Origin: an uncultured virus (IMG/VR IMGVR_UViG_3300044611_001480)
Taxonomy: Duplodnaviria; Heunggongvirae; Uroviricota; Caudoviricetes
Virus record (IMG/VR): IMGVR_UViG_3300044611_001480
Direction: 5' to 3' (one strand)
Length of the DNA stretch: 64,000 nucleotides
This document shows positions 1-64,000 of the stretch, one piece after another; positions within the stretch are counted from its first letter, which is position 1; each line of letters opens with the position of its first letter. The notes beneath the pieces are model-generated. The model saw nothing but the letters and a program-made list of their open reading frames with translations, ran no database searches and was not told where the DNA came from. A program made the position numbers and the translations under genes.

Positions 1-23
1 TTAGAACAAAACAGGAGAAAAAA

Positions 24-122
24 ATGCTAAAGATTGAATATCTTGAAGAAGAAATCCCAGTCTATGATATTACTGTAGAAGGAACACATAACTTCTTCGC
101 AAATGATATTCTGGTCCATAAT
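24..122 (+). mobile_element. Intein C-terminal fragment (probable naturally split intein, IntC)
   Basis: VYDITVEGTHNFFANDILVHN/C splice motif; has its own SD and ATG. Confidence 0.85.
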
Positions 123-1118
123 TGTCAAGAAATCACACTTCCTACAGTACCACTTCAACATATCGATGATCCTAATGGTGAGATTGCACTTTGTATTCTT
201 TCTGCTGTTAATGTTGGTAAAGTAAAATCTGATGAAGAATTTGAAGAACTTTGTGATCTTTCTGTAAGAGGATTAGAAGAACTGATTGATTATCAAAATT
301 ATCCTGTCAATGCTGCAGAAATTTCAACAAAAGCACGTAGATCCCTTGGAGTTGGATTTATTGGTTTAGCACATTATCTTGCTAAACTTGGATTCAAATA
401 TGATTCTCAAGAAGCATGGGATGCAGTTCATGGTCTTTCTGAATCATTTCAATATTTCCTTTTAAAATCTTCTAATCAGATTGCAAAAGAAAAAGGTGCT
501 TGTGAATATTTCAATCGCACCAAGTATTCTCAAGGTATTTTGCCAATTGATACTTACAAAAAAGATGTAGATGAAGTATCTTCTGTTCCTCTTCAGCACG
601 ATTGGGAAGAATTGAGACAGTCAATTAGAGAATTTGGGTTGAGACACTCCACTCTTACAGCACAAATGCCATCAGAATCAAGTTCTGTAGTTTCAAATGC
701 AACAAATGGAATTGAGCCTCCTCGTGGTTTCTTATCAATTAAGAAATCTAAAAAAGGTCCTCTCAAACAAATTGTTCCGCAGTATCAACATCTCAAAAAC
801 AATTATACGTTGCTTTGGGATATGCCTAGCAATCGTGGTTATATTAATATTGTTGCAGTTATGCAAAAATTCTTTGATCAAGCAATTTCTGGAAACTGGT
901 CATATAATCCAAGTAATTATGAAAATAATGAAGTTCCTGTTTCGGTGATGGCACAAGATCTTCTTACGACATACAAACTTGGATGGAAGACATCTTATTA
1001 CCAAAATACATATGATAATAAGACCGATGAAATTAAGGAGGAAAAATCTAATATTGACGATCTAGTTAAAGAACTTTTAGAAGGAGGAGAAGAAGACTGT
1101 GAATCCTGTAAAATTTAG
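24..1118 (+). CDS. nrdA: Ribonucleotide reductase class Ia alpha subunit, C-terminal part, preceded by a 33-aa intein C-fragment
   Basis: Starts MLKIEYLEEEIPVYDITVEGTHNFFANDILVHN|CQEI (intein blocks F/G ending HN, then Cys+1). Carries RNR motifs CILSAVN, MPSESSS, NATNGIEPP, KTSYY and the C-terminal CESCKI redox pair. SD AGGAG at 13-17. Confidence 0.95.
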   Translation: MLKIEYLEEEIPVYDITVEGTHNFFANDILVHNCQEITLPTVPLQHIDDPNGEIALCILSAVNVGKVKSDEEFEELCDLSVRGLEELIDYQNYPVNAAEISTKARRSLGVGFIGLAHYLAKLGFKYDSQEAWDAVHGLSESFQYFLLKSSNQIAKEKGACEYFNRTKYSQGILPIDTYKKDVDEVSSVPLQHDWEELRQSIREFGLRHSTLTAQMPSESSSVVSNATNGIEPPRGFLSIKKSKKGPLKQIVPQYQHLKNNYTLLWDMPSNRGYINIVAVMQKFFDQAISGNWSYNPSNYENNEVPVSVMAQDLLTTYKLGWKTSYYQNTYDNKTDEIKEEKSNIDDLVKELLEGGEEDCESCKI

Positions 1119-2283
1119 AATAATTGCAGAGAAGGAAAAAATGATTCAAGGAATGACTGTATTTAATACACAAGAGGTAGATGCTAAAAAACAACCTATG
1201 TTTTTTGGTTCTCCTCTTGGAGTTCAAAGATACGATTCTTATAAGTATCCAGTCTTTGATAAGTTAACTCAACAGCAGTTGGGATATTTTTGGAGACCAG
1301 AAGAAGTTTCTTTGCAAAAGGATCGTGCGGATTATCAAACTCTTCGTCCAGAACAAAAACATATTTTTACTTCTAATCTAAAATATCAAATTCTTTTGGA
1401 TTCAGTTCAAGGTCGTGGTCCTGGAATGGCATTTATTCCATACTGTTCACTTCCTGAATTGGAAGCTTGTATGACTGTGTGGGAATTTATGGAAATGATT
1501 CATAGTCGTTCTTATACTTACATTATCAAAAATGTCTATTCTGATCCATCAGAAGTTTTTGATTCTATTTTAAATAATAAAAAAATTCTTGAACGTGCTT
1601 CGTCGGTAACTGGTGCTTATGATGATTTTATCAATTCTGCACAATATTATGGAACATCAAATGAATGGATCTTTGCACAAGAGGGTGCTGGAACTGCAAA
1701 AGAAAGTAGAATTGAATTAAAAAGAAAACTTTACAGAGCAATTGCAAATGTCAACATTCTCGAAGGTATCAGGTTTTATGTCTCGTTCGCTTGCAGCTTT
1801 GCATTTGGTGAACTCAAACTTATGGAAGGATCCGCTAAAATTATCTCTCTCATCGCACGAGACGAAAATCAGCACCTTGTCATTACTCAAAACATCCTCA
1901 ATAAGTGGCGTGAAGGAGATGATCCTGAAATGCAACAAATTGCTAAAGAAGAAGAGGAATGGGTAAGAAATGCTTTTGAGAATTGCGTAAATGAAGAAAA
2001 ACGATGGGCAGAATATCTATTCAAAGATGGATCAATGATTGGTCTAAATGACAAACTTCTTTGGAGTTATGTTGAGTGGATTGCTAATCGTCGCATGAGG
2101 TCTATTGGCATTAAACCACTTTATGATATTGCTGCTAAAAACAATCCACTTCCTTGGACGGAACATTGGATTAGTTCAAAGGGACTTCAGGTAGCACCAC
2201 AAGAAACAGAAGTCGAAAGTTATGTGGTTGGTGGAATTAAGCAGGACATGAAAAAAGATACATTTGCTGGATTTCAATTATGA
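1099..2283 (+). CDS. nrdB: Ribonucleotide reductase class Ia beta subunit (start may be ATG 1141)
   Basis: FWRPEEVSL, EMIHSRSY, LEGIRFYVSF, RDENQH and VAPQETEVESY motifs. Confidence 0.96.
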   Translation: MNPVKFRIIAEKEKMIQGMTVFNTQEVDAKKQPMFFGSPLGVQRYDSYKYPVFDKLTQQQLGYFWRPEEVSLQKDRADYQTLRPEQKHIFTSNLKYQILLDSVQGRGPGMAFIPYCSLPELEACMTVWEFMEMIHSRSYTYIIKNVYSDPSEVFDSILNNKKILERASSVTGAYDDFINSAQYYGTSNEWIFAQEGAGTAKESRIELKRKLYRAIANVNILEGIRFYVSFACSFAFGELKLMEGSAKIISLIARDENQHLVITQNILNKWREGDDPEMQQIAKEEEEWVRNAFENCVNEEKRWAEYLFKDGSMIGLNDKLLWSYVEWIANRRMRSIGIKPLYDIAAKNNPLPWTEHWISSKGLQVAPQETEVESYVVGGIKQDMKKDTFAGFQL

Positions 2284-2287
2284 TATA

Positions 2288-2321
2288 GGAGGGGTTTTGA
2301 CCCCTCTTTTTTTTATAAATA
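2288..2321 (+). terminator. Intrinsic terminator followed directly by a T4-type late promoter (TATAAATA)
   Basis: GGAGGGGT-TTTG-ACCCCTCT, then a T-run, then TATAAATA. Confidence 0.7.
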
Positions 2322-2343
2322 AAAAAAAGTATTATTTACTCAT

Positions 2344-3597
2344 ATGTCTGGAACTTTTAAATTTAAAAGAATTTATACCGAAGGTGCTGCAGCAGAACAT
2401 CCAGATATTGCAGGGCAAAAAGAATTTGCAAGTAAGGCAGATGCCGAAATTGCTCGTAGAAAAGCAGCAAGAGCAAAAAAAGCAGGACCACAACTTCCAA
2501 GTTTTGTTAGAACAATCAAAAAAGAAGAAGTTGAAGTAAATGAAAAAATTGATGTAGGTGCTGATGCTGGTGCAACAATCAGTGATTTCGTACATTCAAA
2601 GAGTAAAACCTTTAAAGGTGATAGTAAGAAGCAAAGAATTAAGAGAGCACTTGGTGCATATTATGGTGCTCAAAAAGAAGAAACTGAAATGAAAGGTAAA
2701 GATCCTTGTTGGAAAAATTATAAAATGGTTGGAACTAAAAAGAAAGGATCAAAAACAGTTCCAAATTGTGTTTCAGAAGAAATTGATTATAGTGATGCTT
2801 ATGATTTTGTAATTGGAACTTTGATTGAGTGTGAATTTGTAGAAGATATTAGTTCTGCGGAAAGAATGTATGAGGCTTTAAGCGAAGATTTTGTGTCTGT
2901 AATTCTTGAAGAATATATTGAAGAAAAAGCAAGAGGAACTAGACCAAAAAGAACAGTACATGCATATGATGTAGATGAGACCTTGTTTTCGCACGGCAAA
3001 AAGGGAAAACCAAATGTAAAGGTTCACGTAAATGATTCATCTGGAAAAAGAGTTAAGAGTTTAAGTAATCAAGAGTTTAATACTCATAAGCTTGAAAAAG
3101 GACATTCTTATGACTTCAGTGAATTTCAAAGTGCCAAAAAGTTCAAAGAAACATCAAGTCCAAATAAAAAGGTAATTAAAGACATTAAGAGAAAGCAAGC
3201 AAGAGGACAAAACGTTCATTTAATTACTGCTCGTTCAAAATTTGATAAACCAAGTGAATTCCAAGGACATCTCAAAAAGCACGGTGTAAACGTAGATAAG
3301 TCAAAGATTCACTACACTGGCGGAATGAGAGGTGGTGATATTGGAAAGAAAAAAGTAGATGTTGCAAATGCAGTAGCAAAGCAGAGTGGAGCTAAAAATA
3401 TTCATATGTATGATGATGCTGAAAAAGTCCATAAGGCATTTGAAAAAGAAAAGAAAAACGCACCAACATCAAAGAAAATAAAAACTCATATGGTTGCACC
3501 AGATAAAAAAGGAGAATCTAGAGTTCGTTCTTATCAGGCAACGAAAGAACAGTTTGATATGACTCCATATGAATATTGGAAACAATACATCGCTTGA
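2344..3597 (+). CDS. Modular hypothetical protein with a C-terminal HAD-like domain
   Basis: HAD motif I YDVDETLF, motif II LITARS, motif IV MYDD; Lys-rich modules separated by EE-rich linkers. Confidence 0.6.
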   Translation: MSGTFKFKRIYTEGAAAEHPDIAGQKEFASKADAEIARRKAARAKKAGPQLPSFVRTIKKEEVEVNEKIDVGADAGATISDFVHSKSKTFKGDSKKQRIKRALGAYYGAQKEETEMKGKDPCWKNYKMVGTKKKGSKTVPNCVSEEIDYSDAYDFVIGTLIECEFVEDISSAERMYEALSEDFVSVILEEYIEEKARGTRPKRTVHAYDVDETLFSHGKKGKPNVKVHVNDSSGKRVKSLSNQEFNTHKLEKGHSYDFSEFQSAKKFKETSSPNKKVIKDIKRKQARGQNVHLITARSKFDKPSEFQGHLKKHGVNVDKSKIHYTGGMRGGDIGKKKVDVANAVAKQSGAKNIHMYDDAEKVHKAFEKEKKNAPTSKKIKTHMVAPDKKGESRVRSYQATKEQFDMTPYEYWKQYIA

Positions 3598-3658
3598 TAA
3601 TTATAAAACAAATAATAACTAAATATTATGAGAAATAAAAAATTTCAAAGTTTTTAAA

Positions 3659-4357
3659 ATGAATCACGAAGACCTCAATGTACTTACCCCAAAGAGCTGG
3701 GGAACCGCAAAAACTTTAAGGGATATTGCTGACGCTTATTCTGCAGTTTACGAAGGTAAAGGTGATGGCAATCTTGCTAACAACTATCCTCCATATGACA
3801 AAGTAACTAGAGGAGACGTTATTGCTGGTGCTTTAGGTCAAGATCAAAAAGGTGGAAATAAGAAAAAGAAAGTAGCAAAAGAAGAAGCAGAGATCGTTGA
3901 TGAAGCAACTGCAATGGCTAAAAGAGGTTATGATGAGACCGAAATTCGAAATAAGATTGCAAAATCAACAGGTGGTGGAGAGGCAGCAGATAGAGCAACT
4001 GAATTAGAAAACAGACCAACTTATGGTCGAAGAGGTGTAAATCCAACAGCAAGACAAAATCTTGCCAGAAAGCAAAGAGGTGATTTTCGTAAGACAACTT
4101 CTTCTGATTATGGTCTTCGTGGATATGCTCATAAGTCTAATGATCCTAATGTAGAGGCATTACAAGCAGCAAGAGGAGCACAAAGAGGTGTTATGACCCC
4201 TAGAGAGAGAAAGCAATTCAATAGAGAGGCATATGAAGCATATGAAGTTGTAGTATCATATTTGCTAGAAAACAATTTTGCAGAAAATATGGAAGATGCT
4301 AATTCTATTATCAATAATATGAGCGAGAGTTGGTTCAATCAAATTATTGAAGGATAA
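3659..4357 (+). CDS. Hypothetical modular protein (possible head-internal protein)
   Basis: 232-aa ORF; its C-terminal ~43 aa resemble an internal block of the preceding ORF. Confidence 0.6.
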   Translation: MNHEDLNVLTPKSWGTAKTLRDIADAYSAVYEGKGDGNLANNYPPYDKVTRGDVIAGALGQDQKGGNKKKKVAKEEAEIVDEATAMAKRGYDETEIRNKIAKSTGGGEAADRATELENRPTYGRRGVNPTARQNLARKQRGDFRKTTSSDYGLRGYAHKSNDPNVEALQAARGAQRGVMTPRERKQFNREAYEAYEVVVSYLLENNFAENMEDANSIINNMSESWFNQIIEG

Positions 4358-4380
4358 AATACTTTTGTTATAATATATTC

Positions 4381-4416
4381 AAGCACCTTGACAGGTGCTT
4401 TTTTTATGACTATAAT
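4381..4416 (+). promoter_or_regulatory. Terminator hairpin overlapping a sigma70-type promoter
   Basis: AAGCACCT-TGAC-AGGTGCTT plus T-run; TTGACA (4388) - 17 nt - TATAAT (4411). Confidence 0.7.
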
Positions 4417-4479
4417 CACTCTGTTAGGGTTGAAGATAAGTTGTATCTATAAATAACTTGAATATTATTAGGAACCCGA

Positions 4480-4926
4480 ATGAGTTATGAAAACCCTTGG
4501 AGATACAATAGGGAAATTTTTGATAGCAATAATATTCAAGATAATTTTGGTTTTGTTTATCGTATTGATTGTGATACAACTGGTCGTAGATATGTTGGCA
4601 GGAAGTATTTTTGGTCTTTTCGTACACCGAAAGGAAAATCTAGAAAAGTTAAATCAGAGTCTGATTGGAAACAATACTACGGGTCCTGTCCAGAACTCAA
4701 AGAAGATATAAAGAAATACGGAAAAGATAAGTTTCAAAGAACTATATTATCTCTTCATAAGACTAAAGGGAAAACAAACTATGAAGAGACAAGGCAATTA
4801 TTCTTAAATAATGTCTTAACTGAATCTCTTGACAATGGTACTCCTGTCTACTATAATTCCAATATACTTTCAAGATATTTTAGGAAGGATTACTTTGATG
4901 AAATTTCACGTCAAGAAAATGTGTAA
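4480..4926 (+). CDS. GIY-YIG family endonuclease-like protein
   Basis: GFVYRI...RRYVGRK, YYGS and YYNSNI motifs. Confidence 0.7.
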   Translation: MSYENPWRYNREIFDSNNIQDNFGFVYRIDCDTTGRRYVGRKYFWSFRTPKGKSRKVKSESDWKQYYGSCPELKEDIKKYGKDKFQRTILSLHKTKGKTNYEETRQLFLNNVLTESLDNGTPVYYNSNILSRYFRKDYFDEISRQENV

Positions 4927-5095
4927 TGATATGATTAATAATCATATTGATCGTATGCATGAATTGTGTGATTGTGGTAAAATTAAAGATGCAGAAAGCG
5001 TTTATAGTGAAATTCGTGATTGGGTAATTCAAAAAGAAAATCTTGAAGTATTGTCCTTAGAATATATCAGTGGTTATTTTGTTGATTTTGAATAA
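4898..5095 (+). CDS. Hypothetical protein
   Basis: ORF with AGGA upstream of ATG 4898. Confidence 0.5.
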   Translation: MKFHVKKMCNDMINNHIDRMHELCDCGKIKDAESVYSEIRDWVIQKENLEVLSLEYISGYFVDFE

Positions 5096-5179
5096 AATCT
5101 AAATAATCCGATATAATTAAAAAATCCTTTTTGGATTCCTATTATGAGTAGGTTTTTATATTATTAGATTTTGAAGTGT

Positions 5180-5250
5180 GACATTTAGAGCCGTGGAAAG
5201 TGCCCTCTGAGAGGTTGGGTGTACCCCCTTTCTAAACGGATGTAGAGTTC
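5180..5250 (+). ncRNA. Candidate structured leader RNA upstream of the lysozyme gene
   Basis: GC-rich island in an AT-rich spacer; CCGT-GGAAAG pairs with CTTTC-TAA-ACGG and encloses internal hairpins. Confidence 0.35.
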
Positions 5251-5261
5251 AATTAAAATTA

Positions 5262-5903
5262 ATGCAACAATTCTTTACTGTAGCCCTGCCCCTTCTGGCA
5301 ACGGTTACGACCAATGCGGCAACACTGCCTAGCGTGTTTCCTCCTCCACCTGTGAGTGGTCCTCCACCATTTTCTATCATTAGAGAGGAGCCTACATCAA
5401 AGACAGCGACCAAAGAGGTTGCTCCCGAAAAGCCAAAAGAGAAAAGGCTAATTTGTAAAGGGTGTAATGAATACGAAAATGCTACCCTGGCATATTTCCA
5501 GCAGCGTGGTATTAAAGACAGAAACGCCCTTGCTACCATCATGGGCAATATTAGACAAGAATCAACATTTGTTCCTAATATTTGCGAAGGTGGTAGTAGA
5601 ACTAGTTGGAATAACTGCGGTCGCGGTTATGGACTGATTCAATGGACATCTGCCGATAGATATTATGGATTGGGTGATTTTGCTAGAAGAAATGGTGGAT
5701 CACCATCATCTCTTCACACGCAACTTCGTTATCTAACAACTGAAGTTCAATGGCAACAGATTGAGAATAGGATGAAAACTCCTGGCAAATCTATCAATCG
5801 TTATATGAACTATGCGTATAGTTGGATTGGTTGGGGGCATCATGGTGCCCGCACTTCATATGCCTATGATTATGCCAACCGACTGATCCTGGCGGAAGTT
5901 TGA
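5262..5903 (+). CDS. Exported phage tail-type lysozyme (Phage_lysozyme2-like)
   Basis: Signal-peptide-like N-terminus, Pro-rich linker, ALATIMGNIRQES (catalytic Glu) and GYGLIQWT. Confidence 0.8.
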   Translation: MQQFFTVALPLLATVTTNAATLPSVFPPPPVSGPPPFSIIREEPTSKTATKEVAPEKPKEKRLICKGCNEYENATLAYFQQRGIKDRNALATIMGNIRQESTFVPNICEGGSRTSWNNCGRGYGLIQWTSADRYYGLGDFARRNGGSPSSLHTQLRYLTTEVQWQQIENRMKTPGKSINRYMNYAYSWIGWGHHGARTSYAYDYANRLILAEV

Positions 5904-5945
5904 CACAATAGAATAAATAGTGGGGAGGGTCAATTCTTCCCCTTT

Positions 5946-6392
5946 ATGTTTAATTTTGGAAATAAAAAACCAGATATAAAGCAGTATGCAATTATAGGAA
6001 TTGTATTATCTTCTATTATTGCAATACTCTCCCAGTGTACTGGAGTATCTGAAAATGGTCTTTGGGATTTATTTGATGAGATTCAAAGAAAATATTTTCC
6101 ACAAACTATTCTTAATGAATTTATAATTAAAGATCCTGAAAAACTGAATCGCAGAATTATCAGAGATGTTGATAGAGCAATTCAAAATATAACTCCTGAG
6201 TATGATCGAATCATTGAGGAAGCAGATAAAAAATATCAACCACAGTATACCGAAAAAGAAATAGATCAATCTATTTGTTATACTGATGAGTGCAAAGCAC
6301 TTGGTGGAGAAATTCGTTTGTGCTCTCCTTTTGTTGAGGGAATCAATTGTCCTTTAAGTGATTTGACAAAAAAAGATGGTCTTGAGTATTAA
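5946..6392 (+). CDS. Hypothetical membrane-anchored protein
   Basis: N-terminal hydrophobic helix ending LSQC. Confidence 0.6.
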   Translation: MFNFGNKKPDIKQYAIIGIVLSSIIAILSQCTGVSENGLWDLFDEIQRKYFPQTILNEFIIKDPEKLNRRIIRDVDRAIQNITPEYDRIIEEADKKYQPQYTEKEIDQSICYTDECKALGGEIRLCSPFVEGINCPLSDLTKKDGLEY

Positions 6393-6395
6393 CAC

Positions 6396-6424
6396 TTGAC
6401 ATATGATTTTAAGTGTTGTAGACT
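6396..6424 (+). promoter_or_regulatory. Sigma70-type promoter for the tRNA region
   Basis: TTGACA - 17 nt - TAGACT. Confidence 0.55.
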
Positions 6425-6451
6425 TCTAAAGTCCGTGTGAAGGAAGTTCTA

Positions 6452-6522
6452 TGGGAGTGAATCCAAAAGTAAGGCACCCCGACAAGGGATACAGTAGAAG
6501 GATGCAAAACCTTCCACTCTCA
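6452..6522 (+). ncRNA. tRNA-like element (degenerate cloverleaf)
   Basis: TGGGAGTG/CACTCTCA terminal stem directly after a GAAGG-ATGCAAAA-CCTTC T-arm-like hairpin; no canonical D or anticodon arm. Confidence 0.4.
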
Positions 6523-6527
6523 CAAAT

Positions 6528-6598
6528 GCGGGAATGGTGTAGCGGTAACATGTCATCCTTCCAAGTTGAAATCACGGGTTCGATCCCCGTTTCCCGCT
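6528..6598 (+). tRNA. tRNA-Gly(UCC)
   Basis: GCGGGAA/TTCCCGC acceptor stem, CT-TCC-AA loop, GGTTCGATCC T-arm, U discriminator. Confidence 0.92.
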
Positions 6599-6654
6599 TG
6601 CTCCAATTTTAATAGGAGCTAAATAAACTTTGTAGTTATAATTCTTAACATAAT

Positions 6655-7539
6655 ATGACTTTTCAAAACATTATTGCTGCTGGTGTAGTTGCTGCGTCTT
6701 CTATTGCTGCTCCTGCAATGGCACAAGTCACCAGCATTAAGCAACTGAGTGATGTTCAACCTACTCAATGGTCGTATCAAGCTATCACTAATCTGGTGGA
6801 GCGTTATGGTTGTGTTGCTGGTTATCCAAATGGCACTTTCCATCCCGGTCAACCTGCAACCCGTGCTGAACTTGCTGCTCTGACGAATGCTTGCCTGGAT
6901 CGTATTAGCGAGTATCAAACTGCTGCTGATGCTGCTCTTGCCGCTGCCCTCCGTGCTGAATTCTCTAAAGAGATTGCTGCAACCAATACTCGTGTGAGTG
7001 CTCTTGAGGTTGCTTCTGCTCAAAAGGCACAAGGAGTTGGTAACTATCTAGGTGCTGGTGTTCTGCTGAATCAGCAAGGTACTGCTGGAAATGGTTATAG
7101 TGCTCAACGCACTGTTTCTGGTGCTACTATTCAAGGTCGTTATGCACTGAAGACCTTTAGCAATCAGAATGCTGTTGCTGTTCGTCCTTATGCTAACCTT
7201 GTCGGTACTCCTGCTGGTCAGATCGGTGCTGGTGGTGGTGCTCTTGTTTCTTATGATTGGAGCATTTCCCGTGCCAAGTCTGGTGTTAGCCGTGCTAATA
7301 TCTACACTGGTGTTGGTTATCAGATTCCTTTCGTGAATGAAACTGCTGCTAACTATCAGTCTGCTGTCGGTAATCGCGGTCAAGTAGTATTTGCTCTTGG
7401 TCTTGAGGGTCGTATTAGCAATTCACTTGTTGGTTTTGCTGATCTAAAGTTCCCTACCACTAATGCTGCTAATAGTTATGGTGCTACTAAAGGAACTTAT
7501 TCTCCCGTATTTACTACAGGCATCGGAATTAAGTTCTGA
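6655..7539 (+). CDS. SLH-domain outer-membrane protein (cyanobacterial porin-type N-terminus, short beta-barrel)
   Basis: Signal peptide; LSDVQPTQWSYQAITNLVERYGCVAGYPNGTF...TRAELAA SLH block; coiled coil; amphipathic strands; terminal Phe. Confidence 0.8.
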   Translation: MTFQNIIAAGVVAASSIAAPAMAQVTSIKQLSDVQPTQWSYQAITNLVERYGCVAGYPNGTFHPGQPATRAELAALTNACLDRISEYQTAADAALAAALRAEFSKEIAATNTRVSALEVASAQKAQGVGNYLGAGVLLNQQGTAGNGYSAQRTVSGATIQGRYALKTFSNQNAVAVRPYANLVGTPAGQIGAGGGALVSYDWSISRAKSGVSRANIYTGVGYQIPFVNETAANYQSAVGNRGQVVFALGLEGRISNSLVGFADLKFPTTNAANSYGATKGTYSPVFTTGIGIKF

Positions 7540-7613
7540 TAATCATTCATAAGTTGGGTGAAACCACCCCTTTGGGGTGGTATTTTATATATAAATACCT
7601 AAAAACTTGTAGA

Positions 7614-8057
7614 ATGGAAAACCTTTTTAAGCAATTAAGTGATGCACAAGCATCACTTTTTGTTCTATTTCAAAAAACTTGGATTTATCACTGGAATGTA
7701 GTTGGTCCTAATTTTCAACAACTTCATACTCTTTTTGGTGGTCAATATGAAACAATGTTTGAAGAAATTGACACATTGACAGAACATATGAGATACTTAG
7801 GAATGAAACCAGTTAGCACTTTAAATAGAATTATTGAAGTATCTCATATTGATCAAGCGTCAAATAGCGCACAAGCGATTGATGGAATGGAAATGGTCAG
7901 ACAACTCAGAGATGATAATAAAAAAATCATAGAAGTATTTGCAGACATTTCTGAAGAAGCAGATAATCAAAAACAATTTGCTACATCAAATTTAGTTCAA
8001 ACTTTGATGGAAACACACGGAAAGTTTCACTGGATGTTAAAATCCTTTTTAGAATAA
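7614..8057 (+). CDS. dps: Dps family ferritin-like DNA protection protein
   Basis: HWNVVGPNFQQLHTLF, DTLTEH and KFHWML signatures; late promoter TATAAATA upstream. Confidence 0.9.
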   Translation: MENLFKQLSDAQASLFVLFQKTWIYHWNVVGPNFQQLHTLFGGQYETMFEEIDTLTEHMRYLGMKPVSTLNRIIEVSHIDQASNSAQAIDGMEMVRQLRDDNKKIIEVFADISEEADNQKQFATSNLVQTLMETHGKFHWMLKSFLE

Positions 8058-8070
8058 GGAGATTTGAAAA

Positions 8071-8322
8071 ATGTTAACTATAAGGTGCAAAAATTGCAAT
8101 ACAGAATTAAAATCACATCCAACAAAGACAAAATGTTGTGGATGTTCTAATATGGCAACAATTAAAGGTGATAAAATTTCTGCTATTGATTTAACTAAGG
8201 TTGTCATTGTAGAATCAAACAAGGAAATCAAAAAAAATAATTTCCTATCAGATGAAGACATTGCTTGGCAAGAAGCAAGACGAAATCGTAAAATACGAAA
8301 ATTGGAATTTGAAATTAAATAA
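8071..8322 (+). CDS. Hypothetical Cys-rich (Zn-binding) protein
   Basis: CKNC...CCGC; SD AAGGAG. Confidence 0.7.
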   Translation: MLTIRCKNCNTELKSHPTKTKCCGCSNMATIKGDKISAIDLTKVVIVESNKEIKKNNFLSDEDIAWQEARRNRKIRKLEFEIK

Positions 8323-8345
8323 GATTATTAAGTTTTTGATTTTTT

Positions 8346-8433
8346 GCGAGTGAGACTTGGTAGTCAGAGGAGCCTTATAAACTCTTTCCGCCAGATTAGC
8401 GGCTTTGACCTGGTTCGAATCCAGGCACTCGTA
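8346..8433 (+). tRNA. Atypical tRNA with UAU anticodon (nominally Ile) and a long variable arm
   Basis: GCGAGTG/CACTCGT acceptor; GACT-TGGT-AGTC D-arm; loop CT-TAT-AA; CCGC...GCGG variable arm; CCTGG-TTCGAAT-CCAGG T-arm. Confidence 0.75.
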
Positions 8434-8437
8434 TTTT

Positions 8438-8510
8438 GCTCCTTTAGCAATCTGGTGAATGCAATCGACTCATAATCGATGTGAGGTGGGTTCGATCCCC
8501 TCAAGGAGCA
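8438..8510 (+). tRNA. tRNA with CAU anticodon (Met or lysidine-type Ile2)
   Basis: GCTCCTT/AAGGAGC acceptor, ATCGA-CTCATAA-TCGAT anticodon arm, GGTTCGATCC. Confidence 0.9.
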
Positions 8511-8560
8511 TAGTCACGGAATGACTTAAAACTTGCCCTGGTCGGTGATAAAAACCTTTT

Positions 8561-8788
8561 ATGTCTAAAACAAGTATCTTAAGATATATTGGCAACATTC
8601 TTCTCATTATTGGTTATCAAACTATGCTATGGGGAGATTTTAAATATGGTTTAATGATAAAAGTTGTTGGGGGATTGCTCACAATACCTTTTGCTATTAA
8701 ACTTAAACTCTGGGATGTTTTATTCCTTTGTGCATTCTTTGGTATTTCTGAGATATCAAAAGTTGTACAACTTTTCCTAATTAAGTAA
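8561..8788 (+). CDS. Small membrane protein
   Basis: 75 aa with 2-3 hydrophobic segments. Confidence 0.6.
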   Translation: MSKTSILRYIGNILLIIGYQTMLWGDFKYGLMIKVVGGLLTIPFAIKLKLWDVLFLCAFFGISEISKVVQLFLIK

Positions 8789-8912
8789 AATTAGGTGGTG
8801 GAGTCAAGTTTGAACCCTGATTTGCCCTCGTCGTATGGGCATTATAAGTGACGACTGGTGCGGATGGGGATCTCTCCCGCATGGGTTTCAATTTCCAGTC
8901 AAAGAATTGGTG
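8770..8912 (+). ncRNA. Pseudoknot-rich RNA with repeated UGGUG motifs (wcaG/manA-motif-like)
   Basis: Three H-type pseudoknot-like units, each followed by TGGTG; lies between tRNAs and a nucleotide-sugar epimerase. Confidence 0.55.
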
Positions 8913-8930
8913 ATAATAATAAAAGATCTA

Positions 8931-8967
8931 AAAGAGAGTTGCTCAAACTCTCTTTTTTTTGTATAAT
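8931..8967 (+). terminator. Intrinsic terminator with an overlapping promoter -10
   Basis: AAGAGAGTT-GCTCA-AACTCTCTT plus T-run, then TATAAT. Confidence 0.65.
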
Positions 8968-8996
8968 ACATATTATATACACTAATAAATTGATTT

Positions 8997-10040
8997 ATGA
9001 GTCAATACATTAAAAAGGCACTTGTACTTGGTGCCGGTGGTTTCATTGGAAGTCATATGGTTCGTAGACTGAGATCAGAAGGGTATTGGGTACGTGGTGT
9101 TGACCTTAAGTATCCAGAGTTTTCTCAACACGAAGCAAATGAATTTATTCTTGGCGATCTTCGTGATGTAGATTTTGTTCGCCGTGTCCTTGAATATAAA
9201 GGAGATAGTGGCAACTTTTATCATTCAGTTCCTTATCGTTATATTCAATCGTTTGATGAGATCTATCAGTTTGCTGCTGATATGGGTGGTGCTGGATTTG
9301 TATTCACTGGTGAGAATGATGCAGACATTATGCATAATTCTGTTACCATTAATCTGAACGTTCTTGAAATGCAAAAACAGATGAATGAACGTACTGGCAA
9401 AAATATAACAAAAATTTTCTATTCTGGATCAGCATGTATGTATCCAGAGCACAATCAACTAGATCCAGATAATCCTGACTGCCGCGAAGAGTCCGCATAC
9501 CCAGCAAATCCAGACTCTGAGTATGGATGGGAAAAACTCTTCTCTGAACGTCTATACTTTGCTTATCATCGTAATTATGGAATCCCTGTTAGGATTTCTC
9601 GCTACCACAATATTTTTGGACCTGAAGGGACCTGGAAAGGTGGAAGAGAGAAGGCACCCGCAGCGATCTGTCGTAAGGTAGCATACCTTCCAGAAGAAGG
9701 TGGAACCATTGAAGTTTGGGGTGATGGAAAGCAGACACGTTCATTCCTCTATATTGATGAGTGCATTGAAGCAACTCGCAGGATGATGGATTCTAATTTC
9801 ATTGGACCAGTAAATATTGGTTCAGAAGAAATGGTCACTATCAATCAACTTGTAGAAACTGCTGCTAAAGTTTCCGGAAAGAATGTCGAAAAGAATCATA
9901 TTGATGGTCCTTTAGGTGTTCGTGGCCGCAACTCTAATAATGATGTAGTTCGTAAAGAACTTGGTTGGGATTATTCTCAATCTCTTGAGGAAGGTATTCG
10001 TAAAACATATGAATGGATTTGTGGGCAAATTAAAAAATGA
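8997..10040 (+). CDS. NAD-dependent epimerase, GDP-mannose 3,5-epimerase-like
   Basis: GAGGFIG, AADMGGAGF, SACMYP, YGWEK and GGREKAPAA motifs. Confidence 0.88.
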   Translation: MSQYIKKALVLGAGGFIGSHMVRRLRSEGYWVRGVDLKYPEFSQHEANEFILGDLRDVDFVRRVLEYKGDSGNFYHSVPYRYIQSFDEIYQFAADMGGAGFVFTGENDADIMHNSVTINLNVLEMQKQMNERTGKNITKIFYSGSACMYPEHNQLDPDNPDCREESAYPANPDSEYGWEKLFSERLYFAYHRNYGIPVRISRYHNIFGPEGTWKGGREKAPAAICRKVAYLPEEGGTIEVWGDGKQTRSFLYIDECIEATRRMMDSNFIGPVNIGSEEMVTINQLVETAAKVSGKNVEKNHIDGPLGVRGRNSNNDVVRKELGWDYSQSLEEGIRKTYEWICGQIKK

Positions 10041-10888
10041 AAATTGCAGTTCTTGGTTCTAGTGGTCAGATTGGTGCCTATCTTACAGAGTATCTACGCG
10101 GGAAAGGTCATATAGTTGAAGAGTTTGATGTAGTCAATGGACCTTCACAAGATATGACTGTAATTCCTAATCAATATCTTGAATTTAAAATTAGAGATTC
10201 TGATTTTGTATTTTTTCTTGCATTTGATGTGGGTGGTTCTCGTTATCTTAAAAAGTATCAACATACTTTCCAGTTTATTGATAATAATGCTCGTTTGATG
10301 GCAAATGCTTTTGGATATCTTCAAAAGTATAATAAGAGGTTCATCTTTGCTTCATCTCAAATGAGTAATATGAGTTATTCTCCTTATGGGGTTCTCAAGA
10401 ATGTTGGTGAACTGTATACCAAATCACTCAAAGGACTGATCGTTAAGTTCTGGAATGTTTATGGTATTGAAAAAGATTATGATAAGTCACATGCAATCAC
10501 AGACTTTATTCGCAAAGGATTTGAGACTGGTGTAATTGATATGCTTACAGATGGTCAAGAAGAACGTGAGTTTCTTTATGCAGAAGATTGTTGTGATGCA
10601 CTTGAAATTATTATGGATAATTATAATGATTTTACATCAGAAGATGAATTACATATTACCAGTTTCCATTCCACAAAAATCATTGATATTGCCAACATAA
10701 TTATGGGACAATTTAATTTGATTGGTAAATATGATGTTAAACTGCAACCATCTATTGAAAAAGATAATGTTCAAATGGATAAAAGAAATAAACCAGATAC
10801 TTATTTGACCAAGTGGTGGATACCAAAAACAACAATTGAACAGGGAATATCAAAAGTCTTTAAAGATATGGAGAAAAATTATGTCTAA
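10037..10888 (+). CDS. NAD-dependent epimerase/dehydratase
   Basis: GSSGQIG, YGVLK, NVYG and REFLYAED motifs. Confidence 0.85.
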   Translation: MKIAVLGSSGQIGAYLTEYLRGKGHIVEEFDVVNGPSQDMTVIPNQYLEFKIRDSDFVFFLAFDVGGSRYLKKYQHTFQFIDNNARLMANAFGYLQKYNKRFIFASSQMSNMSYSPYGVLKNVGELYTKSLKGLIVKFWNVYGIEKDYDKSHAITDFIRKGFETGVIDMLTDGQEEREFLYAEDCCDALEIIMDNYNDFTSEDELHITSFHSTKIIDIANIIMGQFNLIGKYDVKLQPSIEKDNVQMDKRNKPDTYLTKWWIPKTTIEQGISKVFKDMEKNYV

Positions 10889-10935
10889 TATTACTGAACT
10901 TCAAAATTTTATTAACAAACTATATTGTAATTTTA

Positions 10936-11793
10936 ATGTTAGCATTTAACCAAATTGGTAATTTAGGTAGACTGGGAAACCAGATGTTTGAATATGCGGC
11001 AGTGAAAGGTATTGCCGCTCATCATGGATATGATTGGTGTATTCCTCCATTTCATAGAATTGGTATTGAAAACTATAGTCTTCACAATTGTTTTAAATTG
11101 GAATCTGTAAAAGATAATAATCTCTCTTATCGTGAAGATTTGAATTATGTTCAAGAAAGATTTTTTCATTTTGATGAGGAACTGTTTAACCAATGTCCAG
11201 ATAATGTGAGTCTTCATGGATTCTATCAATCTGAAAAATATTTTAAACATATTTCAGATGAAATTCGCAAAGATTTTACATTTCATGATGAGCATCTAGA
11301 ACCATGCAAAGAGATGATGCAATCTCTGGAAGGACAGGAACCTATTATGCTTCATGTTCGTCGTGGTGATCCAAATCTTGTTGATCCTCGTGGATTTAAA
11401 TGGGCATATGTAAATTGTTCTGATCAACATCCTGTTCAACCAGTAGAATATTACGAAAAAGCACTTTCTGAATTTGATGATACTCAACCAGTAATTGTTT
11501 TTTCTGATTCTCCAGAATGGGTAAAGGAACAAGAATTTTTTTCTAGTGATAGATTTCTTATTTCTGAACCAGTTGATAAATATGCAGATGGTTCTTATAC
11601 TCCATATGCTGACTTATGCTTGATGTCTTTGTGTTCTCATGCTATAATTGCTAATAGTAGTATGAGTTGGTGGGGTGCTTGGTTAATTGAAAATCCCAAC
11701 AAAAAAATCATTGCTCCTCAAATGTGGTTTGGTCCTGCATATGCAGACAAAGAAACTAAAGACCTATATTGTTCAAATTGGAAAATAATATGA
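10936..11793 (+). CDS. GT11 alpha-1,2-fucosyltransferase-like protein
   Basis: GRLGNQMF, GFYQSEKYF, HVRRGD and NSSMSWWGAWL motifs. Confidence 0.88.
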   Translation: MLAFNQIGNLGRLGNQMFEYAAVKGIAAHHGYDWCIPPFHRIGIENYSLHNCFKLESVKDNNLSYREDLNYVQERFFHFDEELFNQCPDNVSLHGFYQSEKYFKHISDEIRKDFTFHDEHLEPCKEMMQSLEGQEPIMLHVRRGDPNLVDPRGFKWAYVNCSDQHPVQPVEYYEKALSEFDDTQPVIVFSDSPEWVKEQEFFSSDRFLISEPVDKYADGSYTPYADLCLMSLCSHAIIANSSMSWWGAWLIENPNKKIIAPQMWFGPAYADKETKDLYCSNWKII

Positions 11794-12782
11794 AAATTTT
11801 TGTAACAGGATGCGCTGGATTGCTTGGTGCTAATTATAGTCGTCACCTTATTTCTAATGGTCATGAAGTAATTGGTATTGATGATTTATCTGGAGGATAT
11901 AAAGCATTTATTCCAAAGGCAGAAAATTTTACTTTTGTTAAATTTGATCTTGAAAGAAGAAAAAAAGTTGTAGAACTTTTTGAAGAGCACAAACCTGATG
12001 TTCTTTTGCACTTTGCTGCGTATGCTGCAGAAGGACTTTCTCCTTTTATTCGTAATTTTAACTATAGAAATAATCTTATTTGCTCTGCAAATTTGATTAA
12101 TGAGTGTATTACTCATAATACTAAAATGATATTTACGTCCAGTATGGCTGTTTATGGAGAACAAGAACCTCCATTTACAGAAGATAAAAAACCTCAACCA
12201 ATTGATCCATATGGTATTGCCAAATATGCCGTAGAGTGTGATCTTAAACTTGCCCATGAACAGTTTGGTCTTCGGTATAATATTGTTCGTCCTCATAATG
12301 TTCTTGGTGTTTATCAAAACATTTGGGATAAGTATCGTAATGTGATTGGTATTTTTATTCGCAAAACATTAAATGGAGAACCAATTTTAGTTTATGGTGA
12401 TGGAGAACAAACTCGTGCTTTCTCTGATATCAAATATTATATGGAACCATTTGACAAACTTCTTACTGATTATGATGGAGAAACTTTTAATATTGGTGCT
12501 GATAAATATTTCACCTTAAACGAAGTTGCAGATACAGTCCAAAAAATAGGTAAAAAGTATGGTTATGATGTTCCAATTGAGCATGGTGAACCAAGGCATG
12601 AGGTAAAACATGCATATTGCGATCATACAAAAGCAAAAACAATTCTTCAATTTGAAGATGATACTAATCTTGAAGAACTCATTGATAGTATGTTTATTTG
12701 GGCAATGAAACAACCAAATAGAAAAGTTAAAACTATGGATTATGAAGTCACAAAAGATATTTACGATTATTGGAAAAAATGA
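11790..12782 (+). CDS. NAD-dependent epimerase (UDP-glucose 4-epimerase-like)
   Basis: VTGCAGLLG, SSMAVYG, YGIAK and GDGEQTRAF motifs. Confidence 0.88.
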   Translation: MKIFVTGCAGLLGANYSRHLISNGHEVIGIDDLSGGYKAFIPKAENFTFVKFDLERRKKVVELFEEHKPDVLLHFAAYAAEGLSPFIRNFNYRNNLICSANLINECITHNTKMIFTSSMAVYGEQEPPFTEDKKPQPIDPYGIAKYAVECDLKLAHEQFGLRYNIVRPHNVLGVYQNIWDKYRNVIGIFIRKTLNGEPILVYGDGEQTRAFSDIKYYMEPFDKLLTDYDGETFNIGADKYFTLNEVADTVQKIGKKYGYDVPIEHGEPRHEVKHAYCDHTKAKTILQFEDDTNLEELIDSMFIWAMKQPNRKVKTMDYEVTKDIYDYWKK

Positions 12783-13579
12783 AAACTGTAGGTATTATTG
12801 GAAATGGGTTTGTGGGAAATGCAATCTATCAAAATTTTAAAGATAGGATTTCTACAAAAGTTTTTGATGTTTTTCCAGAAAAAACATTAAATTCATACGA
12901 TGAGGTACTTTCTTGTGATGTAATTTTTGTTTGTCTTCCTACACCAATGATGGAAGATGGAACTTGCGACACTTCTTATATTTTTAATTTTTTTAATGAA
13001 GTTCCAAATAACATATCTGGATTATTTGTAATTAAATCTACAGTACCTATTGGTACAACAGATGAGCTTTGCAGTTTGAGACTTGATCTTAAAATTTTAC
13101 ATAATCCAGAATTTCTCACTGCAGAAAATGCAAAAAATGATTTTTTGCATTGCAATAGAAATGTAATTGGAGGAGATTGTTCTTATGCAAAATATTTTGG
13201 GGAGTTTCTTTATAATATTTTTCCCGAGTGGAATGATACTCCTTTATACATAGTTCAATCTAAAGAATCGGAAACAATTAAATATTTTTCAAATTCTTTT
13301 TTGGCATTAAAAATTGCGTATTTTAATAATCTTTATGAAACTTGTAATAGTTTCAATATCAATTACGATAAAGTTAAAGATGCAATTGTAAAGGATGATA
13401 GAATTGGAACTCATCACACTAAAGTTCCTGGACCAGATGGTAAATTGGGATTTGGTGGTTATTGTTTTCCCAAAGACATTAACGCACTTATTCACACATT
13501 AAATGAAAATAATATTAATTCTGAATTGCTACAAGCAACTTGGGATTATAATAAAAAAATAAGAGGTATTTATGACTGA
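12779..13579 (+). CDS. UDP-glucose/GDP-mannose dehydrogenase family protein (short form)
   Basis: GNGFVG, VCLPTP, KSTVPIGT, NPEFL and GFGGYCFPKD motifs; no C-terminal domain. Confidence 0.85.
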   Translation: MKTVGIIGNGFVGNAIYQNFKDRISTKVFDVFPEKTLNSYDEVLSCDVIFVCLPTPMMEDGTCDTSYIFNFFNEVPNNISGLFVIKSTVPIGTTDELCSLRLDLKILHNPEFLTAENAKNDFLHCNRNVIGGDCSYAKYFGEFLYNIFPEWNDTPLYIVQSKESETIKYFSNSFLALKIAYFNNLYETCNSFNINYDKVKDAIVKDDRIGTHHTKVPGPDGKLGFGGYCFPKDINALIHTLNENNINSELLQATWDYNKKIRGIYD

Positions 13580-14264
13580 AGAATTTATTTTTCCCGATTG
13601 TAATCGGTATTTTAAAAAAGATTTGGAAAAACTCCGATATAAATTTTCGGGCGTAGAAAATATTGAGAATAATTATTCTCAAGCATTTCAAGATATGTTT
13701 GCTCTCAGTATTCTTGATGGAAAAAAGAATGGAACATATGTTGAGATTGGTGGTGATCACGGCGTAATTATTAGTAATACGTATCTTTTGGAAACTCAAT
13801 TTAATTGGAATGGAGTTTCTTTTGAAATTGATCCAGAAAAAGTAAATGGATATAATTCAATACGTGAAAATAAATGTATTTGTGCGGATGCTTTGACTTT
13901 TGATTATACAAAATTATTTGAAGAAAAAAAATTTCCAAAACAAATTGATTATCTTCAAGTAGATATTGAACCTGCTTGGCAGACATTAAATGCTCTTAAA
14001 GCACTTCCTCTTGATGAGTATAGATTTTCTGTGATTACATATGAAACTGATGCTTATAAAGATGGTCCAGATGCAGGTGAAGAGGCTATGGAAATACTTT
14101 TATCTTTTGGGTATCAACTTGTAGTTAGAAATGTAGCAAATTTAAATAATCCCTATGAAGATTGGTATGTTGATCCACAAGTAGTTAATCCTGAAATTGT
14201 TGAAAAATTTATAAATTCTAGTAGACTTTCAAAGGAAAGTACCAAATGTATCTTTGCAGTTTAA
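13572..14264 (+). CDS. FkbM-like SAM-dependent methyltransferase
   Basis: YSQAFQD, GTYVEIGG, SNTYLLE and IDYLQVDIE motifs. Confidence 0.75.
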   Translation: MTEEFIFPDCNRYFKKDLEKLRYKFSGVENIENNYSQAFQDMFALSILDGKKNGTYVEIGGDHGVIISNTYLLETQFNWNGVSFEIDPEKVNGYNSIRENKCICADALTFDYTKLFEEKKFPKQIDYLQVDIEPAWQTLNALKALPLDEYRFSVITYETDAYKDGPDAGEEAMEILLSFGYQLVVRNVANLNNPYEDWYVDPQVVNPEIVEKFINSSRLSKESTKCIFAV

Positions 14265-14267
14265 AAA

Positions 14268-14900
14268 ATGTTAATTAGTTTTTCTTCGTTAGTCCATAAG
14301 TATAAAATTGATGTTAGTGGTGTAATTCATATTGGAGGTCATATTGGACAAGAACTTCCAAGTTACAAAAATTCAAATGTAGAAAATATTTTAATATTTG
14401 AACCACAAAAAGGTCCATTTGAAAAACTTTTTAAAGTTGCAAATGAACTTAATTTTGAAAATATTATTTTAGTAAATAAAGCATTGGGTAATAGTAATAA
14501 AAATATTGAAATGATCTGCAATGAAGATGGACTTTGTAGTTCTATTTTAAAACCAAAAATTGTTTTAACCCAATATCCTGATATTAAATTTGACAGGACA
14601 GAAGAAGTTGAAATGATTACCCTCGATTCGTATTTTGCAATTAATGAAAATAATACTTATAATTTTATTAATATGGATACGCAAGGATATGAATTGGAAG
14701 TTCTTAAAGGTGCTTTAAAAACTTTAGAAAAAATTGATGCAGTTTATACCGAAGTAAACAATGCTGAAGTTTATGAAAATAATGCTCTTATTCAAGAGAT
14801 TGATGAATTTTTATCTTCTTATGATTTAGTTAGAGTTGAAACTGATTGGATGGGCGGAACTTGGGGTGACGCATTTTATATTAATCAAAAATTTTTATGA
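14268..14900 (+). CDS. FkbM family methyltransferase
   Basis: HIGGHIG, FEP, MDTQGYELEVLKG and WGDAFY motifs. Confidence 0.85.
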   Translation: MLISFSSLVHKYKIDVSGVIHIGGHIGQELPSYKNSNVENILIFEPQKGPFEKLFKVANELNFENIILVNKALGNSNKNIEMICNEDGLCSSILKPKIVLTQYPDIKFDRTEEVEMITLDSYFAINENNTYNFINMDTQGYELEVLKGALKTLEKIDAVYTEVNNAEVYENNALIQEIDEFLSSYDLVRVETDWMGGTWGDAFYINQKFL

Positions 14901-15688
14901 GTAATTATTTGAATACGATCTCCCATTGGTACGGGAGATTTGGAAATAATATTCAACAAATTTGTAATGGAGTATTATTTTCAGAAATTCATGGAGATGG
15001 ATTTTTTAGCCCAGAACATGAATTGATTGATCAAGTATCACTGAATAATGAAAATAAAACTATAATTAGACCTAGTAGATTTTTTCATTATAATACTCAA
15101 AATAAAGATTTTGATATTGATATTAAATATTTTTATAAAAATATTGGCAGAGTAGCAAAAAATTATATTGTTCCTAAATTTAAATTTAAAATTGAATCTC
15201 CCTTTGATGAAGATACTTTAGTTATTCATATTCGTAGTGGAGATATTTTTGCACATGAACATAATCCTCCCCATGATTATGTTCCAAATCCTCTTTGTTA
15301 TTATTTGAATTTGGTTGATGAATATGCTAAAATAATCGTAGTAACTGAACCAGATAATTATAATCCAATAGTTGATGAACTCAAAAAAATAAACAAAGTA
15401 ACTATCCAGTCTTCTTCTGTTGGGGAAGATTTTTCTACTTTGTTGAGAACAAAAAATCTTGCATCTTCTGGTACAGGAACATTTGCAGTTGCGGCAGCAT
15501 TATGTTCAAATAATTTAAAAAATTATTATTGTAGTGATTTGTATTTTGATGAGCATTTAAATCCAGAAATGTTATTTGATTCTGATGTTACAGTCCAAAT
15601 GATGAATTTGAAAAATTATATTCAACTAAAAACTTGGAAAAATAATGAACAACAAAGAAAATTTATTTTGGAGTATAAAAATCAATGA
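14897..15688 (+). CDS. GT11-related glycosyltransferase-like protein
   Basis: GRFGNNIQQ, HIRSGD and GTF motifs. Confidence 0.6.
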   Translation: MSNYLNTISHWYGRFGNNIQQICNGVLFSEIHGDGFFSPEHELIDQVSLNNENKTIIRPSRFFHYNTQNKDFDIDIKYFYKNIGRVAKNYIVPKFKFKIESPFDEDTLVIHIRSGDIFAHEHNPPHDYVPNPLCYYLNLVDEYAKIIVVTEPDNYNPIVDELKKINKVTIQSSSVGEDFSTLLRTKNLASSGTGTFAVAAALCSNNLKNYYCSDLYFDEHLNPEMLFDSDVTVQMMNLKNYIQLKTWKNNEQQRKFILEYKNQ

Positions 15689-16539
15689 GAATATTTGATT
15701 CTTTTATTTTTTTTAATGAACTTGATTTATTAGAAATGAGATTAAACATCTTAAATGATGTTGTAGATTATTTTGTTTTGACGGAATCTCCTTGGACAGT
15801 AAGTGGAAATCCAAAACCCCTTTATTATCAAGAAAATAAAGATAGGTTTGAAAAATTCAATCATAAGATTATTCATAATGTAACCGAAGTCATTCCAAAT
15901 GACTATTCGGAATATATGGAAAAAAAGAAATATCATACTCCTTTTAATGGATTGAATTTGGATGGAATTCCTTATGATACGTATGAATTGAGATTTAAAA
16001 GAGCTATTTTTAATCGTGATAGTAGTATCTATGGATTAGTTAATTTTGGTATAAATGGTGATGATATTGTTCTTACTAGTGATGCGGATGAAATTATCAA
16101 TCCTTTAATTCTTAAAAATTTAGAATGGTTTGATCCATCAAATCATTATGCTTGTCTTCAAAGAGCTTTTTATTATAAATTGAATTGTCTTTATCAAGAA
16201 AATTGGATGGGAACAAGAATTTCAACATTTAAAGTTCTTTCCGAATCTTCAGTTGATATGTTGAGAAATCAACATAGAAATTCTTATAAAATAGAACAAG
16301 GTGGATGGCACTGGAGTTGTTTTGGTGATGCTGATAATTTTAGATTAAAGATGCAATCATACGAACACACTGAATGTAATATCCCATCCGTTGTAGATAA
16401 TGCAGAAGAAAAAATAGAAAAGGGAATTGATCCATTAAATCGTGGATTGTTAACAACTGTTCCAATTGATGATTCTTATCCAGAATATATTTTAAATAAT
16501 CAAGAAAAATACATTAAAGTCATTAAACCATGGAATTGA
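15685..16539 (+). CDS. GT17 family glycosyltransferase (beta-1,4-GlcNAc transferase-like)
   Basis: FFNELDLLEMRL, VDYFVLTES, SDADEI and GGWHWS motifs. Confidence 0.85.
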   Translation: MRIFDSFIFFNELDLLEMRLNILNDVVDYFVLTESPWTVSGNPKPLYYQENKDRFEKFNHKIIHNVTEVIPNDYSEYMEKKKYHTPFNGLNLDGIPYDTYELRFKRAIFNRDSSIYGLVNFGINGDDIVLTSDADEIINPLILKNLEWFDPSNHYACLQRAFYYKLNCLYQENWMGTRISTFKVLSESSVDMLRNQHRNSYKIEQGGWHWSCFGDADNFRLKMQSYEHTECNIPSVVDNAEEKIEKGIDPLNRGLLTTVPIDDSYPEYILNNQEKYIKVIKPWN

Positions 16540-17471
16540 TTGAAGGTATAGCACTTTCAAATTTATGCGATTATTCTTTTGGTGACCAAGGAGGTCAATG
16601 GGGAAATATCTATACATCTTTTATGAAAGATGCAAATTTATTAAATTTGGAGTTTATTGAAAAAATATTTGAAATAAAAAAAAGTCGCAATTATATGACT
16701 TTGTTTATTGACAATATTCGTTTATATAAAAGATATATCGTAGAAGTAAAAGAAGAAGATCGTCCAATTATAGACTCATTGATGGAAAAAAGTGATCTTT
16801 TAAAATTATGCTCTCATTTTCCAGATATGAAATTTATTATTTTTACTAATTTAGAAGATACTCCAATTGATGAATATATTTTTGATGTGATTCCTGATAA
16901 TGTTCTTTGTATTTCTGCTGTCAATGCTATAAGTCATGGAGGTAAAGTTATTCCTGCTCCATATGGACTTCAAAGAAAGATGCATTTAGGTGATGATAGG
17001 ATTGATGATATTAAAAATTACATGAAGCATATTCCAAAAAATCCTCCAGGTTTATTATATGTAAGTCACAATGAAGGATCAAATATTGAACGCAGAGGTA
17101 TTAAAGAATTATTTTACAATAAATCATGGGCAGAAGTTCATGATAAAAGAGTTTCATATTCTGTATTTCTTTATAATTTGAGTCAATCAAAATTTATGAT
17201 TTGTCCTCGTGGAAATGCTATAGATTGTCATCGTAATTGGGAAGTTCTCTATATGAGAAGAGTTCCTATTATGAAAAGACATCCATATCTTGAATTTTTG
17301 TTTAAAGATTATCCTGTTCTTTTTGTAAATGAATATTCTGAAATCACAAAAGAATTTTTAGAAAAAAATGATTATATATTTAAACAAGCACAAGAAATGG
17401 ATTTGACATCATTGACACTTTCATCTTTTTTTGATAAAATTGTAAATGAAAATTTGAAAAAAATATGTTAG
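16530..17471 (+). CDS. Exostosin/GT47-like glycosyltransferase
   Basis: SKFMICPRGNAIDCHRNWEVLY...VPI motif. Confidence 0.7.
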   Translation: MELIEGIALSNLCDYSFGDQGGQWGNIYTSFMKDANLLNLEFIEKIFEIKKSRNYMTLFIDNIRLYKRYIVEVKEEDRPIIDSLMEKSDLLKLCSHFPDMKFIIFTNLEDTPIDEYIFDVIPDNVLCISAVNAISHGGKVIPAPYGLQRKMHLGDDRIDDIKNYMKHIPKNPPGLLYVSHNEGSNIERRGIKELFYNKSWAEVHDKRVSYSVFLYNLSQSKFMICPRGNAIDCHRNWEVLYMRRVPIMKRHPYLEFLFKDYPVLFVNEYSEITKEFLEKNDYIFKQAQEMDLTSLTLSSFFDKIVNENLKKIC

Positions 17472-18451
17472 TAAATGAAATGTATCTTGGGTCTGGTTTA
17501 GGAAATCAGATTTGGGCATCAGTAGTAACAAGAATTATTGCAGAAAAACTTGGATATAAGTATGGAATTAAAGGAAAAAATCTGTGGAAAGGTGTTGGAT
17601 GGATGCCTTATTTTTGGGGAGAAGATGTCGTAGGGGGATCTAGTCCAGACGGAGGTCCTCCAGATATTCTTCCTGAAGGAATTGGATATTGGTATCGGGA
17701 AAGACAAGAAGGGCACTATAAAGAAGGTAGGCATCATCATGATATGAATCCTATTGATCATGGTCTTTTCTTTCTTCCTGATAATACAAAGATTGATGGT
17801 ACATTTCAAAATCTTCTTTACATTGAAGATAGAAAAGATGATATTCGTGAATGGTGTAAAGTAGACGAAGATAAAATCATTTATGATTATGCTTCTGATA
17901 ATATTTGTGTTATTCATTTTAGGGGCGGAGATTATTCCACTGGTCATTCATTTTTGCCACCCCAATATTATCAAATGGCAATTCAAAGAATGAAAGAACT
18001 TCGTAGTGATATGCAATTTGTAATTGTTACTGATGATCCAGATCTTGCCAGAAAACATATACCTGGAATTGAAGTAGTTGGTGCAGCAGTTTCTAATGAA
18101 CCTGGTGGTCCTGATTATAAAATTGGTTGGTATCAAATGAAAGGGGGTCCACTTTCAATTGATTATACGATTCTCCATACAGCAAAAAATGTTATTATGT
18201 CATCCTCAACTTTTTCATTTTGGCCAGTTTGGTTATCTACAAATCTTCAAAATATTATTGTTCCTATGTATTGGTTTGATTGGAATTATTCTGATGGTTG
18301 GTGGAGACCTGTTGATTCTATTGTAACTGAATGGACATATATGGACAGAAATGGAAATTTAAAAAATGGACACGATTGTTGGCAAGAACATCGTCGTTAT
18401 AATAACGTAATCAATCCAGATACTTCTGGAATTATCATTCAATATTCTTAA
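17465..18451 (+). CDS. GT11-like glycosyltransferase
   Basis: GLGNQ, HFRGGDY, VTDD and SSTFSFWP motifs. Confidence 0.75.
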   Translation: MLVNEMYLGSGLGNQIWASVVTRIIAEKLGYKYGIKGKNLWKGVGWMPYFWGEDVVGGSSPDGGPPDILPEGIGYWYRERQEGHYKEGRHHHDMNPIDHGLFFLPDNTKIDGTFQNLLYIEDRKDDIREWCKVDEDKIIYDYASDNICVIHFRGGDYSTGHSFLPPQYYQMAIQRMKELRSDMQFVIVTDDPDLARKHIPGIEVVGAAVSNEPGGPDYKIGWYQMKGGPLSIDYTILHTAKNVIMSSSTFSFWPVWLSTNLQNIIVPMYWFDWNYSDGWWRPVDSIVTEWTYMDRNGNLKNGHDCWQEHRRYNNVINPDTSGIIIQYS

Positions 18452-18456
18452 AACAT

Positions 18457-18603
18457 ATGACTATTCACGATTGGAACGCTATTTCAGATGAGATGATGGG
18501 ATTATATGCCCAATCTTGTGATGGATGTGCAAGCGATGATTCAAATAAAGTAGAAGAGTGGTATAGTAGTAATATTATTGTTTATATTAAGAAAGATGAT
18601 TAA
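18457..18603 (+). CDS. 48-aa ORF, possible remnant of an internally deleted gene
   Basis: MTIHDWNAISDEMMGLYAQSCDGC...IKKDD; fills the gap and overlaps the next start. Confidence 0.4.
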   Translation: MTIHDWNAISDEMMGLYAQSCDGCASDDSNKVEEWYSSNIIVYIKKDD

Positions 18604-19264
18604 TTTACCTAATGTAACTTTATTTTGTATTTCATCAAATCAAGTTCCTGGTGCAATTTATGCTCTTCAAAAGAGTATGGAAGGTATTAATTTTGGAGCA
18701 GTGAAACTTATTACTCATGAAGAAGTAGATCTACCAGAAGGAATAGAATTTTCAAAGTGCTATGAAATTAAATCCATTCATGATTATAATTATTATTGTA
18801 TCTATAATTTAACCAAACACATAGATACAGATTATTGTTTACTCGTTCAACCTGATGGATACGTTATTCGTCCCTGGAAATGGGAAAATGAATGGTTGAA
18901 TTACGATTATATTGGAGCACCTTGGAGATGGGAACCAGCATCGTTTATAACTCCTTTTGGTGAACATATATCAGTTGGTAATGGTGGATTTTCTTTTAGA
19001 AGTAAAAAACTTTTAGATGTTCCCACTAAAATAGAAGTTCCTTGGGATGTAAATCAAGGAGATTTTTACAAACATTTTAATTATGGATCAACTTCAGAAG
19101 ATGGAAATATTTGTGTTCATAATAAACATATATACGAAGAGCAGGGGTGTAAGTTTGCTCCAGTAGAAGTTGCTGCAAGATTTTCAAAAGAAAGACATGT
19201 ATCTCCCTATCATGATAATGTAGAAACTTTTGGATTTCATTTTTTTACACAAGATATTATTTAA
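18596..19264 (+). CDS. DUF5672-like putative glycosyltransferase
   Basis: LLVQPDG, YDYIGAPW, VGNGGFSFRS, ED and FGFH motifs. Confidence 0.75.
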   Translation: MINLPNVTLFCISSNQVPGAIYALQKSMEGINFGAVKLITHEEVDLPEGIEFSKCYEIKSIHDYNYYCIYNLTKHIDTDYCLLVQPDGYVIRPWKWENEWLNYDYIGAPWRWEPASFITPFGEHISVGNGGFSFRSKKLLDVPTKIEVPWDVNQGDFYKHFNYGSTSEDGNICVHNKHIYEEQGCKFAPVEVAARFSKERHVSPYHDNVETFGFHFFTQDII

Positions 19265-19284
19265 ATTTATTTAAAAAAATTATT

Positions 19285-19908
19285 ATGGAAAAACAAAAAA
19301 TTACAATTGATAAGAATTTCATTCATTCTTCTGCATATGAAGAATATAAGTATCTTACTCAATATATGGTATATAATCAGGAAGGTAACTACAATAAACC
19401 AGGAATTAGCGATTATCCATTCTATGCGTATTATTCAACTCTTGTTGATAATACAACAATTTTGGAAATTGGAACTTGCTTGGGTGGATCTGCTGTTATG
19501 ATGACACATAATAAAAATAATAAAATTATTAGTTATGATGTTGTAAATAATTTTAAAAATCTTAATTGTCCACCTATTGATAGAGATATTGAATTTAGAG
19601 TTGGAAATTTTATGGAAGATGAAATTGATTACGAAAAAATTGATTTGATTGCAATAGATGCTTCTCATACTGGAACTCTTGAAGTGCAGATGGTGAAGTA
19701 TTTGGAAGAAAACTGGAAAGGTGGTCTTTTGTTTTTGGATGATATTCATAATAATAGTGATGGGGATATGCAGGGATTTTGGGATGGAATTGATAGAAAA
19801 AAGCACGAAGTGATTGATATTTCAGATATTGGTCACGGAGAAAGACTTGGTAGTGGGTTGGTAAATTTTAATAAGTATTTTGAATTAAATATTGTTGGGG
19901 ATAACTAA
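19285..19908 (+). CDS. Class I SAM-dependent methyltransferase
   Basis: ILEIGTCLGGS, IDASH and GGLLFLDD motifs. Confidence 0.75.
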   Translation: MEKQKITIDKNFIHSSAYEEYKYLTQYMVYNQEGNYNKPGISDYPFYAYYSTLVDNTTILEIGTCLGGSAVMMTHNKNNKIISYDVVNNFKNLNCPPIDRDIEFRVGNFMEDEIDYEKIDLIAIDASHTGTLEVQMVKYLEENWKGGLLFLDDIHNNSDGDMQGFWDGIDRKKHEVIDISDIGHGERLGSGLVNFNKYFELNIVGDN

Positions 19909-19911
19909 ATT

Positions 19912-20685
19912 ATGATTGGTTATAATCATTTGGGTCGTAATGGTAGACTTGGAAATCAAATGTTTCAGTATGCTTCATTGAGGGGTATTGCTGCTAAACA
20001 TGGATATGATTGGTGTATTCCTCCAAGTGAATTTAAAGATCAATGGAATGATCATCAATTATTTGATGCGTTCAAACTTCCTTATGTTGAACACGTAAAG
20101 ATGCTTGGCGCAACTTATCTTGAAGAAAAAAGTTTTACATTTGATCAAGATTTATTTGAAACTTGTCCAGATAATATTAATCTTTATGGATTTTTTCAAA
20201 CTGAAAAGTATTTTGAACATATTAAACCTAAAATTAAAGAAGATTTTAGTTTTGTAGATACTATCTGGAATCCCTGTAGAGAAATGTTTCAGTTTGATGA
20301 AGTAATATCATTGCATATTCGTAGATCTGATTATGTTGAAAAGCAGGGTTATCATCCATTGTGTCCTTTGGAATATTATGAAGTTGCTTTAACTAAACTT
20401 CCTCAAGATATTCCTGTATTAATTTTTTCTGATGATCCAAATTGGTGTATGAATCAAGAGTTGTTTCAACCAGATAGATTTATGGTTTCTGAATCTGATA
20501 ATAATCTTGTAGACATGTGTTTAATGACAATGTGTTCTCATCATATTATTGCCAATTCATCATTTAGTTGGTGGGGTGCTTGGTTGGCAGATTCTAAAAA
20601 AGTTATTGCTCCTAAAGTTTGGTTTGGTCCCGCAGCAAATCTTGATGAAAGTGATCTTGTTCCAGAATCTTGGGAAAGAATCTAA
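19912..20685 (+). CDS. GT11 alpha-1,2-fucosyltransferase-like protein
   Basis: GRLGNQMFQY, HIRRSDY and NSSFSWWGAWL motifs; paralog of 10936-11793. Confidence 0.88.
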   Translation: MIGYNHLGRNGRLGNQMFQYASLRGIAAKHGYDWCIPPSEFKDQWNDHQLFDAFKLPYVEHVKMLGATYLEEKSFTFDQDLFETCPDNINLYGFFQTEKYFEHIKPKIKEDFSFVDTIWNPCREMFQFDEVISLHIRRSDYVEKQGYHPLCPLEYYEVALTKLPQDIPVLIFSDDPNWCMNQELFQPDRFMVSESDNNLVDMCLMTMCSHHIIANSSFSWWGAWLADSKKVIAPKVWFGPAANLDESDLVPESWERI

Positions 20686-21443
20686 TGTCAGAATTTAGTA
20701 TTGCTATACCTGCTCACGACCGTGGTGCGAATGGTCCATTGTGGATGAGAGAACTTTTGCAATCATTAAAAGTTCAAACTTTTCAAGATTTTGATATTGT
20801 TGTATCAGACCAAAGTAAAAATGATAATATTTTAAATGTTTGTCGAGAATATTCTGATAACTTTGAATTTACCTATGTGAAATATCAAGGATCAGTTCCT
20901 TGTGAAAACATTAATATTGCATTGGATAATTGTACTGGAAGAATCATTAAGATTATGTTTTCTGATGATATTTTTGTGGATGAAAATGCACTCAACATTA
21001 TTAAAAAAATATATGATGAAACTAATTGTAAATGGGCATTTAGTGGATTCTGTGGAACAGAAGATGGTAAAAATTTATATGATTTGAAAGTTCCAAGATG
21101 GACTGATTATATGTTAGAAGGTAGAAATCTTTTGAGTAGCCCATCAGTGGTTTCATTTCTAAATGAGGCAAAAGTTGAGTTTGATGAAAATCTTAAATTG
21201 TTTCTTGACACCGAATTTTATCATAGAATGAGGTGGAAAAATGGAATGCCATATATCATTTCTGATGTATTGGTTGCCAATCGTGATCATGACAGTAGAA
21301 TTAGTAGTCATTCTACCTCTCAATATGATGCAGCAATAGAACATTCAGAAGGTGGTTGGATGATTAATAGATCAGAATATAATTATATTCAAAATAAACA
21401 TAAAGATTTTTGTAAAAATAGAAAATATCCAGATGAAAATTGA
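20685..21443 (+). CDS. GT2 family glycosyltransferase
   Basis: SIAIPAH, QTFQDFDIVVSDQS and FSDD motifs. Confidence 0.82.
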   Translation: MSEFSIAIPAHDRGANGPLWMRELLQSLKVQTFQDFDIVVSDQSKNDNILNVCREYSDNFEFTYVKYQGSVPCENINIALDNCTGRIIKIMFSDDIFVDENALNIIKKIYDETNCKWAFSGFCGTEDGKNLYDLKVPRWTDYMLEGRNLLSSPSVVSFLNEAKVEFDENLKLFLDTEFYHRMRWKNGMPYIISDVLVANRDHDSRISSHSTSQYDAAIEHSEGGWMINRSEYNYIQNKHKDFCKNRKYPDEN

Positions 21444-22254
21444 TCTATTAGAAGCAACGTTTATCATTCCAATTCGTATTGAATCAAATGATAGACTTCG
21501 GAATGTGATTACTACAACTGCATTCCTTTTAGAAAATTTTGATACAAATATTATTATCAAAGAAGTAGATTCTGAATCTATATTTCAAAGAGATGCTCTT
21601 CCAATTCTAAAGAATATTTTGGAAGAGAAGATTGATATAAATCATATTTTTGAAAAATCAGATTCCCCATCATTTCATCGTCAAAGAGTTTTGAATGAAA
21701 TGATTGTGGAGGCAAATACTAAAATTGTAGTTAATTATGATTGTGATGTTTTGCTGCCATTAGATTCTTATCACGAAGCATATAGTGCAATTCTTTTTAA
21801 TACTCATGATGTAATCTATCCATATGGGCAAGGAATGTATCAAAAACAAGTAAATGCTACAGATGAGATTGTTTCTAATTTTTTACAAACAGGAGATTTT
21901 GAATATTTAGATAAACATTCAAATCTTCATATATCAGATTTTGGATGGGCACAATTCTTTAATCGTCAAGTTTATATTGATGGTGGAATGGAAAATGAAA
22001 ATTTTGTTGCATATGCTCCAGAAGATAAAGAAAGATTTTACAGATTCTCTACTTTGGATTATAATATTGGAAGAGTAGAAAATTTTGTTTATCACCTAGA
22101 ACATAAACGAGGCCAAAATTCTTGGTTTAGCAATCCACATATGAATATGAATAATTCGGAATGGGATAAAATTCAAGTAATGGATAAACAACAACTTATT
22201 GAATATTACTCAACACAAGATTATCTAAAAAAATACATCAATGGACAAAAATAA
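21433..22254 (+). CDS. GT2/GT7-like glycosyltransferase
   Basis: TFIIPIR, YDCD, GGMENENFVAYAPED and YHLEH motifs. Confidence 0.75.
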   Translation: MKIDLLEATFIIPIRIESNDRLRNVITTTAFLLENFDTNIIIKEVDSESIFQRDALPILKNILEEKIDINHIFEKSDSPSFHRQRVLNEMIVEANTKIVVNYDCDVLLPLDSYHEAYSAILFNTHDVIYPYGQGMYQKQVNATDEIVSNFLQTGDFEYLDKHSNLHISDFGWAQFFNRQVYIDGGMENENFVAYAPEDKERFYRFSTLDYNIGRVENFVYHLEHKRGQNSWFSNPHMNMNNSEWDKIQVMDKQQLIEYYSTQDYLKKYINGQK

Positions 22255-23035
22255 AGCAGCATATAAACTTAAAAATATTCCTCCAATTTATTATTTGAAT
22301 CTTGATGGGCAACCAGAAAGAAAACAATATATGGAAGAACAATTTAAATATTGGGAAATTGAAAATTATACTAGAATTTCTGCATATGATGGCAGAACTG
22401 ATGATTTAAGTGATATTATTTCTGGAAGATATCCAGATAATATGACATCTGGTGAAATTGGATGTACTACTTCTCATTTAAAGGCAATTAAACATTGGAT
22501 TGAAACATCAGATTCTCAATGTGCTATTTTTATGGAAGACGATGTTGATTTGCAAATTGCAAGATATTGGGATTTCACTTGGAAAGATTTTCAATCACTT
22601 GTTCCTTATGATTATGATGTTATTCAACTTGCAATTATTTGTACTGGTCCATTGCATGTAAAATTGCATCGTAGATTTGTAAATAATTTTTCAACTGCAG
22701 CTTATATGATTACTCGCCATCATGCAGAAAAATTACTTAAATTGCATATACGTAATGAAAAATATAAACTTGATAATGGGTCTAAACCCAGAGCAGTTGC
22801 GGATGATTTAATTTATAACTCTGGCAATACTTTTTCTATTCCAATATTCCTTTATAAGATTGCTTTGGGGTCGTCTATTCATCCAGAACACGTTAACATT
22901 TTTCACAAATCAAGTTATGATGGTCTAATTGATTTTTGGTCTCAAAATGGAGCAAACCTGAATATTCGTGAATTGATGGATTATGATCCTTATCTTGGAC
23001 GGATGACAGAAAATCCACCAGAAAAAAATACTTGA
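22241..23035 (+). CDS. GT25 family glycosyltransferase
   Basis: YYLNLD...ERK, RISAYDG, GEIGCTTSH, FMEDD and STAAYMI motifs. Confidence 0.85.
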   Translation: MDKNKAAYKLKNIPPIYYLNLDGQPERKQYMEEQFKYWEIENYTRISAYDGRTDDLSDIISGRYPDNMTSGEIGCTTSHLKAIKHWIETSDSQCAIFMEDDVDLQIARYWDFTWKDFQSLVPYDYDVIQLAIICTGPLHVKLHRRFVNNFSTAAYMITRHHAEKLLKLHIRNEKYKLDNGSKPRAVADDLIYNSGNTFSIPIFLYKIALGSSIHPEHVNIFHKSSYDGLIDFWSQNGANLNIRELMDYDPYLGRMTENPPEKNT

Positions 23036-23093
23036 CAAATTTAAAATTTGTATTTCCTGACAAAGTAAGTATAAATTACTACAAAAGGGGGGC

Positions 23094-23122
23094 TTGACTT
23101 CCCTTTCTTTCTCCTATATAAT
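23094..23122 (+). promoter_or_regulatory. Sigma70-type promoter of the hli cluster, with the -35 inside a hairpin
   Basis: TTGACT - 17 nt - TATAAT; AAAGGGGG...TTCCCTTT flanks the -35. Confidence 0.7.
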
Positions 23123-23149
23123 GTTGTAACAATTTGAAATAAAATCAAA

Positions 23150-23344
23150 ATGACGGTAACGACTAATGATCGTGGGCAAATGAACATCTTTGCAAAAGAG
23201 CCTACGATGTATTATGAAAATTATGGAATGCTGACCCCCAATCAAGTAAAGGAGCGAACTAATGGACGCTGGGCAATGGTCGGTTTTGTTGCTGGTGTCA
23301 TTTCTTATATTAGCACTGGCAACTTCTTCTTCGGGATCTTCTGA
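23150..23344 (+). CDS. hli: High-light-inducible protein
   Basis: ERTNGRWAMVGF chlorophyll-binding helix motif. Confidence 0.9.
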   Translation: MTVTTNDRGQMNIFAKEPTMYYENYGMLTPNQVKERTNGRWAMVGFVAGVISYISTGNFFFGIF

Positions 23345-23430
23345 TGACTGAAATTATCTTTACAATTACAGGAGTTGCTTTTTTGGTTCTCCTGAGTTAT
23401 GCTGTAGAAAAACTTTCTGAAACTTATTGA
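23344..23430 (+). CDS. 28-aa single-TM peptide
   Basis: MTEIIFTITGVAFLVLLSYAVEKLSETY; coupled to hli through TGATG. Confidence 0.55.
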   Translation: MTEIIFTITGVAFLVLLSYAVEKLSETY

Positions 23431-23440
23431 GGTAAAACAA

Positions 23441-23560
23441 ATGGACAAAATTTTCACTGAAACTGCTGAGCGTTGGAATGGTAGACTAGCAATGATTGGA
23501 TTTGTTGCTGCTGTTGGTTCTTATCTTGTCACCGGACAAGTAATTCCAAACGTTTGGTGA
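23441..23560 (+). CDS. hli: High-light-inducible protein (39 aa, absent from the ORF track)
   Basis: MDKIFTETAERWNGRLAMIGFVAAVGSYLVTGQVIPNVW; SD GAGG. Confidence 0.92.
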   Translation: MDKIFTETAERWNGRLAMIGFVAAVGSYLVTGQVIPNVW

Positions 23561-23571
23561 TGGAGGTCAGT

Positions 23572-24099
23572 ATGCGTAAAGAAGGTTATCAAATTCCTCA
23601 AGTTGAATTTGTATTTCGTGAAGCAGGCGAGTTTGTAACTCGTACAAGCAATGAACTTTTTAAAGATAAAAGAGTTGTGGTCTTCTCACTTCCTGGAGCG
23701 TTCACTCCTACTTGCTCTGCTTACCAACTTCCTGGATTTGAGGAGAAGTATAATGAGTTTACTTCTCTTGGTATTGATGCTATCTACTGCATTTCTGTTA
23801 ATGATGGTTTTGTAATGAATTCTTGGGCAGAAGATCAAAACATCGAAAAAGTTAAACTGATTCCTGATGGAAATGCGTATTTCACTCGTAGCATGGGTAT
23901 GCTTGTTAACAAGTCAAATCTTGGGTTCGGTGAGCGCAGTTGGCGTTACGCTGCTGTGGTAAATGATGGTATTATTGAAAAACTGTTTGTTGAAGCAGGA
24001 CAACGCGATAATGCTGATAGTGATCCTTATGAAATGACAACTCCAGAAAATGTTCTTGAGTATGTAAAAACACAATTGCGTGAAGCAGTACTCGCATAA
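23572..24099 (+). CDS. Type II peroxiredoxin (Prx5-like)
   Basis: PGAFTPTCS, SVNDGFVM and RSWRYA motifs. Confidence 0.92.
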   Translation: MRKEGYQIPQVEFVFREAGEFVTRTSNELFKDKRVVVFSLPGAFTPTCSAYQLPGFEEKYNEFTSLGIDAIYCISVNDGFVMNSWAEDQNIEKVKLIPDGNAYFTRSMGMLVNKSNLGFGERSWRYAAVVNDGIIEKLFVEAGQRDNADSDPYEMTTPENVLEYVKTQLREAVLA

Positions 24100-24116
24100 T
24101 ATTAAAAAATATTTTT

Positions 24117-24155
24117 TAAACTCTACCTCTAAATAAGGGGTAGAGTTTTTTTTTT
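24117..24155 (+). terminator. Intrinsic terminator
   Basis: AAACTCTACCTCT...GGGGTAGAGTTT plus a long T-run. Confidence 0.7.
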
Positions 24156-24158
24156 ATT

Positions 24159-24323
24159 ATGCCAAGGGGACAACTGACTAAAGATATTATTAAATGTGAA
24201 GTTCTTAAGTTAAAAAAAGATTTGGATAATGAATGGATGAATAAGAGTGGATACGACCCAAAGTGGTTAGCACATCAATATCTGAATAAAGTATTGGATA
24301 AAATTGAAGAGTACTGTAGATAA
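24159..24323 (+). CDS. Small hypothetical protein (54 aa)
   Basis: MPRGQLTKDIIKCEVLKLKK...LDKIEEYCR. Confidence 0.6.
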   Translation: MPRGQLTKDIIKCEVLKLKKDLDNEWMNKSGYDPKWLAHQYLNKVLDKIEEYCR

Positions 24324-24347
24324 ATATAAAAAAACTTTAAGAATAAA

Positions 24348-25043
24348 ATGCGAATAGACCTTCACAATTTTTTTAAGAATTTTGATGAAAATAATCCAAA
24401 GCATGTTGCTGCAGTAGAGCAACTTGAAGTGGATCTTGCAGATAAGAATCCTGATTTGATTGATGATACTTCAAACTGGGTTCGTATTTACAGAACAAAA
24501 CCAACAGTTCCTGGTGTTCTCTCAGTTCCTTATTATCCACAAACAGATAATTACAGAGATGCTCAAAGAACCTGTAATTCATCTGCTTGTGCAATGTGTT
24601 TAGAATACTTTAAACCAGGGACTCTTCAAGGAGCAAAGGGTGATGATGCTTATATTCAAAAAGTATTTGCAATTGGTGACACAACTGACCATACTGTTCA
24701 GACAAAAGTTCTGGAAGGTTATGGAGTTAAGTCACACTTTAGTTACAATCTTTCTTTTGCTGATCTTGATCGTGAGCTTGCTGCTGGGAGACCCATTGTT
24801 ATCGGGATCTATCACAGGGGTACTCTATCTGCTCCTTCTGGTGGGCACATGGTTGTAGTGATTGGTAAGAAGGGTGAAGATTATGTTGTAAATGATCCTT
24901 ATGGTTCTCTGAATGATGGATATACTGGACCTGTAACGAACGGAAAGGGTGCCGTTTATAAGAAGTCTGATCTGATGTATCGTTGGTTAGAGAAAGGAAA
25001 AGATAAGACTGGATGGGGAAGAATCTTTAATGTAAAAAAGTAG
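24348..25043 (+). CDS. C39-like cysteine peptidase domain protein (putative lysin N-part)
   Basis: VPYYPQTDN, RTCNSSACAM (Cys), GGHMVVVIG (His) and VNDPYG (Asp). Confidence 0.85.
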   Translation: MRIDLHNFFKNFDENNPKHVAAVEQLEVDLADKNPDLIDDTSNWVRIYRTKPTVPGVLSVPYYPQTDNYRDAQRTCNSSACAMCLEYFKPGTLQGAKGDDAYIQKVFAIGDTTDHTVQTKVLEGYGVKSHFSYNLSFADLDRELAAGRPIVIGIYHRGTLSAPSGGHMVVVIGKKGEDYVVNDPYGSLNDGYTGPVTNGKGAVYKKSDLMYRWLEKGKDKTGWGRIFNVKK

Positions 25044-25074
25044 AAAGTTCTATTCTGAAAGAAGGAATAGAACT
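25015..25074 (+). promoter_or_regulatory. Candidate programmed -1 frameshift signal
   Basis: A_AAA_AAG at 25034-40, 5-nt spacer, 10-bp hairpin AGTTCTATTC/GAATAGAACT, purine-rich GGGGAAG upstream. Confidence 0.8.
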
Positions 25075-25513
25075 CATTAAAGAATTTGAAAAATGTAAAT
25101 TAGTAGCATATCCAGATCCTCATACTAAAGGAAAACCTTATACTATAGGATGGGGAAGCACTCGTAAGAAGGATGGAAGTCCTTTTAAGTTAGGAGAAAA
25201 GATTAGTCAGAAGGAAGCAGATGAATTATTTGATTGGCAGATTCAAAATGAATTTCTTTCAGCACTGAAACAAATACCTTATTGGAGTGAGATGAATGAT
25301 TATCAGCGCGGTGCTTTATTGTCTTTTGCTTATAACCTTGGTGCTAATTTTTATAATAGTCGAGGATATGACACAATAACCAGAGTTCTTAAGAATAAAG
25401 AATGGGGTAGAGTTCCTGCTGCTCTTGAACTTTACAGAAATCCTGGAAGCGATGTAGAAGCAGGATTATTGAGAAGAAGAATTGCTGAAGGAAAACTTTG
25501 GAGAAAACTATAA
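25034..25513 (+). CDS. GH24 lysozyme domain with no own start codon; predicted to be translated by -1 frameshift as a fusion to the C39 protein
   Basis: The -1 frame reads KKVESSILKEGIELIKEFEKCKLVAYPD...PYTIGWGST...ALLSFAYNLG...GLLRRRIAEGKLW. TAA at 25028-30 closes the frame upstream; the first ATG (25292) lies after the catalytic Glu. Confidence 0.85.
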   Translation, partial: KKVESSILKEGIELIKEFEKCKLVAYPDPHTKGKPYTIGWGSTRKKDGSPFKLGEKISQKEADELFDWQIQNEFLSALKQIPYWSEMNDYQRGALLSFAYNLGANFYNSRGYDTITRVLKNKEWGRVPAALELYRNPGSDVEAGLLRRRIAEGKLWRKL

Positions 25514-25516
25514 ATT

Positions 25517-25618
25517 TCAATCAATATAATCTAATATTAGGATGTAGTATATTACACAAGCAACTGCTATGAGACCAATTCCCAATAATATATTTACACT
25601 CCAAACGGTATCTGTCAT
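25517..25618 (-). CDS. 33-aa single-TM peptide
   Basis: MTDTVWSVNILLGIGLIAVACVIYYILILDYID; ATGA-coupled to the upstream minus-strand ORF. Confidence 0.5.
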   Translation of the reverse strand: MTDTVWSVNILLGIGLIAVACVIYYILILDYID

Positions 25619-25806
25619 TTATTTTCCTGTTTATGTATCCACGTTTTTAACTCGTGCAAATATTGCCTAAGTTGATTTGCTTTTTCTAGATGCCACTCAT
25701 CACCACTCTTAAAGTACTCATGAGTGTGATTATCTATTGCCTTTAGAATGTTATGTATCGGTGTGTTCCAAGGTTCTCTGATAGGAGTATTCCATTCGCG
25801 TGGCAT
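25615..25806 (-). CDS. Hypothetical protein
   Basis: MPREWNTPIREPWN; SD GAGG upstream. Confidence 0.7.
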   Translation of the reverse strand: MPREWNTPIREPWNTPIHNILKAIDNHTHEYFKSGDEWHLEKANQLRQYLHELKTWIHKQENK

Positions 25807-25812
25807 AATACC

Positions 25813-25926
25813 TCACTTTTTCTTGCCGCCATTTTTTGCTTTTTTTGCCGCCGCATTACCTTGATTTTGTTTTGGTTGTTTTCCTCCAGCAGATCCCTTT
25901 TTTCCTTTGTTTGCTGATTTTGCCAC
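25813..25926 (-). CDS. 37-aa Lys/Gly-rich basic peptide
   Basis: GTG start, AKSANKGKKGSAGGKQPKQNQGNAAAKKAKNGGKKK; ATAAATA late-promoter-like box upstream on the minus strand. Confidence 0.55.
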   Translation of the reverse strand: MAKSANKGKKGSAGGKQPKQNQGNAAAKKAKNGGKKK

Positions 25927-26003
25927 GCTAGTTAACGCGAAATGCAATTGTATTTATCGAAAGAAGTGGTTATTTATACTTAAATAAACTTTTGTTTTTT
26001 CTA

Positions 26004-26032
26004 TTGACAGCATTTCCTGACAGTGCTATGAT
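26004..26032 (+). promoter_or_regulatory. Sigma70-type promoter of psbA
   Basis: TTGACA - 17 nt - TATGAT, with TG extension. Confidence 0.75.
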
Positions 26033-26100
26033 AAATAAATGTTAAGAAATGTCATCGTTTCTTAACATTACATATCCCCCAATTACTCGGAGTATTAACT

Positions 26101-27395
26101 ATGACTGCAACTATCGCACAACGTCGCGGTGGTGAAAGCATTTGGGAAAACTTCTGCGAGTGGGTTACTTCAACCGATAATCGTTTGTATGTCGGTTGGT
26201 TTGGAACTCTTATGATTCCTACCCTTCTTGCAGCAACCATTTGCTTCATCGTCGCATTTATTGCCGCCCCACCTGTGGATATTGACGGCATTCGTGAACC
26301 TGTTGCTGGTTCTCTAATGTATGGAAACAATATCATCTCTGGTGCTGTTGTTCCTTCTAGCAACGCTATTGGTCTTCACTTTTACCCTATTTGGAATGCA
26401 ATGTCACTTGATGAGTGGCTATATAATGGTGGACCTTTCCAATTGGTCGTATTCCATTTTCTGATTGGTATTTATGCCTACATGGGACGTGAATGGGAAC
26501 TTTCTTACCGACTTGGTATGCGTCCTTGGATTTGTGTTGCCTACTCTGCACCCGTTGCTGCTGCTAGCGCAGTGTTTCTGGTCTATCCCTTCGGTCAGGG
26601 ATCCTTCTCTGATGCGATGCCTCTGGGGATTTCAGGAACTTTCAACTACATGCTTGTTTTCCAGGCAGAACACAACATTCTTATGCATCCCTTCCACATG
26701 CTGGGAGTTGCTGGCGTCTTCGGTGGTTCTCTTTTCTCTGCTATGCACGGATCTCTTGTCACCTCTAGTCTTGTACGTGAGACGACAGAAAATGAATCAC
26801 AGAACTATGGATACAAGTTCGGACAAGAAGAAGAGACATACAACATCGTAGCTGCTCACGGGTATTTTGGACGCCTTATTTTTCAATATGCGTCCTTTAA
26901 TAATTCCCGTTCGTTACACTTCTTTTTAGCAGCATGGCCGGTTGTTGGTATTTGGTTCACCGCTCTTGGTGTTTCTACTATGGCATTCAACCTGAACGGA
27001 TTTAATTTCAACCAGTCTATTACTGATAGTCAGAACAAAGTAATTCCTACTTGGGCGGACATATTGAACAAAGCTGGGTTGGGTATGGAAGTTATGCACG
27101 AGCGTCAAGTTGTGCTTTGCGCTCTTTAAATCGGATGAATTGCTGGAAACCCCAAGTGGGCAATCAGCAGCCAAGTCTCAGATACATCTGAGAAAGGTTC
27201 AGAGACTACCTGAGAGATATAGTTCTCTTAATAACAGGAATAAGCGTCCGACACCAGAAATGGTGATGATATAGTCCAATCCTGATAGCAATATCAGATA
27301 GTTAGGGAAAGTTTAAGAATGCACACAACTTTCCTTTAGACCTAGCGGCAGCAGAAACAACTTCGGTTGCTCTAACTGCTCCTTCTATCGGTTGA
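26101..27395 (+). CDS. psbA: Photosystem II D1 protein, spliced: exon 1 26101-27105, exon 2 27318-27395 (360 aa)
   Basis: Full D1 sequence. [15 protein letters not shown] is restored after removing 212 nt. YMGREW gives Glu at the 130-equivalent position. Confidence 0.97.
27106..27317 (+). mobile_element. Group I self-splicing intron in psbA (212 nt, no internal ORF)
   Basis: Exon ends in U and intron ends in G; core elements AATTGCTGGAAAC (P), AATCAGCAG (Q), TTCAGAGACTA (R), GATATAGTCC (S). Confidence 0.93.
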
Positions 27396-27405
27396 TATAA
27401 TAAAG

Positions 27406-27440
27406 GAGAAACTCTTCGGAGTTTCTTTTTTTATAAATAA
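27406..27440 (+). terminator. psbA terminator followed by a late promoter
   Basis: GAAACTC-TTCG-GAGTTTC plus T-run, then TATAAATA. Confidence 0.8.
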
Positions 27441-27464
27441 TTATGCACGAAAGAAAACACGAGA

Positions 27465-27893
27465 ATGACTAAACTGTACTCCGACCTCTATAAAACTTGT
27501 ATGACCTGTGGTAAGGAAAAACCTGCTACGGATTTTTATGTGAGAAATAAAGTTTCTATGGTTCGGCATTCTATATGTAAAGAATGTGATAAAGAAAGAG
27601 TAAAAAAAAGGCACGAAGAAAATCCAGAACGCACACGAAATAATGACCTAAAAAGAAATTATGGAATTACTCTTGATGAACATACACAAATGTATGAAGA
27701 ACAAAATGGTGCCTGTGCTATCTGTAAGGGTGAAGGTGATGGTAGATGGAAAAAACTTTGTGTAGACCACGACCACAAGACGGGAAAAGTTCGTCAGTTG
27801 CTCTGTAGAAATTGTAATGTTGTATTGGGACAAGTAGGAGACAATCCAAATCTTCTTGAAGAAATGATTAAATACCTACAAAAGCACCAATAA
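27465..27893 (+). CDS. Free-standing homing endonuclease, endonuclease VII family (F-CphI-like)
   Basis: N-terminal CxxC..CxxC; YGITLDE, CAIC, VDHDHKTGKVRQLLCRNCN; lies directly after intron-containing psbA. Confidence 0.85.
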   Translation: MTKLYSDLYKTCMTCGKEKPATDFYVRNKVSMVRHSICKECDKERVKKRHEENPERTRNNDLKRNYGITLDEHTQMYEEQNGACAICKGEGDGRWKKLCVDHDHKTGKVRQLLCRNCNVVLGQVGDNPNLLEEMIKYLQKHQ

Positions 27894-27985
27894 AATGCTC
27901 CTCATCCTCCTCCTCTTCCAACTCTTTGGAGTGTTCCTCTTTCTGATGTCTCTGCTATAATATATAAGATAAACCACAACTTTTT

Positions 27986-28687
27986 ATGTACGACGCAACT
28001 TTTATCAGTGATGTTCATTTAGGAACACCTAGATGTAATACTGAAAAGTTCTTAAAGTTTTTGAAAGAACTCAAAACTAAAAAGTTAGTAATGGTAGGTG
28101 ATATTATAGACATCTACTGTATGGAAAAATATAATACTCGTTGGACAAAAGAACATACAAAATGTGTTCATCAGATTCTAAATCTAGCAAAGAAAGGAAC
28201 AGAAGTCATTTATATTCTTGGAAATCACGAAGCAGAGATTCGTCGTTATACGAACTTTGAACATAAGAACTTCCGAATGGTAGACGAATATACTCATAAA
28301 GATTCAAAAGGTAATAAGTTTCTTTGTGTTCATGGAGATAAGTATTCTGAATATTCATCCGGTTCCTGGAAACAATTGATGTTTAATAAAGGATATGAAT
28401 TGATTACACCACTCAGTTTGTTCCTGGAAAGATTCTTCAGATTCTCCTTGGTTTATGCACTGAAGAATAGTGTTCGGGGTAAGAACTATATCAATCAATA
28501 TGAGACTGATATTGCATCATTTTGTGTTCAGAGAGATAAGAAATATGATGGAGTAATTTGTGGTCATATACATTCTGGAAATATTCGTAAGTTTGATAAA
28601 ATTACTTATATGTGCTGCGGAGATTTTGTAGATACTTGTTCTGCAATTGTGGAAAAGAACGGAATCTATTGCTTGGAAAAATATTGA
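27986..28687 (+). CDS. Metallophosphoesterase, UDP-2,3-diacylglucosamine hydrolase (LpxH)-like
   Basis: SDVHLG, GDIID, GNHE, HGD and CGHIH motifs. Confidence 0.85.
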   Translation: MYDATFISDVHLGTPRCNTEKFLKFLKELKTKKLVMVGDIIDIYCMEKYNTRWTKEHTKCVHQILNLAKKGTEVIYILGNHEAEIRRYTNFEHKNFRMVDEYTHKDSKGNKFLCVHGDKYSEYSSGSWKQLMFNKGYELITPLSLFLERFFRFSLVYALKNSVRGKNYINQYETDIASFCVQRDKKYDGVICGHIHSGNIRKFDKITYMCCGDFVDTCSAIVEKNGIYCLEKY

Positions 28688-28765
28688 ATAATATCTTCAA
28701 ATCCCAACAATTTATAGACACCTAAAAAGAACTTCTTATAATTACTAAGGAGTTCTTTTTCTTTT

Positions 28766-29425
28766 ATGAAGATCTTTTTAGACACGGCAGATGTTTCAAT
28801 GATTAGTTCAGCATATGATACTGGACTACTAGATGGAGTTACTACAAATCCCACTTTGATTCTTAAAAGTGGTAGACAACTTCAAGAAGTTATTAGTGAA
28901 ATTTCAAAAATATTTCCAGAGTTAGAAAGCATTTCGGCAGAAGTCGTTGCAGATACGGCAGAGGAAATGCTTACAGAAGCAAAACATTATTATACAATCG
29001 CACCAGCAGTTACAATCAAAGTTCCTTGTACCGTAGAAGGATTGAAAGCATGTAAGCATCTTTCCTCACTTGGTATCAAAACAAATGTAACTCTTGTGTT
29101 CTCGGTAGCACAGGCAATACTTGCATCAAAGGCAGGAGCAACTTATATTTCTCCGTTCGTGGGTCGTTGGATGGATAATTCTGTAGATGGTATTGAACTC
29201 ATCAAGAATATCCGTGAAGTTTTTAACCAAACATATACAAGCACTCAAATTCTTGCAGCATCTCTTCGTGATGTAAGGCAAGTAGAACAGTGTGCAAAAT
29301 ATGGGGCAGATGTTGTTACAATTCCTCCAGTTGTATTCTGGGCGATGTATAAGAACATTATGACAGATAAGGGGCTTGAGTTATTCCAGAAGGACTGGGA
29401 GGAAGTTCTGAAAGGAAAAGAATGA
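28766..29425 (+). CDS. talC: Transaldolase (TalC/fructose-6-phosphate aldolase family)
   Basis: FLDTAD, GVTTNPTL, IKVP, NVTLVFS, YISPFVGR and ILAAS motifs. Confidence 0.95.
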   Translation: MKIFLDTADVSMISSAYDTGLLDGVTTNPTLILKSGRQLQEVISEISKIFPELESISAEVVADTAEEMLTEAKHYYTIAPAVTIKVPCTVEGLKACKHLSSLGIKTNVTLVFSVAQAILASKAGATYISPFVGRWMDNSVDGIELIKNIREVFNQTYTSTQILAASLRDVRQVEQCAKYGADVVTIPPVVFWAMYKNIMTDKGLELFQKDWEEVLKGKE

Positions 29426-29628
29426 AACGCGAAGATCAGTGCTGGAATTTCATAATGTCCTCATTTGCGAGAACTTATGGAGTTGAAAGAACTATATCGG
29501 AACAAAAATTTCATGAAATTGCATTAGAATGGTGTGATGATCATAACTACACTTGTGATGTTCATCTGGATGACTTAAATAAAGTTGATTTGTATTTTAG
29601 AAATATTTACGAAACTTGGGAGGGTTAG
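29422..29628 (+). CDS. Hypothetical protein
   Basis: ATGA-coupled to talC. Confidence 0.65.
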   Translation: MKREDQCWNFIMSSFARTYGVERTISEQKFHEIALEWCDDHNYTCDVHLDDLNKVDLYFRNIYETWEG

Positions 29629-29754
29629 GTGATTAATTCAGAAACTCCTTATAAACTTGCGGAGATTATTAGAGACACTTGGCCTGGTCTTTACAGGAAA
29701 CCCCAAGTGTCCTATAATAATCAAAAGACTTCTAAAAATGAAAAAGTACAATAG
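29629..29754 (+). CDS. Small hypothetical protein (41 aa)
   Basis: GTG start with GGAGG SD; INSETPYKLAEIIRDTWPGLYRK. Confidence 0.55.
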   Translation: MINSETPYKLAEIIRDTWPGLYRKPQVSYNNQKTSKNEKVQ

Positions 29755-30052
29755 TGAAGATTATTTTTCTGTAATTGAAATTAAAACTGGAAGAAAGATT
29801 GCTGATTGTGGTGAAGAAGTAGATGCTCTTGCGATGGTTTCTTTTGATCCTCAAAATAGGACAATCACAAGAAATAAATTTATGATGGGTCCAGTAGTTG
29901 ATATTGAAATTCCAAAACAACTTCCTACTACTGGAATTCAAATTGATTCTACTCCTTATAAAGAACATCAAGAAAATTGGATGGTTGAAAAAATTAATCA
30001 ACTACCACAAATCAAACTACCAGAAAGTCAGGCAGAACCAGTAATAATATGA
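29738..30052 (+). CDS. Hypothetical protein
   Basis: ORF from ATG 29738. Confidence 0.6.
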   Translation: MKKYNSEDYFSVIEIKTGRKIADCGEEVDALAMVSFDPQNRTITRNKFMMGPVVDIEIPKQLPTTGIQIDSTPYKEHQENWMVEKINQLPQIKLPESQAEPVII

Positions 30053-30099
30053 GGAAATTATAAGAACAAAGAATAAATAATTATAAGTTGCAAATACTT

Positions 30100-30471
30100 A
30101 TGATTCCTCTACACTCGTTTAAGGACTATCTGTTTAATCTAGAAACGACAAGTAAAGCAGAAGCAAAACGAATGTGGAGGAGAAATATAAAAGAACAATG
30201 GGAACACAAATGTGCCTATTGTGAGTCGGAAGAAAATATAACACTAGATCATATCATTCCACAATGTAAAGGTGGACTTGATATTAAAACGAATGTGGTA
30301 TCTTGCTGTAAATCTTGTAATCAATCCAAGGGTCATACTCCTTGGGAGCAATGGTATTATAATCAAGATTTCTTTTCTCAAGAAAACTATAATAAGATTA
30401 AGAATTGGATAAAACCAGAACCTCCAACAAATCTTCATTCATATCGCCCAAGAAAAAATATTGCATATTGA
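30100..30471 (+). CDS. HNH endonuclease
   Basis: CAYC...TLDHIIP..GG...NVVSCCKSCNQSKG. Confidence 0.88.
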   Translation: MIPLHSFKDYLFNLETTSKAEAKRMWRRNIKEQWEHKCAYCESEENITLDHIIPQCKGGLDIKTNVVSCCKSCNQSKGHTPWEQWYYNQDFFSQENYNKIKNWIKPEPPTNLHSYRPRKNIAY

Positions 30472-30505
30472 TATAAAATAAATAGACAAGCGTAAATGAA
30501 TTGAA

Positions 30506-30859
30506 ATGACAGCACAAGAAATATTAGGATCACATTACATATTGGATTTATGTTCTTGTGATAATTATCTTCTGAATGATGTGGAACATATTATGATGTC
30601 ATTGCGTGAAGCAATTGTTCAATCGAATGCAACTTTATTGAATGAGCTTAAATATGAATTTACTCCTCAAGGAGTTACCGCAATATGCTTATTGTCGGAA
30701 AGTCACATAAGTATTCATACTTGGCCAGAAAAAGAATATGCAGCAGTAGATATTTTTACTTGTGGACAACACACCAATCCAGATAAAGCTTGTGATTTTA
30801 TGATAAATGCATTAAAATCAAAAAAACCAACTATGACTATAATTGAACGAGGAATATAA
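30506..30859 (+). CDS. speD: S-adenosylmethionine decarboxylase proenzyme
   Basis: FTPQGVT, LLSESHISIHTWPE and DIFTCG motifs. Confidence 0.93.
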   Translation: MTAQEILGSHYILDLCSCDNYLLNDVEHIMMSLREAIVQSNATLLNELKYEFTPQGVTAICLLSESHISIHTWPEKEYAAVDIFTCGQHTNPDKACDFMINALKSKKPTMTIIERGI

Positions 30860-30904
30860 TTTCTGTTAATTGTATAAGTAGTTTCGACTATCATTAAAAA
30901 AATT

Positions 30905-31153
30905 ATGAATTTTACTGTTTATTCAAAACAAGGTTGTCCATATTGCGATAAAGTGATTTCAATACTTAATCATCTTTCGGGAACTAAAGGTTGTCCGATT
31001 AAAGTTTATTCTCTTGGATCTGATTTTACTAGAGAACAATTTTATAGTGAATTTGGTGAAGGATCTACGTTTCCTCAAGTTATTATGAATCAAATTAAAT
31101 TAGGAGGGTGTAGTGACACAGTTAAATATCTCACGGAAAACAAAATCATTTGA
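30905..31153 (+). CDS. nrdC: Glutaredoxin
   Basis: CPYC, TFPQV and GGCSD motifs. Confidence 0.88.
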   Translation: MNFTVYSKQGCPYCDKVISILNHLSGTKGCPIKVYSLGSDFTREQFYSEFGEGSTFPQVIMNQIKLGGCSDTVKYLTENKII

Positions 31154-31322
31154 TATTCCAATAAATAGAGGAGTAGAGTTAATATTGGGGGAGAAATCAA
31201 AACCCAAAAAGCCAAATCCTTTTTTATTCAAATTTGGCAAAATGTTTTCTCTATTTCAAAAAGAGATTCATTTTGAATTTGAGTTTTCAGTTTATATAAA
31301 AAAAAGATCTCTCGGAGAATAA
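31113..31322 (+). CDS. Hypothetical protein (start uncertain)
   Basis: INRGVELILG...; fills the operon gap. Confidence 0.5.
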   Translation: MTQLNISRKTKSFDIPINRGVELILGEKSKPKKPNPFLFKFGKMFSLFQKEIHFEFEFSVYIKKRSLGE

Positions 31323-31324
31323 AT

Positions 31325-31567
31325 ATGGAACCCGCAATATTAACTATTTTTTGCTTAATAAGTTTTTTATTTTTTGTTTTTGGTGGAGTTATAGGTTGGT
31401 TCTTAAACAATATTACTCATGCTTTTCTAAATAAAGGAAACCATATAATTATGCATCCAGAAATGCTTGATGAAAATGGTAATATTTTACCAGATGAAAT
31501 ACTTGCAATTAGATTTGAAAACGATTATGACGATAGCAACAACGACGAAGAAGAAGAAGACAACTGA
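31325..31567 (+). CDS. Small membrane protein
   Basis: N-terminal TM helix, HPEMLDENG motif, acidic tail. Confidence 0.7.
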   Translation: MEPAILTIFCLISFLFFVFGGVIGWFLNNITHAFLNKGNHIIMHPEMLDENGNILPDEILAIRFENDYDDSNNDEEEEDN

Positions 31568-32120
31568 TTCTTCTGTAAATATAGAACTTCCTTCTAATCC
31601 CTTTGCATTTGAAATCTTTGATCTTGTAAATAAACAAAGATCAAATTCAAAGAAAGTGGAAATTCTACAAAAATATGAACATCCATCATTGAAAGCATTG
31701 TTCATATGGAATTTCGATGAAACAGTAATTACTGTTCTTCCTCCTGGAGAAGTTCCATACTCTAATTTAAAATCAGAACAAAAATTTAGTGGAACTTTAA
31801 CTAATAAAGTTGATAATTTCATTGACGCTATGAACAATAGTGCAACTACTTCTCTTGGAAATGCATCAGACTTAACTCAAGACCATACTACAATTCGTAA
31901 AGAATATGTAAGATTTTATAATTTCATTAAAGGTGGAAATGATTCTTTGGCATCTCTTCGCAGAGAAACAATGTTTATTCAAATGCTAGAAGGTTTACAT
32001 CCACTTGAAGCAGAAATTGTTTGTCTTGTGAAGAATAAAGAACTTCAGAAAAAATATAAAATTACAAAAGAAATTGTTTCCGAAGCATACTCAGATATTA
32101 TTTGGGGAAACCGCAGTTGA
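31527..32120 (+). CDS. Conserved T4-like phage hypothetical protein
   Basis: LPPGEVPY and RRETMFIQMLEGLHPLEAE motifs. Confidence 0.75.
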   Translation: MTIATTTKKKKTTDSSVNIELPSNPFAFEIFDLVNKQRSNSKKVEILQKYEHPSLKALFIWNFDETVITVLPPGEVPYSNLKSEQKFSGTLTNKVDNFIDAMNNSATTSLGNASDLTQDHTTIRKEYVRFYNFIKGGNDSLASLRRETMFIQMLEGLHPLEAEIVCLVKNKELQKKYKITKEIVSEAYSDIIWGNRS

Positions 32121-32129
32121 GGAGTTTAA

Positions 32130-32393
32130 ATGTTATTAAAAATTATTCATGAAAAGTGTGATAAGATATTATCAAATGATAAAAATCTTCCATTAAATTC
32201 ATATTTGGTTACTTATATTATAGAAAGTAAAACTTATTATGATATTGTACAATCAAATAGTAAAGTTCATATATTTGATTCATATTATGATCAATACGGA
32301 AAAGGGTCCATTCAATCAATTGAATGGACAAGTGGAAGGGTGAATCCAAAATTTTATGGGCAAACTAAACCGGAAAGGAAAAGTAAAAAATGA
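32130..32393 (+). CDS. Hypothetical protein
   Basis: SD GAGGAG; 87-aa ORF. Confidence 0.7.
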   Translation: MLLKIIHEKCDKILSNDKNLPLNSYLVTYIIESKTYYDIVQSNSKVHIFDSYYDQYGKGSIQSIEWTSGRVNPKFYGQTKPERKSKK

Positions 32394-32581
32394 ATGATAA
32401 AATCGTTGCAAATATTGACCCAGAAGAATTTACAAAGATTAAGAAGAAATATAAAAAACTAAAAAAGTATATGAAATCTCCACTTTATCAAGTTAAAGTG
32501 ATGGATGGAACTGAAAATATAATTAGTGAATTATTAAAAGAACCTGAAATTGCATCAAAGGATACAAAATTAGTTGACTAA
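32390..32581 (+). CDS. Hypothetical protein
   Basis: ATGA-coupled ORF. Confidence 0.6.
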   Translation: MNDKIVANIDPEEFTKIKKKYKKLKKYMKSPLYQVKVMDGTENIISELLKEPEIASKDTKLVD

Positions 32582-32602
32582 ATATCTCCAATGAGGTAGT
32601 AT
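32574..32602 (+). promoter_or_regulatory. Sigma70-type promoter upstream of the riboswitch
   Basis: TTGACT - 17 nt - TAGTAT. Confidence 0.6.
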
Positions 32603-32609
32603 ACCTCTA

Positions 32610-32704
32610 CGTTCATCCCATATGGGACGGAAGTAAGTTGACTCGGAACGGTACGTTCATTCGCTATTTCCGAATAGCGAACGCAAAAGCCGACTGAAGG
32701 AACG
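32610..32704 (+). ncRNA. Tandem glutamine riboswitch-like aptamers (glnA / Downstream-peptide family)
   Basis: Two units closed by CGTTC...GAACG: CGTTCATCCC..GGGACGGAAGTAAG..GGAACG and CGTTCATTCGC..GCGAACGCAAAAGCCGACTGAAGGAACG. A DUF4278-type ORF follows. Confidence 0.8.
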
Positions 32705-32737
32705 CTCTTTAACCTAAACCATTAAGGAGAAAACCTA

Positions 32738-32875
32738 ATGTCTAAAGTCGTATATCGTGGTGTTGAATATGATACTCAAAAGCGTATTGAATACCAACAG
32801 CAAATGATGCAGCAACCTCAACAATACAACGAAACCTATCGTGGTGTTAAGTATGTGAAGGAGGGACACAAATGA
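32738..32875 (+). CDS. DUF4278-like small protein (45 aa)
   Basis: MSKVVYRGVEYDTQKRIEYQQQMMQQPQQYNETYRGVKYVKEGHK; two YRGV motifs; SD AAGGAG. Confidence 0.85.
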   Translation: MSKVVYRGVEYDTQKRIEYQQQMMQQPQQYNETYRGVKYVKEGHK

Positions 32876-32973
32876 ACACTTATTTTGTTCGCTATCTCAA
32901 AAGAAAAGCAAAGAAGGAAAAACTTCTTCAAGTAGCACAACTGAATATGGCAAAGAAATCACAAGTTGCCTGA
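32872..32973 (+). CDS. 33-aa basic peptide
   Basis: ATGA-coupled, SD GGAGG; MNTYFVRYLKRKAKKEKLLQVAQLNMAKKSQVA. Confidence 0.55.
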   Translation: MNTYFVRYLKRKAKKEKLLQVAQLNMAKKSQVA

Positions 32974-32977
32974 AACT

Positions 32978-33013
32978 GGGAGGATTGACATCCTCCCTTT
33001 TTTTGTGTAAAAT
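32978..33013 (+). terminator. Terminator hairpin with an embedded promoter
   Basis: GGGAGGAT-TGAC-ATCCTCCC plus T-run; TTGACA - 17 nt - TAAAAT. Confidence 0.75.
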
Positions 33014-33035
33014 ATTAAAAGAGAATACTAATTTA

Positions 33036-33191
33036 ATGGACAAAGAAAAATTAAAACTTATTGTTCGTAATATGGAATTATTAATAGATTCACTTAAAGC
33101 AGAAATTTATTCTGATCCAAAACAAAAAAATACTAAAAGTATTGGACCATTGCAATTAGATTACGAAGAAGTATTTGAAGACTACGATTGA
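33036..33191 (+). CDS. Hypothetical protein
   Basis: MDKEKLKLIVRNMELLIDSLKAEIYSD. Confidence 0.65.
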   Translation: MDKEKLKLIVRNMELLIDSLKAEIYSDPKQKNTKSIGPLQLDYEEVFEDYD

Positions 33192-33196
33192 AAACT

Positions 33197-33949
33197 ATGA
33201 AACCAGTAAAAGCAAAAGACCTTCTTGAACTAGATAAAAGACTTGAAGTAGTAAAACTTCAAGGATATCCAATTCCAGAGCAGGTAATTTACCAAGCAGG
33301 AAAATGTGACTATTCAGAAATTCCTATTCATTATCAAGAAATTCCTACACCGCAGAAGTGTGGTGAATGGATCGTAGAGCAACTTCTAAGCAACGAACGA
33401 GGGCACTGGGGACCTGTAGAACATCCCGGTATTACTTTCTCGGTGTCTGGGTATGTTCACAACGTTATGGTGCAAGCAAGAACTCACAGGGTAGGTGTGA
33501 CATTTGATGTTCAATCTCAACGATACACTGGTAAGAGAGTTGTGAAGGTGGCACAAGGAGAACTAAAACCTGATGAAGTTTTCTATTCTCGTCCTCCTGG
33601 TTTCTATACCAATCGTAAGGGTAAGAAGTATGAATGGACTCAAGAAGATTATGATGATGAGATGAAATGGTATGTAGAAGGATGTAAGCGTTATGCTGTG
33701 AAGTATGAAAAGGGAATGTGTGAAGAACATATTCGTGATGGTCTAGCACAAGGAATTCGTCAGAACTTTGTAGTTTCTTGCAATCTTCGTTCTATTCTTC
33801 ATATTCTTGATCTTCGTGCTAAGTTGGATGCTCAACTTGAAATTCAGGCATTATGTGAACAAGTTGCTCCAGAAATTCAAAAGTGGGCACCAAATGTTTG
33901 GGGTTATTATGAAGAGAAGCGTCTTCATAAAGCACGGTTGAGTCCATAG
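33197..33949 (+). CDS. thyX: FAD-dependent thymidylate synthase
   Basis: GHWGPVEH, RTHRVGVTFDVQSQRY, NLRS and LRAKLDAQLEIQ motifs. Confidence 0.88.
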   Translation: MKPVKAKDLLELDKRLEVVKLQGYPIPEQVIYQAGKCDYSEIPIHYQEIPTPQKCGEWIVEQLLSNERGHWGPVEHPGITFSVSGYVHNVMVQARTHRVGVTFDVQSQRYTGKRVVKVAQGELKPDEVFYSRPPGFYTNRKGKKYEWTQEDYDDEMKWYVEGCKRYAVKYEKGMCEEHIRDGLAQGIRQNFVVSCNLRSILHILDLRAKLDAQLEIQALCEQVAPEIQKWAPNVWGYYEEKRLHKARLSP

Positions 33950-33990
33950 AATAAATATTTTTATATTGATAAAGGATGGAGATTAGTTTA

Positions 33991-34233
33991 ATGGCAATAT
34001 ATCCAGTTTATAATCCGGAAACGGGTGAAAAAAAGGTTATTGAAATGAGTGTTCATGATATTATGAATTGGTATGAAAATAATAAACCTTGGACCCGTGA
34101 TTGGTCACAAGGATCTGCAAGTCCCGGAGAAATTGGGGAATGGAAAGATAAACTCATCAGCCGTAATCCTGGATGGAATGATGTATTGGGTCGTGCCCAA
34201 AAAATGCCTGGGTCAACAGTAAAAAAAATCTAA
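33991..34233 (+). CDS. Hypothetical protein
   Basis: YPVYNPETGE...PGWNDVL; lies upstream of phoH. Confidence 0.7.
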   Translation: MAIYPVYNPETGEKKVIEMSVHDIMNWYENNKPWTRDWSQGSASPGEIGEWKDKLISRNPGWNDVLGRAQKMPGSTVKKI

Positions 34234-34242
34234 CAAAACATA

Positions 34243-35001
34243 ATGGCAAGACAAAGAAAAAGAAGTGGCGACCAACCAATTGGAATTGGTATGACTGCAA
34301 AACAAGCAAAAAGAAAAAAACCAATCAATGCCGATTTGCTAATAGATATTGAACCTCTTACTGAGAATCAAAAAAAACTTTTTGATTCTTATAGCGAAGG
34401 AAAACATTTAGTTGCTTATGGTGCTGCAGGAACAGGAAAAACTTTCATTAGTCTTTATAATGCCTTAAAGGATGTTTTAAATCCTATTACTCCTTATGAA
34501 CAAATTTATATTGTTCGTTCTCTTGTAGCAACTCGTGAAATTGGATTTCTTCCTGGAGATCACGAAGACAAATCTTCACTTTATCAAATTCCTTATAAGA
34601 ATATGGTAAAGTATATGTTCCAGATGCCAAGTGATGCAGACTTTGAAATGCTTTATGCTGGATTAAAAGCACAAGAAACTGTTAAATTCTGGAGCACTTC
34701 ATTCATTCGTGGAACAACTCTTGATAATTCAATTATTATTATTGACGAATTTCAAAATCTTAATTTTCACGAATTGGATTCTATTATCACTCGTGTTGGT
34801 GAAAATAGTAGAATTGTTTTTTGTGGTGATGCTTCGCAGTCTGATTTAGTGAAAGCAAATGAAAGAAATGGAATTGTTGATTTTATGAGTATTTTGCGTA
34901 AAATGCCATCTTTTGATATTATTGAATTTGGTATTAATGATATTGTTCGTTCTGGACTTGTCAAAGAATACATTGTTGCTAAACTTGAACTTGGATTGTA
35001 A
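34243..35001 (+). CDS. phoH: PhoH family ATPase
   Basis: GAAGTGKT, IGFLPG, RGTT, DEFQN and GDASQSD motifs. Confidence 0.95.
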   Translation: MARQRKRSGDQPIGIGMTAKQAKRKKPINADLLIDIEPLTENQKKLFDSYSEGKHLVAYGAAGTGKTFISLYNALKDVLNPITPYEQIYIVRSLVATREIGFLPGDHEDKSSLYQIPYKNMVKYMFQMPSDADFEMLYAGLKAQETVKFWSTSFIRGTTLDNSIIIIDEFQNLNFHELDSIITRVGENSRIVFCGDASQSDLVKANERNGIVDFMSILRKMPSFDIIEFGINDIVRSGLVKEYIVAKLELGL

Positions 35002-35678
35002 TGTTTACTCATATTGATATTAATCTTCCTCAACTTGAAAGGGAGACCATTGATGGAGTAAGATACTACAAAGTACCAGAAGGAGATGAGTTATTGAGAC
35101 TTGTCTCTATTACTTCTGTGACTAGCCATAAAAATCGTCAGTTCTTTGCTGATTGGAGAAAGAAAGTTGGAGAAGAAAAAGCAAATAAAATTACAAAGCA
35201 AGCAACCAGTCGTGGGACTGATATGCACACACTTGCTGAAAATTATTTGAAGAATGAAGAGTTCTCTTCTGAAGTTCTTCCAATTTCTCAAATGTTATTT
35301 GGAATTACCAAACCTTATTTAAATAAGATAAATAATATTCATGCACTTGAAAATTCTTTATATAGTAAGGTGCTTGGAATTGCAGGAACTGTTGATTGTA
35401 TTGCCGAATACAATGGTGAATTAGCAGTTATTGACTTCAAGACTTCAAAGAAACCAAAACCAAGAGATTGGATTGAGCATTATTTCGTTCAATGTGCTGC
35501 TTATGCTTGCATGTTATATGAGATGACTGGTATAATGGTAAAGAAGTTTGTAATCATAATGGCTTGTGAAAACGGAGAATGTGAAATTTATGAAGAATAT
35601 GACAAAGGAAAGTACATCAAGTTACTCACCGAATATATTAGAGAATTTGTTAGAGATAAACTTCAGCAATATGAATGA
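35001..35678 (+). CDS. PD-(D/E)XK exonuclease
   Basis: SITSV, RGTDMH, GTVDC, IDFKTS and QCAAY motifs. Confidence 0.85.
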   Translation: MFTHIDINLPQLERETIDGVRYYKVPEGDELLRLVSITSVTSHKNRQFFADWRKKVGEEKANKITKQATSRGTDMHTLAENYLKNEEFSSEVLPISQMLFGITKPYLNKINNIHALENSLYSKVLGIAGTVDCIAEYNGELAVIDFKTSKKPKPRDWIEHYFVQCAAYACMLYEMTGIMVKKFVIIMACENGECEIYEEYDKGKYIKLLTEYIREFVRDKLQQYE

Positions 35679-35925
35679 TAAAATAAAGGAAGAATTGGAC
35701 AGCAAATTTATCTGTCCTCAAAAATTTGCACAAGAGATTGAACAAATTGTAAAAAATTGTAAAGTCAATTATATCGATGCGATCATTAGTTATTGTGAGG
35801 AAAATTCAATTGAAATTGAAAGTGTATCCAAATTAGTTTCCAAACCATTAAAGGAGAAACTTAAAAATGATGCAACTGAACTTAACTTTTTAAAGAAAAC
35901 TACTAAAGCACGTTTGCCTCTGTGA
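35671..35925 (+). CDS. Late promoter transcription accessory protein gp33
   Basis: FAQEIE, YIDAIISYCEEN and LKEKLKNDA motifs; T4-like synteny. Confidence 0.85.
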   Translation: MNDKIKEELDSKFICPQKFAQEIEQIVKNCKVNYIDAIISYCEENSIEIESVSKLVSKPLKEKLKNDATELNFLKKTTKARLPL

Positions 35926-36512
35926 CACCTTTTGATGTATATAAAACTTACCTAGCTTTTAAGAATCATTTTACCAAAAAAGATTACGATTATTTTAAGT
36001 ATTGTGGAAAGTCTAGAGCATCTTTGGACTCTTTTCACAAGAGAAAGGATAGATATTTCTTTGAACGAACTTCTAGGCAAAAGAATGATGAAGAAATCAA
36101 AGCATATTTTGTGGCAAACTTTGTAGAATGTAATGACCCACAATCTTTATGGATTGGTGAGATCATCCAAAATGGCGAAGAAATTTATATGAATTGGTTA
36201 AAGAAATCTCAAAGTCTTTTTTACTTATTTAAAACAGAATCCGAAGTCTTTATAAACAAAGATAGTTTTGAAAAATTATTTGAAATAAAAAATAATCAAC
36301 ATCCAGAAATTCTCAAAAAATATTTTCAAAAAGCAATTAGTTTAGAGACAATGGTAATTTTAAATATGATATTGGATTATGTGAAACAGTTTGATAAAAA
36401 ACTCACAGATCCAGTGTGGGAAACCGTCAGTTTGAGAATTCAAAAGTATCAACCTTTTCTAAATATTGATGTAGCAAAGTATAAAGAAGTTCTTAAGGAG
36501 ATTGTTTTATGA
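35922..36512 (+). CDS. Helicase loader gp59
   Basis: YLAFKNHF...YDYFKY, RKDRYFFE and ISLET motifs. Confidence 0.85.
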   Translation: MTPFDVYKTYLAFKNHFTKKDYDYFKYCGKSRASLDSFHKRKDRYFFERTSRQKNDEEIKAYFVANFVECNDPQSLWIGEIIQNGEEIYMNWLKKSQSLFYLFKTESEVFINKDSFEKLFEIKNNQHPEILKKYFQKAISLETMVILNMILDYVKQFDKKLTDPVWETVSLRIQKYQPFLNIDVAKYKEVLKEIVL

Positions 36513-36841
36513 GTGGATTTTTTGATTCGGAAGTGGTTAGAGAATCAATGTCCGAACTTGATGAACTTCAAGAACAACTTTTTGTTGATATGCTTCGTCT
36601 TCCTATTTTAAATGTTGAAGAAAAAAAAGATCATCTTAAAATGATGACGGATTTCTTGGAAAAGCAAAAATTGTTTATCTTTAGACTTTCATTGTCTGAT
36701 GATCCAAAAGCAATTGAAATGAAAGAAAAAGTTCTTGAATCTGCTAAAATGCTTGGACTTAAAAAAGGACAAACAATCAATGATTTTTACGATATGATGC
36801 AAAAAACCATTGATTCTCTCAAAAAAACACTTGACGACTGA
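36509..36841 (+). CDS. Conserved cyanophage hypothetical protein
   Basis: FFDSEVV...RLSLSDDP. Confidence 0.7.
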   Translation: MSGFFDSEVVRESMSELDELQEQLFVDMLRLPILNVEEKKDHLKMMTDFLEKQKLFIFRLSLSDDPKAIEMKEKVLESAKMLGLKKGQTINDFYDMMQKTIDSLKKTLDD

Positions 36842-36903
36842 CCTCATACCTGCTACAATTAATACGAAGAATACTTCAAATACTACTAATACGGAGAATA
36901 CGA

Positions 36904-37797
36904 ATGAGCTTCCAAGATCTTAAAAAGCAATCCAAGATGGGTTCTTTGACCGAAAAACTCATCAAACAAGTTGAGAAACTTAACGATAGTGGTTCCAAAG
37001 ATGATGATCGTTTTTGGAAACCATCAATGGATAAAGGTGGTACAGGTTCTGCCATTATCCGTTTTCTTCCTGCCCCTGCTGGATGTGATCTTCCCTGGGC
37101 ACAAGTTTGGTCTCATGCATTTCAAGGACCTGGTGGTTGGTTGATTGATAACTGCCTGACTACTAATAAAGGTCAATGTCCTGTCTGTGAAGCAAACCGA
37201 GAACTGTGGAATACTGGTAGTAAGGATAATCAAAATATTGTTCGTGATCGTAAACGCAAACTATCTTATTACTCAAACATCTATGTTTTAAAGGATCCAG
37301 CAAATCCTCAAAATGAAGGACGAGTATTCCTCTATAAGTTTGGTAAGAAAGTTTACGATAAAATTCTGGCTTCTATGCAACCAGAATTTGATGATGAAAA
37401 ACCTGTAAATCCTTTTGATTTCTGGGAAGGTGCTAACTTCAAACTGAAACTGGTGAAAAAAGATGGTTATTGGAACTATGATAAGTCTGAGTTTGCATCA
37501 CCTTCTGCTCTTCTTAATGACGATGATGAACTGGAAAAGATCTACAAATCTCTTTATGATTTGAGTGAGTTTACCGATGAGAAAAACTTCAAATCATATG
37601 AAGATTTGAAAAAACGTCTGGATCAAGTTCTTGGCAACAAAGGGACCACTCGTCGTCAAGATCCTGAAGTTGCCGATGAAGAGGAAGAGTTTGAACCAGT
37701 TCAGGAAAAGGTTTCAGTTCATGCTTCTACTAGTTTCAGTAATGATGATGATGAGGATGATGCGATGTCCTACTTCCAGAAGTTGGCAGAGTCCTGA
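36904..37797 (+). CDS. Single-stranded DNA-binding protein gp32
   Basis: IRFLPAP, HAFQGPGGW, CPVCE, NPFDFWEGANFKLK; acidic tail YFQKLAES. Confidence 0.95.
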   Translation: MSFQDLKKQSKMGSLTEKLIKQVEKLNDSGSKDDDRFWKPSMDKGGTGSAIIRFLPAPAGCDLPWAQVWSHAFQGPGGWLIDNCLTTNKGQCPVCEANRELWNTGSKDNQNIVRDRKRKLSYYSNIYVLKDPANPQNEGRVFLYKFGKKVYDKILASMQPEFDDEKPVNPFDFWEGANFKLKLVKKDGYWNYDKSEFASPSALLNDDDELEKIYKSLYDLSEFTDEKNFKSYEDLKKRLDQVLGNKGTTRRQDPEVADEEEEFEPVQEKVSVHASTSFSNDDDEDDAMSYFQKLAES

Positions 37798-37823
37798 TTT
37801 CAAAATTGACTTTTAAATCCATT

Positions 37824-37856
37824 TTACCCCCGAAAAAAATCGGGGGTATTTTTTTG
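37824..37856. terminator. Hairpin terminator between convergent gp32 and gp53
   Basis: TACCCCCGA...TCGGGGGTA plus T-run. Confidence 0.75.
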
Positions 37857-37868
37857 CCAAAAAGGTTT

Positions 37869-38528
37869 TTATACCCCAGTAAATTGTGGATTGTAAGTTT
37901 TCTTGTTTAGTTGATTGATGTATTGAGATGATTGATCATATTTCATAATATTTCTCATATCTGTAATTACTACTGATAGGAATTGTGGTTTTAATACTCT
38001 AATTTGTCTTTTTCTTTCATTGATACCTACTTCATATTCATAGTTTGTAATTGCTTTTACGGGATTTGCAGTGATTGCTATATTATCAAAGGTTGTATAT
38101 GAAACAGTAAAATCTTCATCTACCTCAAATCCAGAGTCAATCACAAGACGATCATACTGGTCTTTGATTTCTGTAGTTTCATAATGATGGACATCTGATA
38201 ATGCTGCATCAGATCCATACTTATCAATCATATAGTTATATAAGTCATTATTGTTCAATGGCCATTGATCTCTTACGTTTGTAATGTTATTCGTGATCAA
38301 AATAACCCAATCAAGTTCTGGATCACCATAAAGTTTTGATGCAACTACTTCTGGTCTTTGGTCATCAGTAATTTGATAATAATCAAAGGCAGTAATAGCA
38401 TTAATGACATCAGATCTTATCTTTGCTCTTTTGAAAAGATTTTTGACGGTAATATAATCTTCATTTGTGCTTGCATTAGGTAAACGAGAAAGATAAGAAA
38501 TATTTGGAAATTCGTTAAAATATGCCAT
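37869..38528 (-). CDS. Baseplate wedge protein gp53
   Basis: RPEVVASKLYGDPELDWVILITNNI, DQWP, HHYET and NERKRQI motifs. Confidence 0.88.
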   Translation of the reverse strand: MAYFNEFPNISYLSRLPNASTNEDYITVKNLFKRAKIRSDVINAITAFDYYQITDDQRPEVVASKLYGDPELDWVILITNNITNVRDQWPLNNNDLYNYMIDKYGSDAALSDVHHYETTEIKDQYDRLVIDSGFEVDEDFTVSYTTFDNIAITANPVKAITNYEYEVGINERKRQIRVLKPQFLSVVITDMRNIMKYDQSSQYINQLNKKTYNPQFTGV

Positions 38529-38529
38529 T

Positions 38530-40017
38530 TTAGTATCCTACATCGTTTGGTGAGATTGGATAAAGATCACCAGAATTATCAATATTATCTACAAATTTTC
38601 TTTCATCAAAAATAGAACTTTGGTAATCAGTATCATAAATCGGTTCAAGTTCTTTGAATGACATATTCATAATCACAGATACTGGTTGTCCGTCATCATA
38701 TGCTGCCCAAGTTCCATCAGCAGTATAATTCATAGAAAAACCAACTAATGCACAAGTTTTAATTCTATTTACACCTTGAATTGGATTTCCATTAGAAGTT
38801 TTGTATTGCAGTTGAAATACATTTGGTGTTCCCAAGAAATATGATGATGCTCCTGCTGTTCCGTATTCTTGATTTCCTGATCTTTTATCTTGTTTTTTTG
38901 CTGCCATTCCTTGTTTAAAGAATCTTATAATTTTATTAATATCTGTTGCTTCTTCTTTACTTCTTGGACTCATTCTATATTGAAATGTGAATTCTCTTAA
39001 TGTTGGTGAATTGAATAGAAGTTCAAGATTGCTATTTGGAACAACTCCAAATCCTCTTGCTAAAATACTTTCTGGAGATACTGAAAATCCTGCCATTGAA
39101 AGAACTTTAGATGCACCAGCAGTTTTTAATAGTGCTTGTGCTGCTTGCGAATCTGCACCTCCATTAGATAATAATTTATATAATAATGCTCCTTGAGCAC
39201 CTAATGCTGCTCCTTGTTGTGCATTTCCTGCAATTAATCCTACTAATGCACCAACACCACTAGCACCTAAATAAGTGCCAAGATTACCAACAATTTCAGC
39301 AGTAGCAGCAGCAGAAAGATTATTCATATTATCATCGCCCCAAGAAACATTATTAGAATCACTTACACTATTTGGCATAGGTAATTTGACAATTCCTAAA
39401 AATTTTGCTAATGCAGAAGTTTTTTGCAGTCCAGTTTTTAATATTTTTACTGCTCCATCAGTTCTGCCAAATAATTCGTCTGATTTTGGTGGTCGGTAAT
39501 GATATTGTCCTATTTGTAAGTAATCTTGTGTTTTGTTATATAAAGCATCTTTTGGATATTGTAAATCTGTTTTTTTTAAATTTTCATCTACAGATCCAAA
39601 TTGAAAATCAGATTTCAAATCTGCTATATTTAAATTGAATGGATCACCACCACCTGTTGCTGGAGCTGATGGTAATGGAGGCCCTGCTTGTTGTGATGCT
39701 TGTGCCCAAGAAGGTAGAATATTATTTGCTGCATTTCCACCAATGTTTTTGTGCGCTGTCCTTACCTCAATTTGTATTTCAATTTTGTAATTGTCTCTGA
39801 TGATATTTGCTGGAATTATTTTTAATCCTTCTGGGGTCCAATCGCCATTTTGAAATAAAATAACTCCTGGATTTCCAAAAAGTCCAGCACCTTGATTTAC
39901 CAATTCAACGTTTCCATTTTTTGGATCATATCTCAAATCATATACAGCACCATATTGCCCTTCATTGTCATTTACAAGGTCTGTGTGGAAATTTGACTTT
40001 AAAAGTAATGATGACAT
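38530..40017 (-). CDS. Baseplate tail-tube cap gp48
   Basis: NLELLFNSPTLREFTFQYRMSPRS, FFKQGM and MSFKELEPI motifs. Confidence 0.8.
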   Translation of the reverse strand: MSSLLLKSNFHTDLVNDNEGQYGAVYDLRYDPKNGNVELVNQGAGLFGNPGVILFQNGDWTPEGLKIIPANIIRDNYKIEIQIEVRTAHKNIGGNAANNILPSWAQASQQAGPPLPSAPATGGGDPFNLNIADLKSDFQFGSVDENLKKTDLQYPKDALYNKTQDYLQIGQYHYRPPKSDELFGRTDGAVKILKTGLQKTSALAKFLGIVKLPMPNSVSDSNNVSWGDDNMNNLSAAATAEIVGNLGTYLGASGVGALVGLIAGNAQQGAALGAQGALLYKLLSNGGADSQAAQALLKTAGASKVLSMAGFSVSPESILARGFGVVPNSNLELLFNSPTLREFTFQYRMSPRSKEEATDINKIIRFFKQGMAAKKQDKRSGNQEYGTAGASSYFLGTPNVFQLQYKTSNGNPIQGVNRIKTCALVGFSMNYTADGTWAAYDDGQPVSVIMNMSFKELEPIYDTDYQSSIFDERKFVDNIDNSGDLYPISPNDVGY

Positions 40018-40533
40018 TTATGGTGAAGATAAGTTGTCTGAATAATCCCAAACTTTTGATTTGAATATTGGTTGTCCTCTTCTATCTACAAATTTTTCAG
40101 TAGGAAGTAAAGAAACTTCTCTCCACTCCTTTTCTGGAACTACAAATAAATCAGACATCACACCAGAGAAAAGATATTTATGTAAAGTTTTCTTTGGAGC
40201 ATTTACAAATCCAAATTTATTTATGTAAGAATTTGCAACTCCACCACGATACTGGGGATTTAGATAATGAAGATTTGACCCAAAAAACCACCCTTCTCTT
40301 TTATTGATTTCTATAATATAAGATAGAGGTTGCTTATCCCAAAATTGATATTTTTGTGGATACTTTGCATTATATAAAAAGAAAACTAAATTACCAGGTC
40401 TAATAAATCCAGTATCTTTTTCACTTATGTCTGGATCTTGAACATTCATAAGTTCATTCATTAAAGAATTAGTCCACCAATCAGTACTTCTATATTTTTT
40501 CCCAGCTTCTCTGATTATTTTTTCGGCAATCAT
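40018..40533 (-). CDS. DNA end protector gp2-like
   Basis: WDKQPL, GSNLHYL and LLPTEKF motifs; adjacent to gp4. Confidence 0.72.
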   Translation of the reverse strand: MIAEKIIREAGKKYRSTDWWTNSLMNELMNVQDPDISEKDTGFIRPGNLVFFLYNAKYPQKYQFWDKQPLSYIIEINKREGWFFGSNLHYLNPQYRGGVANSYINKFGFVNAPKKTLHKYLFSGVMSDLFVVPEKEWREVSLLPTEKFVDRRGQPIFKSKVWDYSDNLSSP

Positions 40534-40994
40534 CTTTGTATTCCTAATTCTTTTTCGGTAAAAATGCGAAATTCATAATTATGATCTGCACACCATTCTT
40601 TTGCAGCATTCCATTTTGCTTGATTGATTGACCACGTTTTTACAGAATATGCCCAAGATTTTGTTCTTCTTTTGGGATTTGTGTCTGGCATTAATAAATC
40701 TTTCGCTGGTTTGATTTCTACTACTAATGTTCGTGTGTTTCCATCTTTATCTTTATACTTTACAAAAAAGTCAGGAAAGTATCTATGAACTTTATTATCT
40801 ATTGGTGAGCGATATGGAATCCAAAATTCTTCACTTTTCCAAGTATTAACACTTTCAGTCAAATCACAATATTGCATAAATTTTAGTTCATAAGAAGATC
40901 TATAAACTATATTAGTTGGATCACCACCATACTTTTTTGGATTTTGAGGGCGAAATTTTCCTTGCCGATATTTGGAATCGTCTGAATGCGGCAT
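40530..40994 (-). CDS. Head completion nuclease gp4
   Basis: YRSSYE, HRYFPDF, EIKP, NQAKW and TEKEL motifs. Confidence 0.9.
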   Translation of the reverse strand: MPHSDDSKYRQGKFRPQNPKKYGGDPTNIVYRSSYELKFMQYCDLTESVNTWKSEEFWIPYRSPIDNKVHRYFPDFFVKYKDKDGNTRTLVVEIKPAKDLLMPDTNPKRRTKSWAYSVKTWSINQAKWNAAKEWCADHNYEFRIFTEKELGIQR

Positions 40995-41025
40995 ACATAG
41001 TATAGAATCTTATACTCATATTTAG

Positions 41026-41937
41026 ATGTCTAGAGCAAATACATATAGAGTGGATCCTCTTTATGTAAAGATGACTACCCCGAGAGATATGGGTGGATCA
41101 TCTTTGCCTTCAGTTCAACAAATGTTTGGCAATTTGTCTCTTACGAGTCAATTTAAAGTCAATATGTTTTTGGGTGCAGCAACTGATGCCAAAGGTGGAG
41201 ATCAAGATTTGGTATCATATTTGAAAGATTGTGGAATAACTAATGAGCAATCAAAAACATTTACTTATGATTTTATGTGTGCGGAAGCAGTTCTTCCTGG
41301 AGCAACTTTTGACGTTGGGGAAGAAAGTGGAAGTCGTCAGGGCATAATTGAAAGATTTCCAAATCGTAGAATATATTCTGATTTTAATTTAACTTTTTAT
41401 GTGGATAATGAATATAATATCATTCGTTTGTTTGAAGAATGGATGAATTTTATCAATCCAATTAACAGAAGTTCTGGACCACAAACTGCACAGGATAGTG
41501 GTCAAGTTGGATTTGAAGATCGTTTTAATTATTTTAGATTTAAATATCCAAATAAATATAAAAAAATAATTTCAATCACTAAATTTGAAAGAGACTTTTT
41601 GTTAAATCCAAATAATCCATATAGTCCTACAAATAATCAAAATCTTTTAACTTATCAATTTATTGATGCATTTCCAACTAATATTACTGCTCTTCCATTG
41701 TCGTATGAGGGAAGTACAATAACTAAAACTACAATTAATTTTAGTTATACTAGATATACTACAATAAAACATGCTGGAGTTGAAATAAGTCCAAATACAC
41801 CAAGACCAAAAGATCCAGCAAATCCAGATCAACCCAATTCCACAACTACTTCTAAACAATATTATGGACCTGCTTTTGGTAATAATGAGGAGGCAAACAG
41901 ACAGGCAGCAATACTTAGAGGAGAAAACGTCCAATAA
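41026..41937 (+). CDS. Tail tube initiator / tube-fold protein (gp54/gp19-like)
   Basis: AVLPG, LTFYVD, FEEWMNFI and DAFPTNITALPLSY motifs. Confidence 0.7.
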   Translation: MSRANTYRVDPLYVKMTTPRDMGGSSLPSVQQMFGNLSLTSQFKVNMFLGAATDAKGGDQDLVSYLKDCGITNEQSKTFTYDFMCAEAVLPGATFDVGEESGSRQGIIERFPNRRIYSDFNLTFYVDNEYNIIRLFEEWMNFINPINRSSGPQTAQDSGQVGFEDRFNYFRFKYPNKYKKIISITKFERDFLLNPNNPYSPTNNQNLLTYQFIDAFPTNITALPLSYEGSTITKTTINFSYTRYTTIKHAGVEISPNTPRPKDPANPDQPNSTTTSKQYYGPAFGNNEEANRQAAILRGENVQ

Positions 41938-41967
41938 ATAATTATAACTGAATTACTATAGGTCATT

Positions 41968-42693
41968 ATGCCTTTACCAAAAATTGCTACACCAACATAT
42001 GAGTTGGAATTGCCATCAACTGGAAAAACAATCAAATATCGTCCATTTTTAGTCAAAGAAGAAAAGATTTTAATTCTTGCACTGGAAAGTGAAGATGTTA
42101 AACAAATCACTAGTGCAATCAAAAATACTTTAAAGGATTGTATTCTCACAAGAGGAATTAAAGTAGAAGAACTTCCTACTTTTGATATTGAATATATCTT
42201 TTTGAATGTTCGTGCAAAGTCAGTTGGAGAATCAATTGAATTAATTGTGACTTGTAGTGATGATGGAGAAACAGAAGTTCCAGTCAAAGTTTATATTGAT
42301 GAAATTGAAGTTCAAAAAGATCCAAATCACACACAAGAAATTAAATTGGATGCCAATTTAATTCTTAAAATGAAGTATCCATCTTTGAATGAATTTATTA
42401 AGAATAATTTTGATTTTAGTAGCAATGAAATTTCTTCTATTGATAAGTCATTTGATGTAATTTCTTCTTGTATTGATGTGGTTTATAATAATGAAGACGT
42501 TTGGTCAGCATCAGATTGCACTAAAAAAGAATTGACCGATTGGATTGAGACATTGACATCAAATCAATTTAAAATGATTGAAGAATTTTTCAACACAATG
42601 CCAAAACTTGCACATACTTTTAAAGTAATGAATCCAAATACAAAAGTAGAAAGCGAGGTGACACTGGAGGGGTTAACAAGTTTTTTCGGTTAA
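41968..42693 (+). CDS. Baseplate hub protein gp26
   Basis: MPLPKIATPTYELELPS, YRPFLVKEEK, DIEYIFLNVRAKSVGE and LEGLTSFF motifs. Confidence 0.9.
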   Translation: MPLPKIATPTYELELPSTGKTIKYRPFLVKEEKILILALESEDVKQITSAIKNTLKDCILTRGIKVEELPTFDIEYIFLNVRAKSVGESIELIVTCSDDGETEVPVKVYIDEIEVQKDPNHTQEIKLDANLILKMKYPSLNEFIKNNFDFSSNEISSIDKSFDVISSCIDVVYNNEDVWSASDCTKKELTDWIETLTSNQFKMIEEFFNTMPKLAHTFKVMNPNTKVESEVTLEGLTSFFG

Positions 42694-42695
42694 TT

Positions 42696-42872
42696 ATGGC
42701 TCATATGGATCTTGAGTCATATTTTAGAATTAATTTTTCACTAATACAGTTCCATAAATATTCTTTGACCGAGATTGAAAATCTTATGCCCTGGGAACGG
42801 GACGTTTATTTGGCACTTTTACAGCAGCACATTGAAGAAGAAAATCTAAAGGCACAACAACAGAATGCTTAA
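42696..42872 (+). CDS. Baseplate hub assembly protein gp51-like (58 aa, absent from the ORF track)
   Basis: YFRINFSLIQFHKYSLTEIENLMPWERDVYLALL. Confidence 0.85.
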   Translation: MAHMDLESYFRINFSLIQFHKYSLTEIENLMPWERDVYLALLQQHIEEENLKAQQQNA

Positions 42873-44718
42873 AAATTCTCCGGGATTGTCATCATATAGA
42901 GGATATGGAACTCCATCTTTTGGGTCAATTCCTAGTGGGACTTTCTATCGTGGGAAGAGACCATCTGATTATTCCGCAAGAATGTTAAAGGAAAAGGGAG
43001 ATCCTTTAGCAGAATTTAGTGGAATAAATCCAAAAAAAATAGTAGGTTCCCAGAAAGGAAGTAAAGAATCAGCACTGAATTTTATTTCGGGTGGATCTCC
43101 TATTGGGTCATCTGTGCTTTCTGGTGCAAAGAATAATATTGTTGGATTTGATAGAGCAAAGATTTCACCAAAAAAGAATAATTTGGGATCTTTGATTGGC
43201 ACTTTAACTACTAATATTTTTAATAATACAAATTCAGTTTCAAATATTTTTGGAGATAAAAAAGAAAAATCAGAAAAAGGATTTAAACCATTTGGTGGAT
43301 TTTTTGATAAAGTAAAAGAAGCAATTGGATTTATTAGTTTCTTTGGTTCAAAAAAGAATTTAGATAAAATTAAAGAAAATATAGAAAATTTAAAAACTAC
43401 ATTTACAGAAACATTTGATGTAGCAAAGGCATTAAGAAAAGCAATACTTAAAATTATAGAACAACTATCAGGGTTTTCTGGTGGTAGAGGTGGTGGAGGA
43501 ATAATTGGTGCTATAATGTCAGCACTTGGTGGATTGGTTGGTGGATTGGTTGGTGGATTAATTCCTGGAATGGGAGGAAAACGACCACCAAATGTTGCTG
43601 GTCCTGCAATGAAACAGGAAGGAAATTTATTATCAAAATTACCAAAAGGTGGTGGAATAGGTAAATTGCTTTTAGGTGGTGCTGCTGCTGTTGGTGCAGG
43701 TTCTGTCGTAAGTGGTCTTTCTCAACCTGGCGGTGAAGAGGTTCAACCTGGAGATACTGCACCAGAAGTTCCTGGAAATCTTTTAGATAAATTTAATTCC
43801 ATTTTAGATAGATTTGATAAAGCTCTTGATGGTTTAAGAGGAGGAAAGGGCAAAAAAGGTTCGGATTCTGGTACAAAACCTTCTGGTTCTGGCGGCGGTG
43901 GAGGTAGTCCTACTCCTACTCCTCTTTCTCCTTCTGGTGCTCCTACTGGGGTAACGATAAAAGACGATGCACAGGCATTGAAAGAATTGGGACTTACTCA
44001 AGAACAGTATAATGCATTAAAACAGGGTGTGGCAGACGTTGAGGGGGCAAGATATAATCAAATGGGAGGTGCAGGTACAAGATTTGCTGGAAGATATCAA
44101 ATGGGGTCTAATGAGATTGCAGATTCCGCAAAAGTAATGGGGATTCCTGTGCCATCGCAACAGGAATATTTAAATAATCCAGAATTGCAGGAAAAAATTT
44201 ATATGGGAAGGACAGTATATATGCATAGGAGGTTACAATCACTATCTCCAAAATATAATACTATGTCCCCTAGAGAGAGGGCAGTGGCTCTTGGTATGGG
44301 GCAACTTGGAGAAGGAAACGTTTCTTCCTATATTAATACAGGAACTCTCCCTAGAGATAGTGCGGGCGCTCCAATAACAAAATGGGGAACTGCAGTAGGA
44401 AAAAGATTTGATGAAGCATCATCTATCCCCTCTAAACCTCAACCAGGACAACAAGCACCATCAGCACCAGTATTACCATCACCACAACAGTTAAGAAGAG
44501 CACCAGCGGCAAAAGCGTCTGGAGCAGAAGCACCACAAGTGAGTTTAGTTAATGTTGGTAGTGGAACACCACAAGCATCACCATCACGACCATCAAGCAC
44601 AACTACACCACCATCACCAACTGGTGGAAATGGACCAACTGCTCCATTTTTGCCTTCATACAATCCAGATAATTTCTTAACATTATATTCAAGAATGGTT
44701 TATAATATTGTCGGATAA
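42865..44718 (+). CDS. Hub/tape-measure-like structural protein with a lysozyme-like domain
   Basis: Helical and Gly-rich hydrophobic segments; VEGARYN...AGRYQMG...PELQEK lysozyme-like motif. Confidence 0.55.
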   Translation: MLKNSPGLSSYRGYGTPSFGSIPSGTFYRGKRPSDYSARMLKEKGDPLAEFSGINPKKIVGSQKGSKESALNFISGGSPIGSSVLSGAKNNIVGFDRAKISPKKNNLGSLIGTLTTNIFNNTNSVSNIFGDKKEKSEKGFKPFGGFFDKVKEAIGFISFFGSKKNLDKIKENIENLKTTFTETFDVAKALRKAILKIIEQLSGFSGGRGGGGIIGAIMSALGGLVGGLVGGLIPGMGGKRPPNVAGPAMKQEGNLLSKLPKGGGIGKLLLGGAAAVGAGSVVSGLSQPGGEEVQPGDTAPEVPGNLLDKFNSILDRFDKALDGLRGGKGKKGSDSGTKPSGSGGGGGSPTPTPLSPSGAPTGVTIKDDAQALKELGLTQEQYNALKQGVADVEGARYNQMGGAGTRFAGRYQMGSNEIADSAKVMGIPVPSQQEYLNNPELQEKIYMGRTVYMHRRLQSLSPKYNTMSPRERAVALGMGQLGEGNVSSYINTGTLPRDSAGAPITKWGTAVGKRFDEASSIPSKPQPGQQAPSAPVLPSPQQLRRAPAAKASGAEAPQVSLVNVGSGTPQASPSRPSSTTTPPSPTGGNGPTAPFLPSYNPDNFLTLYSRMVYNIVG

Positions 44719-46856
44719 TGGAAACTAAACTTTTTTCTCCCCTACTATCATCTGCAAATAACATTGTAAAAATGAAGCGTTCTTTGCCGAAAAGAGCAAG
44801 GGATTATAATGATTTTATTAATTGGTTGGATACAAGCAATAAAGATATTAAAAAAATAAAATTACCAAAAAAGAAGAAAGTAGAAGATCTTCAATTTTTT
44901 GTTGGATCTGCTCTTGGTGGAGGAGGTGGCGGTGGTGGAGGAATATTAGGATCACTTCTTGCTGCACTTGGAATTAGAAAAGGAGCAAATTTTTTAAAAG
45001 GTAAACTTGGACTTCCCAAAGGAAAGTTCAAAGGAAGTTATGAAGATATTATCAAAAAGCTTAACAAAAAAAGCAATCTAACAAAAGGCGAAAATTTTGC
45101 TTTAAGAGATTATAAACGACTTGTTGGTAAGGGTGGAATAAGTAATAATTCTGCTGCTTTTCAGGCATTGTTGAGAAATTCAAATATGAATGAGTATGAG
45201 TATCTTACAGGGCACGGAAAGGGAGTAAGAGGTGGTGGATTTTCATCAGAAACCGCAGCACAATATAGACAAGCAGGAAGAAGTGGAGGTGGTGGATTTA
45301 AAGGAGCACCAAGAGGAAGACTTGGGGGAATTGCTGGACCATTGAATATTGCTTTTGCTGGTCTTGATTTTATGGGAAGAAAAGGCGAAGGACAATCAAA
45401 CCTCCAAGCAGGGGTTGGATCGGGAGGTGGTCTTGCTGGTGGTCTTGCCGGTGCTTGGGCTGGTGGGAAAGCAGGAGCAGCAGTAGGCGCAGGTATAGGC
45501 GCTTTATTTGGTGGTGTTGGTGCAGCTCCTGGTGCAGTAATTGGGGGAATTATTGGTTCTCTTGCTGGTGGATTTGGTGGAGGACAACTTGGTGGAAATT
45601 TAGCAGATAAATTTACTGGTGCTGATAAAATAGACGAAAGATTAAAAGCACAAGAAACAAAACAACGAGAAGCAGCATCTTCAAGTGACGTTACATTTGC
45701 AAGTATTACTGATAAATTTGATAAAGTTGTAAGTAAGTTTGAAAAATTAAAATTGGGAATGACTGGAGTTCAAAATAAAAATGATTCCAGTGAAGAAATA
45801 GAAGACTCCGATTCTATAGAACCCACAGATCCAATTAATACTGGAAATAATCCAGAATCAACTGGATTACAACTTGAAGATGTTGAAGCATCTGGAGGGG
45901 AAGTTCCTGGAGCTCCAGATTCAAGTTTTAGATCGGCACGTCGTCCGAGGCATAATGGTAATGATTATTTTAAGAATGCTGGAACACCAATTAGTTTAAT
46001 TCAAGAAGGAACAGTGACTGTTGCAGATATGAATTATAATCCTAGTGGATGGGGAGCACTCATTGAAGTTAGACATAAAGATGGTTCTTTAAGTAGATAC
46101 GCTCATATGAGTAGAATATCTGTTGCTCCTGGTTCTAAAATTTCCCCAGGACAAGTTATTGGATATACTGGTGGTGCTGCAGGTGCTCCTGGATCTGGAA
46201 ATTCCGAAGGACCTCATTTACACTTTGAATATCTTCCTGCTGGTTCTGGTCAGGTTGACCCAACAGAAGCAGCCAAAAGAATTTTTAGATTTGGTGGTAA
46301 TGTAAAAGTAAAAGCAAAAGCAAAAGCAGGAGCAAATGAACAATCCTCAGCAGCACCAATAGCACCAGAAAAAGGTGTCGATGTTTTTAATAAATTGTCA
46401 AAAGCAAAACCAGGGAGCGGAGAAACAATTAAAGTTCCTGGTGTTGGAAGTGTTGTAATGGGAAGAAATCTTTTTCAACAAGCAGAGAAAAAATACTTTA
46501 CGGAAAAAGGAGAACAAATTACTGATCCCGAAAAGATAAAAGGATTTAAGAATCAATTGGATGCATTCCTCAAAAATTCTAGAGATTATGAATTATCACA
46601 AGCAAAAGTAAGAGCACAAACAGGCGATCAAATACCAGCACAAATTTTGACACCACCACCAACTGCAGCACAACAAGCTGCAATATTTTTAATGGGAGAT
46701 CAAAGTCAACAAGTTGCATCACAACCACAAGTTGTTCCATTTCCAATTCCAACTGGGAATGGAGGTGGTGGCGTTACAGTTATAATGCCATCCGAAGGTC
46801 AGATATTAAATAGTCTATGGACTACAATGCTTCTCACTAATCTTTCTTCAGCATAA
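44718..46856 (+). CDS. Hub/tape-measure-like protein with an M23 peptidase domain
   Basis: Gly-zipper region; HNGND, YAHMS and GPHLHFE M23 motifs. Confidence 0.75.
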   Translation: METKLFSPLLSSANNIVKMKRSLPKRARDYNDFINWLDTSNKDIKKIKLPKKKKVEDLQFFVGSALGGGGGGGGGILGSLLAALGIRKGANFLKGKLGLPKGKFKGSYEDIIKKLNKKSNLTKGENFALRDYKRLVGKGGISNNSAAFQALLRNSNMNEYEYLTGHGKGVRGGGFSSETAAQYRQAGRSGGGGFKGAPRGRLGGIAGPLNIAFAGLDFMGRKGEGQSNLQAGVGSGGGLAGGLAGAWAGGKAGAAVGAGIGALFGGVGAAPGAVIGGIIGSLAGGFGGGQLGGNLADKFTGADKIDERLKAQETKQREAASSSDVTFASITDKFDKVVSKFEKLKLGMTGVQNKNDSSEEIEDSDSIEPTDPINTGNNPESTGLQLEDVEASGGEVPGAPDSSFRSARRPRHNGNDYFKNAGTPISLIQEGTVTVADMNYNPSGWGALIEVRHKDGSLSRYAHMSRISVAPGSKISPGQVIGYTGGAAGAPGSGNSEGPHLHFEYLPAGSGQVDPTEAAKRIFRFGGNVKVKAKAKAGANEQSSAAPIAPEKGVDVFNKLSKAKPGSGETIKVPGVGSVVMGRNLFQQAEKKYFTEKGEQITDPEKIKGFKNQLDAFLKNSRDYELSQAKVRAQTGDQIPAQILTPPPTAAQQAAIFLMGDQSQQVASQPQVVPFPIPTGNGGGGVTVIMPSEGQILNSLWTTMLLTNLSSA

Positions 46857-48178
46857 TGGCAGTCTCAGTACAAGGTTTAAGATATCAATCAGTTACCATT
46901 CAATCATTGGATGGTAAGAATAAAATTGATTTAACCAATTCAATTACATCAGTGGATTATTATGAGGATATTTTATCTCCTTGTATAACAATGACAATTG
47001 ATATCATTAACTCATATTCTATTTTTAATAGACTTCCAATTCGTGGTGGTGAAAGTGTTTCAATGGAAATTGAAACTGTTTCTGGAACATTCTTATTAGA
47101 TGGCGACAATGCAATGTATGTGTATAAAGTAAGTAATCTTGATGCACAAAATAAAAATGAATCATTCACTTTACATCTCGTTTCAAGAGAAGGATTGACT
47201 AATGAAACAGTAAGATGCCAAACAATTTATAGAGGAAATTTACGAAATACTGTAACTAAAATTCTTAAAGATGATCTGAAGACAAAAAAATTTAAATCTG
47301 AAAATATAGAACAAACCTCAAATTCTTATTCTTTTATTGGAAATAATAAAAAACCATTTCATACTTTACAATGGTTAGGACCAAAAGCAGTTCCTACAAC
47401 TTCTGGTGGACCAACAGGAACTTCTGGTGGCGATCAAAGTGGGATAGCAAAAGGAACTGCTGGATTTTTCTTTTATGAAAATAAAGATGGATTTAATTTT
47501 AGAAGCATTGATAGTTTGGTATCAAATACAAGAATAGCAGTATCAAGTGCAAATAAGAAAAAAGTTTATAATTATAGTTATGATCAGTTTGTAATCGAAC
47601 ATAATAGTTTAAATAATAATTTCAAAATTATTAATTATAATTTTGAAAAAAATATTGACTTGATGAAATCTTTAAGAGTTGGTATGTATTCAAACAAAAC
47701 TTATTTTTATGATCTTTATAGCAATTCATTGGATTTATATAAGTATACATTAAAAAATCAAGTCAAAAATAAACTTGGTGCTGCTGAAAGTATTGCTGTA
47801 TCTGATGAATTTGGCGATAGTGTATCTCGTATTATGGTAAAAGTTGCAGATCGTGGGGTATTGAATTTTGATGGTTCTGTGAGCAATAAATTGACAAGTG
47901 GTGCTGATATGGCGATGGCATATTCAAGATACAATTTATTATTCAGTCAAGCACTAAATATGAATGTGCCATTGAATATCAATCTTAAATGCGGTGATAT
48001 AATTTATGCACAGTTTCCAAAAATGGAACCTGCAAATACTGGAGAAGTAGATCCAGAACAAAGTGGATTTTATCTAATTAAAGAATTAAGGCATCATTTT
48101 GATCCTACTAACAAAATGCTTACATCTATGAGGCTAGTTCGTGATAGTTATGGATTATACGGACCTAAAAATATTTAA
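46856..48178 (+). CDS. Baseplate hub protein (gp27-like)
   Basis: YYEDILSP, LPIRGGE, FFFYENKDGFNFRSID and SGFYLIKELRHHF motifs. Confidence 0.6.
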   Translation: MAVSVQGLRYQSVTIQSLDGKNKIDLTNSITSVDYYEDILSPCITMTIDIINSYSIFNRLPIRGGESVSMEIETVSGTFLLDGDNAMYVYKVSNLDAQNKNESFTLHLVSREGLTNETVRCQTIYRGNLRNTVTKILKDDLKTKKFKSENIEQTSNSYSFIGNNKKPFHTLQWLGPKAVPTTSGGPTGTSGGDQSGIAKGTAGFFFYENKDGFNFRSIDSLVSNTRIAVSSANKKKVYNYSYDQFVIEHNSLNNNFKIINYNFEKNIDLMKSLRVGMYSNKTYFYDLYSNSLDLYKYTLKNQVKNKLGAAESIAVSDEFGDSVSRIMVKVADRGVLNFDGSVSNKLTSGADMAMAYSRYNLLFSQALNMNVPLNINLKCGDIIYAQFPKMEPANTGEVDPEQSGFYLIKELRHHFDPTNKMLTSMRLVRDSYGLYGPKNI

Positions 48179-48180
48179 AT

Positions 48181-48390
48181 ATGGAATTACAAGAACTTAT
48201 AGACACTGTATGTGAGGAACTAGAAAATTCCTCATTAAACACACAAAGAATAAGATATTTAAAATCATATCTAGAAGATCTTTTGAAATATCAAAAGCAC
48301 AATCCTGATACTGTTGATATTCCAACTGCATTAGAATTATTTTGTGATTTAAATCCAGATGCATTAGAGTGTAGAATTTACGATGATTGA
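48181..48390 (+). CDS. cp12: CP12 Calvin-cycle regulator
   Basis: C-terminal PTALELFCDLNPDALECRIYDD. Confidence 0.85.
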   Translation: MELQELIDTVCEELENSSLNTQRIRYLKSYLEDLLKYQKHNPDTVDIPTALELFCDLNPDALECRIYDD

Positions 48391-50644
48391 AGAATCTTTA
48401 TTAAAATCAAATTATATCGGTAAAGATGGATTTAATTGGTGGATTGGTCAAGTTGCACATTCAAAGTATTGGAAAAAGGCAGCAGATTATTTCAATGGAG
48501 ATTGGAATTATCGTTGCAAAGTAAGAATTATCGGATACCATCCTTTTTCTGGATCAATTTTAAGTGATAATGATTTACCTTGGGCACAAGTAATGATTGA
48601 TCCTGCTTTCGGTAGTGGACAAGGCGGAACAGGAAAGACATTAGATTTGAAAGGCGGAGAAACTTGTTTTGGATTTTTCTTGGATGGAGATGACGCACAA
48701 CAACCAGTAGTTATTGGTCTTCTTCATAGAAGTGATGGAGTTAAGAATTTAATTAGTGAGGAAAATGTACAATCAGATTTGAGTTCAGGATTTAAACCAT
48801 TTACTGGACATCCTGGAAATAAAGTTAAGGCAACTCAATTAGAAGCAAGGAAAAGTAAAGAAATAGATCAAACTGCAACTACGGAGCAAAGAAACGAGCA
48901 ATCAGCAGAAACTTCTCCAATATCTCCTTTTCTTTTTAATACAAATCTAGATTTAGGTGTAGGTGTTGGAATTACAAATGCTAATGTTTCTTGGGATAGT
49001 GAAAAAGGATATACATCAGAAATAAAAGGATTTGATCCTAATTTAAATTTGGTAGGAGATAGATTAGTTTGTCAAGCACAATCAACTTACGGAATAGAAA
49101 AAAAATGTGATAGAACTTATATTATTTCAAATGGGTGTCAAAATAATTTAATCAGTCAAATTACCCAAATACTTCAAGATTTTGTTGCAATTACAAATGG
49201 GTTGGATAATTATTTGGGTACTTATATTGATCCAGTATTAAATGAGATCGTAGATATTGGGCAATCAATTGCAAATTGTGCAAGACAAATTGGTGGAATT
49301 GTAAAATTAATTATTAATAATTTAAGAAATACAATTTTTAAATGTATTTCCTGGGCATTTAGAAAACTTGTGGGATTGGTTGTTCCTCTTCCACAACAAA
49401 AAATTATTATGGAGCAATTGAAAAAATATTTGGATATTATTTTTTGTATTCTTGAAAAAATATCTGCTGAAATTATTGATTATATTGAAGGATTTCTTGG
49501 TGATTTGGCATCAAATATTATCAATGCTCCATTATGTGCAGTAGAGCAATGGACTGCTGGAATTCTTGCAAAAGTTATGGATAATATGGAAAGCGCACTT
49601 TCTACTATTATTTCTGGAATTGGTTGGTTGACTGGTGGTATTTCAACTGTTTCTGGAATTTTAAATCAAGCAAGTTCATTGGCATCACAAATTTTTAGTT
49701 TTCTTGATTGCACTGGTCTTGCTTGCAAAACTCCATATGTTTGGTCATCTAAATTTGGACCAAGCGAAAAAGAAGCGGACGATTGGCAAAAAATGGTTAA
49801 TGGTGTGAATGTATTTAAAGGTGTAAGTGATGGATTGGGTTCATTAGAAGAAGCAATGTATCAAACACCACTTTATGGTGGAATAACAGGAGTATTTAAT
49901 GATATATTCAATCAATGTAATGAAAAAGTTCAAAATCCAACAAGTCAAGAAGATATTATTCCATTACCTATTGGATCAAAATATTCAACTTGCGTTCCAC
50001 CGATTGTTAGAATTTTTGGAGATGGTATCGGTGCGAGAGCAATACCAATTGTAGATTCTGCTGGAGCTATTTTTTCAGTAGAAATTATTAATAATGGATT
50101 TGGATATACGAGTCCACCAATAATTACTATTGTTGATAATAGTGGTTGTGGATCTGGAGCAGAAGCACAAAGTATTATTAATAAAGATACTGGTTCAATT
50201 GAATCCATATATGTAATTAATTCTGGTTCTGGTTATGCACAAGGAAATTATACAAATATAGGAATTGGTACTACTGGTGGAACTATAATTAATACTACTA
50301 ATAATATTCCAAATACTGGAAAAGTAATTGGTTGCGTTCAGAATATAATTGTAATTGCTCCTGGATATGGTTATACTACTGGTGATACAATTACTGATGG
50401 AAAAAATACTTATATCCCAATAATAACTCCTGGTTCTGGTGCAATTATAGGAATTGAACCGTTAAAAACTCCAGTTTGTGGATTTGATAAAGCACCAACG
50501 TTAACTATAAATACCAGATCAGGAGTTGCCGCAGATCTTGTTCCAATTATGAAATTTACTCCAACATATACTGCAGTAGATCAAAATAAAATAAATCAAC
50601 AAGCAGCAATTTCAGGCATTACATCAGTGGTGGATTGCATATGA
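48383..50644 (+). CDS. Baseplate hub/spike protein gp5 (N-terminal OB domain)
   Basis: WWIGQV, KVRIIGYH, LPWAQV and GFFLDGDDAQQPVVIG motifs. Confidence 0.85.
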   Translation: MIEESLLKSNYIGKDGFNWWIGQVAHSKYWKKAADYFNGDWNYRCKVRIIGYHPFSGSILSDNDLPWAQVMIDPAFGSGQGGTGKTLDLKGGETCFGFFLDGDDAQQPVVIGLLHRSDGVKNLISEENVQSDLSSGFKPFTGHPGNKVKATQLEARKSKEIDQTATTEQRNEQSAETSPISPFLFNTNLDLGVGVGITNANVSWDSEKGYTSEIKGFDPNLNLVGDRLVCQAQSTYGIEKKCDRTYIISNGCQNNLISQITQILQDFVAITNGLDNYLGTYIDPVLNEIVDIGQSIANCARQIGGIVKLIINNLRNTIFKCISWAFRKLVGLVVPLPQQKIIMEQLKKYLDIIFCILEKISAEIIDYIEGFLGDLASNIINAPLCAVEQWTAGILAKVMDNMESALSTIISGIGWLTGGISTVSGILNQASSLASQIFSFLDCTGLACKTPYVWSSKFGPSEKEADDWQKMVNGVNVFKGVSDGLGSLEEAMYQTPLYGGITGVFNDIFNQCNEKVQNPTSQEDIIPLPIGSKYSTCVPPIVRIFGDGIGARAIPIVDSAGAIFSVEIINNGFGYTSPPIITIVDNSGCGSGAEAQSIINKDTGSIESIYVINSGSGYAQGNYTNIGIGTTGGTIINTTNNIPNTGKVIGCVQNIIVIAPGYGYTTGDTITDGKNTYIPIITPGSGAIIGIEPLKTPVCGFDKAPTLTINTRSGVAADLVPIMKFTPTYTAVDQNKINQQAAISGITSVVDCI

Positions 50645-51210
50645 GCAATTGTAACGAAAATCAACAAGTAATTCAAAATGATTGGTATAGATTTGAATGC
50701 GGAACAAAAAGTTTTGCAAACGGTGATATAGAGTTGGGATTATCAACACCAACTAAACAAGGAATTAATATGTATAAAAATGGAAATTGTGATTTTGCTA
50801 TTAATGGAACATTAAAAGAAGTATCTGGATTTAATGTTAAGTCTGGTCACGCGAGAATTATTGAAGCAGTAAATGGAGATATTCATATTAAAGCATCCAA
50901 TGGAACTATATTTCTTGAAGCAAGAAATATTCGTCTTGTTGGGGTTGACGGAGTAGAAGGAGAGATTACATTACAAGCATCAAGAATTTGCAATATTGAT
51001 GCGCCCACTGCGGGAATACAAGGAACAAATATTTCTTTAGCTGCTTCTAGCAAAGTTCAAGTTGCTGGAGCGGCTGCAGCATCTCTTGTGGGAGGAGCAT
51101 CAGCTACAATTGATTCTGGCGCTGATGCTGATAGTTCTTCAGTGATGGGCAAAATACTAAAAACATTAGAAGATTTTAAAAAATTCTTTAGTTCTATTTG
51201 TGAAGAATAA
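50641..51210 (+). CDS. gp5 C-terminal beta-helix-like spike protein
   Basis: NGDIHIKASNGTIFLEARNI repetitive beta pattern; follows gp5. Confidence 0.5.
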   Translation: MSNCNENQQVIQNDWYRFECGTKSFANGDIELGLSTPTKQGINMYKNGNCDFAINGTLKEVSGFNVKSGHARIIEAVNGDIHIKASNGTIFLEARNIRLVGVDGVEGEITLQASRICNIDAPTAGIQGTNISLAASSKVQVAGAAAASLVGGASATIDSGADADSSSVMGKILKTLEDFKKFFSSICEE

Positions 51211-51215
51211 TAATC

Positions 51216-52073
51216 ATGGCAGATCTAACTATTGCGAATGTTGGCGAAAAACTTATAGTAGGGCAAATTGATTCATCATTTTTGACTTTATCTTCAAAAT
51301 TTCTACCAGGAACTGCTGTTCTAAATGGACCAGTTTATATGGGAACACTTACTGGTGCTATTGGACTAGATAGGGCAACTTGTACGATTGGACCATCTAT
51401 TGTGGGATTTCCAGTATCACTTCAAGTTGATGGAGTTACAAATATTTTTGGTAATGCAAATATTTTTGGAATAAAGAATGTTTTTGCATTTTCAAATATA
51501 TTTGGATTTACAAGTAGGGTTGGAGCAAAATTTGCAACTGCATTTAATGCTGATGCTGGAGCAAAAGTACAAGTAGCTACAAATTTAACTTATGGATATA
51601 ATATAAATCAAGCACTTTTGAGTGCGCCTTTATCTGCTGCAGTTCAATTTAAGGGAAGTATTGCTGGATGCCCAGGAAAGAAAGATTTTGATATCCCTCA
51701 TCCAACAAAAAATGGATGGAGATTGAGACACGTTTGTATTGAAGGTCCAACTGCAGATGTATATGTACGAGGAATACTTAAAGATTCAAATATAATTGAA
51801 TTGCCAGAATATTGGAGAAAGTTAGTAGACCCAGAAACAATCACTGTCAATTTAACTCCAATTGGTTGGCATCAAGAATTGTATGTTGATAAGATTGAAT
51901 GGGGAACAAAAATTGTAATTAAAACTAATTCAGGTTCTTCTATAAATTGCTATTATACTGTTTATGGCGAAAGAGCAGATACTGATAAAAATATTTCAGA
52001 GTATGAAGGAACATATAATGATTATCCAGGAGATAATAGTCAATATATACAATCAGCCATAGTAAATAAATAG
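51216..52073 (+). CDS. Putative tail/spike-associated structural protein
   Basis: NIFG repeats; C-terminal FDIPHP...LRHVCIEGP domain. Confidence 0.55.
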   Translation: MADLTIANVGEKLIVGQIDSSFLTLSSKFLPGTAVLNGPVYMGTLTGAIGLDRATCTIGPSIVGFPVSLQVDGVTNIFGNANIFGIKNVFAFSNIFGFTSRVGAKFATAFNADAGAKVQVATNLTYGYNINQALLSAPLSAAVQFKGSIAGCPGKKDFDIPHPTKNGWRLRHVCIEGPTADVYVRGILKDSNIIELPEYWRKLVDPETITVNLTPIGWHQELYVDKIEWGTKIVIKTNSGSSINCYYTVYGERADTDKNISEYEGTYNDYPGDNSQYIQSAIVNK

Positions 52074-52110
52074 TTTTAAGATCAAAGAATGAATATAAAT
52101 TAATTAAATT

Positions 52111-53805
52111 ATGATTTCAACTAATTTTATTGCCGAGCAACAAGAGGAATTAGATTATAAGACTGCAGAAGTACAAATGATCAAAGATCAATTAACACTG
52201 ATGGATGTTAGAATTGATCGTTATGATACTATCATTCGTAATATAGATAAACAAATTATTCCACTTGTTGATGAAATTAATGTTTCTATTGCAGCAGTAA
52301 AAGATGCTTATGATAATCGGATTGCTGCTGGTTGTAGAAGTGATTTATATTGGGAATTAACTTCTACAAAATCTTATTTTGGATTGTCTCCAATAGTAAC
52401 CACAGTATATACTTGTAAAAAGAATCCAAATGTGAGAACAGATTATGGATATTATGGTGCAAAGTATTATAGAAGACCACAAAATCAAGATTATGGATCA
52501 AATATTGTTCGTGAATTTTTGGGCGCAATAGATTCTGGTAGTAATGTTTTAGCAGTATTTGGAATTATTGGAACACAAAATATATCAGTTGGAGATGATA
52601 TTTTAGATAATATTGATAATCCTGTTGTATTTTCTTCTGTTAATTTGCCCAAAATTGTTGGTTTTGGGACTACTAGTATTGCGGGAATTACTACCGATTT
52701 TGGTGGATATGTAAGTTCCGGTTCAACTATTATTGCGAATGTTGGTGTTGGAACTACAATTGGAATTAATACTGGAGATTCAATATCATTATCTGGAATT
52801 TTAACTACAGGAACAAAAGTAGTTGGGTTTGGTACTACTACAATTACGGTTAATAATGTTTGGGATTCAACTACTGGAACATTTATAACTACCAATGCAA
52901 CTGCAAATAGTTTAATCATAAGTATTCCAGCTGTTGGAACTGGAACTGGAACTTTTAAAGTTGGACCTTTGGTTACTTATCCAACTTTAATTTTAAGTGC
53001 AGTAGCATTATCAACTGCAACAAATACTAATTTTACAAATATAAGAACTACACAAATTGATTCAACTATATTTGATTATTCCAATAATCCCATAGATCCA
53101 GTGACTGTTGGTGTTTTGAATTCTAATACTATAGGTTTTGGTCATAAATTAGTAAGAGTCAATGATGGAAGTCCAATTGGCCCATTTCAATGGCAAGAAG
53201 TTATGACTTCAGAATTTGCAAATAAAACTGATTCTCAATTAAATGAATCTGAAAGATATTTAAGAACTACTTATCCTGAACCTGCTTGTGGTGCAAGTTA
53301 TGCCAGATACTATCCAGGAAATACTGAATGGCCTGTTTTATATACTAATACCTATAGTGGTGGTGGATCTTTTATTAGTTCAACTAGTACATATGCAAAT
53401 GAAGGAACTACAATTACCATTGGTTTTGGTATAACATCTCTTTATAGTATAGGATATACAACTACATCTTCAATAAATCCAGGTGCTGGTGTTTGTAATC
53501 CACTTGATGCTGCAATTATTGCTGCGGAAGCAAATAGAGATGCAATTATTGCAAGAAATTTATCAAAAATTGATTCTTTAATTGCTGCATCTAATCCCTT
53601 AAGAGAAATGAGAAATACAATAGAATCTCGTGCCTTTGCAATGCTACAAGGAAGAGTTTATGGAGATGTTGAAGTAAATAAACTCAAACAAAATATTTCA
53701 ATATTAAAATCAACAGATTATACACCATTTGAACCTCCAACATATTATTTTGATTCAACTACTGGAAAATTAGTGTCTTCTGTGGTTGGGACTTCGACCA
53801 CTTAA
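52111..53805 (+). CDS. Thr/Gly-rich virion structural protein
   Basis: Terminal coiled coils; repeated VGFGTT/VGVGTT motifs. Confidence 0.6.
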   Translation: MISTNFIAEQQEELDYKTAEVQMIKDQLTLMDVRIDRYDTIIRNIDKQIIPLVDEINVSIAAVKDAYDNRIAAGCRSDLYWELTSTKSYFGLSPIVTTVYTCKKNPNVRTDYGYYGAKYYRRPQNQDYGSNIVREFLGAIDSGSNVLAVFGIIGTQNISVGDDILDNIDNPVVFSSVNLPKIVGFGTTSIAGITTDFGGYVSSGSTIIANVGVGTTIGINTGDSISLSGILTTGTKVVGFGTTTITVNNVWDSTTGTFITTNATANSLIISIPAVGTGTGTFKVGPLVTYPTLILSAVALSTATNTNFTNIRTTQIDSTIFDYSNNPIDPVTVGVLNSNTIGFGHKLVRVNDGSPIGPFQWQEVMTSEFANKTDSQLNESERYLRTTYPEPACGASYARYYPGNTEWPVLYTNTYSGGGSFISSTSTYANEGTTITIGFGITSLYSIGYTTTSSINPGAGVCNPLDAAIIAAEANRDAIIARNLSKIDSLIAASNPLREMRNTIESRAFAMLQGRVYGDVEVNKLKQNISILKSTDYTPFEPPTYYFDSTTGKLVSSVVGTSTT

Positions 53806-53864
53806 AGAAGTGGCACAAGACCATTGACCGCGATTTGATTTCGTGCTATGATATTAGAGTACAG

Positions 53865-54053
53865 ATGAGTTCAACCTTTATGATGATTTCCCGCGAAACC
53901 CTTAATGAACTTCGTCATCTTCAAGAAGATATGGCAGAGCATTTTACTGATGAGCATTTTCCAATTAGCGGCGAAACATATTGGACTTGTGTAGAATGTT
54001 TGGCAACAGCAAAACTTGCTGAACTTCGTGGAGAACTAGTTTATGGTGGTTGA
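53865..54053 (+). CDS. Hypothetical protein
   Basis: Promoter TTGACC-17-TATGAT at 53824-53852; ORF LQEDMAEHF...SGETYW. Confidence 0.6.
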   Translation: MSSTFMMISRETLNELRHLQEDMAEHFTDEHFPISGETYWTCVECLATAKLAELRGELVYGG

Positions 54054-54086
54054 CAATTTTAAGACCATTATGATATAATGGTCTTA
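54050..54086 (+). promoter_or_regulatory. tRNA-Leu promoter overlapped by a 12-bp inverted repeat
   Basis: TTGACA at 54050, extended -10 TGATATAAT; TAAGACCATTAT-gat-ATAATGGTCTTA. Confidence 0.65.
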
Positions 54087-54092
54087 CATCAC

Positions 54093-54373
54093 GGGAGCGT
54101 GGTGGAATCGGTAGACACAACGGACTTATGTAAAATTGAGCCTCATTTAGGAAACTTTATGAGTGTAACTCCTCAAATTCGGTGAAACCTGCAAAATGGC
54201 AATACCGAGCCAAGCATCGTAAGATGAAGGTGTAGAGACTAGACGGGGGGCACCTAAACTGAAAAGTATGGTGAAGGTATAGTCCAGACCACAAACCGCA
54301 AGGGCAAGGAAACTTGTAGTGGTAAGAAAATCCGTCGGCTTCGGCTGTGCGAGTTCAAGTCTCGCCGCTCCTA
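54093..54373 (+). tRNA. trnL: tRNA-Leu(UAA), split by a group I intron (exons 54093-54127 and 54327-54373)
   Basis: Joined exons give the ACGGA-CTTAAAA-TCCGT anticodon arm, a long variable arm, GTTCAAG T-loop and GGGAGCG/CGCTCCT acceptor. Confidence 0.92.
54128..54326 (+). mobile_element. Group I intron (199 nt) in the tRNA-Leu anticodon
   Basis: Inserted at U^AA and ends in G; P AAATTCGGTGAAAC, Q AATACCGAGC, R GTGTAGAGACTAGACGG, S GGTATAGTCC. Confidence 0.92.
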
Positions 54374-54405
54374 TAAAAAATAAATATAAGATATGGGAAA
54401 TCCCT

Positions 54406-54678
54406 ATGTCTTATCGTATCGACCACGCATATTGCTGGTACAATAATGGCAGTATGATTGTGAAGATGTATTTTATCAATCACATTCCTTTTACATTTGA
54501 CGAACTTCCAGACGGTCATTTGTACGACCAAGACCTTTGTAAAGCAGCAGACAAAGAAACATCTTTCGAATCAGAAGATTTATATAAAAATTCATTCTAC
54601 TTAATAGATGAAGAGTGTCATCCTTGCTTATTTGAAATTGATTTGGAAAATCCAGAAGATATGCCACAAGATGTCTAA
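54406..54678 (+). CDS. Hypothetical protein
   Basis: MSYRIDHAYCWY...PFTFDELP. Confidence 0.7.
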   Translation: MSYRIDHAYCWYNNGSMIVKMYFINHIPFTFDELPDGHLYDQDLCKAADKETSFESEDLYKNSFYLIDEECHPCLFEIDLENPEDMPQDV

Positions 54679-54709
54679 ATAAGACAGAAGAAATTATTGT
54701 GCGGATAAA

Positions 54710-57700
54710 ATGCCTCTATCTAGGTTAGAAAATTTTCTTGTAAATACTGATGGTAATATCTTATATGTCAATCCATCTGATTTAGATGCTACTGATAGTT
54801 TTGATAATAAAGGAAATTCACTTACTCGTCCATTTGTAACCATTCAACGAGCACTAATAGAAGCTGCTAGATTTTCTTATCAGAGTGGTCCAAATAATGA
54901 TAGATTTGATAAAACAACTATTCTTTTATATCCAGGAACTCACTATATTGATAATAGACCTGGATACTATGTGAAATCTAACGCTGGAACTGCACAATAT
55001 TATGATGTAAATCAAACAGTAGTTTCAGTTCCAGATATTGAACTAACCAATTCTTCAAATTTTGATATTACAAGTTCTAGCAATGTTCTTTACAAATTTA
55101 ATTCTGTAGAAGGTGGTGTAATAGTTCCAAAAGGAACTTCTATTGTTGGTTTGGATTTAAGAAAAACAAAAGTAAAACCACTATATGTTCCTGATCCAGA
55201 AAATAATTCCATAGAAAGATCTGCGATTTTTAGGGTTACTGGTGGTTGTTATTTCTGGCAGTTTAGCGTTTTTGATGCAGATAGAGCAGTATATTATAAT
55301 TACAATTATGCAGAGCAGGCATCACCGACTTATTCACACCACAAACTGACAGTATTTGAATATGCAGATGGTGTAAATTTAAAGAATTTGACTGGAACAT
55401 CTGATCTTCAGATGTATTACTATAAGTTAATGAATGCTTATGGTGATGATACTGGAAATAGAGAAATCATTGATTATCCAACATCTAATGATTTTGAACC
55501 AAATAGTCCAGAATTTAAAATTGTTGGAGATCTAACTTCTGGCGATAATAATATTACAGAGTTAAATTCAAGTTCAACAGTTGCATCCGTAACAACTGAA
55601 TTTGCTCACGGATTGAGTGTTGATGATTCTATTCGTATTGCTGGTGTTGGTTCAGCACTTTACAATGGTAGTTTTAAAGTAGTTGGCGTTACCAGTGAAA
55701 GAAAATTTACATACCAATTACCATCTGCAGCAATTGACACTTCAGTTACAATTTCAATGAGTGAAAGAGTTATCATTGAACCAGATGGTGTAAATGGAGC
55801 ATCTCCATACATCTTTAACTGTTCATTGAGATCCGCTTTTGGAATGTGTGGTCTTCACGCAGACGGATCAAAAGCAACTGGATTTAAATCTATGGTTGTT
55901 GCTCAATACACTGGAATTGGATTACAAAAAGACTCCAATGCTTTTGTAATTTATAATGAATCCACAGGTCTTTATGATACAAACTCAACCACTTCTTTGG
56001 ATAAAAGACCTTTATATATTAACCAGGAAGCAATATATAAACCAGCATACGAAAATTATCACATCAAGGCATCAAATGATGCATTTATTCAAGATGTTTC
56101 TGTTTTTGCAATTGGATTTGCTCAACACTTTTTAGCAGAAGATGGTGCTGATCAATCAATTACCAACTCAAACTCTAACTTTGGATCCAAGTCATTGATT
56201 TCAAAAGGATTCAGAAAAGAATCCTTTGATCGTGATGATACTGGTTATGTGACTCATATTGTTCCACCAAAAGATCTCCAAGAAGATTCTTTTAATGCTC
56301 TTTGGAGATCACTTGATGTTGGGCTTACTACATCATATACTGGCGTTGGACAAACCTCTAGACTTTATCTTTTGGGTGAAACGGATATCAATAATCCACC
56401 ATCAAATATCACGAATGGATATAGAGTTGGTTCCAATATTGATGAAAAACTTTATGTTACAGTAAATATTAATGGCATAGATTCTACTTATTCTTCTCCA
56501 ATTTTGATGCAAGTTCCAACTGGAGAAGGTCCAATAGCACAAAAAACATTTACCGTAACTCAAACAACAGGCGTTAATAATATTGATGTTTCTTCGAATG
56601 TATTAACTTTAAATGCAACTCATAATTTTTACAACGGAGAATCAGTAAGAGTATTCAGTGATAATGCAATTGTTCCTGACGGATTAGAAAATGGAGCATT
56701 ATATTATGTCATTATAGATACCTCAAATACTATTAAACTTGCAAAAACTATTAATAATGCAAATGAAAATATTCCTGTAGATATTAAAAATACAAAAGGT
56801 GGCATTTTAAGTATTGTAAGTAGAGTTTCTGACAAACTTTCTGGAGATCCAGGTCATCCAATTCAATTTGATGCTGTTAATAAAAATTGGTATATTATTG
56901 GTAGTGGAAATACAACAACAAATCAAATATATCAAGGATTTAAAAATAATCCAACTGCAATTGCAGCAAATAATTCTTCCACTTTCATTCAAAGAAAGTC
57001 TGAAAATCGTGACCTGACAGATAGAATTTATAAGTTAAGATATGTTATTCCTAAAGAATATACAAATGCAAAAATTCCAGCAAAAAATTATGTTCTTCAA
57101 GAATCAAGTACTGTAAAAGAAGATTCTACAATTACAACTATAAATTCTAATCGCAACTCTCACGTAATTGCTGGAATTTCAACTGTTGGATCAACTGTCA
57201 CTGTCACATCAGAAAGACCGCATAGATTGAGCGTCAGTGATAGAGTAAGAATTAGAAAAGTTGTAAGTAGCACAAATTTAAGCGCAGCAGATGATGCTGG
57301 ATTTAATGGTTATTTTGTTGTAACTTCTGTTCCATCATCAAAAACATTTACATTTACTAACACATATAGCGGTGGAACATTTGCAAACAGTGTTTCAACT
57401 AGAGGAGAAAATCTTCCAGTATTCTCTAGAAATGAATATGATACCACTTATACAATTGAAAATGTAGAAACAGTTCAAGAATATTCTTCTGGATTACAAG
57501 ATGGTATTTACTATTTGACTTGTTTGATTGGAAATATTTCTCCTACGGCTCCAGAATTTACATCTCAAAAGTTTAAGCAAAATATAACTGATTTGTATCC
57601 AGTTGTAGATAAAGATAATTTGATTACTGATCCACTACAAAGTTTGACTGGAGCATCAAACAAATTAATTGGTAAAGTGATTGTAAATGACCCCCAAAAC

Positions 57701-60700
57701 AGTACTACAAAAGAAAGTATTATCAATTATTTGAAAGATAATAGAGTTGGATTGGCAGTGACTAACGCAATAGCAATATCTTCTGGACTTTCCACTATAT
57801 TCACTTCAACGGATCACAATTTAAATGCCATCACTGGTGTAACTGTTTTAGCACCTGGATCTGGATATGGTGCTGGTATTTCCAGCACATTATATAATAT
57901 GCCTCTTGTTGGCGTAGGAATTACTGGCAATGGTGCTACTGCAAATGTGTCTGTGAGTGCTGCTGGCACAATAACTGCTGTGACTATTGTAGATGGTGGA
58001 TCTGCATATAGCATTGGAAATACTATGAGTATTGGTTTTGGAGGAGGTTCTGTAACTGTTTCATCCATTAATAATAATGTTGGAGATGTAATTCAAATTA
58101 TTGGTGTCGGAACTGTTGGAAATCGCAACAATGGAGCATATAGTGGTCTTTATAAAATTTCTGCAATTAATAGTTCAAAATCTGTTACTTATAATGTAGG
58201 ATCAAATCCTGGAATTTACACAACATCAAGTGGTATTCTTTATGTTGTAGATACGTCTCTTCCAATTTCTACCATTGCTGGTGTTTCAAATGCAACTACA
58301 GCAGGAATAGTAACAATAACAACATCTCGTGCCCATGGTTTATCGGTGGGAAATAAAATTAAAATTACGGGAGTTACTGGGACTGCTTCGGCTATTTTTA
58401 ATTCAGACTTTTTTGTTAAAGAAAAAGTTAGTTTAACTGCATTTACAATTTTATCGCCAATTGGAGTTGGAACTGCCGCTGGGTCTGCAGAAGTCTATAA
58501 GTATGGAATTGCTTCATATGGAGAAGATACTTCACTTCAGAGTGAAAAGATTTCCGGAAGTTTGATAAGTATGAATGTTGGTTATACAACTACAACATCT
58601 GCAGGAATCACAACCACTGCGACAACATTGGATCTTACACTTACAACTGGATTAGAAAAAGGAAACTTTATTCAATTAGATAATGAAATCTTAAGAATTA
58701 CTTCAATAACTAACTCTAGTCAAGTTGCTGTTTTAAGAGGTGTTCTTGGAACTAAATCTGCTCCACACGATTCTGGTTCTATTGTTAGAAAAATTTCCGT
58801 AATCCCATCAGAAACCCGTAGATTTACAAGTATTCGTGCTTCTGGTCATACTTTTGAATATCTTGGATATGGTCCGGGAAACTATTCAACTGCTGTTCCA
58901 CAAAGACAGAATAGAGTTATTACAGACGAAGAAGAGCGTTTAGCAGTTTCAAAAGAAGAAAAAGGAGGAGTCGTATTTTTCTCTGGTATGAATGATCGTG
59001 GCGATTTCTTCACTGGCGATAGGTTAACTGCAAAAGAAACATTTATCGGAGAAACTCCATCAGATTTAACCGCAACTTATGATGATGTTTATATTCGTAA
59101 TACTATTCGTGTTGGTGGTGGTTCAAATCGTTTACTTCCTAGTGAATTTAGAGGTCCAGTAAACTTTACCAATAAAATCACTTCAACTGCATCCCAAGGC
59201 ATTGAAGCACTCAAACTTCAACTTAAAGGGAATAGTATTCAAGATCCATCATTACAAATTGGACCAGATTCAAATCCAGCATTAATTGTAAATGAATTAA
59301 GTCAATATGTTGGCATCAAGACTGCAGTTCCTAATTTTGAACTTGATGTAAATGGTAGAATTAGAGCAAATGGTTTTGAAAATTTCCAATTATCGGATTT
59401 GCCAACAATTGATGAAGCAACTTTTTCGGCAAATAGAGTCCTTAAAGTTAAAGATGATGCATCTGGATATGAACTTGTTGATTATGATGAGTTATTAAAA
59501 TATAAACTTCGTAGTTTTACTTTTAGTAATGATGGAAGAGTTTATACTGGTATTGGATCAACTGTAAGTAATACTCTTCAAATTAGTGGAATTTCTACTT
59601 CTAATTTTTATGTTGGAGAAAAAGTAAAAGTATTTGGTGTAGATATTAATGGTTCTGCAACTGTTGCTGCTCCTCCTATTGCTGGAATGAGTGCAGTTAG
59701 AGTTGGAATAACAACATTACCTGACACATATCGTTATTGGGTGGCACAATATCATTTAAGAAATGGAAAAGTTGGTGTATCTTCTCAAATTTCACCATTT
59801 GCTGGAATTGGAATGACAACTATTGATAATTTCAATGATACTGATAACATTTCACTCACTCTTGCTAGATCTGATGCAAATCACGGTCTTCTTGTTTATC
59901 GTCAAATTGGAGTTTCGACTAATATTAATAATGCTAAACTTATTGGTATTCTTGGTCCAAAAGAACTTGGATCTAATACATCTAATATCACTTGGACTGA
60001 TTATGGAACATTTGATCAAACTGAATGGTCCACAAAAGGAACAGTAAATGAATATGATTCCGATCAAATTCACTTTCCAAATATTGCCACAACTGGCCAG
60101 AGAAGAGGATGGAAAATTGATGAAATTGTTTCAATAGGAACAAGTTCTATTAGATTATCTGGACAATATACTAGAAATTCTGACAATCAGATTAAAGTTG
60201 TTCACGATAATACTTATGCATTATCTCTGGCAATCGATCAAGCACTTGCAAATAATCAATACTCTTTAGAATTACCAAGTGGAACATATTTAACAAACAA
60301 ACTTATTATTCCATCAGGATTTACATTAAAAGGCAATGGTAAAAATACTATAATCAAAACACAATATTTTGCAACTGATGAAACTGATGGTGCGGGAAAT
60401 CTATTAGATTTTGATGGCAATATTGTTGGTGTTGGAACAACAACTGCTTCTGATATTTCAATCTACGATTTGACAATTGATGGAAATAGTGGAAATAATA
60501 TTCTATTTGATGGCGAATCGAATAATTATATTATGTATTTTGATAATATAACATCTTCTGTGTTTAAAGATATTGAAGTTCGCAATTCACCAGGACATGG
60601 ATTGTATCTTAATAATTCCTCAAGGATATCTGTAGATAATTGCTCATTTGTTGATGGATCAAATAGTGATAGATATTCATTCTCTCCATTAAATACTCAA

Positions 60701-61579
60701 GATTCTAACACGTTGAGAGTTAATGACTGTCTCTTTGAAAATTATCCTGGTCCTGTTGATTTGTCCGTAAGCTCTGTTGTTGCTACTGGTGGAAATATTA
60801 TCCGTAATTGTGGAACAGGATTGAGAAATTATGCTTCTAGTAAGATCATAACAACAAACAATATTATTCTTGGACCTGCGGATGAGTATATTCCATCTCC
60901 TGACATTTATGATAGTGATTTTAATTCTATCAATTTTACAATTGATAGAACTGCTACTTTCAATGGTCCAGTTCTTCAATATCTAGAGAATGGAATACTA
61001 AAAGATCTCAGTAGTACTAAAGTTTCTATCGTTTCTGCTGGTATTGGAACAATTGTTGGACAAGGAACAACAAATGAAACTCTTGGTTCTAGATTCTTGA
61101 ATTTCAATATTACTACTCCCAATGCTGGAGAATATGGTAGAGAAAATGGCTATATTCAATTGAGTTTAACATCAACACAAACTTCTACATTGGGTCTTTC
61201 ATCTGCTCTTGGATACAATATCATTGCACAAGAATATATTACAGTTCCAGTAGGATTTACAACTTATATTGGTATTGGAACTGGATCATTCAATCTTATT
61301 GGTGCTGGTGCAACTCAATATACAATTACATTATCAGATCCAAATCAATTCTCTGGCATTTCTACTGGTGATGTCATTAAACTTGTAAATCACTCTGTAA
61401 CTCCAGATTTATCATTATACGAATTGACGATTGCAGAGAAAATTAATGCAGGTGCCGCAGACAAACGTTTGAGGTTGACTGGATTTACAACAACTTCAGT
61501 AAGTAATGGATTGCAGACTGGATATATAATTATAAGGAATATATTTACTATCGCAAAAGGAAGAGTCGGAGTTATTTAA
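54710..61579 (+). CDS. Giant tail-fibre/structural protein (2289 aa) with a C-terminal beta-helix (pectate-lyase-like) domain
   Basis: MPLSRLENFL N-terminus; repeated HGLSVGD-type modules; LPSGTYL...LKGNG...LTIDGN beta-helix signature. Confidence 0.75.
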   Translation: MPLSRLENFLVNTDGNILYVNPSDLDATDSFDNKGNSLTRPFVTIQRALIEAARFSYQSGPNNDRFDKTTILLYPGTHYIDNRPGYYVKSNAGTAQYYDVNQTVVSVPDIELTNSSNFDITSSSNVLYKFNSVEGGVIVPKGTSIVGLDLRKTKVKPLYVPDPENNSIERSAIFRVTGGCYFWQFSVFDADRAVYYNYNYAEQASPTYSHHKLTVFEYADGVNLKNLTGTSDLQMYYYKLMNAYGDDTGNREIIDYPTSNDFEPNSPEFKIVGDLTSGDNNITELNSSSTVASVTTEFAHGLSVDDSIRIAGVGSALYNGSFKVVGVTSERKFTYQLPSAAIDTSVTISMSERVIIEPDGVNGASPYIFNCSLRSAFGMCGLHADGSKATGFKSMVVAQYTGIGLQKDSNAFVIYNESTGLYDTNSTTSLDKRPLYINQEAIYKPAYENYHIKASNDAFIQDVSVFAIGFAQHFLAEDGADQSITNSNSNFGSKSLISKGFRKESFDRDDTGYVTHIVPPKDLQEDSFNALWRSLDVGLTTSYTGVGQTSRLYLLGETDINNPPSNITNGYRVGSNIDEKLYVTVNINGIDSTYSSPILMQVPTGEGPIAQKTFTVTQTTGVNNIDVSSNVLTLNATHNFYNGESVRVFSDNAIVPDGLENGALYYVIIDTSNTIKLAKTINNANENIPVDIKNTKGGILSIVSRVSDKLSGDPGHPIQFDAVNKNWYIIGSGNTTTNQIYQGFKNNPTAIAANNSSTFIQRKSENRDLTDRIYKLRYVIPKEYTNAKIPAKNYVLQESSTVKEDSTITTINSNRNSHVIAGISTVGSTVTVTSERPHRLSVSDRVRIRKVVSSTNLSAADDAGFNGYFVVTSVPSSKTFTFTNTYSGGTFANSVSTRGENLPVFSRNEYDTTYTIENVETVQEYSSGLQDGIYYLTCLIGNISPTAPEFTSQKFKQNITDLYPVVDKDNLITDPLQSLTGASNKLIGKVIVNDPQNSTTKESIINYLKDNRVGLAVTNAIAISSGLSTIFTSTDHNLNAITGVTVLAPGSGYGAGISSTLYNMPLVGVGITGNGATANVSVSAAGTITAVTIVDGGSAYSIGNTMSIGFGGGSVTVSSINNNVGDVIQIIGVGTVGNRNNGAYSGLYKISAINSSKSVTYNVGSNPGIYTTSSGILYVVDTSLPISTIAGVSNATTAGIVTITTSRAHGLSVGNKIKITGVTGTASAIFNSDFFVKEKVSLTAFTILSPIGVGTAAGSAEVYKYGIASYGEDTSLQSEKISGSLISMNVGYTTTTSAGITTTATTLDLTLTTGLEKGNFIQLDNEILRITSITNSSQVAVLRGVLGTKSAPHDSGSIVRKISVIPSETRRFTSIRASGHTFEYLGYGPGNYSTAVPQRQNRVITDEEERLAVSKEEKGGVVFFSGMNDRGDFFTGDRLTAKETFIGETPSDLTATYDDVYIRNTIRVGGGSNRLLPSEFRGPVNFTNKITSTASQGIEALKLQLKGNSIQDPSLQIGPDSNPALIVNELSQYVGIKTAVPNFELDVNGRIRANGFENFQLSDLPTIDEATFSANRVLKVKDDASGYELVDYDELLKYKLRSFTFSNDGRVYTGIGSTVSNTLQISGISTSNFYVGEKVKVFGVDINGSATVAAPPIAGMSAVRVGITTLPDTYRYWVAQYHLRNGKVGVSSQISPFAGIGMTTIDNFNDTDNISLTLARSDANHGLLVYRQIGVSTNINNAKLIGILGPKELGSNTSNITWTDYGTFDQTEWSTKGTVNEYDSDQIHFPNIATTGQRRGWKIDEIVSIGTSSIRLSGQYTRNSDNQIKVVHDNTYALSLAIDQALANNQYSLELPSGTYLTNKLIIPSGFTLKGNGKNTIIKTQYFATDETDGAGNLLDFDGNIVGVGTTTASDISIYDLTIDGNSGNNILFDGESNNYIMYFDNITSSVFKDIEVRNSPGHGLYLNNSSRISVDNCSFVDGSNSDRYSFSPLNTQDSNTLRVNDCLFENYPGPVDLSVSSVVATGGNIIRNCGTGLRNYASSKIITTNNIILGPADEYIPSPDIYDSDFNSINFTIDRTATFNGPVLQYLENGILKDLSSTKVSIVSAGIGTIVGQGTTNETLGSRFLNFNITTPNAGEYGRENGYIQLSLTSTQTSTLGLSSALGYNIIAQEYITVPVGFTTYIGIGTGSFNLIGAGATQYTITLSDPNQFSGISTGDVIKLVNHSVTPDLSLYELTIAEKINAGAADKRLRLTGFTTTSVSNGLQTGYIIIRNIFTIAKGRVGVI

Positions 61580-61581
61580 AA

Positions 61582-64000
61582 ATGCCAGATAACACAAACG
61601 TTAATAATAATGCAGCAGTTGTCGTTGTAGGTAGAACTGCTCCTGTTCCTCCTGGGCAACAGAAATCAGAAAAATCTATTCCTGTTGTTATTGCAAGTGA
61701 CCAATCAACAATTCCAGTAGCAGAACAAAATAAAGTTCAATCAGAAGTTGCTCTTTCTCTTCTTGGAATTCCTAGATCAGAAGTTGCTCTTGGTATTTTT
61801 GCTGACGTTAACACTTATGATGTAAACCCATCAGAATGGTCAGCAACTCCAGAACAGTTCGGTTTGGTCTCTAGCACTGGTGTGTATGCTGGTATTGCTC
61901 AAAGTATGGGATGGGGACTTACCCACGTTCCAGAAGAATCTGGAGCACTCGTAGAGGGTCCTGCTGATAGAACAGCAATTCTTACATCAAAAAGATTTTT
62001 TAGGTATCAACCTGGTCGTGTTTCTGCCGCAACTTTTGGTGTAAAAACAACTTTACTTGGCGATGACGGAGTTGATGTTCACAATCCAGCAGTTAGAAAA
62101 TATGGAATTTTTGATAATTATGATGGATATTATTGGGAATCTAGAAATGATGGAACTGGAGATAATTTCTGTGTGGTTAGAAGAACTCAATCATTGCTTT
62201 ATAGCAATCCATTAACTTTTCCTAGTCAACAAACAGAAGATTATGGTAACACAAATCCACTAGATCAATTTGCACCAAGAGTCTCTGAAAGTGCTGGAAT
62301 TACAACAGTACCATCTAAGAAATTTGGCAATTTGGTTATCTTGAGAGATAACTTGGTAATGACACACGCAGGAGTTTATGATCCTTCATTACTTCAAAAT
62401 GAATCACAGGTTGCCATTACTTCAATTACATCAGGAAATGTAATTTCACTTGTAGGATTGGCAAAAAGTGTAAGTAATGCTGTTTACGACAACACTACTG
62501 GTATAATGGTAGTGACAACTCATCAACCACACGGATTTGAGGAAGGTAAGTATATTAAGATTAGTGGCATTGGTATGACCTGTCAATTTGGATTTAATAG
62601 TTATCCAGATCCAGGCAGAAATTCCGGTTATAATGTCATTTCTGTTGGTGGCACAAATACATTCACTTTGAATGTTGGTATTGCGACAGTTCCAACATTT
62701 TATAACTCTGGTGGTTATATTCTTGGACTGTCTGAAGGACAATATGTTTCTTATTCAAAAGGAACAAATGCCAGCGTTCTTACTGGATTTGATGATACAA
62801 AAGTATATAAAGTATCAACAGTTGGTGTTAATACCTTAACCGGAATTAGTACAGTAACATTAATTAATTTGGATGCAAGTTCACCTACATTTACTGCAGT
62901 AACAGGAATTTCTTCTCACGTATTAATTACTCCAGTTCCCTTCATTCAACCCACTAATGGATCATTGATTGGTTCATATAACAAATATAACACAGTAAAA
63001 CCAACGGGAATGTTCCCCTATATGTATGACAATGGAGATGGTAATAAAGAAGGATATATTGATAGTTCTCTTCCAATTGAATCTGCAACTACATTACAAG
63101 GTCAAATTGATGATATTAATACCTATTATGGTAAATGGGTTAATCAAAATGTCAAGAAAGATTATTGGAATGTTTATGAATATAGAGTTCCAAGATCTAG
63201 ATTTAGTGGAGATAATTTAAATGAAGAATTGGGAAATCCACTTCTTTATAGTGATGCAGTAGGAGATAAGAGAGCAGGACAACCAGTAATTGATCCCGAT
63301 ACAAACGAAGAACTGACTGATGATAGTATTTGGAATCTTGACCTCACAAAGGTTACAATGTATAAAATTGAATTCTCTTGGTATGGTGCTGTCGGTGCTC
63401 TATTCCTCGCATATGTTCCTGTAAGCAATGGTGAAGCACGTTGGGTACGTGTTCATCACTTAAGAGCATCAAACCAATTGAAAGTTTCTTCTTTGGGTAA
63501 CGCAACTCTTCCAATTACATATCTTGTATATGGCGGAGGCAATCCAAATCGTTTTGGATATGTAAATAATTTAAGACCGGAATCATCTTTCTCTTACGGA
63601 AGTTCTTCTGAACATATTATCAAATATGGTGCATCGTATTATATTGATGGTGGAGATAGAGGAACTGTAAAACTGTATAGTTACTCTACTCCAGTTTCAC
63701 AAGAAGTCTATGGTTCAAAGAGACCTTTTACAGTAGTCAATGGTGGTGGAGTTGGCATTGCATCTACTCAAGTAGACTTAACGAATGCTACATCAACAAC
63801 TGATCCTTATATTATTGGATCAGTTGGAATGTCTACTTCTTATTATGTCGGTGCAAAAGTTGTAACGTCAAGTCCATTGGATCAAAATATTGAAATTACT
63901 TTTGTCAATGTAGGAAGTCAAAGACTTTATCTAAATGCTCCATTGAATTCCACAAGTTTAGGAACAATCACAGTGATTCCAAATCGTCCAATACCATTAA
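61582..64000 (+). CDS. Large virion structural protein, truncated by the window end
   Basis: ATG 61582, open to the end; SEVALSLLGIPR, SKRFFRYQPGR and IEFSWYGAVG motifs. Confidence 0.75.
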   Translation, partial: MPDNTNVNNNAAVVVVGRTAPVPPGQQKSEKSIPVVIASDQSTIPVAEQNKVQSEVALSLLGIPRSEVALGIFADVNTYDVNPSEWSATPEQFGLVSSTGVYAGIAQSMGWGLTHVPEESGALVEGPADRTAILTSKRFFRYQPGRVSAATFGVKTTLLGDDGVDVHNPAVRKYGIFDNYDGYYWESRNDGTGDNFCVVRRTQSLLYSNPLTFPSQQTEDYGNTNPLDQFAPRVSESAGITTVPSKKFGNLVILRDNLVMTHAGVYDPSLLQNESQVAITSITSGNVISLVGLAKSVSNAVYDNTTGIMVVTTHQPHGFEEGKYIKISGIGMTCQFGFNSYPDPGRNSGYNVISVGGTNTFTLNVGIATVPTFYNSGGYILGLSEGQYVSYSKGTNASVLTGFDDTKVYKVSTVGVNTLTGISTVTLINLDASSPTFTAVTGISSHVLITPVPFIQPTNGSLIGSYNKYNTVKPTGMFPYMYDNGDGNKEGYIDSSLPIESATTLQGQIDDINTYYGKWVNQNVKKDYWNVYEYRVPRSRFSGDNLNEELGNPLLYSDAVGDKRAGQPVIDPDTNEELTDDSIWNLDLTKVTMYKIEFSWYGAVGALFLAYVPVSNGEARWVRVHHLRASNQLKVSSLGNATLPITYLVYGGGNPNRFGYVNNLRPESSFSYGSSSEHIIKYGASYYIDGGDRGTVKLYSYSTPVSQEVYGSKRPFTVVNGGGVGIASTQVDLTNATSTTDPYIIGSVGMSTSYYVGAKVVTSSPLDQNIEITFVNVGSQRLYLNAPLNSTSLGTITVIPNRPIPL

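Follow-up and report, generated by a model that had tools for sequence, protein, structure and literature searches.

A lysin locus of a T4-like cyanophage from lake water very probably holds a classical -1 programmed ribosomal frameshift cassette in a two-enzyme lysin, judging from its sequence and those of its relatives. The locus appears to combine the features that define such cassettes: a phased heptamer of the form X_XXY_YYZ, a co-varying structure 5-9 nt downstream, and an open, start-less -1 frame that encodes a conserved domain. The window is the whole stretch of viral DNA that was analysed, 64 kb in length, and all coordinates refer to it.

Most ribosomes would read the peptidase ORF to its TAG codon and release a 231-aa papain-fold (C39-like) peptidase. 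Some ribosomes would pause with Lys-tRNAs on A_AAA_AAG, held by a hairpin that begins 5 nt further on; the stop codon adjoining the slip site, being slow to decode, may add to the pause. The paused ribosomes would slip back one base, resume in the -1 frame with GTA (Val), and read on through a short linker and the entire GH24 lysozyme; the resulting peptidase-lysozyme would have 388 aa. We infer slipping in the host and, likewise, the rate of slipping; both products would presumably act on the cell wall at lysis.

Anatomy of the peptidase-lysozyme junction

The features of the locus, with the basis of each in brackets, are as follows.

24348..25043, plus strand: peptidase ORF of 231 aa, the zero-frame product ending at TAG (ORF list, sequence)
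24351..24506, plus strand: N-terminal module of about 50 aa, residues 2-53, common to free-standing lysozymes of relatives (homology)
24519..24902, plus strand: Peptidase_C39_2 domain, residues 58-185 (Pfam)
25015..25021, plus strand: GGGGAAG, proposed SD-like element 12 nt 5' of the heptamer, not supported as a separate signal (sequence)
25028..25030, plus strand: TAA closing the -1 frame just 5' of the heptamer (sequence)
25031..25513, plus strand: -1 frame ORF, GH24 lysozyme of 160 aa, stop codon at 25511-25513 (translation, Pfam)
25034..25040, plus strand: slippery heptamer A_AAA_AAG, zero frame (sequence, conserved in relatives)
25041..25043, plus strand: zero-frame stop TAG, directly 3' of the heptamer (sequence)
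25046..25074, plus strand: candidate stimulatory hairpin with arms 25046-25056 and 25064-25074, a 7-nt loop and a 5-nt spacer (folding, co-variation)

The peptidase ORF matches Peptidase_C39_2 (PF13529) with an E-value of 2.6e-13 and 51.2 bits against a cut-off of 24. The columns of Cys76, Cys81, His167 and Asp183 are invariant across peptidase alignments A1 and A6. No solved structure is related to the peptidase by sequence at E up to 1; an AlphaFold model (pLDDT 72.9) used in Foldseek retrieves papain-fold and C39-like peptidases (E 4.5e-5 to 2e-3, TM 0.41-0.48), namely C39-like 3erv, the peptidase domains of PCAT1 and ComA, Alr0975 and staphopain. On score, modelled fold, and conserved Cys and His, the ORF is a predicted papain-fold cysteine peptidase of PF13529. 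The N-terminal module ahead of this domain is covered by no Pfam family, and it shares 50% identity over 52 aa (E 8e-14) with the N-terminal end of the lysozyme that phage DSL-LC03 encodes separately. One in-frame fusion among the relatives (L021) carries the module twice, between lysozyme and peptidase. The module borne by the peptidase would presumably serve the lysozyme within the fusion.

The translation of the -1 frame from 25031 starts CKKVESSILKEGIELIKEFE and stays open through to the stop ending at 25513; read after a slip from GTA at 25040, it comprises 157 aa. Residues 17-153 (25079-25489) match Phage_lysozyme (PF00959) with an E-value of 2.5e-19 and 70.3 bits against a cut-off of 22.3. 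Lysozymes of the T4/P22 type share a Glu ... Asp ... Thr catalytic pattern. Its counterparts here are EFE, with the catalytic Glu codon at 25088-25090, the D nine residues on in AYPD, and TIGWG. Among the solved relatives (E 1.7e-8 to 5e-6) are 2anv and the GH24 muramidase 8b2s. Score and catalytic pattern identify the domain as a predicted GH24 lysozyme of PF00959. The 64 kb window contains no second homologue of the peptidase or lysozyme domain, and its tRNAs are tRNA-Gly and tRNA-Met only.

Between the TAA at 25028-25030 and the catalytic Glu codon there is no ATG, GTG or TTG, and the sole standard ORF in the lysozyme frame starts at an internal ATG (25292) and spans 73 aa. An earlier note on this DNA, made from the sequence alone, had described a -1 frame closed by TAA at 25028 that then encodes an intact lysozyme lacking a standard start before its catalytic Glu, and translation and the Pfam match confirm this description. 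The closing TAA confines entry into the -1 frame to 25031-25040, and in most relatives this stop sits at -13 from the zero-frame stop.

The peptidase ORF ends AAT GTA AAA AAG TAG, which places the heptamer in frame at 25034-25040, as the earlier note had it. By itself the heptamer is about as common as chance predicts in the AT-rich window, with AAAAAAG observed 52 times against 48.5 expected and AAAAAAGTAR twice against 1.6. The case rests on comparison with relatives; both the hairpin and the pattern across relatives clearly exceed chance. A second AAAAAAGTAG at 3349 falls within an ORF of 424 codons and marks no junction. GGGGAAG, which had been put forward as an SD-like element, does lie 12 nt upstream. 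Its letters, however, are part of the codons for invariant W223, G224 and R225 and are equally found in relatives that have no frameshift layout, so it provides no independent evidence for such a stimulator.

The hairpin, described previously as 10 bp at 5 nt from the heptamer, consists of those 10 Watson-Crick pairs plus a closing U-G, and hence of 11 bp. It folds at -12.6 kcal/mol with a z-score of -4.14, and none of 200 shuffles folds as well. The 70 nt that follow the window hairpin contain no complement of 4 nt or more to its loop, giving no sign of a pseudoknot in the window.

Conservation of the cassette across relatives

The homology set for peptidase and lysozyme comprises 83 distinct junctions, with 80 of 580 relatives taken; a second search for relatives took 80 of 358. 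Behind the peptidase, 70 of the 83 junctions harbor a -1 ORF of at least 140 codons. The heptamer followed directly by a stop is present in 40 of those 70, 28 of which are devoid of any ATG, GTG or TTG and none of which has an ATG overlapping the stop. The heptamer is absent from 23 of the 70, and 21 of these 23 use an ATGA overlap start. Across the 40 heptamer-plus-stop junctions the heptamer is always spelled AAA AAG, with no other spelling of Lys-Lys, and the preceding codon varies (GCA in 21, GTA in 18, ATA in one), as does the zero-frame stop (TAG in 35, TAA in four, TGA in one). From slip site to catalytic Glu the linker takes 11 lengths (codon index 16 to 31), in whole codons only and free of stops. 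A pattern scan of IMG/VR detected at least 120 matching stretches; the 80 that were fetched gave 69 distinct junctions, of which 68 place the lysozyme in the -1 frame.

Hairpins with z-scores below -2 are found in 33 of the 40 heptamer-plus-stop junctions (median -14.25 kcal/mol), compared with one of 21 junctions that lack the heptamer (median -6.5); the z-score lies above -2 in the other seven of the 40. The stem begins 4-7 nt past the heptamer in 33 of the 40, and the relatives display 27 distinct arm pairs. Pairs were counted on a covariance-model alignment, since MAFFT, applied to the 40 junctions, broke up the 5' arm of window-type stems and its alignment was left unused for this purpose. 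In this alignment, which has 35 rows, is fitted to the structure and includes two stray rows and 8-22 gapped rows per pair, 97.5% of cells form pairs; shuffles give 84.0 +/- 1.5, and none of 500 attains the observed share. Changes on both sides are present in six of the 11 hairpin pairs, as in four of 500 shuffles, and pairing falls to 29-50% of cells when partners are slid by 1-3 columns.

The merged set of 123 distinct junction rows, not chosen by pattern, was scored for a helix of at least 8 bp starting no more than 9 nt after the site. This position-specific criterion was adopted because z-scores computed over a longer stretch of 80 nt picked out 10 of the 25 own-start loci, in which the flagged hairpin lies ~58 nt downstream, inside an extra N-terminal domain and away from the junction. 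The helix is present in 66 of 71 junctions that combine a -1 frame and the heptamer with no own start, and missing from the other five. It occurs in two of eight loci with both heptamer and own start, in none of 25 with an own start (ATG) and no heptamer, in all eight in-frame fusions with the heptamer, and in none of 11 in-frame fusions without it. The cassette accompanies lysozymes that lack a start, and also in-frame fusions whose polarity is reversed. The heptamer is kept in the eight own-start loci, mostly without the hairpin; Lys-Lys coding or history accounts for part of its conservation.

The earlier note had proposed that a -1 frameshift yields the 231-aa peptidase and the 388-aa fusion, and had suggested examining heptamer, frame offset and hairpin covariation in homologues. 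All three are conserved across dozens of diverged relatives and support the proposal; the hairpin is lacking where the lysozyme starts at an ATG of its own, which supports it further. The fixed ratio of the two products, also proposed in the note, is a conjecture. The counter-possibility raised in the same note, that homologues are always in frame or bring their own start, fails, with 71 of the 123 junctions start-less in the -1 frame.

The peptidase tree, built by FastTree only, implies at least 14 changes of heptamer state and at least five of the frame relation. Seven independent supported pairs differ in the heptamer; the hairpin differs the same way in ~5.8 of them and the opposite way in none (median p 0.031). 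The corresponding test of heptamer against own start, with five pairs, is underpowered (p 0.125).

The same layout is present in cultured cyanophages. S-PM2, a laboratory system on Synechococcus WH7803 with independently deposited records, has GCA AAA AAG TAA, a lysozyme in a start-less -1 frame and, 5 nt on, a hairpin with a z-score of -2.5; its annotated lysin (S-PM2p157) is shortened to an internal ATG. S-CAM7, whose lysin is likewise annotated in truncated form, has the slippery run GTT TTT TTT (U_UUU_UUU), a 5-nt spacer and a hairpin with a z-score of -4.65. ACG-2014f and the relative L272 retain heptamer and hairpin, and there the zero frame continues into the lysozyme and the -1 frame reaches a stop three codons after the heptamer begins, so slipping would yield the short peptidase.

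Alternative explanations

A frame break at a run of A may arise from errors in the DNA record or from decay of the gene. Homopolymer runs are error-prone and relatives with seven A, in frame, do exist, which would fit a mis-assembled in-frame fusion or a recent inactivating mutation that left a dead lysozyme. This account has very little probability, the least of the three considered here, and an assembly error in particular is very unlikely: an identical six-A junction is present in 13 IMG/VR contigs, no two of which share a metagenome id, and the layout recurs in S-PM2. No indel in the A-run is listed in contigs of two more DNA runs and two RNA-library runs; those further-run contigs have no differences across 24752-25045, and none listed spans the A-run with 31 letters on both sides. 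The lysozyme frame is intact, with its catalytic motifs, at 57-100% identity across relatives, a degree of preservation not expected of a pseudogene.

Transcriptional slippage would also join the frames, the polymerase adding an A (a T in S-CAM7) to give a fraction of in-frame mRNA with no shift by the ribosome. An extra A does yield the in-frame fusion, as exemplified by the natural seven-A relatives L273 and L277, and the eight T of S-CAM7 come closer to the lengths known for this process. The A-run is nevertheless exactly six followed by G, always phased A_AAA_AAG in 40 of 40 junctions, and such constancy counts against slippage by the polymerase because phase matters to ribosomes and not to polymerases. 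A co-varying hairpin at a fixed spacing of 4-7 nt is a hallmark of ribosomal shifting. In an excerpt of PMC1088944, selection against slippage-prone runs is evident at about nine nt in many bacteria. Two RNA-library contig sets contain no insertion in the A-run, which weighs little because contigs lose rare variants; the sole RNA-library contig across the run covers 25018-25408 with no gaps and just 16 letters to its left. Together these points leave transcriptional slippage improbable.

The lysozyme might instead be translated separately from a non-canonical or weak start (ATT, CTG, ATA, or a linker GTG or TTG), perhaps by coupling to termination, with heptamer and hairpin incidental. In the -1 frame of the window, ATT and CTG do follow closely on the stop, and 9 nt ahead of the ATT in the L-I-K motif there is an AGGA; the AGGA and Ile codon are equally found in relatives with their own ATG upstream, which points to coding constraints. 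A GTG or TTG is present in the linker of 10 of 40 relatives, and in 12 of 40 junctions at least one GTG, TTG or ATG falls within the linker or shortly before it, at places that are not conserved, and the lysozyme may be initiated separately there; a few relatives with a TGA stop form a GTG at the junction (L080, L148, L207). No candidate codon keeps its position across lineages, and the 28 of 40 homology-set junctions together with 40 of 68 from the pattern scan offer no ATG, GTG or TTG at all. The whole-codon changes of the linker, counted from the heptamer, would be unneeded upstream of an internal start, and a separate start leaves unexplained why the hairpin stands exactly where a start is missing. 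We regard it as marginally less probable than slippage by the polymerase, and programmed ribosomal frameshifting remains the favored explanation.

Relation to known systems and significance

In Escherichia coli dnaX, a -1 frameshift at A_AAA_AAG, with a downstream stem-loop and an upstream SD-like stimulator, a feature that not every such cassette needs, underlies the tau and gamma products. From work in E. coli, frameshifting at AAG is expected to be strong in hosts whose sole tRNA-Lys has the UUU anticodon. The lysin locus resembles dnaX in its heptamer, in a stem-loop a few nt downstream, and in two predicted products with a common N-terminal part. ACG-2014f and L272 also share the polarity of dnaX, as the zero frame encodes the long form and a shift leads to a stop within three codons. 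In contrast, the window, S-PM2 and most relatives have the opposite polarity, in which the shift would extend the protein. The gene differs as well, being a phage cell-wall hydrolase and not a replication protein, and no SD-like stimulator can be demonstrated in the locus.

The IS3-family elements IS911 and IS150 shift by -1 at A_AAA_AAG between OrfA and OrfAB; a 3' structure stimulates the shift and the fusion is the active long form. Both systems place A_AAA_AAG at the end of the upstream ORF and have a downstream ORF in the -1 frame that lacks an efficient start. Unlike OrfAB, the lysin would join two independent catalytic domains that are also separate genes in relatives, which shows that a free-standing gene is possible for the lysozyme domain.

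The usual phage cases are the frameshifts of tail assembly chaperones and other structural genes, according to an excerpt of PMC10885494. Like gpG/gpGT, the tail assembly chaperone of lambda, the lysin is a phage late gene for which a -1 slip would produce a long form beside the short one. It differs in being a lysis enzyme where lambda has a morphogenesis gene, in its heptamer, and in an extension that is itself an enzyme domain. No description of frameshifting in a cyanophage lysin was found in the literature searched, which included portions of PMC5009743, PMC10885494, PMC2908710, PMC10665884 and PMC3483164, with PMC201772 and the S-PM2 genome paper PMC1082820 outside its scope.

Two-enzyme endolysins in one frame include the 405-aa peptidase-lysozyme of ACG-2014f (PHROG 3617) and the 393-aa lysozyme-peptidase of S-CREM1. 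They have both catalytic domains and an N-terminal or linker module in common with the window lysin; they make the long form without recoding, and about 10-11 such fusions have neither heptamer nor hairpin. Across the window and its relatives, the peptidase and lysozyme domains are encoded as separate genes, as plain fusions, with an own start for the lysozyme, or in slip-extended and slip-truncated form. Not every locus follows the two-product design, as the 25 own-start loci and 11 plain in-frame fusions lack the cassette, and a set product ratio is hence no general requirement of the lysin family.

A speculative reading, to which we give a rather low probability, treats the cassette as an evolvable dosage device for lysis, in which peptidase alone and peptidase-lysozyme are needed in a set proportion and indels flip which form depends on the slip. 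The flip is suggested by the polarity of the window and S-PM2 against that of ACG-2014f and L272, and by the frame changes on the peptidase tree. Its route, which is similarly doubtful, might be single-base indels beside an unchanged heptamer and hairpin. In this reading, if slip efficiency depended on the translational state of the host, host physiology would set the proportion of the two forms, and through it when and how completely cells lyse. The layout series permits a direct test of why phages retain two-product designs.

The locus adds a lysis enzyme as a gene class among those that undergo -1 frameshifting. Annotations of model cyanophages, such as S-PM2p157 and the S-CAM7 lysin, display a truncated "lysin" or two unrelated ORFs, and probably miss the main lysozyme-bearing protein of these phages. 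Mining of metagenomes for lysins misses or truncates these enzymes unless the frameshift is modelled.

Architecture of the lysin locus

The locus combines a peptidase ORF with a lysozyme in the -1 frame, and carries the anatomy of a frameshift cassette.

24348..25043, plus strand: peptidase ORF, 231 aa, 3' end AAT GTA AAA AAG TAG
24351-24506: ∼50-aa module at the peptidase N-terminus, recognized by its recurrence in relatives (related loci L003, 2267-2420, and L021, about 1990-2200)
After TAA 25028-25030, open to 25513, plus strand: -1 frame ORF with a complete Phage_lysozyme/GH24 domain
25046-25056 / 25064-25074, plus strand: arms of an 11-bp hairpin, 5 nt 3' of the heptamer (-12.6 kcal/mol, z -4.14)
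25517-25618 and 25615-25806, both minus strand: two small convergent ORFs directly behind the lysozyme

As the earlier note had read it, the peptidase ORF ends with an in-frame A_AAA_AAG followed by TAG, and the -1 frame encodes an intact lysozyme with no ATG, GTG or TTG in the window from the closing TAA up to the codon of its catalytic Glu (25088-25090). This frame matches Pfam Phage_lysozyme/GH24 (E 2.5e-19) and has solved relatives including 2anv and 8b2s. The hairpin claimed 5 nt after the heptamer holds in position; to the 10 Watson-Crick pairs of the earlier note it adds a closing U-G, for 11 bp. The upstream GGGGAAG, proposed as a Shine-Dalgarno-like stimulator, gives no separate sign of one: it consists of invariant GWGR codons and is present in all layouts of the locus.

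By itself the heptamer does not exceed chance: AAAAAAG occurs 52 times in the window, where 48.5 are expected. An assembly slip is a very unlikely source of the six-A junction: 13 IMG/VR contigs, each with its own metagenome id, repeat it letter for letter, contigs of further runs match 24752-25045 with zero differences, and no indel at the A-run is listed in the contigs of four runs. The only other AAAAAAGTAG in the window (3349-3358) lies inside a 424-codon ORF (2323..3597) and forms no junction. The hairpin model R1 also matches 24103-24155 on the minus strand (29.1 bits, E 0.011), probably an unrelated stem-loop, which is intergenic and behind a peroxiredoxin-like ORF.

The 231-aa ORF exceeds the Pfam threshold for Peptidase_C39_2 (E 2.6e-13); a sequence search against solved structures found no relative. 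With 23 sequences as input, AlphaFold gave a model (pLDDT 72.9, pTM 0.71) that matches papain-fold peptidases only moderately (Foldseek E 4.5e-5 to ∼2e-3, TM 0.41-0.48), among them the primitive phytochelatin synthase Alr0975, the C39-like peptidase 3erv, staphopain, the peptidase domains of PCAT1 and ComA, and the pseudomurein endoisopeptidase PeiR.

Neighbouring genes resemble hli, peroxiredoxin and psbA, as judged by translations and the annotated synteny of DSL-LC03, and therefore indicate a T4-like cyanophage; the runs containing window DNA are lake and freshwater metagenomes. Neither small ORF behind the lysozyme matches Pfam. The 33-aa one is strongly hydrophobic by translation, S-PM2 and S-SRM01 have two small minus-strand ORFs at the same place, and these may encode membrane lysis partners.

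Heptamer, frame and hairpin among relatives

The same two domains are found in five layouts among relatives.

Layouts of the peptidase and lysozyme domains
Layout 1 (window): heptamer, stop, start-less -1 frame lysozyme; S-PM2 and many uncultured contigs
Layout 2 (S-SRM01 type): heptamer and one further codon before a TGA that overlaps an ATG or GTG start
Layout 3: no heptamer; TTY AAA TGA with ATGA overlap start; lysozyme of 152 or 204 aa
Layout 4: in-frame fusions; peptidase-lysozyme in ACG-2014f, lysozyme-peptidase in S-CREM1 and L021
Layout 5: separate genes with spacers; DSL-LC02, DSL-LC03

The fused family PHROG 3617 covers both window ORFs. In S-PM2 the junction reads GCA AAA AAG TAA, and the annotated "putative lysin" is only the remnant from an internal ATG. 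The lysin of S-CAM7 is likewise annotated truncated; here (1590-1660 of its locus) an eight-T run, GTT TTT TTT, replaces A_AAA_AAG while the 5-nt spacer is kept (hairpin z -4.65), and two IMG/VR contigs have a similar junction. For the T8 run there are two readings: another slippery site, independent of the first, or a site of transcriptional slippage. The 204-aa own-start lysozymes (L085, L089, L091, L039, L297 and others) carry a conserved 8-bp hairpin of the UGCCUGG...CAGGCA type, ∼58-80 nt after the lysozyme start, inside an extra N-terminal domain and away from the junction (z below -2 in 10 of 25 own-start loci).

A set chosen by homology, for which one search kept 80 of 580 relatives, gave 83 distinct junctions, 70 with a long -1 ORF behind the peptidase and 13 without.

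Start codons at the 70 junctions
Heptamer directly followed by stop (40): no start in 28; only GTG/TTG at non-conserved linker positions in 10; ATG in 2, lying 28 nt upstream of the stop in one and 5 nt past it in the other
Heptamer, one codon, stop (7): ATG overlapping the stop in 4, GTG in 2, none in 1
No heptamer (23): ATGA overlap start in 21; L099 and L111, each with an ATG listed, unscored for want of the lysozyme motif

At all 40 heptamer-stop junctions Lys-Lys is written AAA AAG, and the preceding codon varies (GCA 21, GTA 18, ATA 1) with its final base always A. Between slip site and catalytic Glu there are 11 different distances (codon 16 to 31), each a whole number of codons with no stop inside, as expected of linkers translated from the heptamer onward and not of sequence ahead of an internal start. 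Of these junctions, 33/40 have a hairpin whose z is below -2, versus 1/21 without the heptamer; among the seven with an intervening codon, only the start-less one has it. The stem begins 4-7 nt 3' of the heptamer in 33 of the 40, with 27 distinct arm pairs. A covariance model from eight short-loop sequences yielded an alignment of 35 rows that includes two stray hits. Pairing holds in 97.5% of its cells, where shuffles give 84.0 ± 1.5 (0/500 reach this); both-sided changes occur at 6 of 11 pairs (4/500 shuffles), and slid partners pair in just 29-50% of cells. As the alignment is gappy and fitted to the structure, all these figures are biased towards it. That the heptamer and frame offset persist among relatives, together with a hairpin whose arms co-vary, supports the reading of the earlier note.

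Reversed polarity and phylogenetic control

In ACG-2014f the zero frame runs into the lysozyme and the junction reads GCA AAA AAG, 5-6 nt, hairpin. A stop in the -1 frame lies three codons from where the heptamer begins, so that a slip would give the short peptidase. Of 358 relatives of ACG-2014f the best 80 were taken; among 82 loci examined in all, 6 are without a lysozyme hit, and the remainder form 55 distinct junctions, 16 of them in-frame (A_AAA_AAG and an early -1 stop in 4, a seven-A run in 2, no heptamer in 10). Hairpin z falls below -2 in 6/6 in-frame junctions with a heptamer versus 0/10 without. Between L272 and L283, a one-base indel just 3' of the heptamer swaps the polarity. In the seven-A relatives L273-L277 (GTA/ATA AAA AAA GTA) the two domains are fused in frame, the hairpin persists and the -1 frame stops after 13 codons; genuine reversal of polarity is one explanation, homopolymer error in those assemblies another.

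A merged set, not chosen by pattern, holds 123 distinct rows after leaving out 53 duplicates, 25 loci without both domains, 8 with the lysozyme upstream, 4 with separate genes and 1 partial.

Helix of at least 8 bp starting at most 9 nt after the site, merged set
-1 frame, heptamer, no own start: 66/71
-1 frame, heptamer, own start: 2/8
-1 frame, no heptamer, own start: 0/25
In-frame, heptamer: 8/8
In-frame, no heptamer: 0/11

A FastTree phylogeny of the peptidase, computed without the trait's own columns, requires at least 14 changes of heptamer state and at least 5 of frame relation. It offers 7 independent supported pairs that differ in the heptamer: the hairpin follows it in ∼5.8 of them and runs against it in 0 (median p 0.031); heptamer against own start yields 5 pairs only (p 0.125). 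The signature pattern occurs in at least 120 IMG/VR stretches; 80 of these matches give 69 distinct junctions, with the lysozyme in the -1 frame in 68, and 33 of the 69 are absent from the rest of the set.

Mechanism and lysin products

Programmed -1 frameshifting is a textbook mechanism, usually exemplified by dnaX, IS3 elements and phage tail chaperones. Full-text searches, with term look-ups in individual papers, found no description of it in a cyanophage lysin or any endolysin.

Read from sequence, a classical -1 ribosomal frameshift is the simplest account of the locus and very probably the correct one. Transcriptional slippage at the A- or T-run could also make the fusion and would suit relatives with seven A as well as S-CAM7 with its T8 run. 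It is an improbable account, leaving the fixed six-A length, the phase and the spaced hairpin unexplained, and selection against slippery runs has been reported for lengths of about nine bases (PMC1088944). That the lysozyme begins at a non-canonical start may apply to individual loci, and is very unlikely given that no candidate codon is conserved. An error or pseudogene behind the frame break is contradicted by independent assemblies and by lysozyme conservation, which leaves it the barest chance.

Under ribosomal frameshifting, the ribosome would slip in tandem on A_AAA_AAG, or in the P site while the adjacent stop waits, with the hairpin at the mRNA entrance stimulating the slip. The locus would then yield two products, the short peptidase and a longer peptidase-lysozyme. 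While the sequence anatomy and the associations across relatives are shown, we infer the slip, its rate and what each product does. The first ∼50 residues of the peptidase, which match no Pfam family, also form the N-terminus of free-standing lysozymes in DSL-LC03 and DSL-LC02 (50% identity, E 8e-14), and in L021, a 446-aa fusion, two tandem copies separate the lysozyme from the peptidase. Wall binding or pairing could be the task of this module. That it serves both enzymes stays a lead, since the 152-aa own-start lysozymes do without it; such a shared module may be one reason for the fusion.
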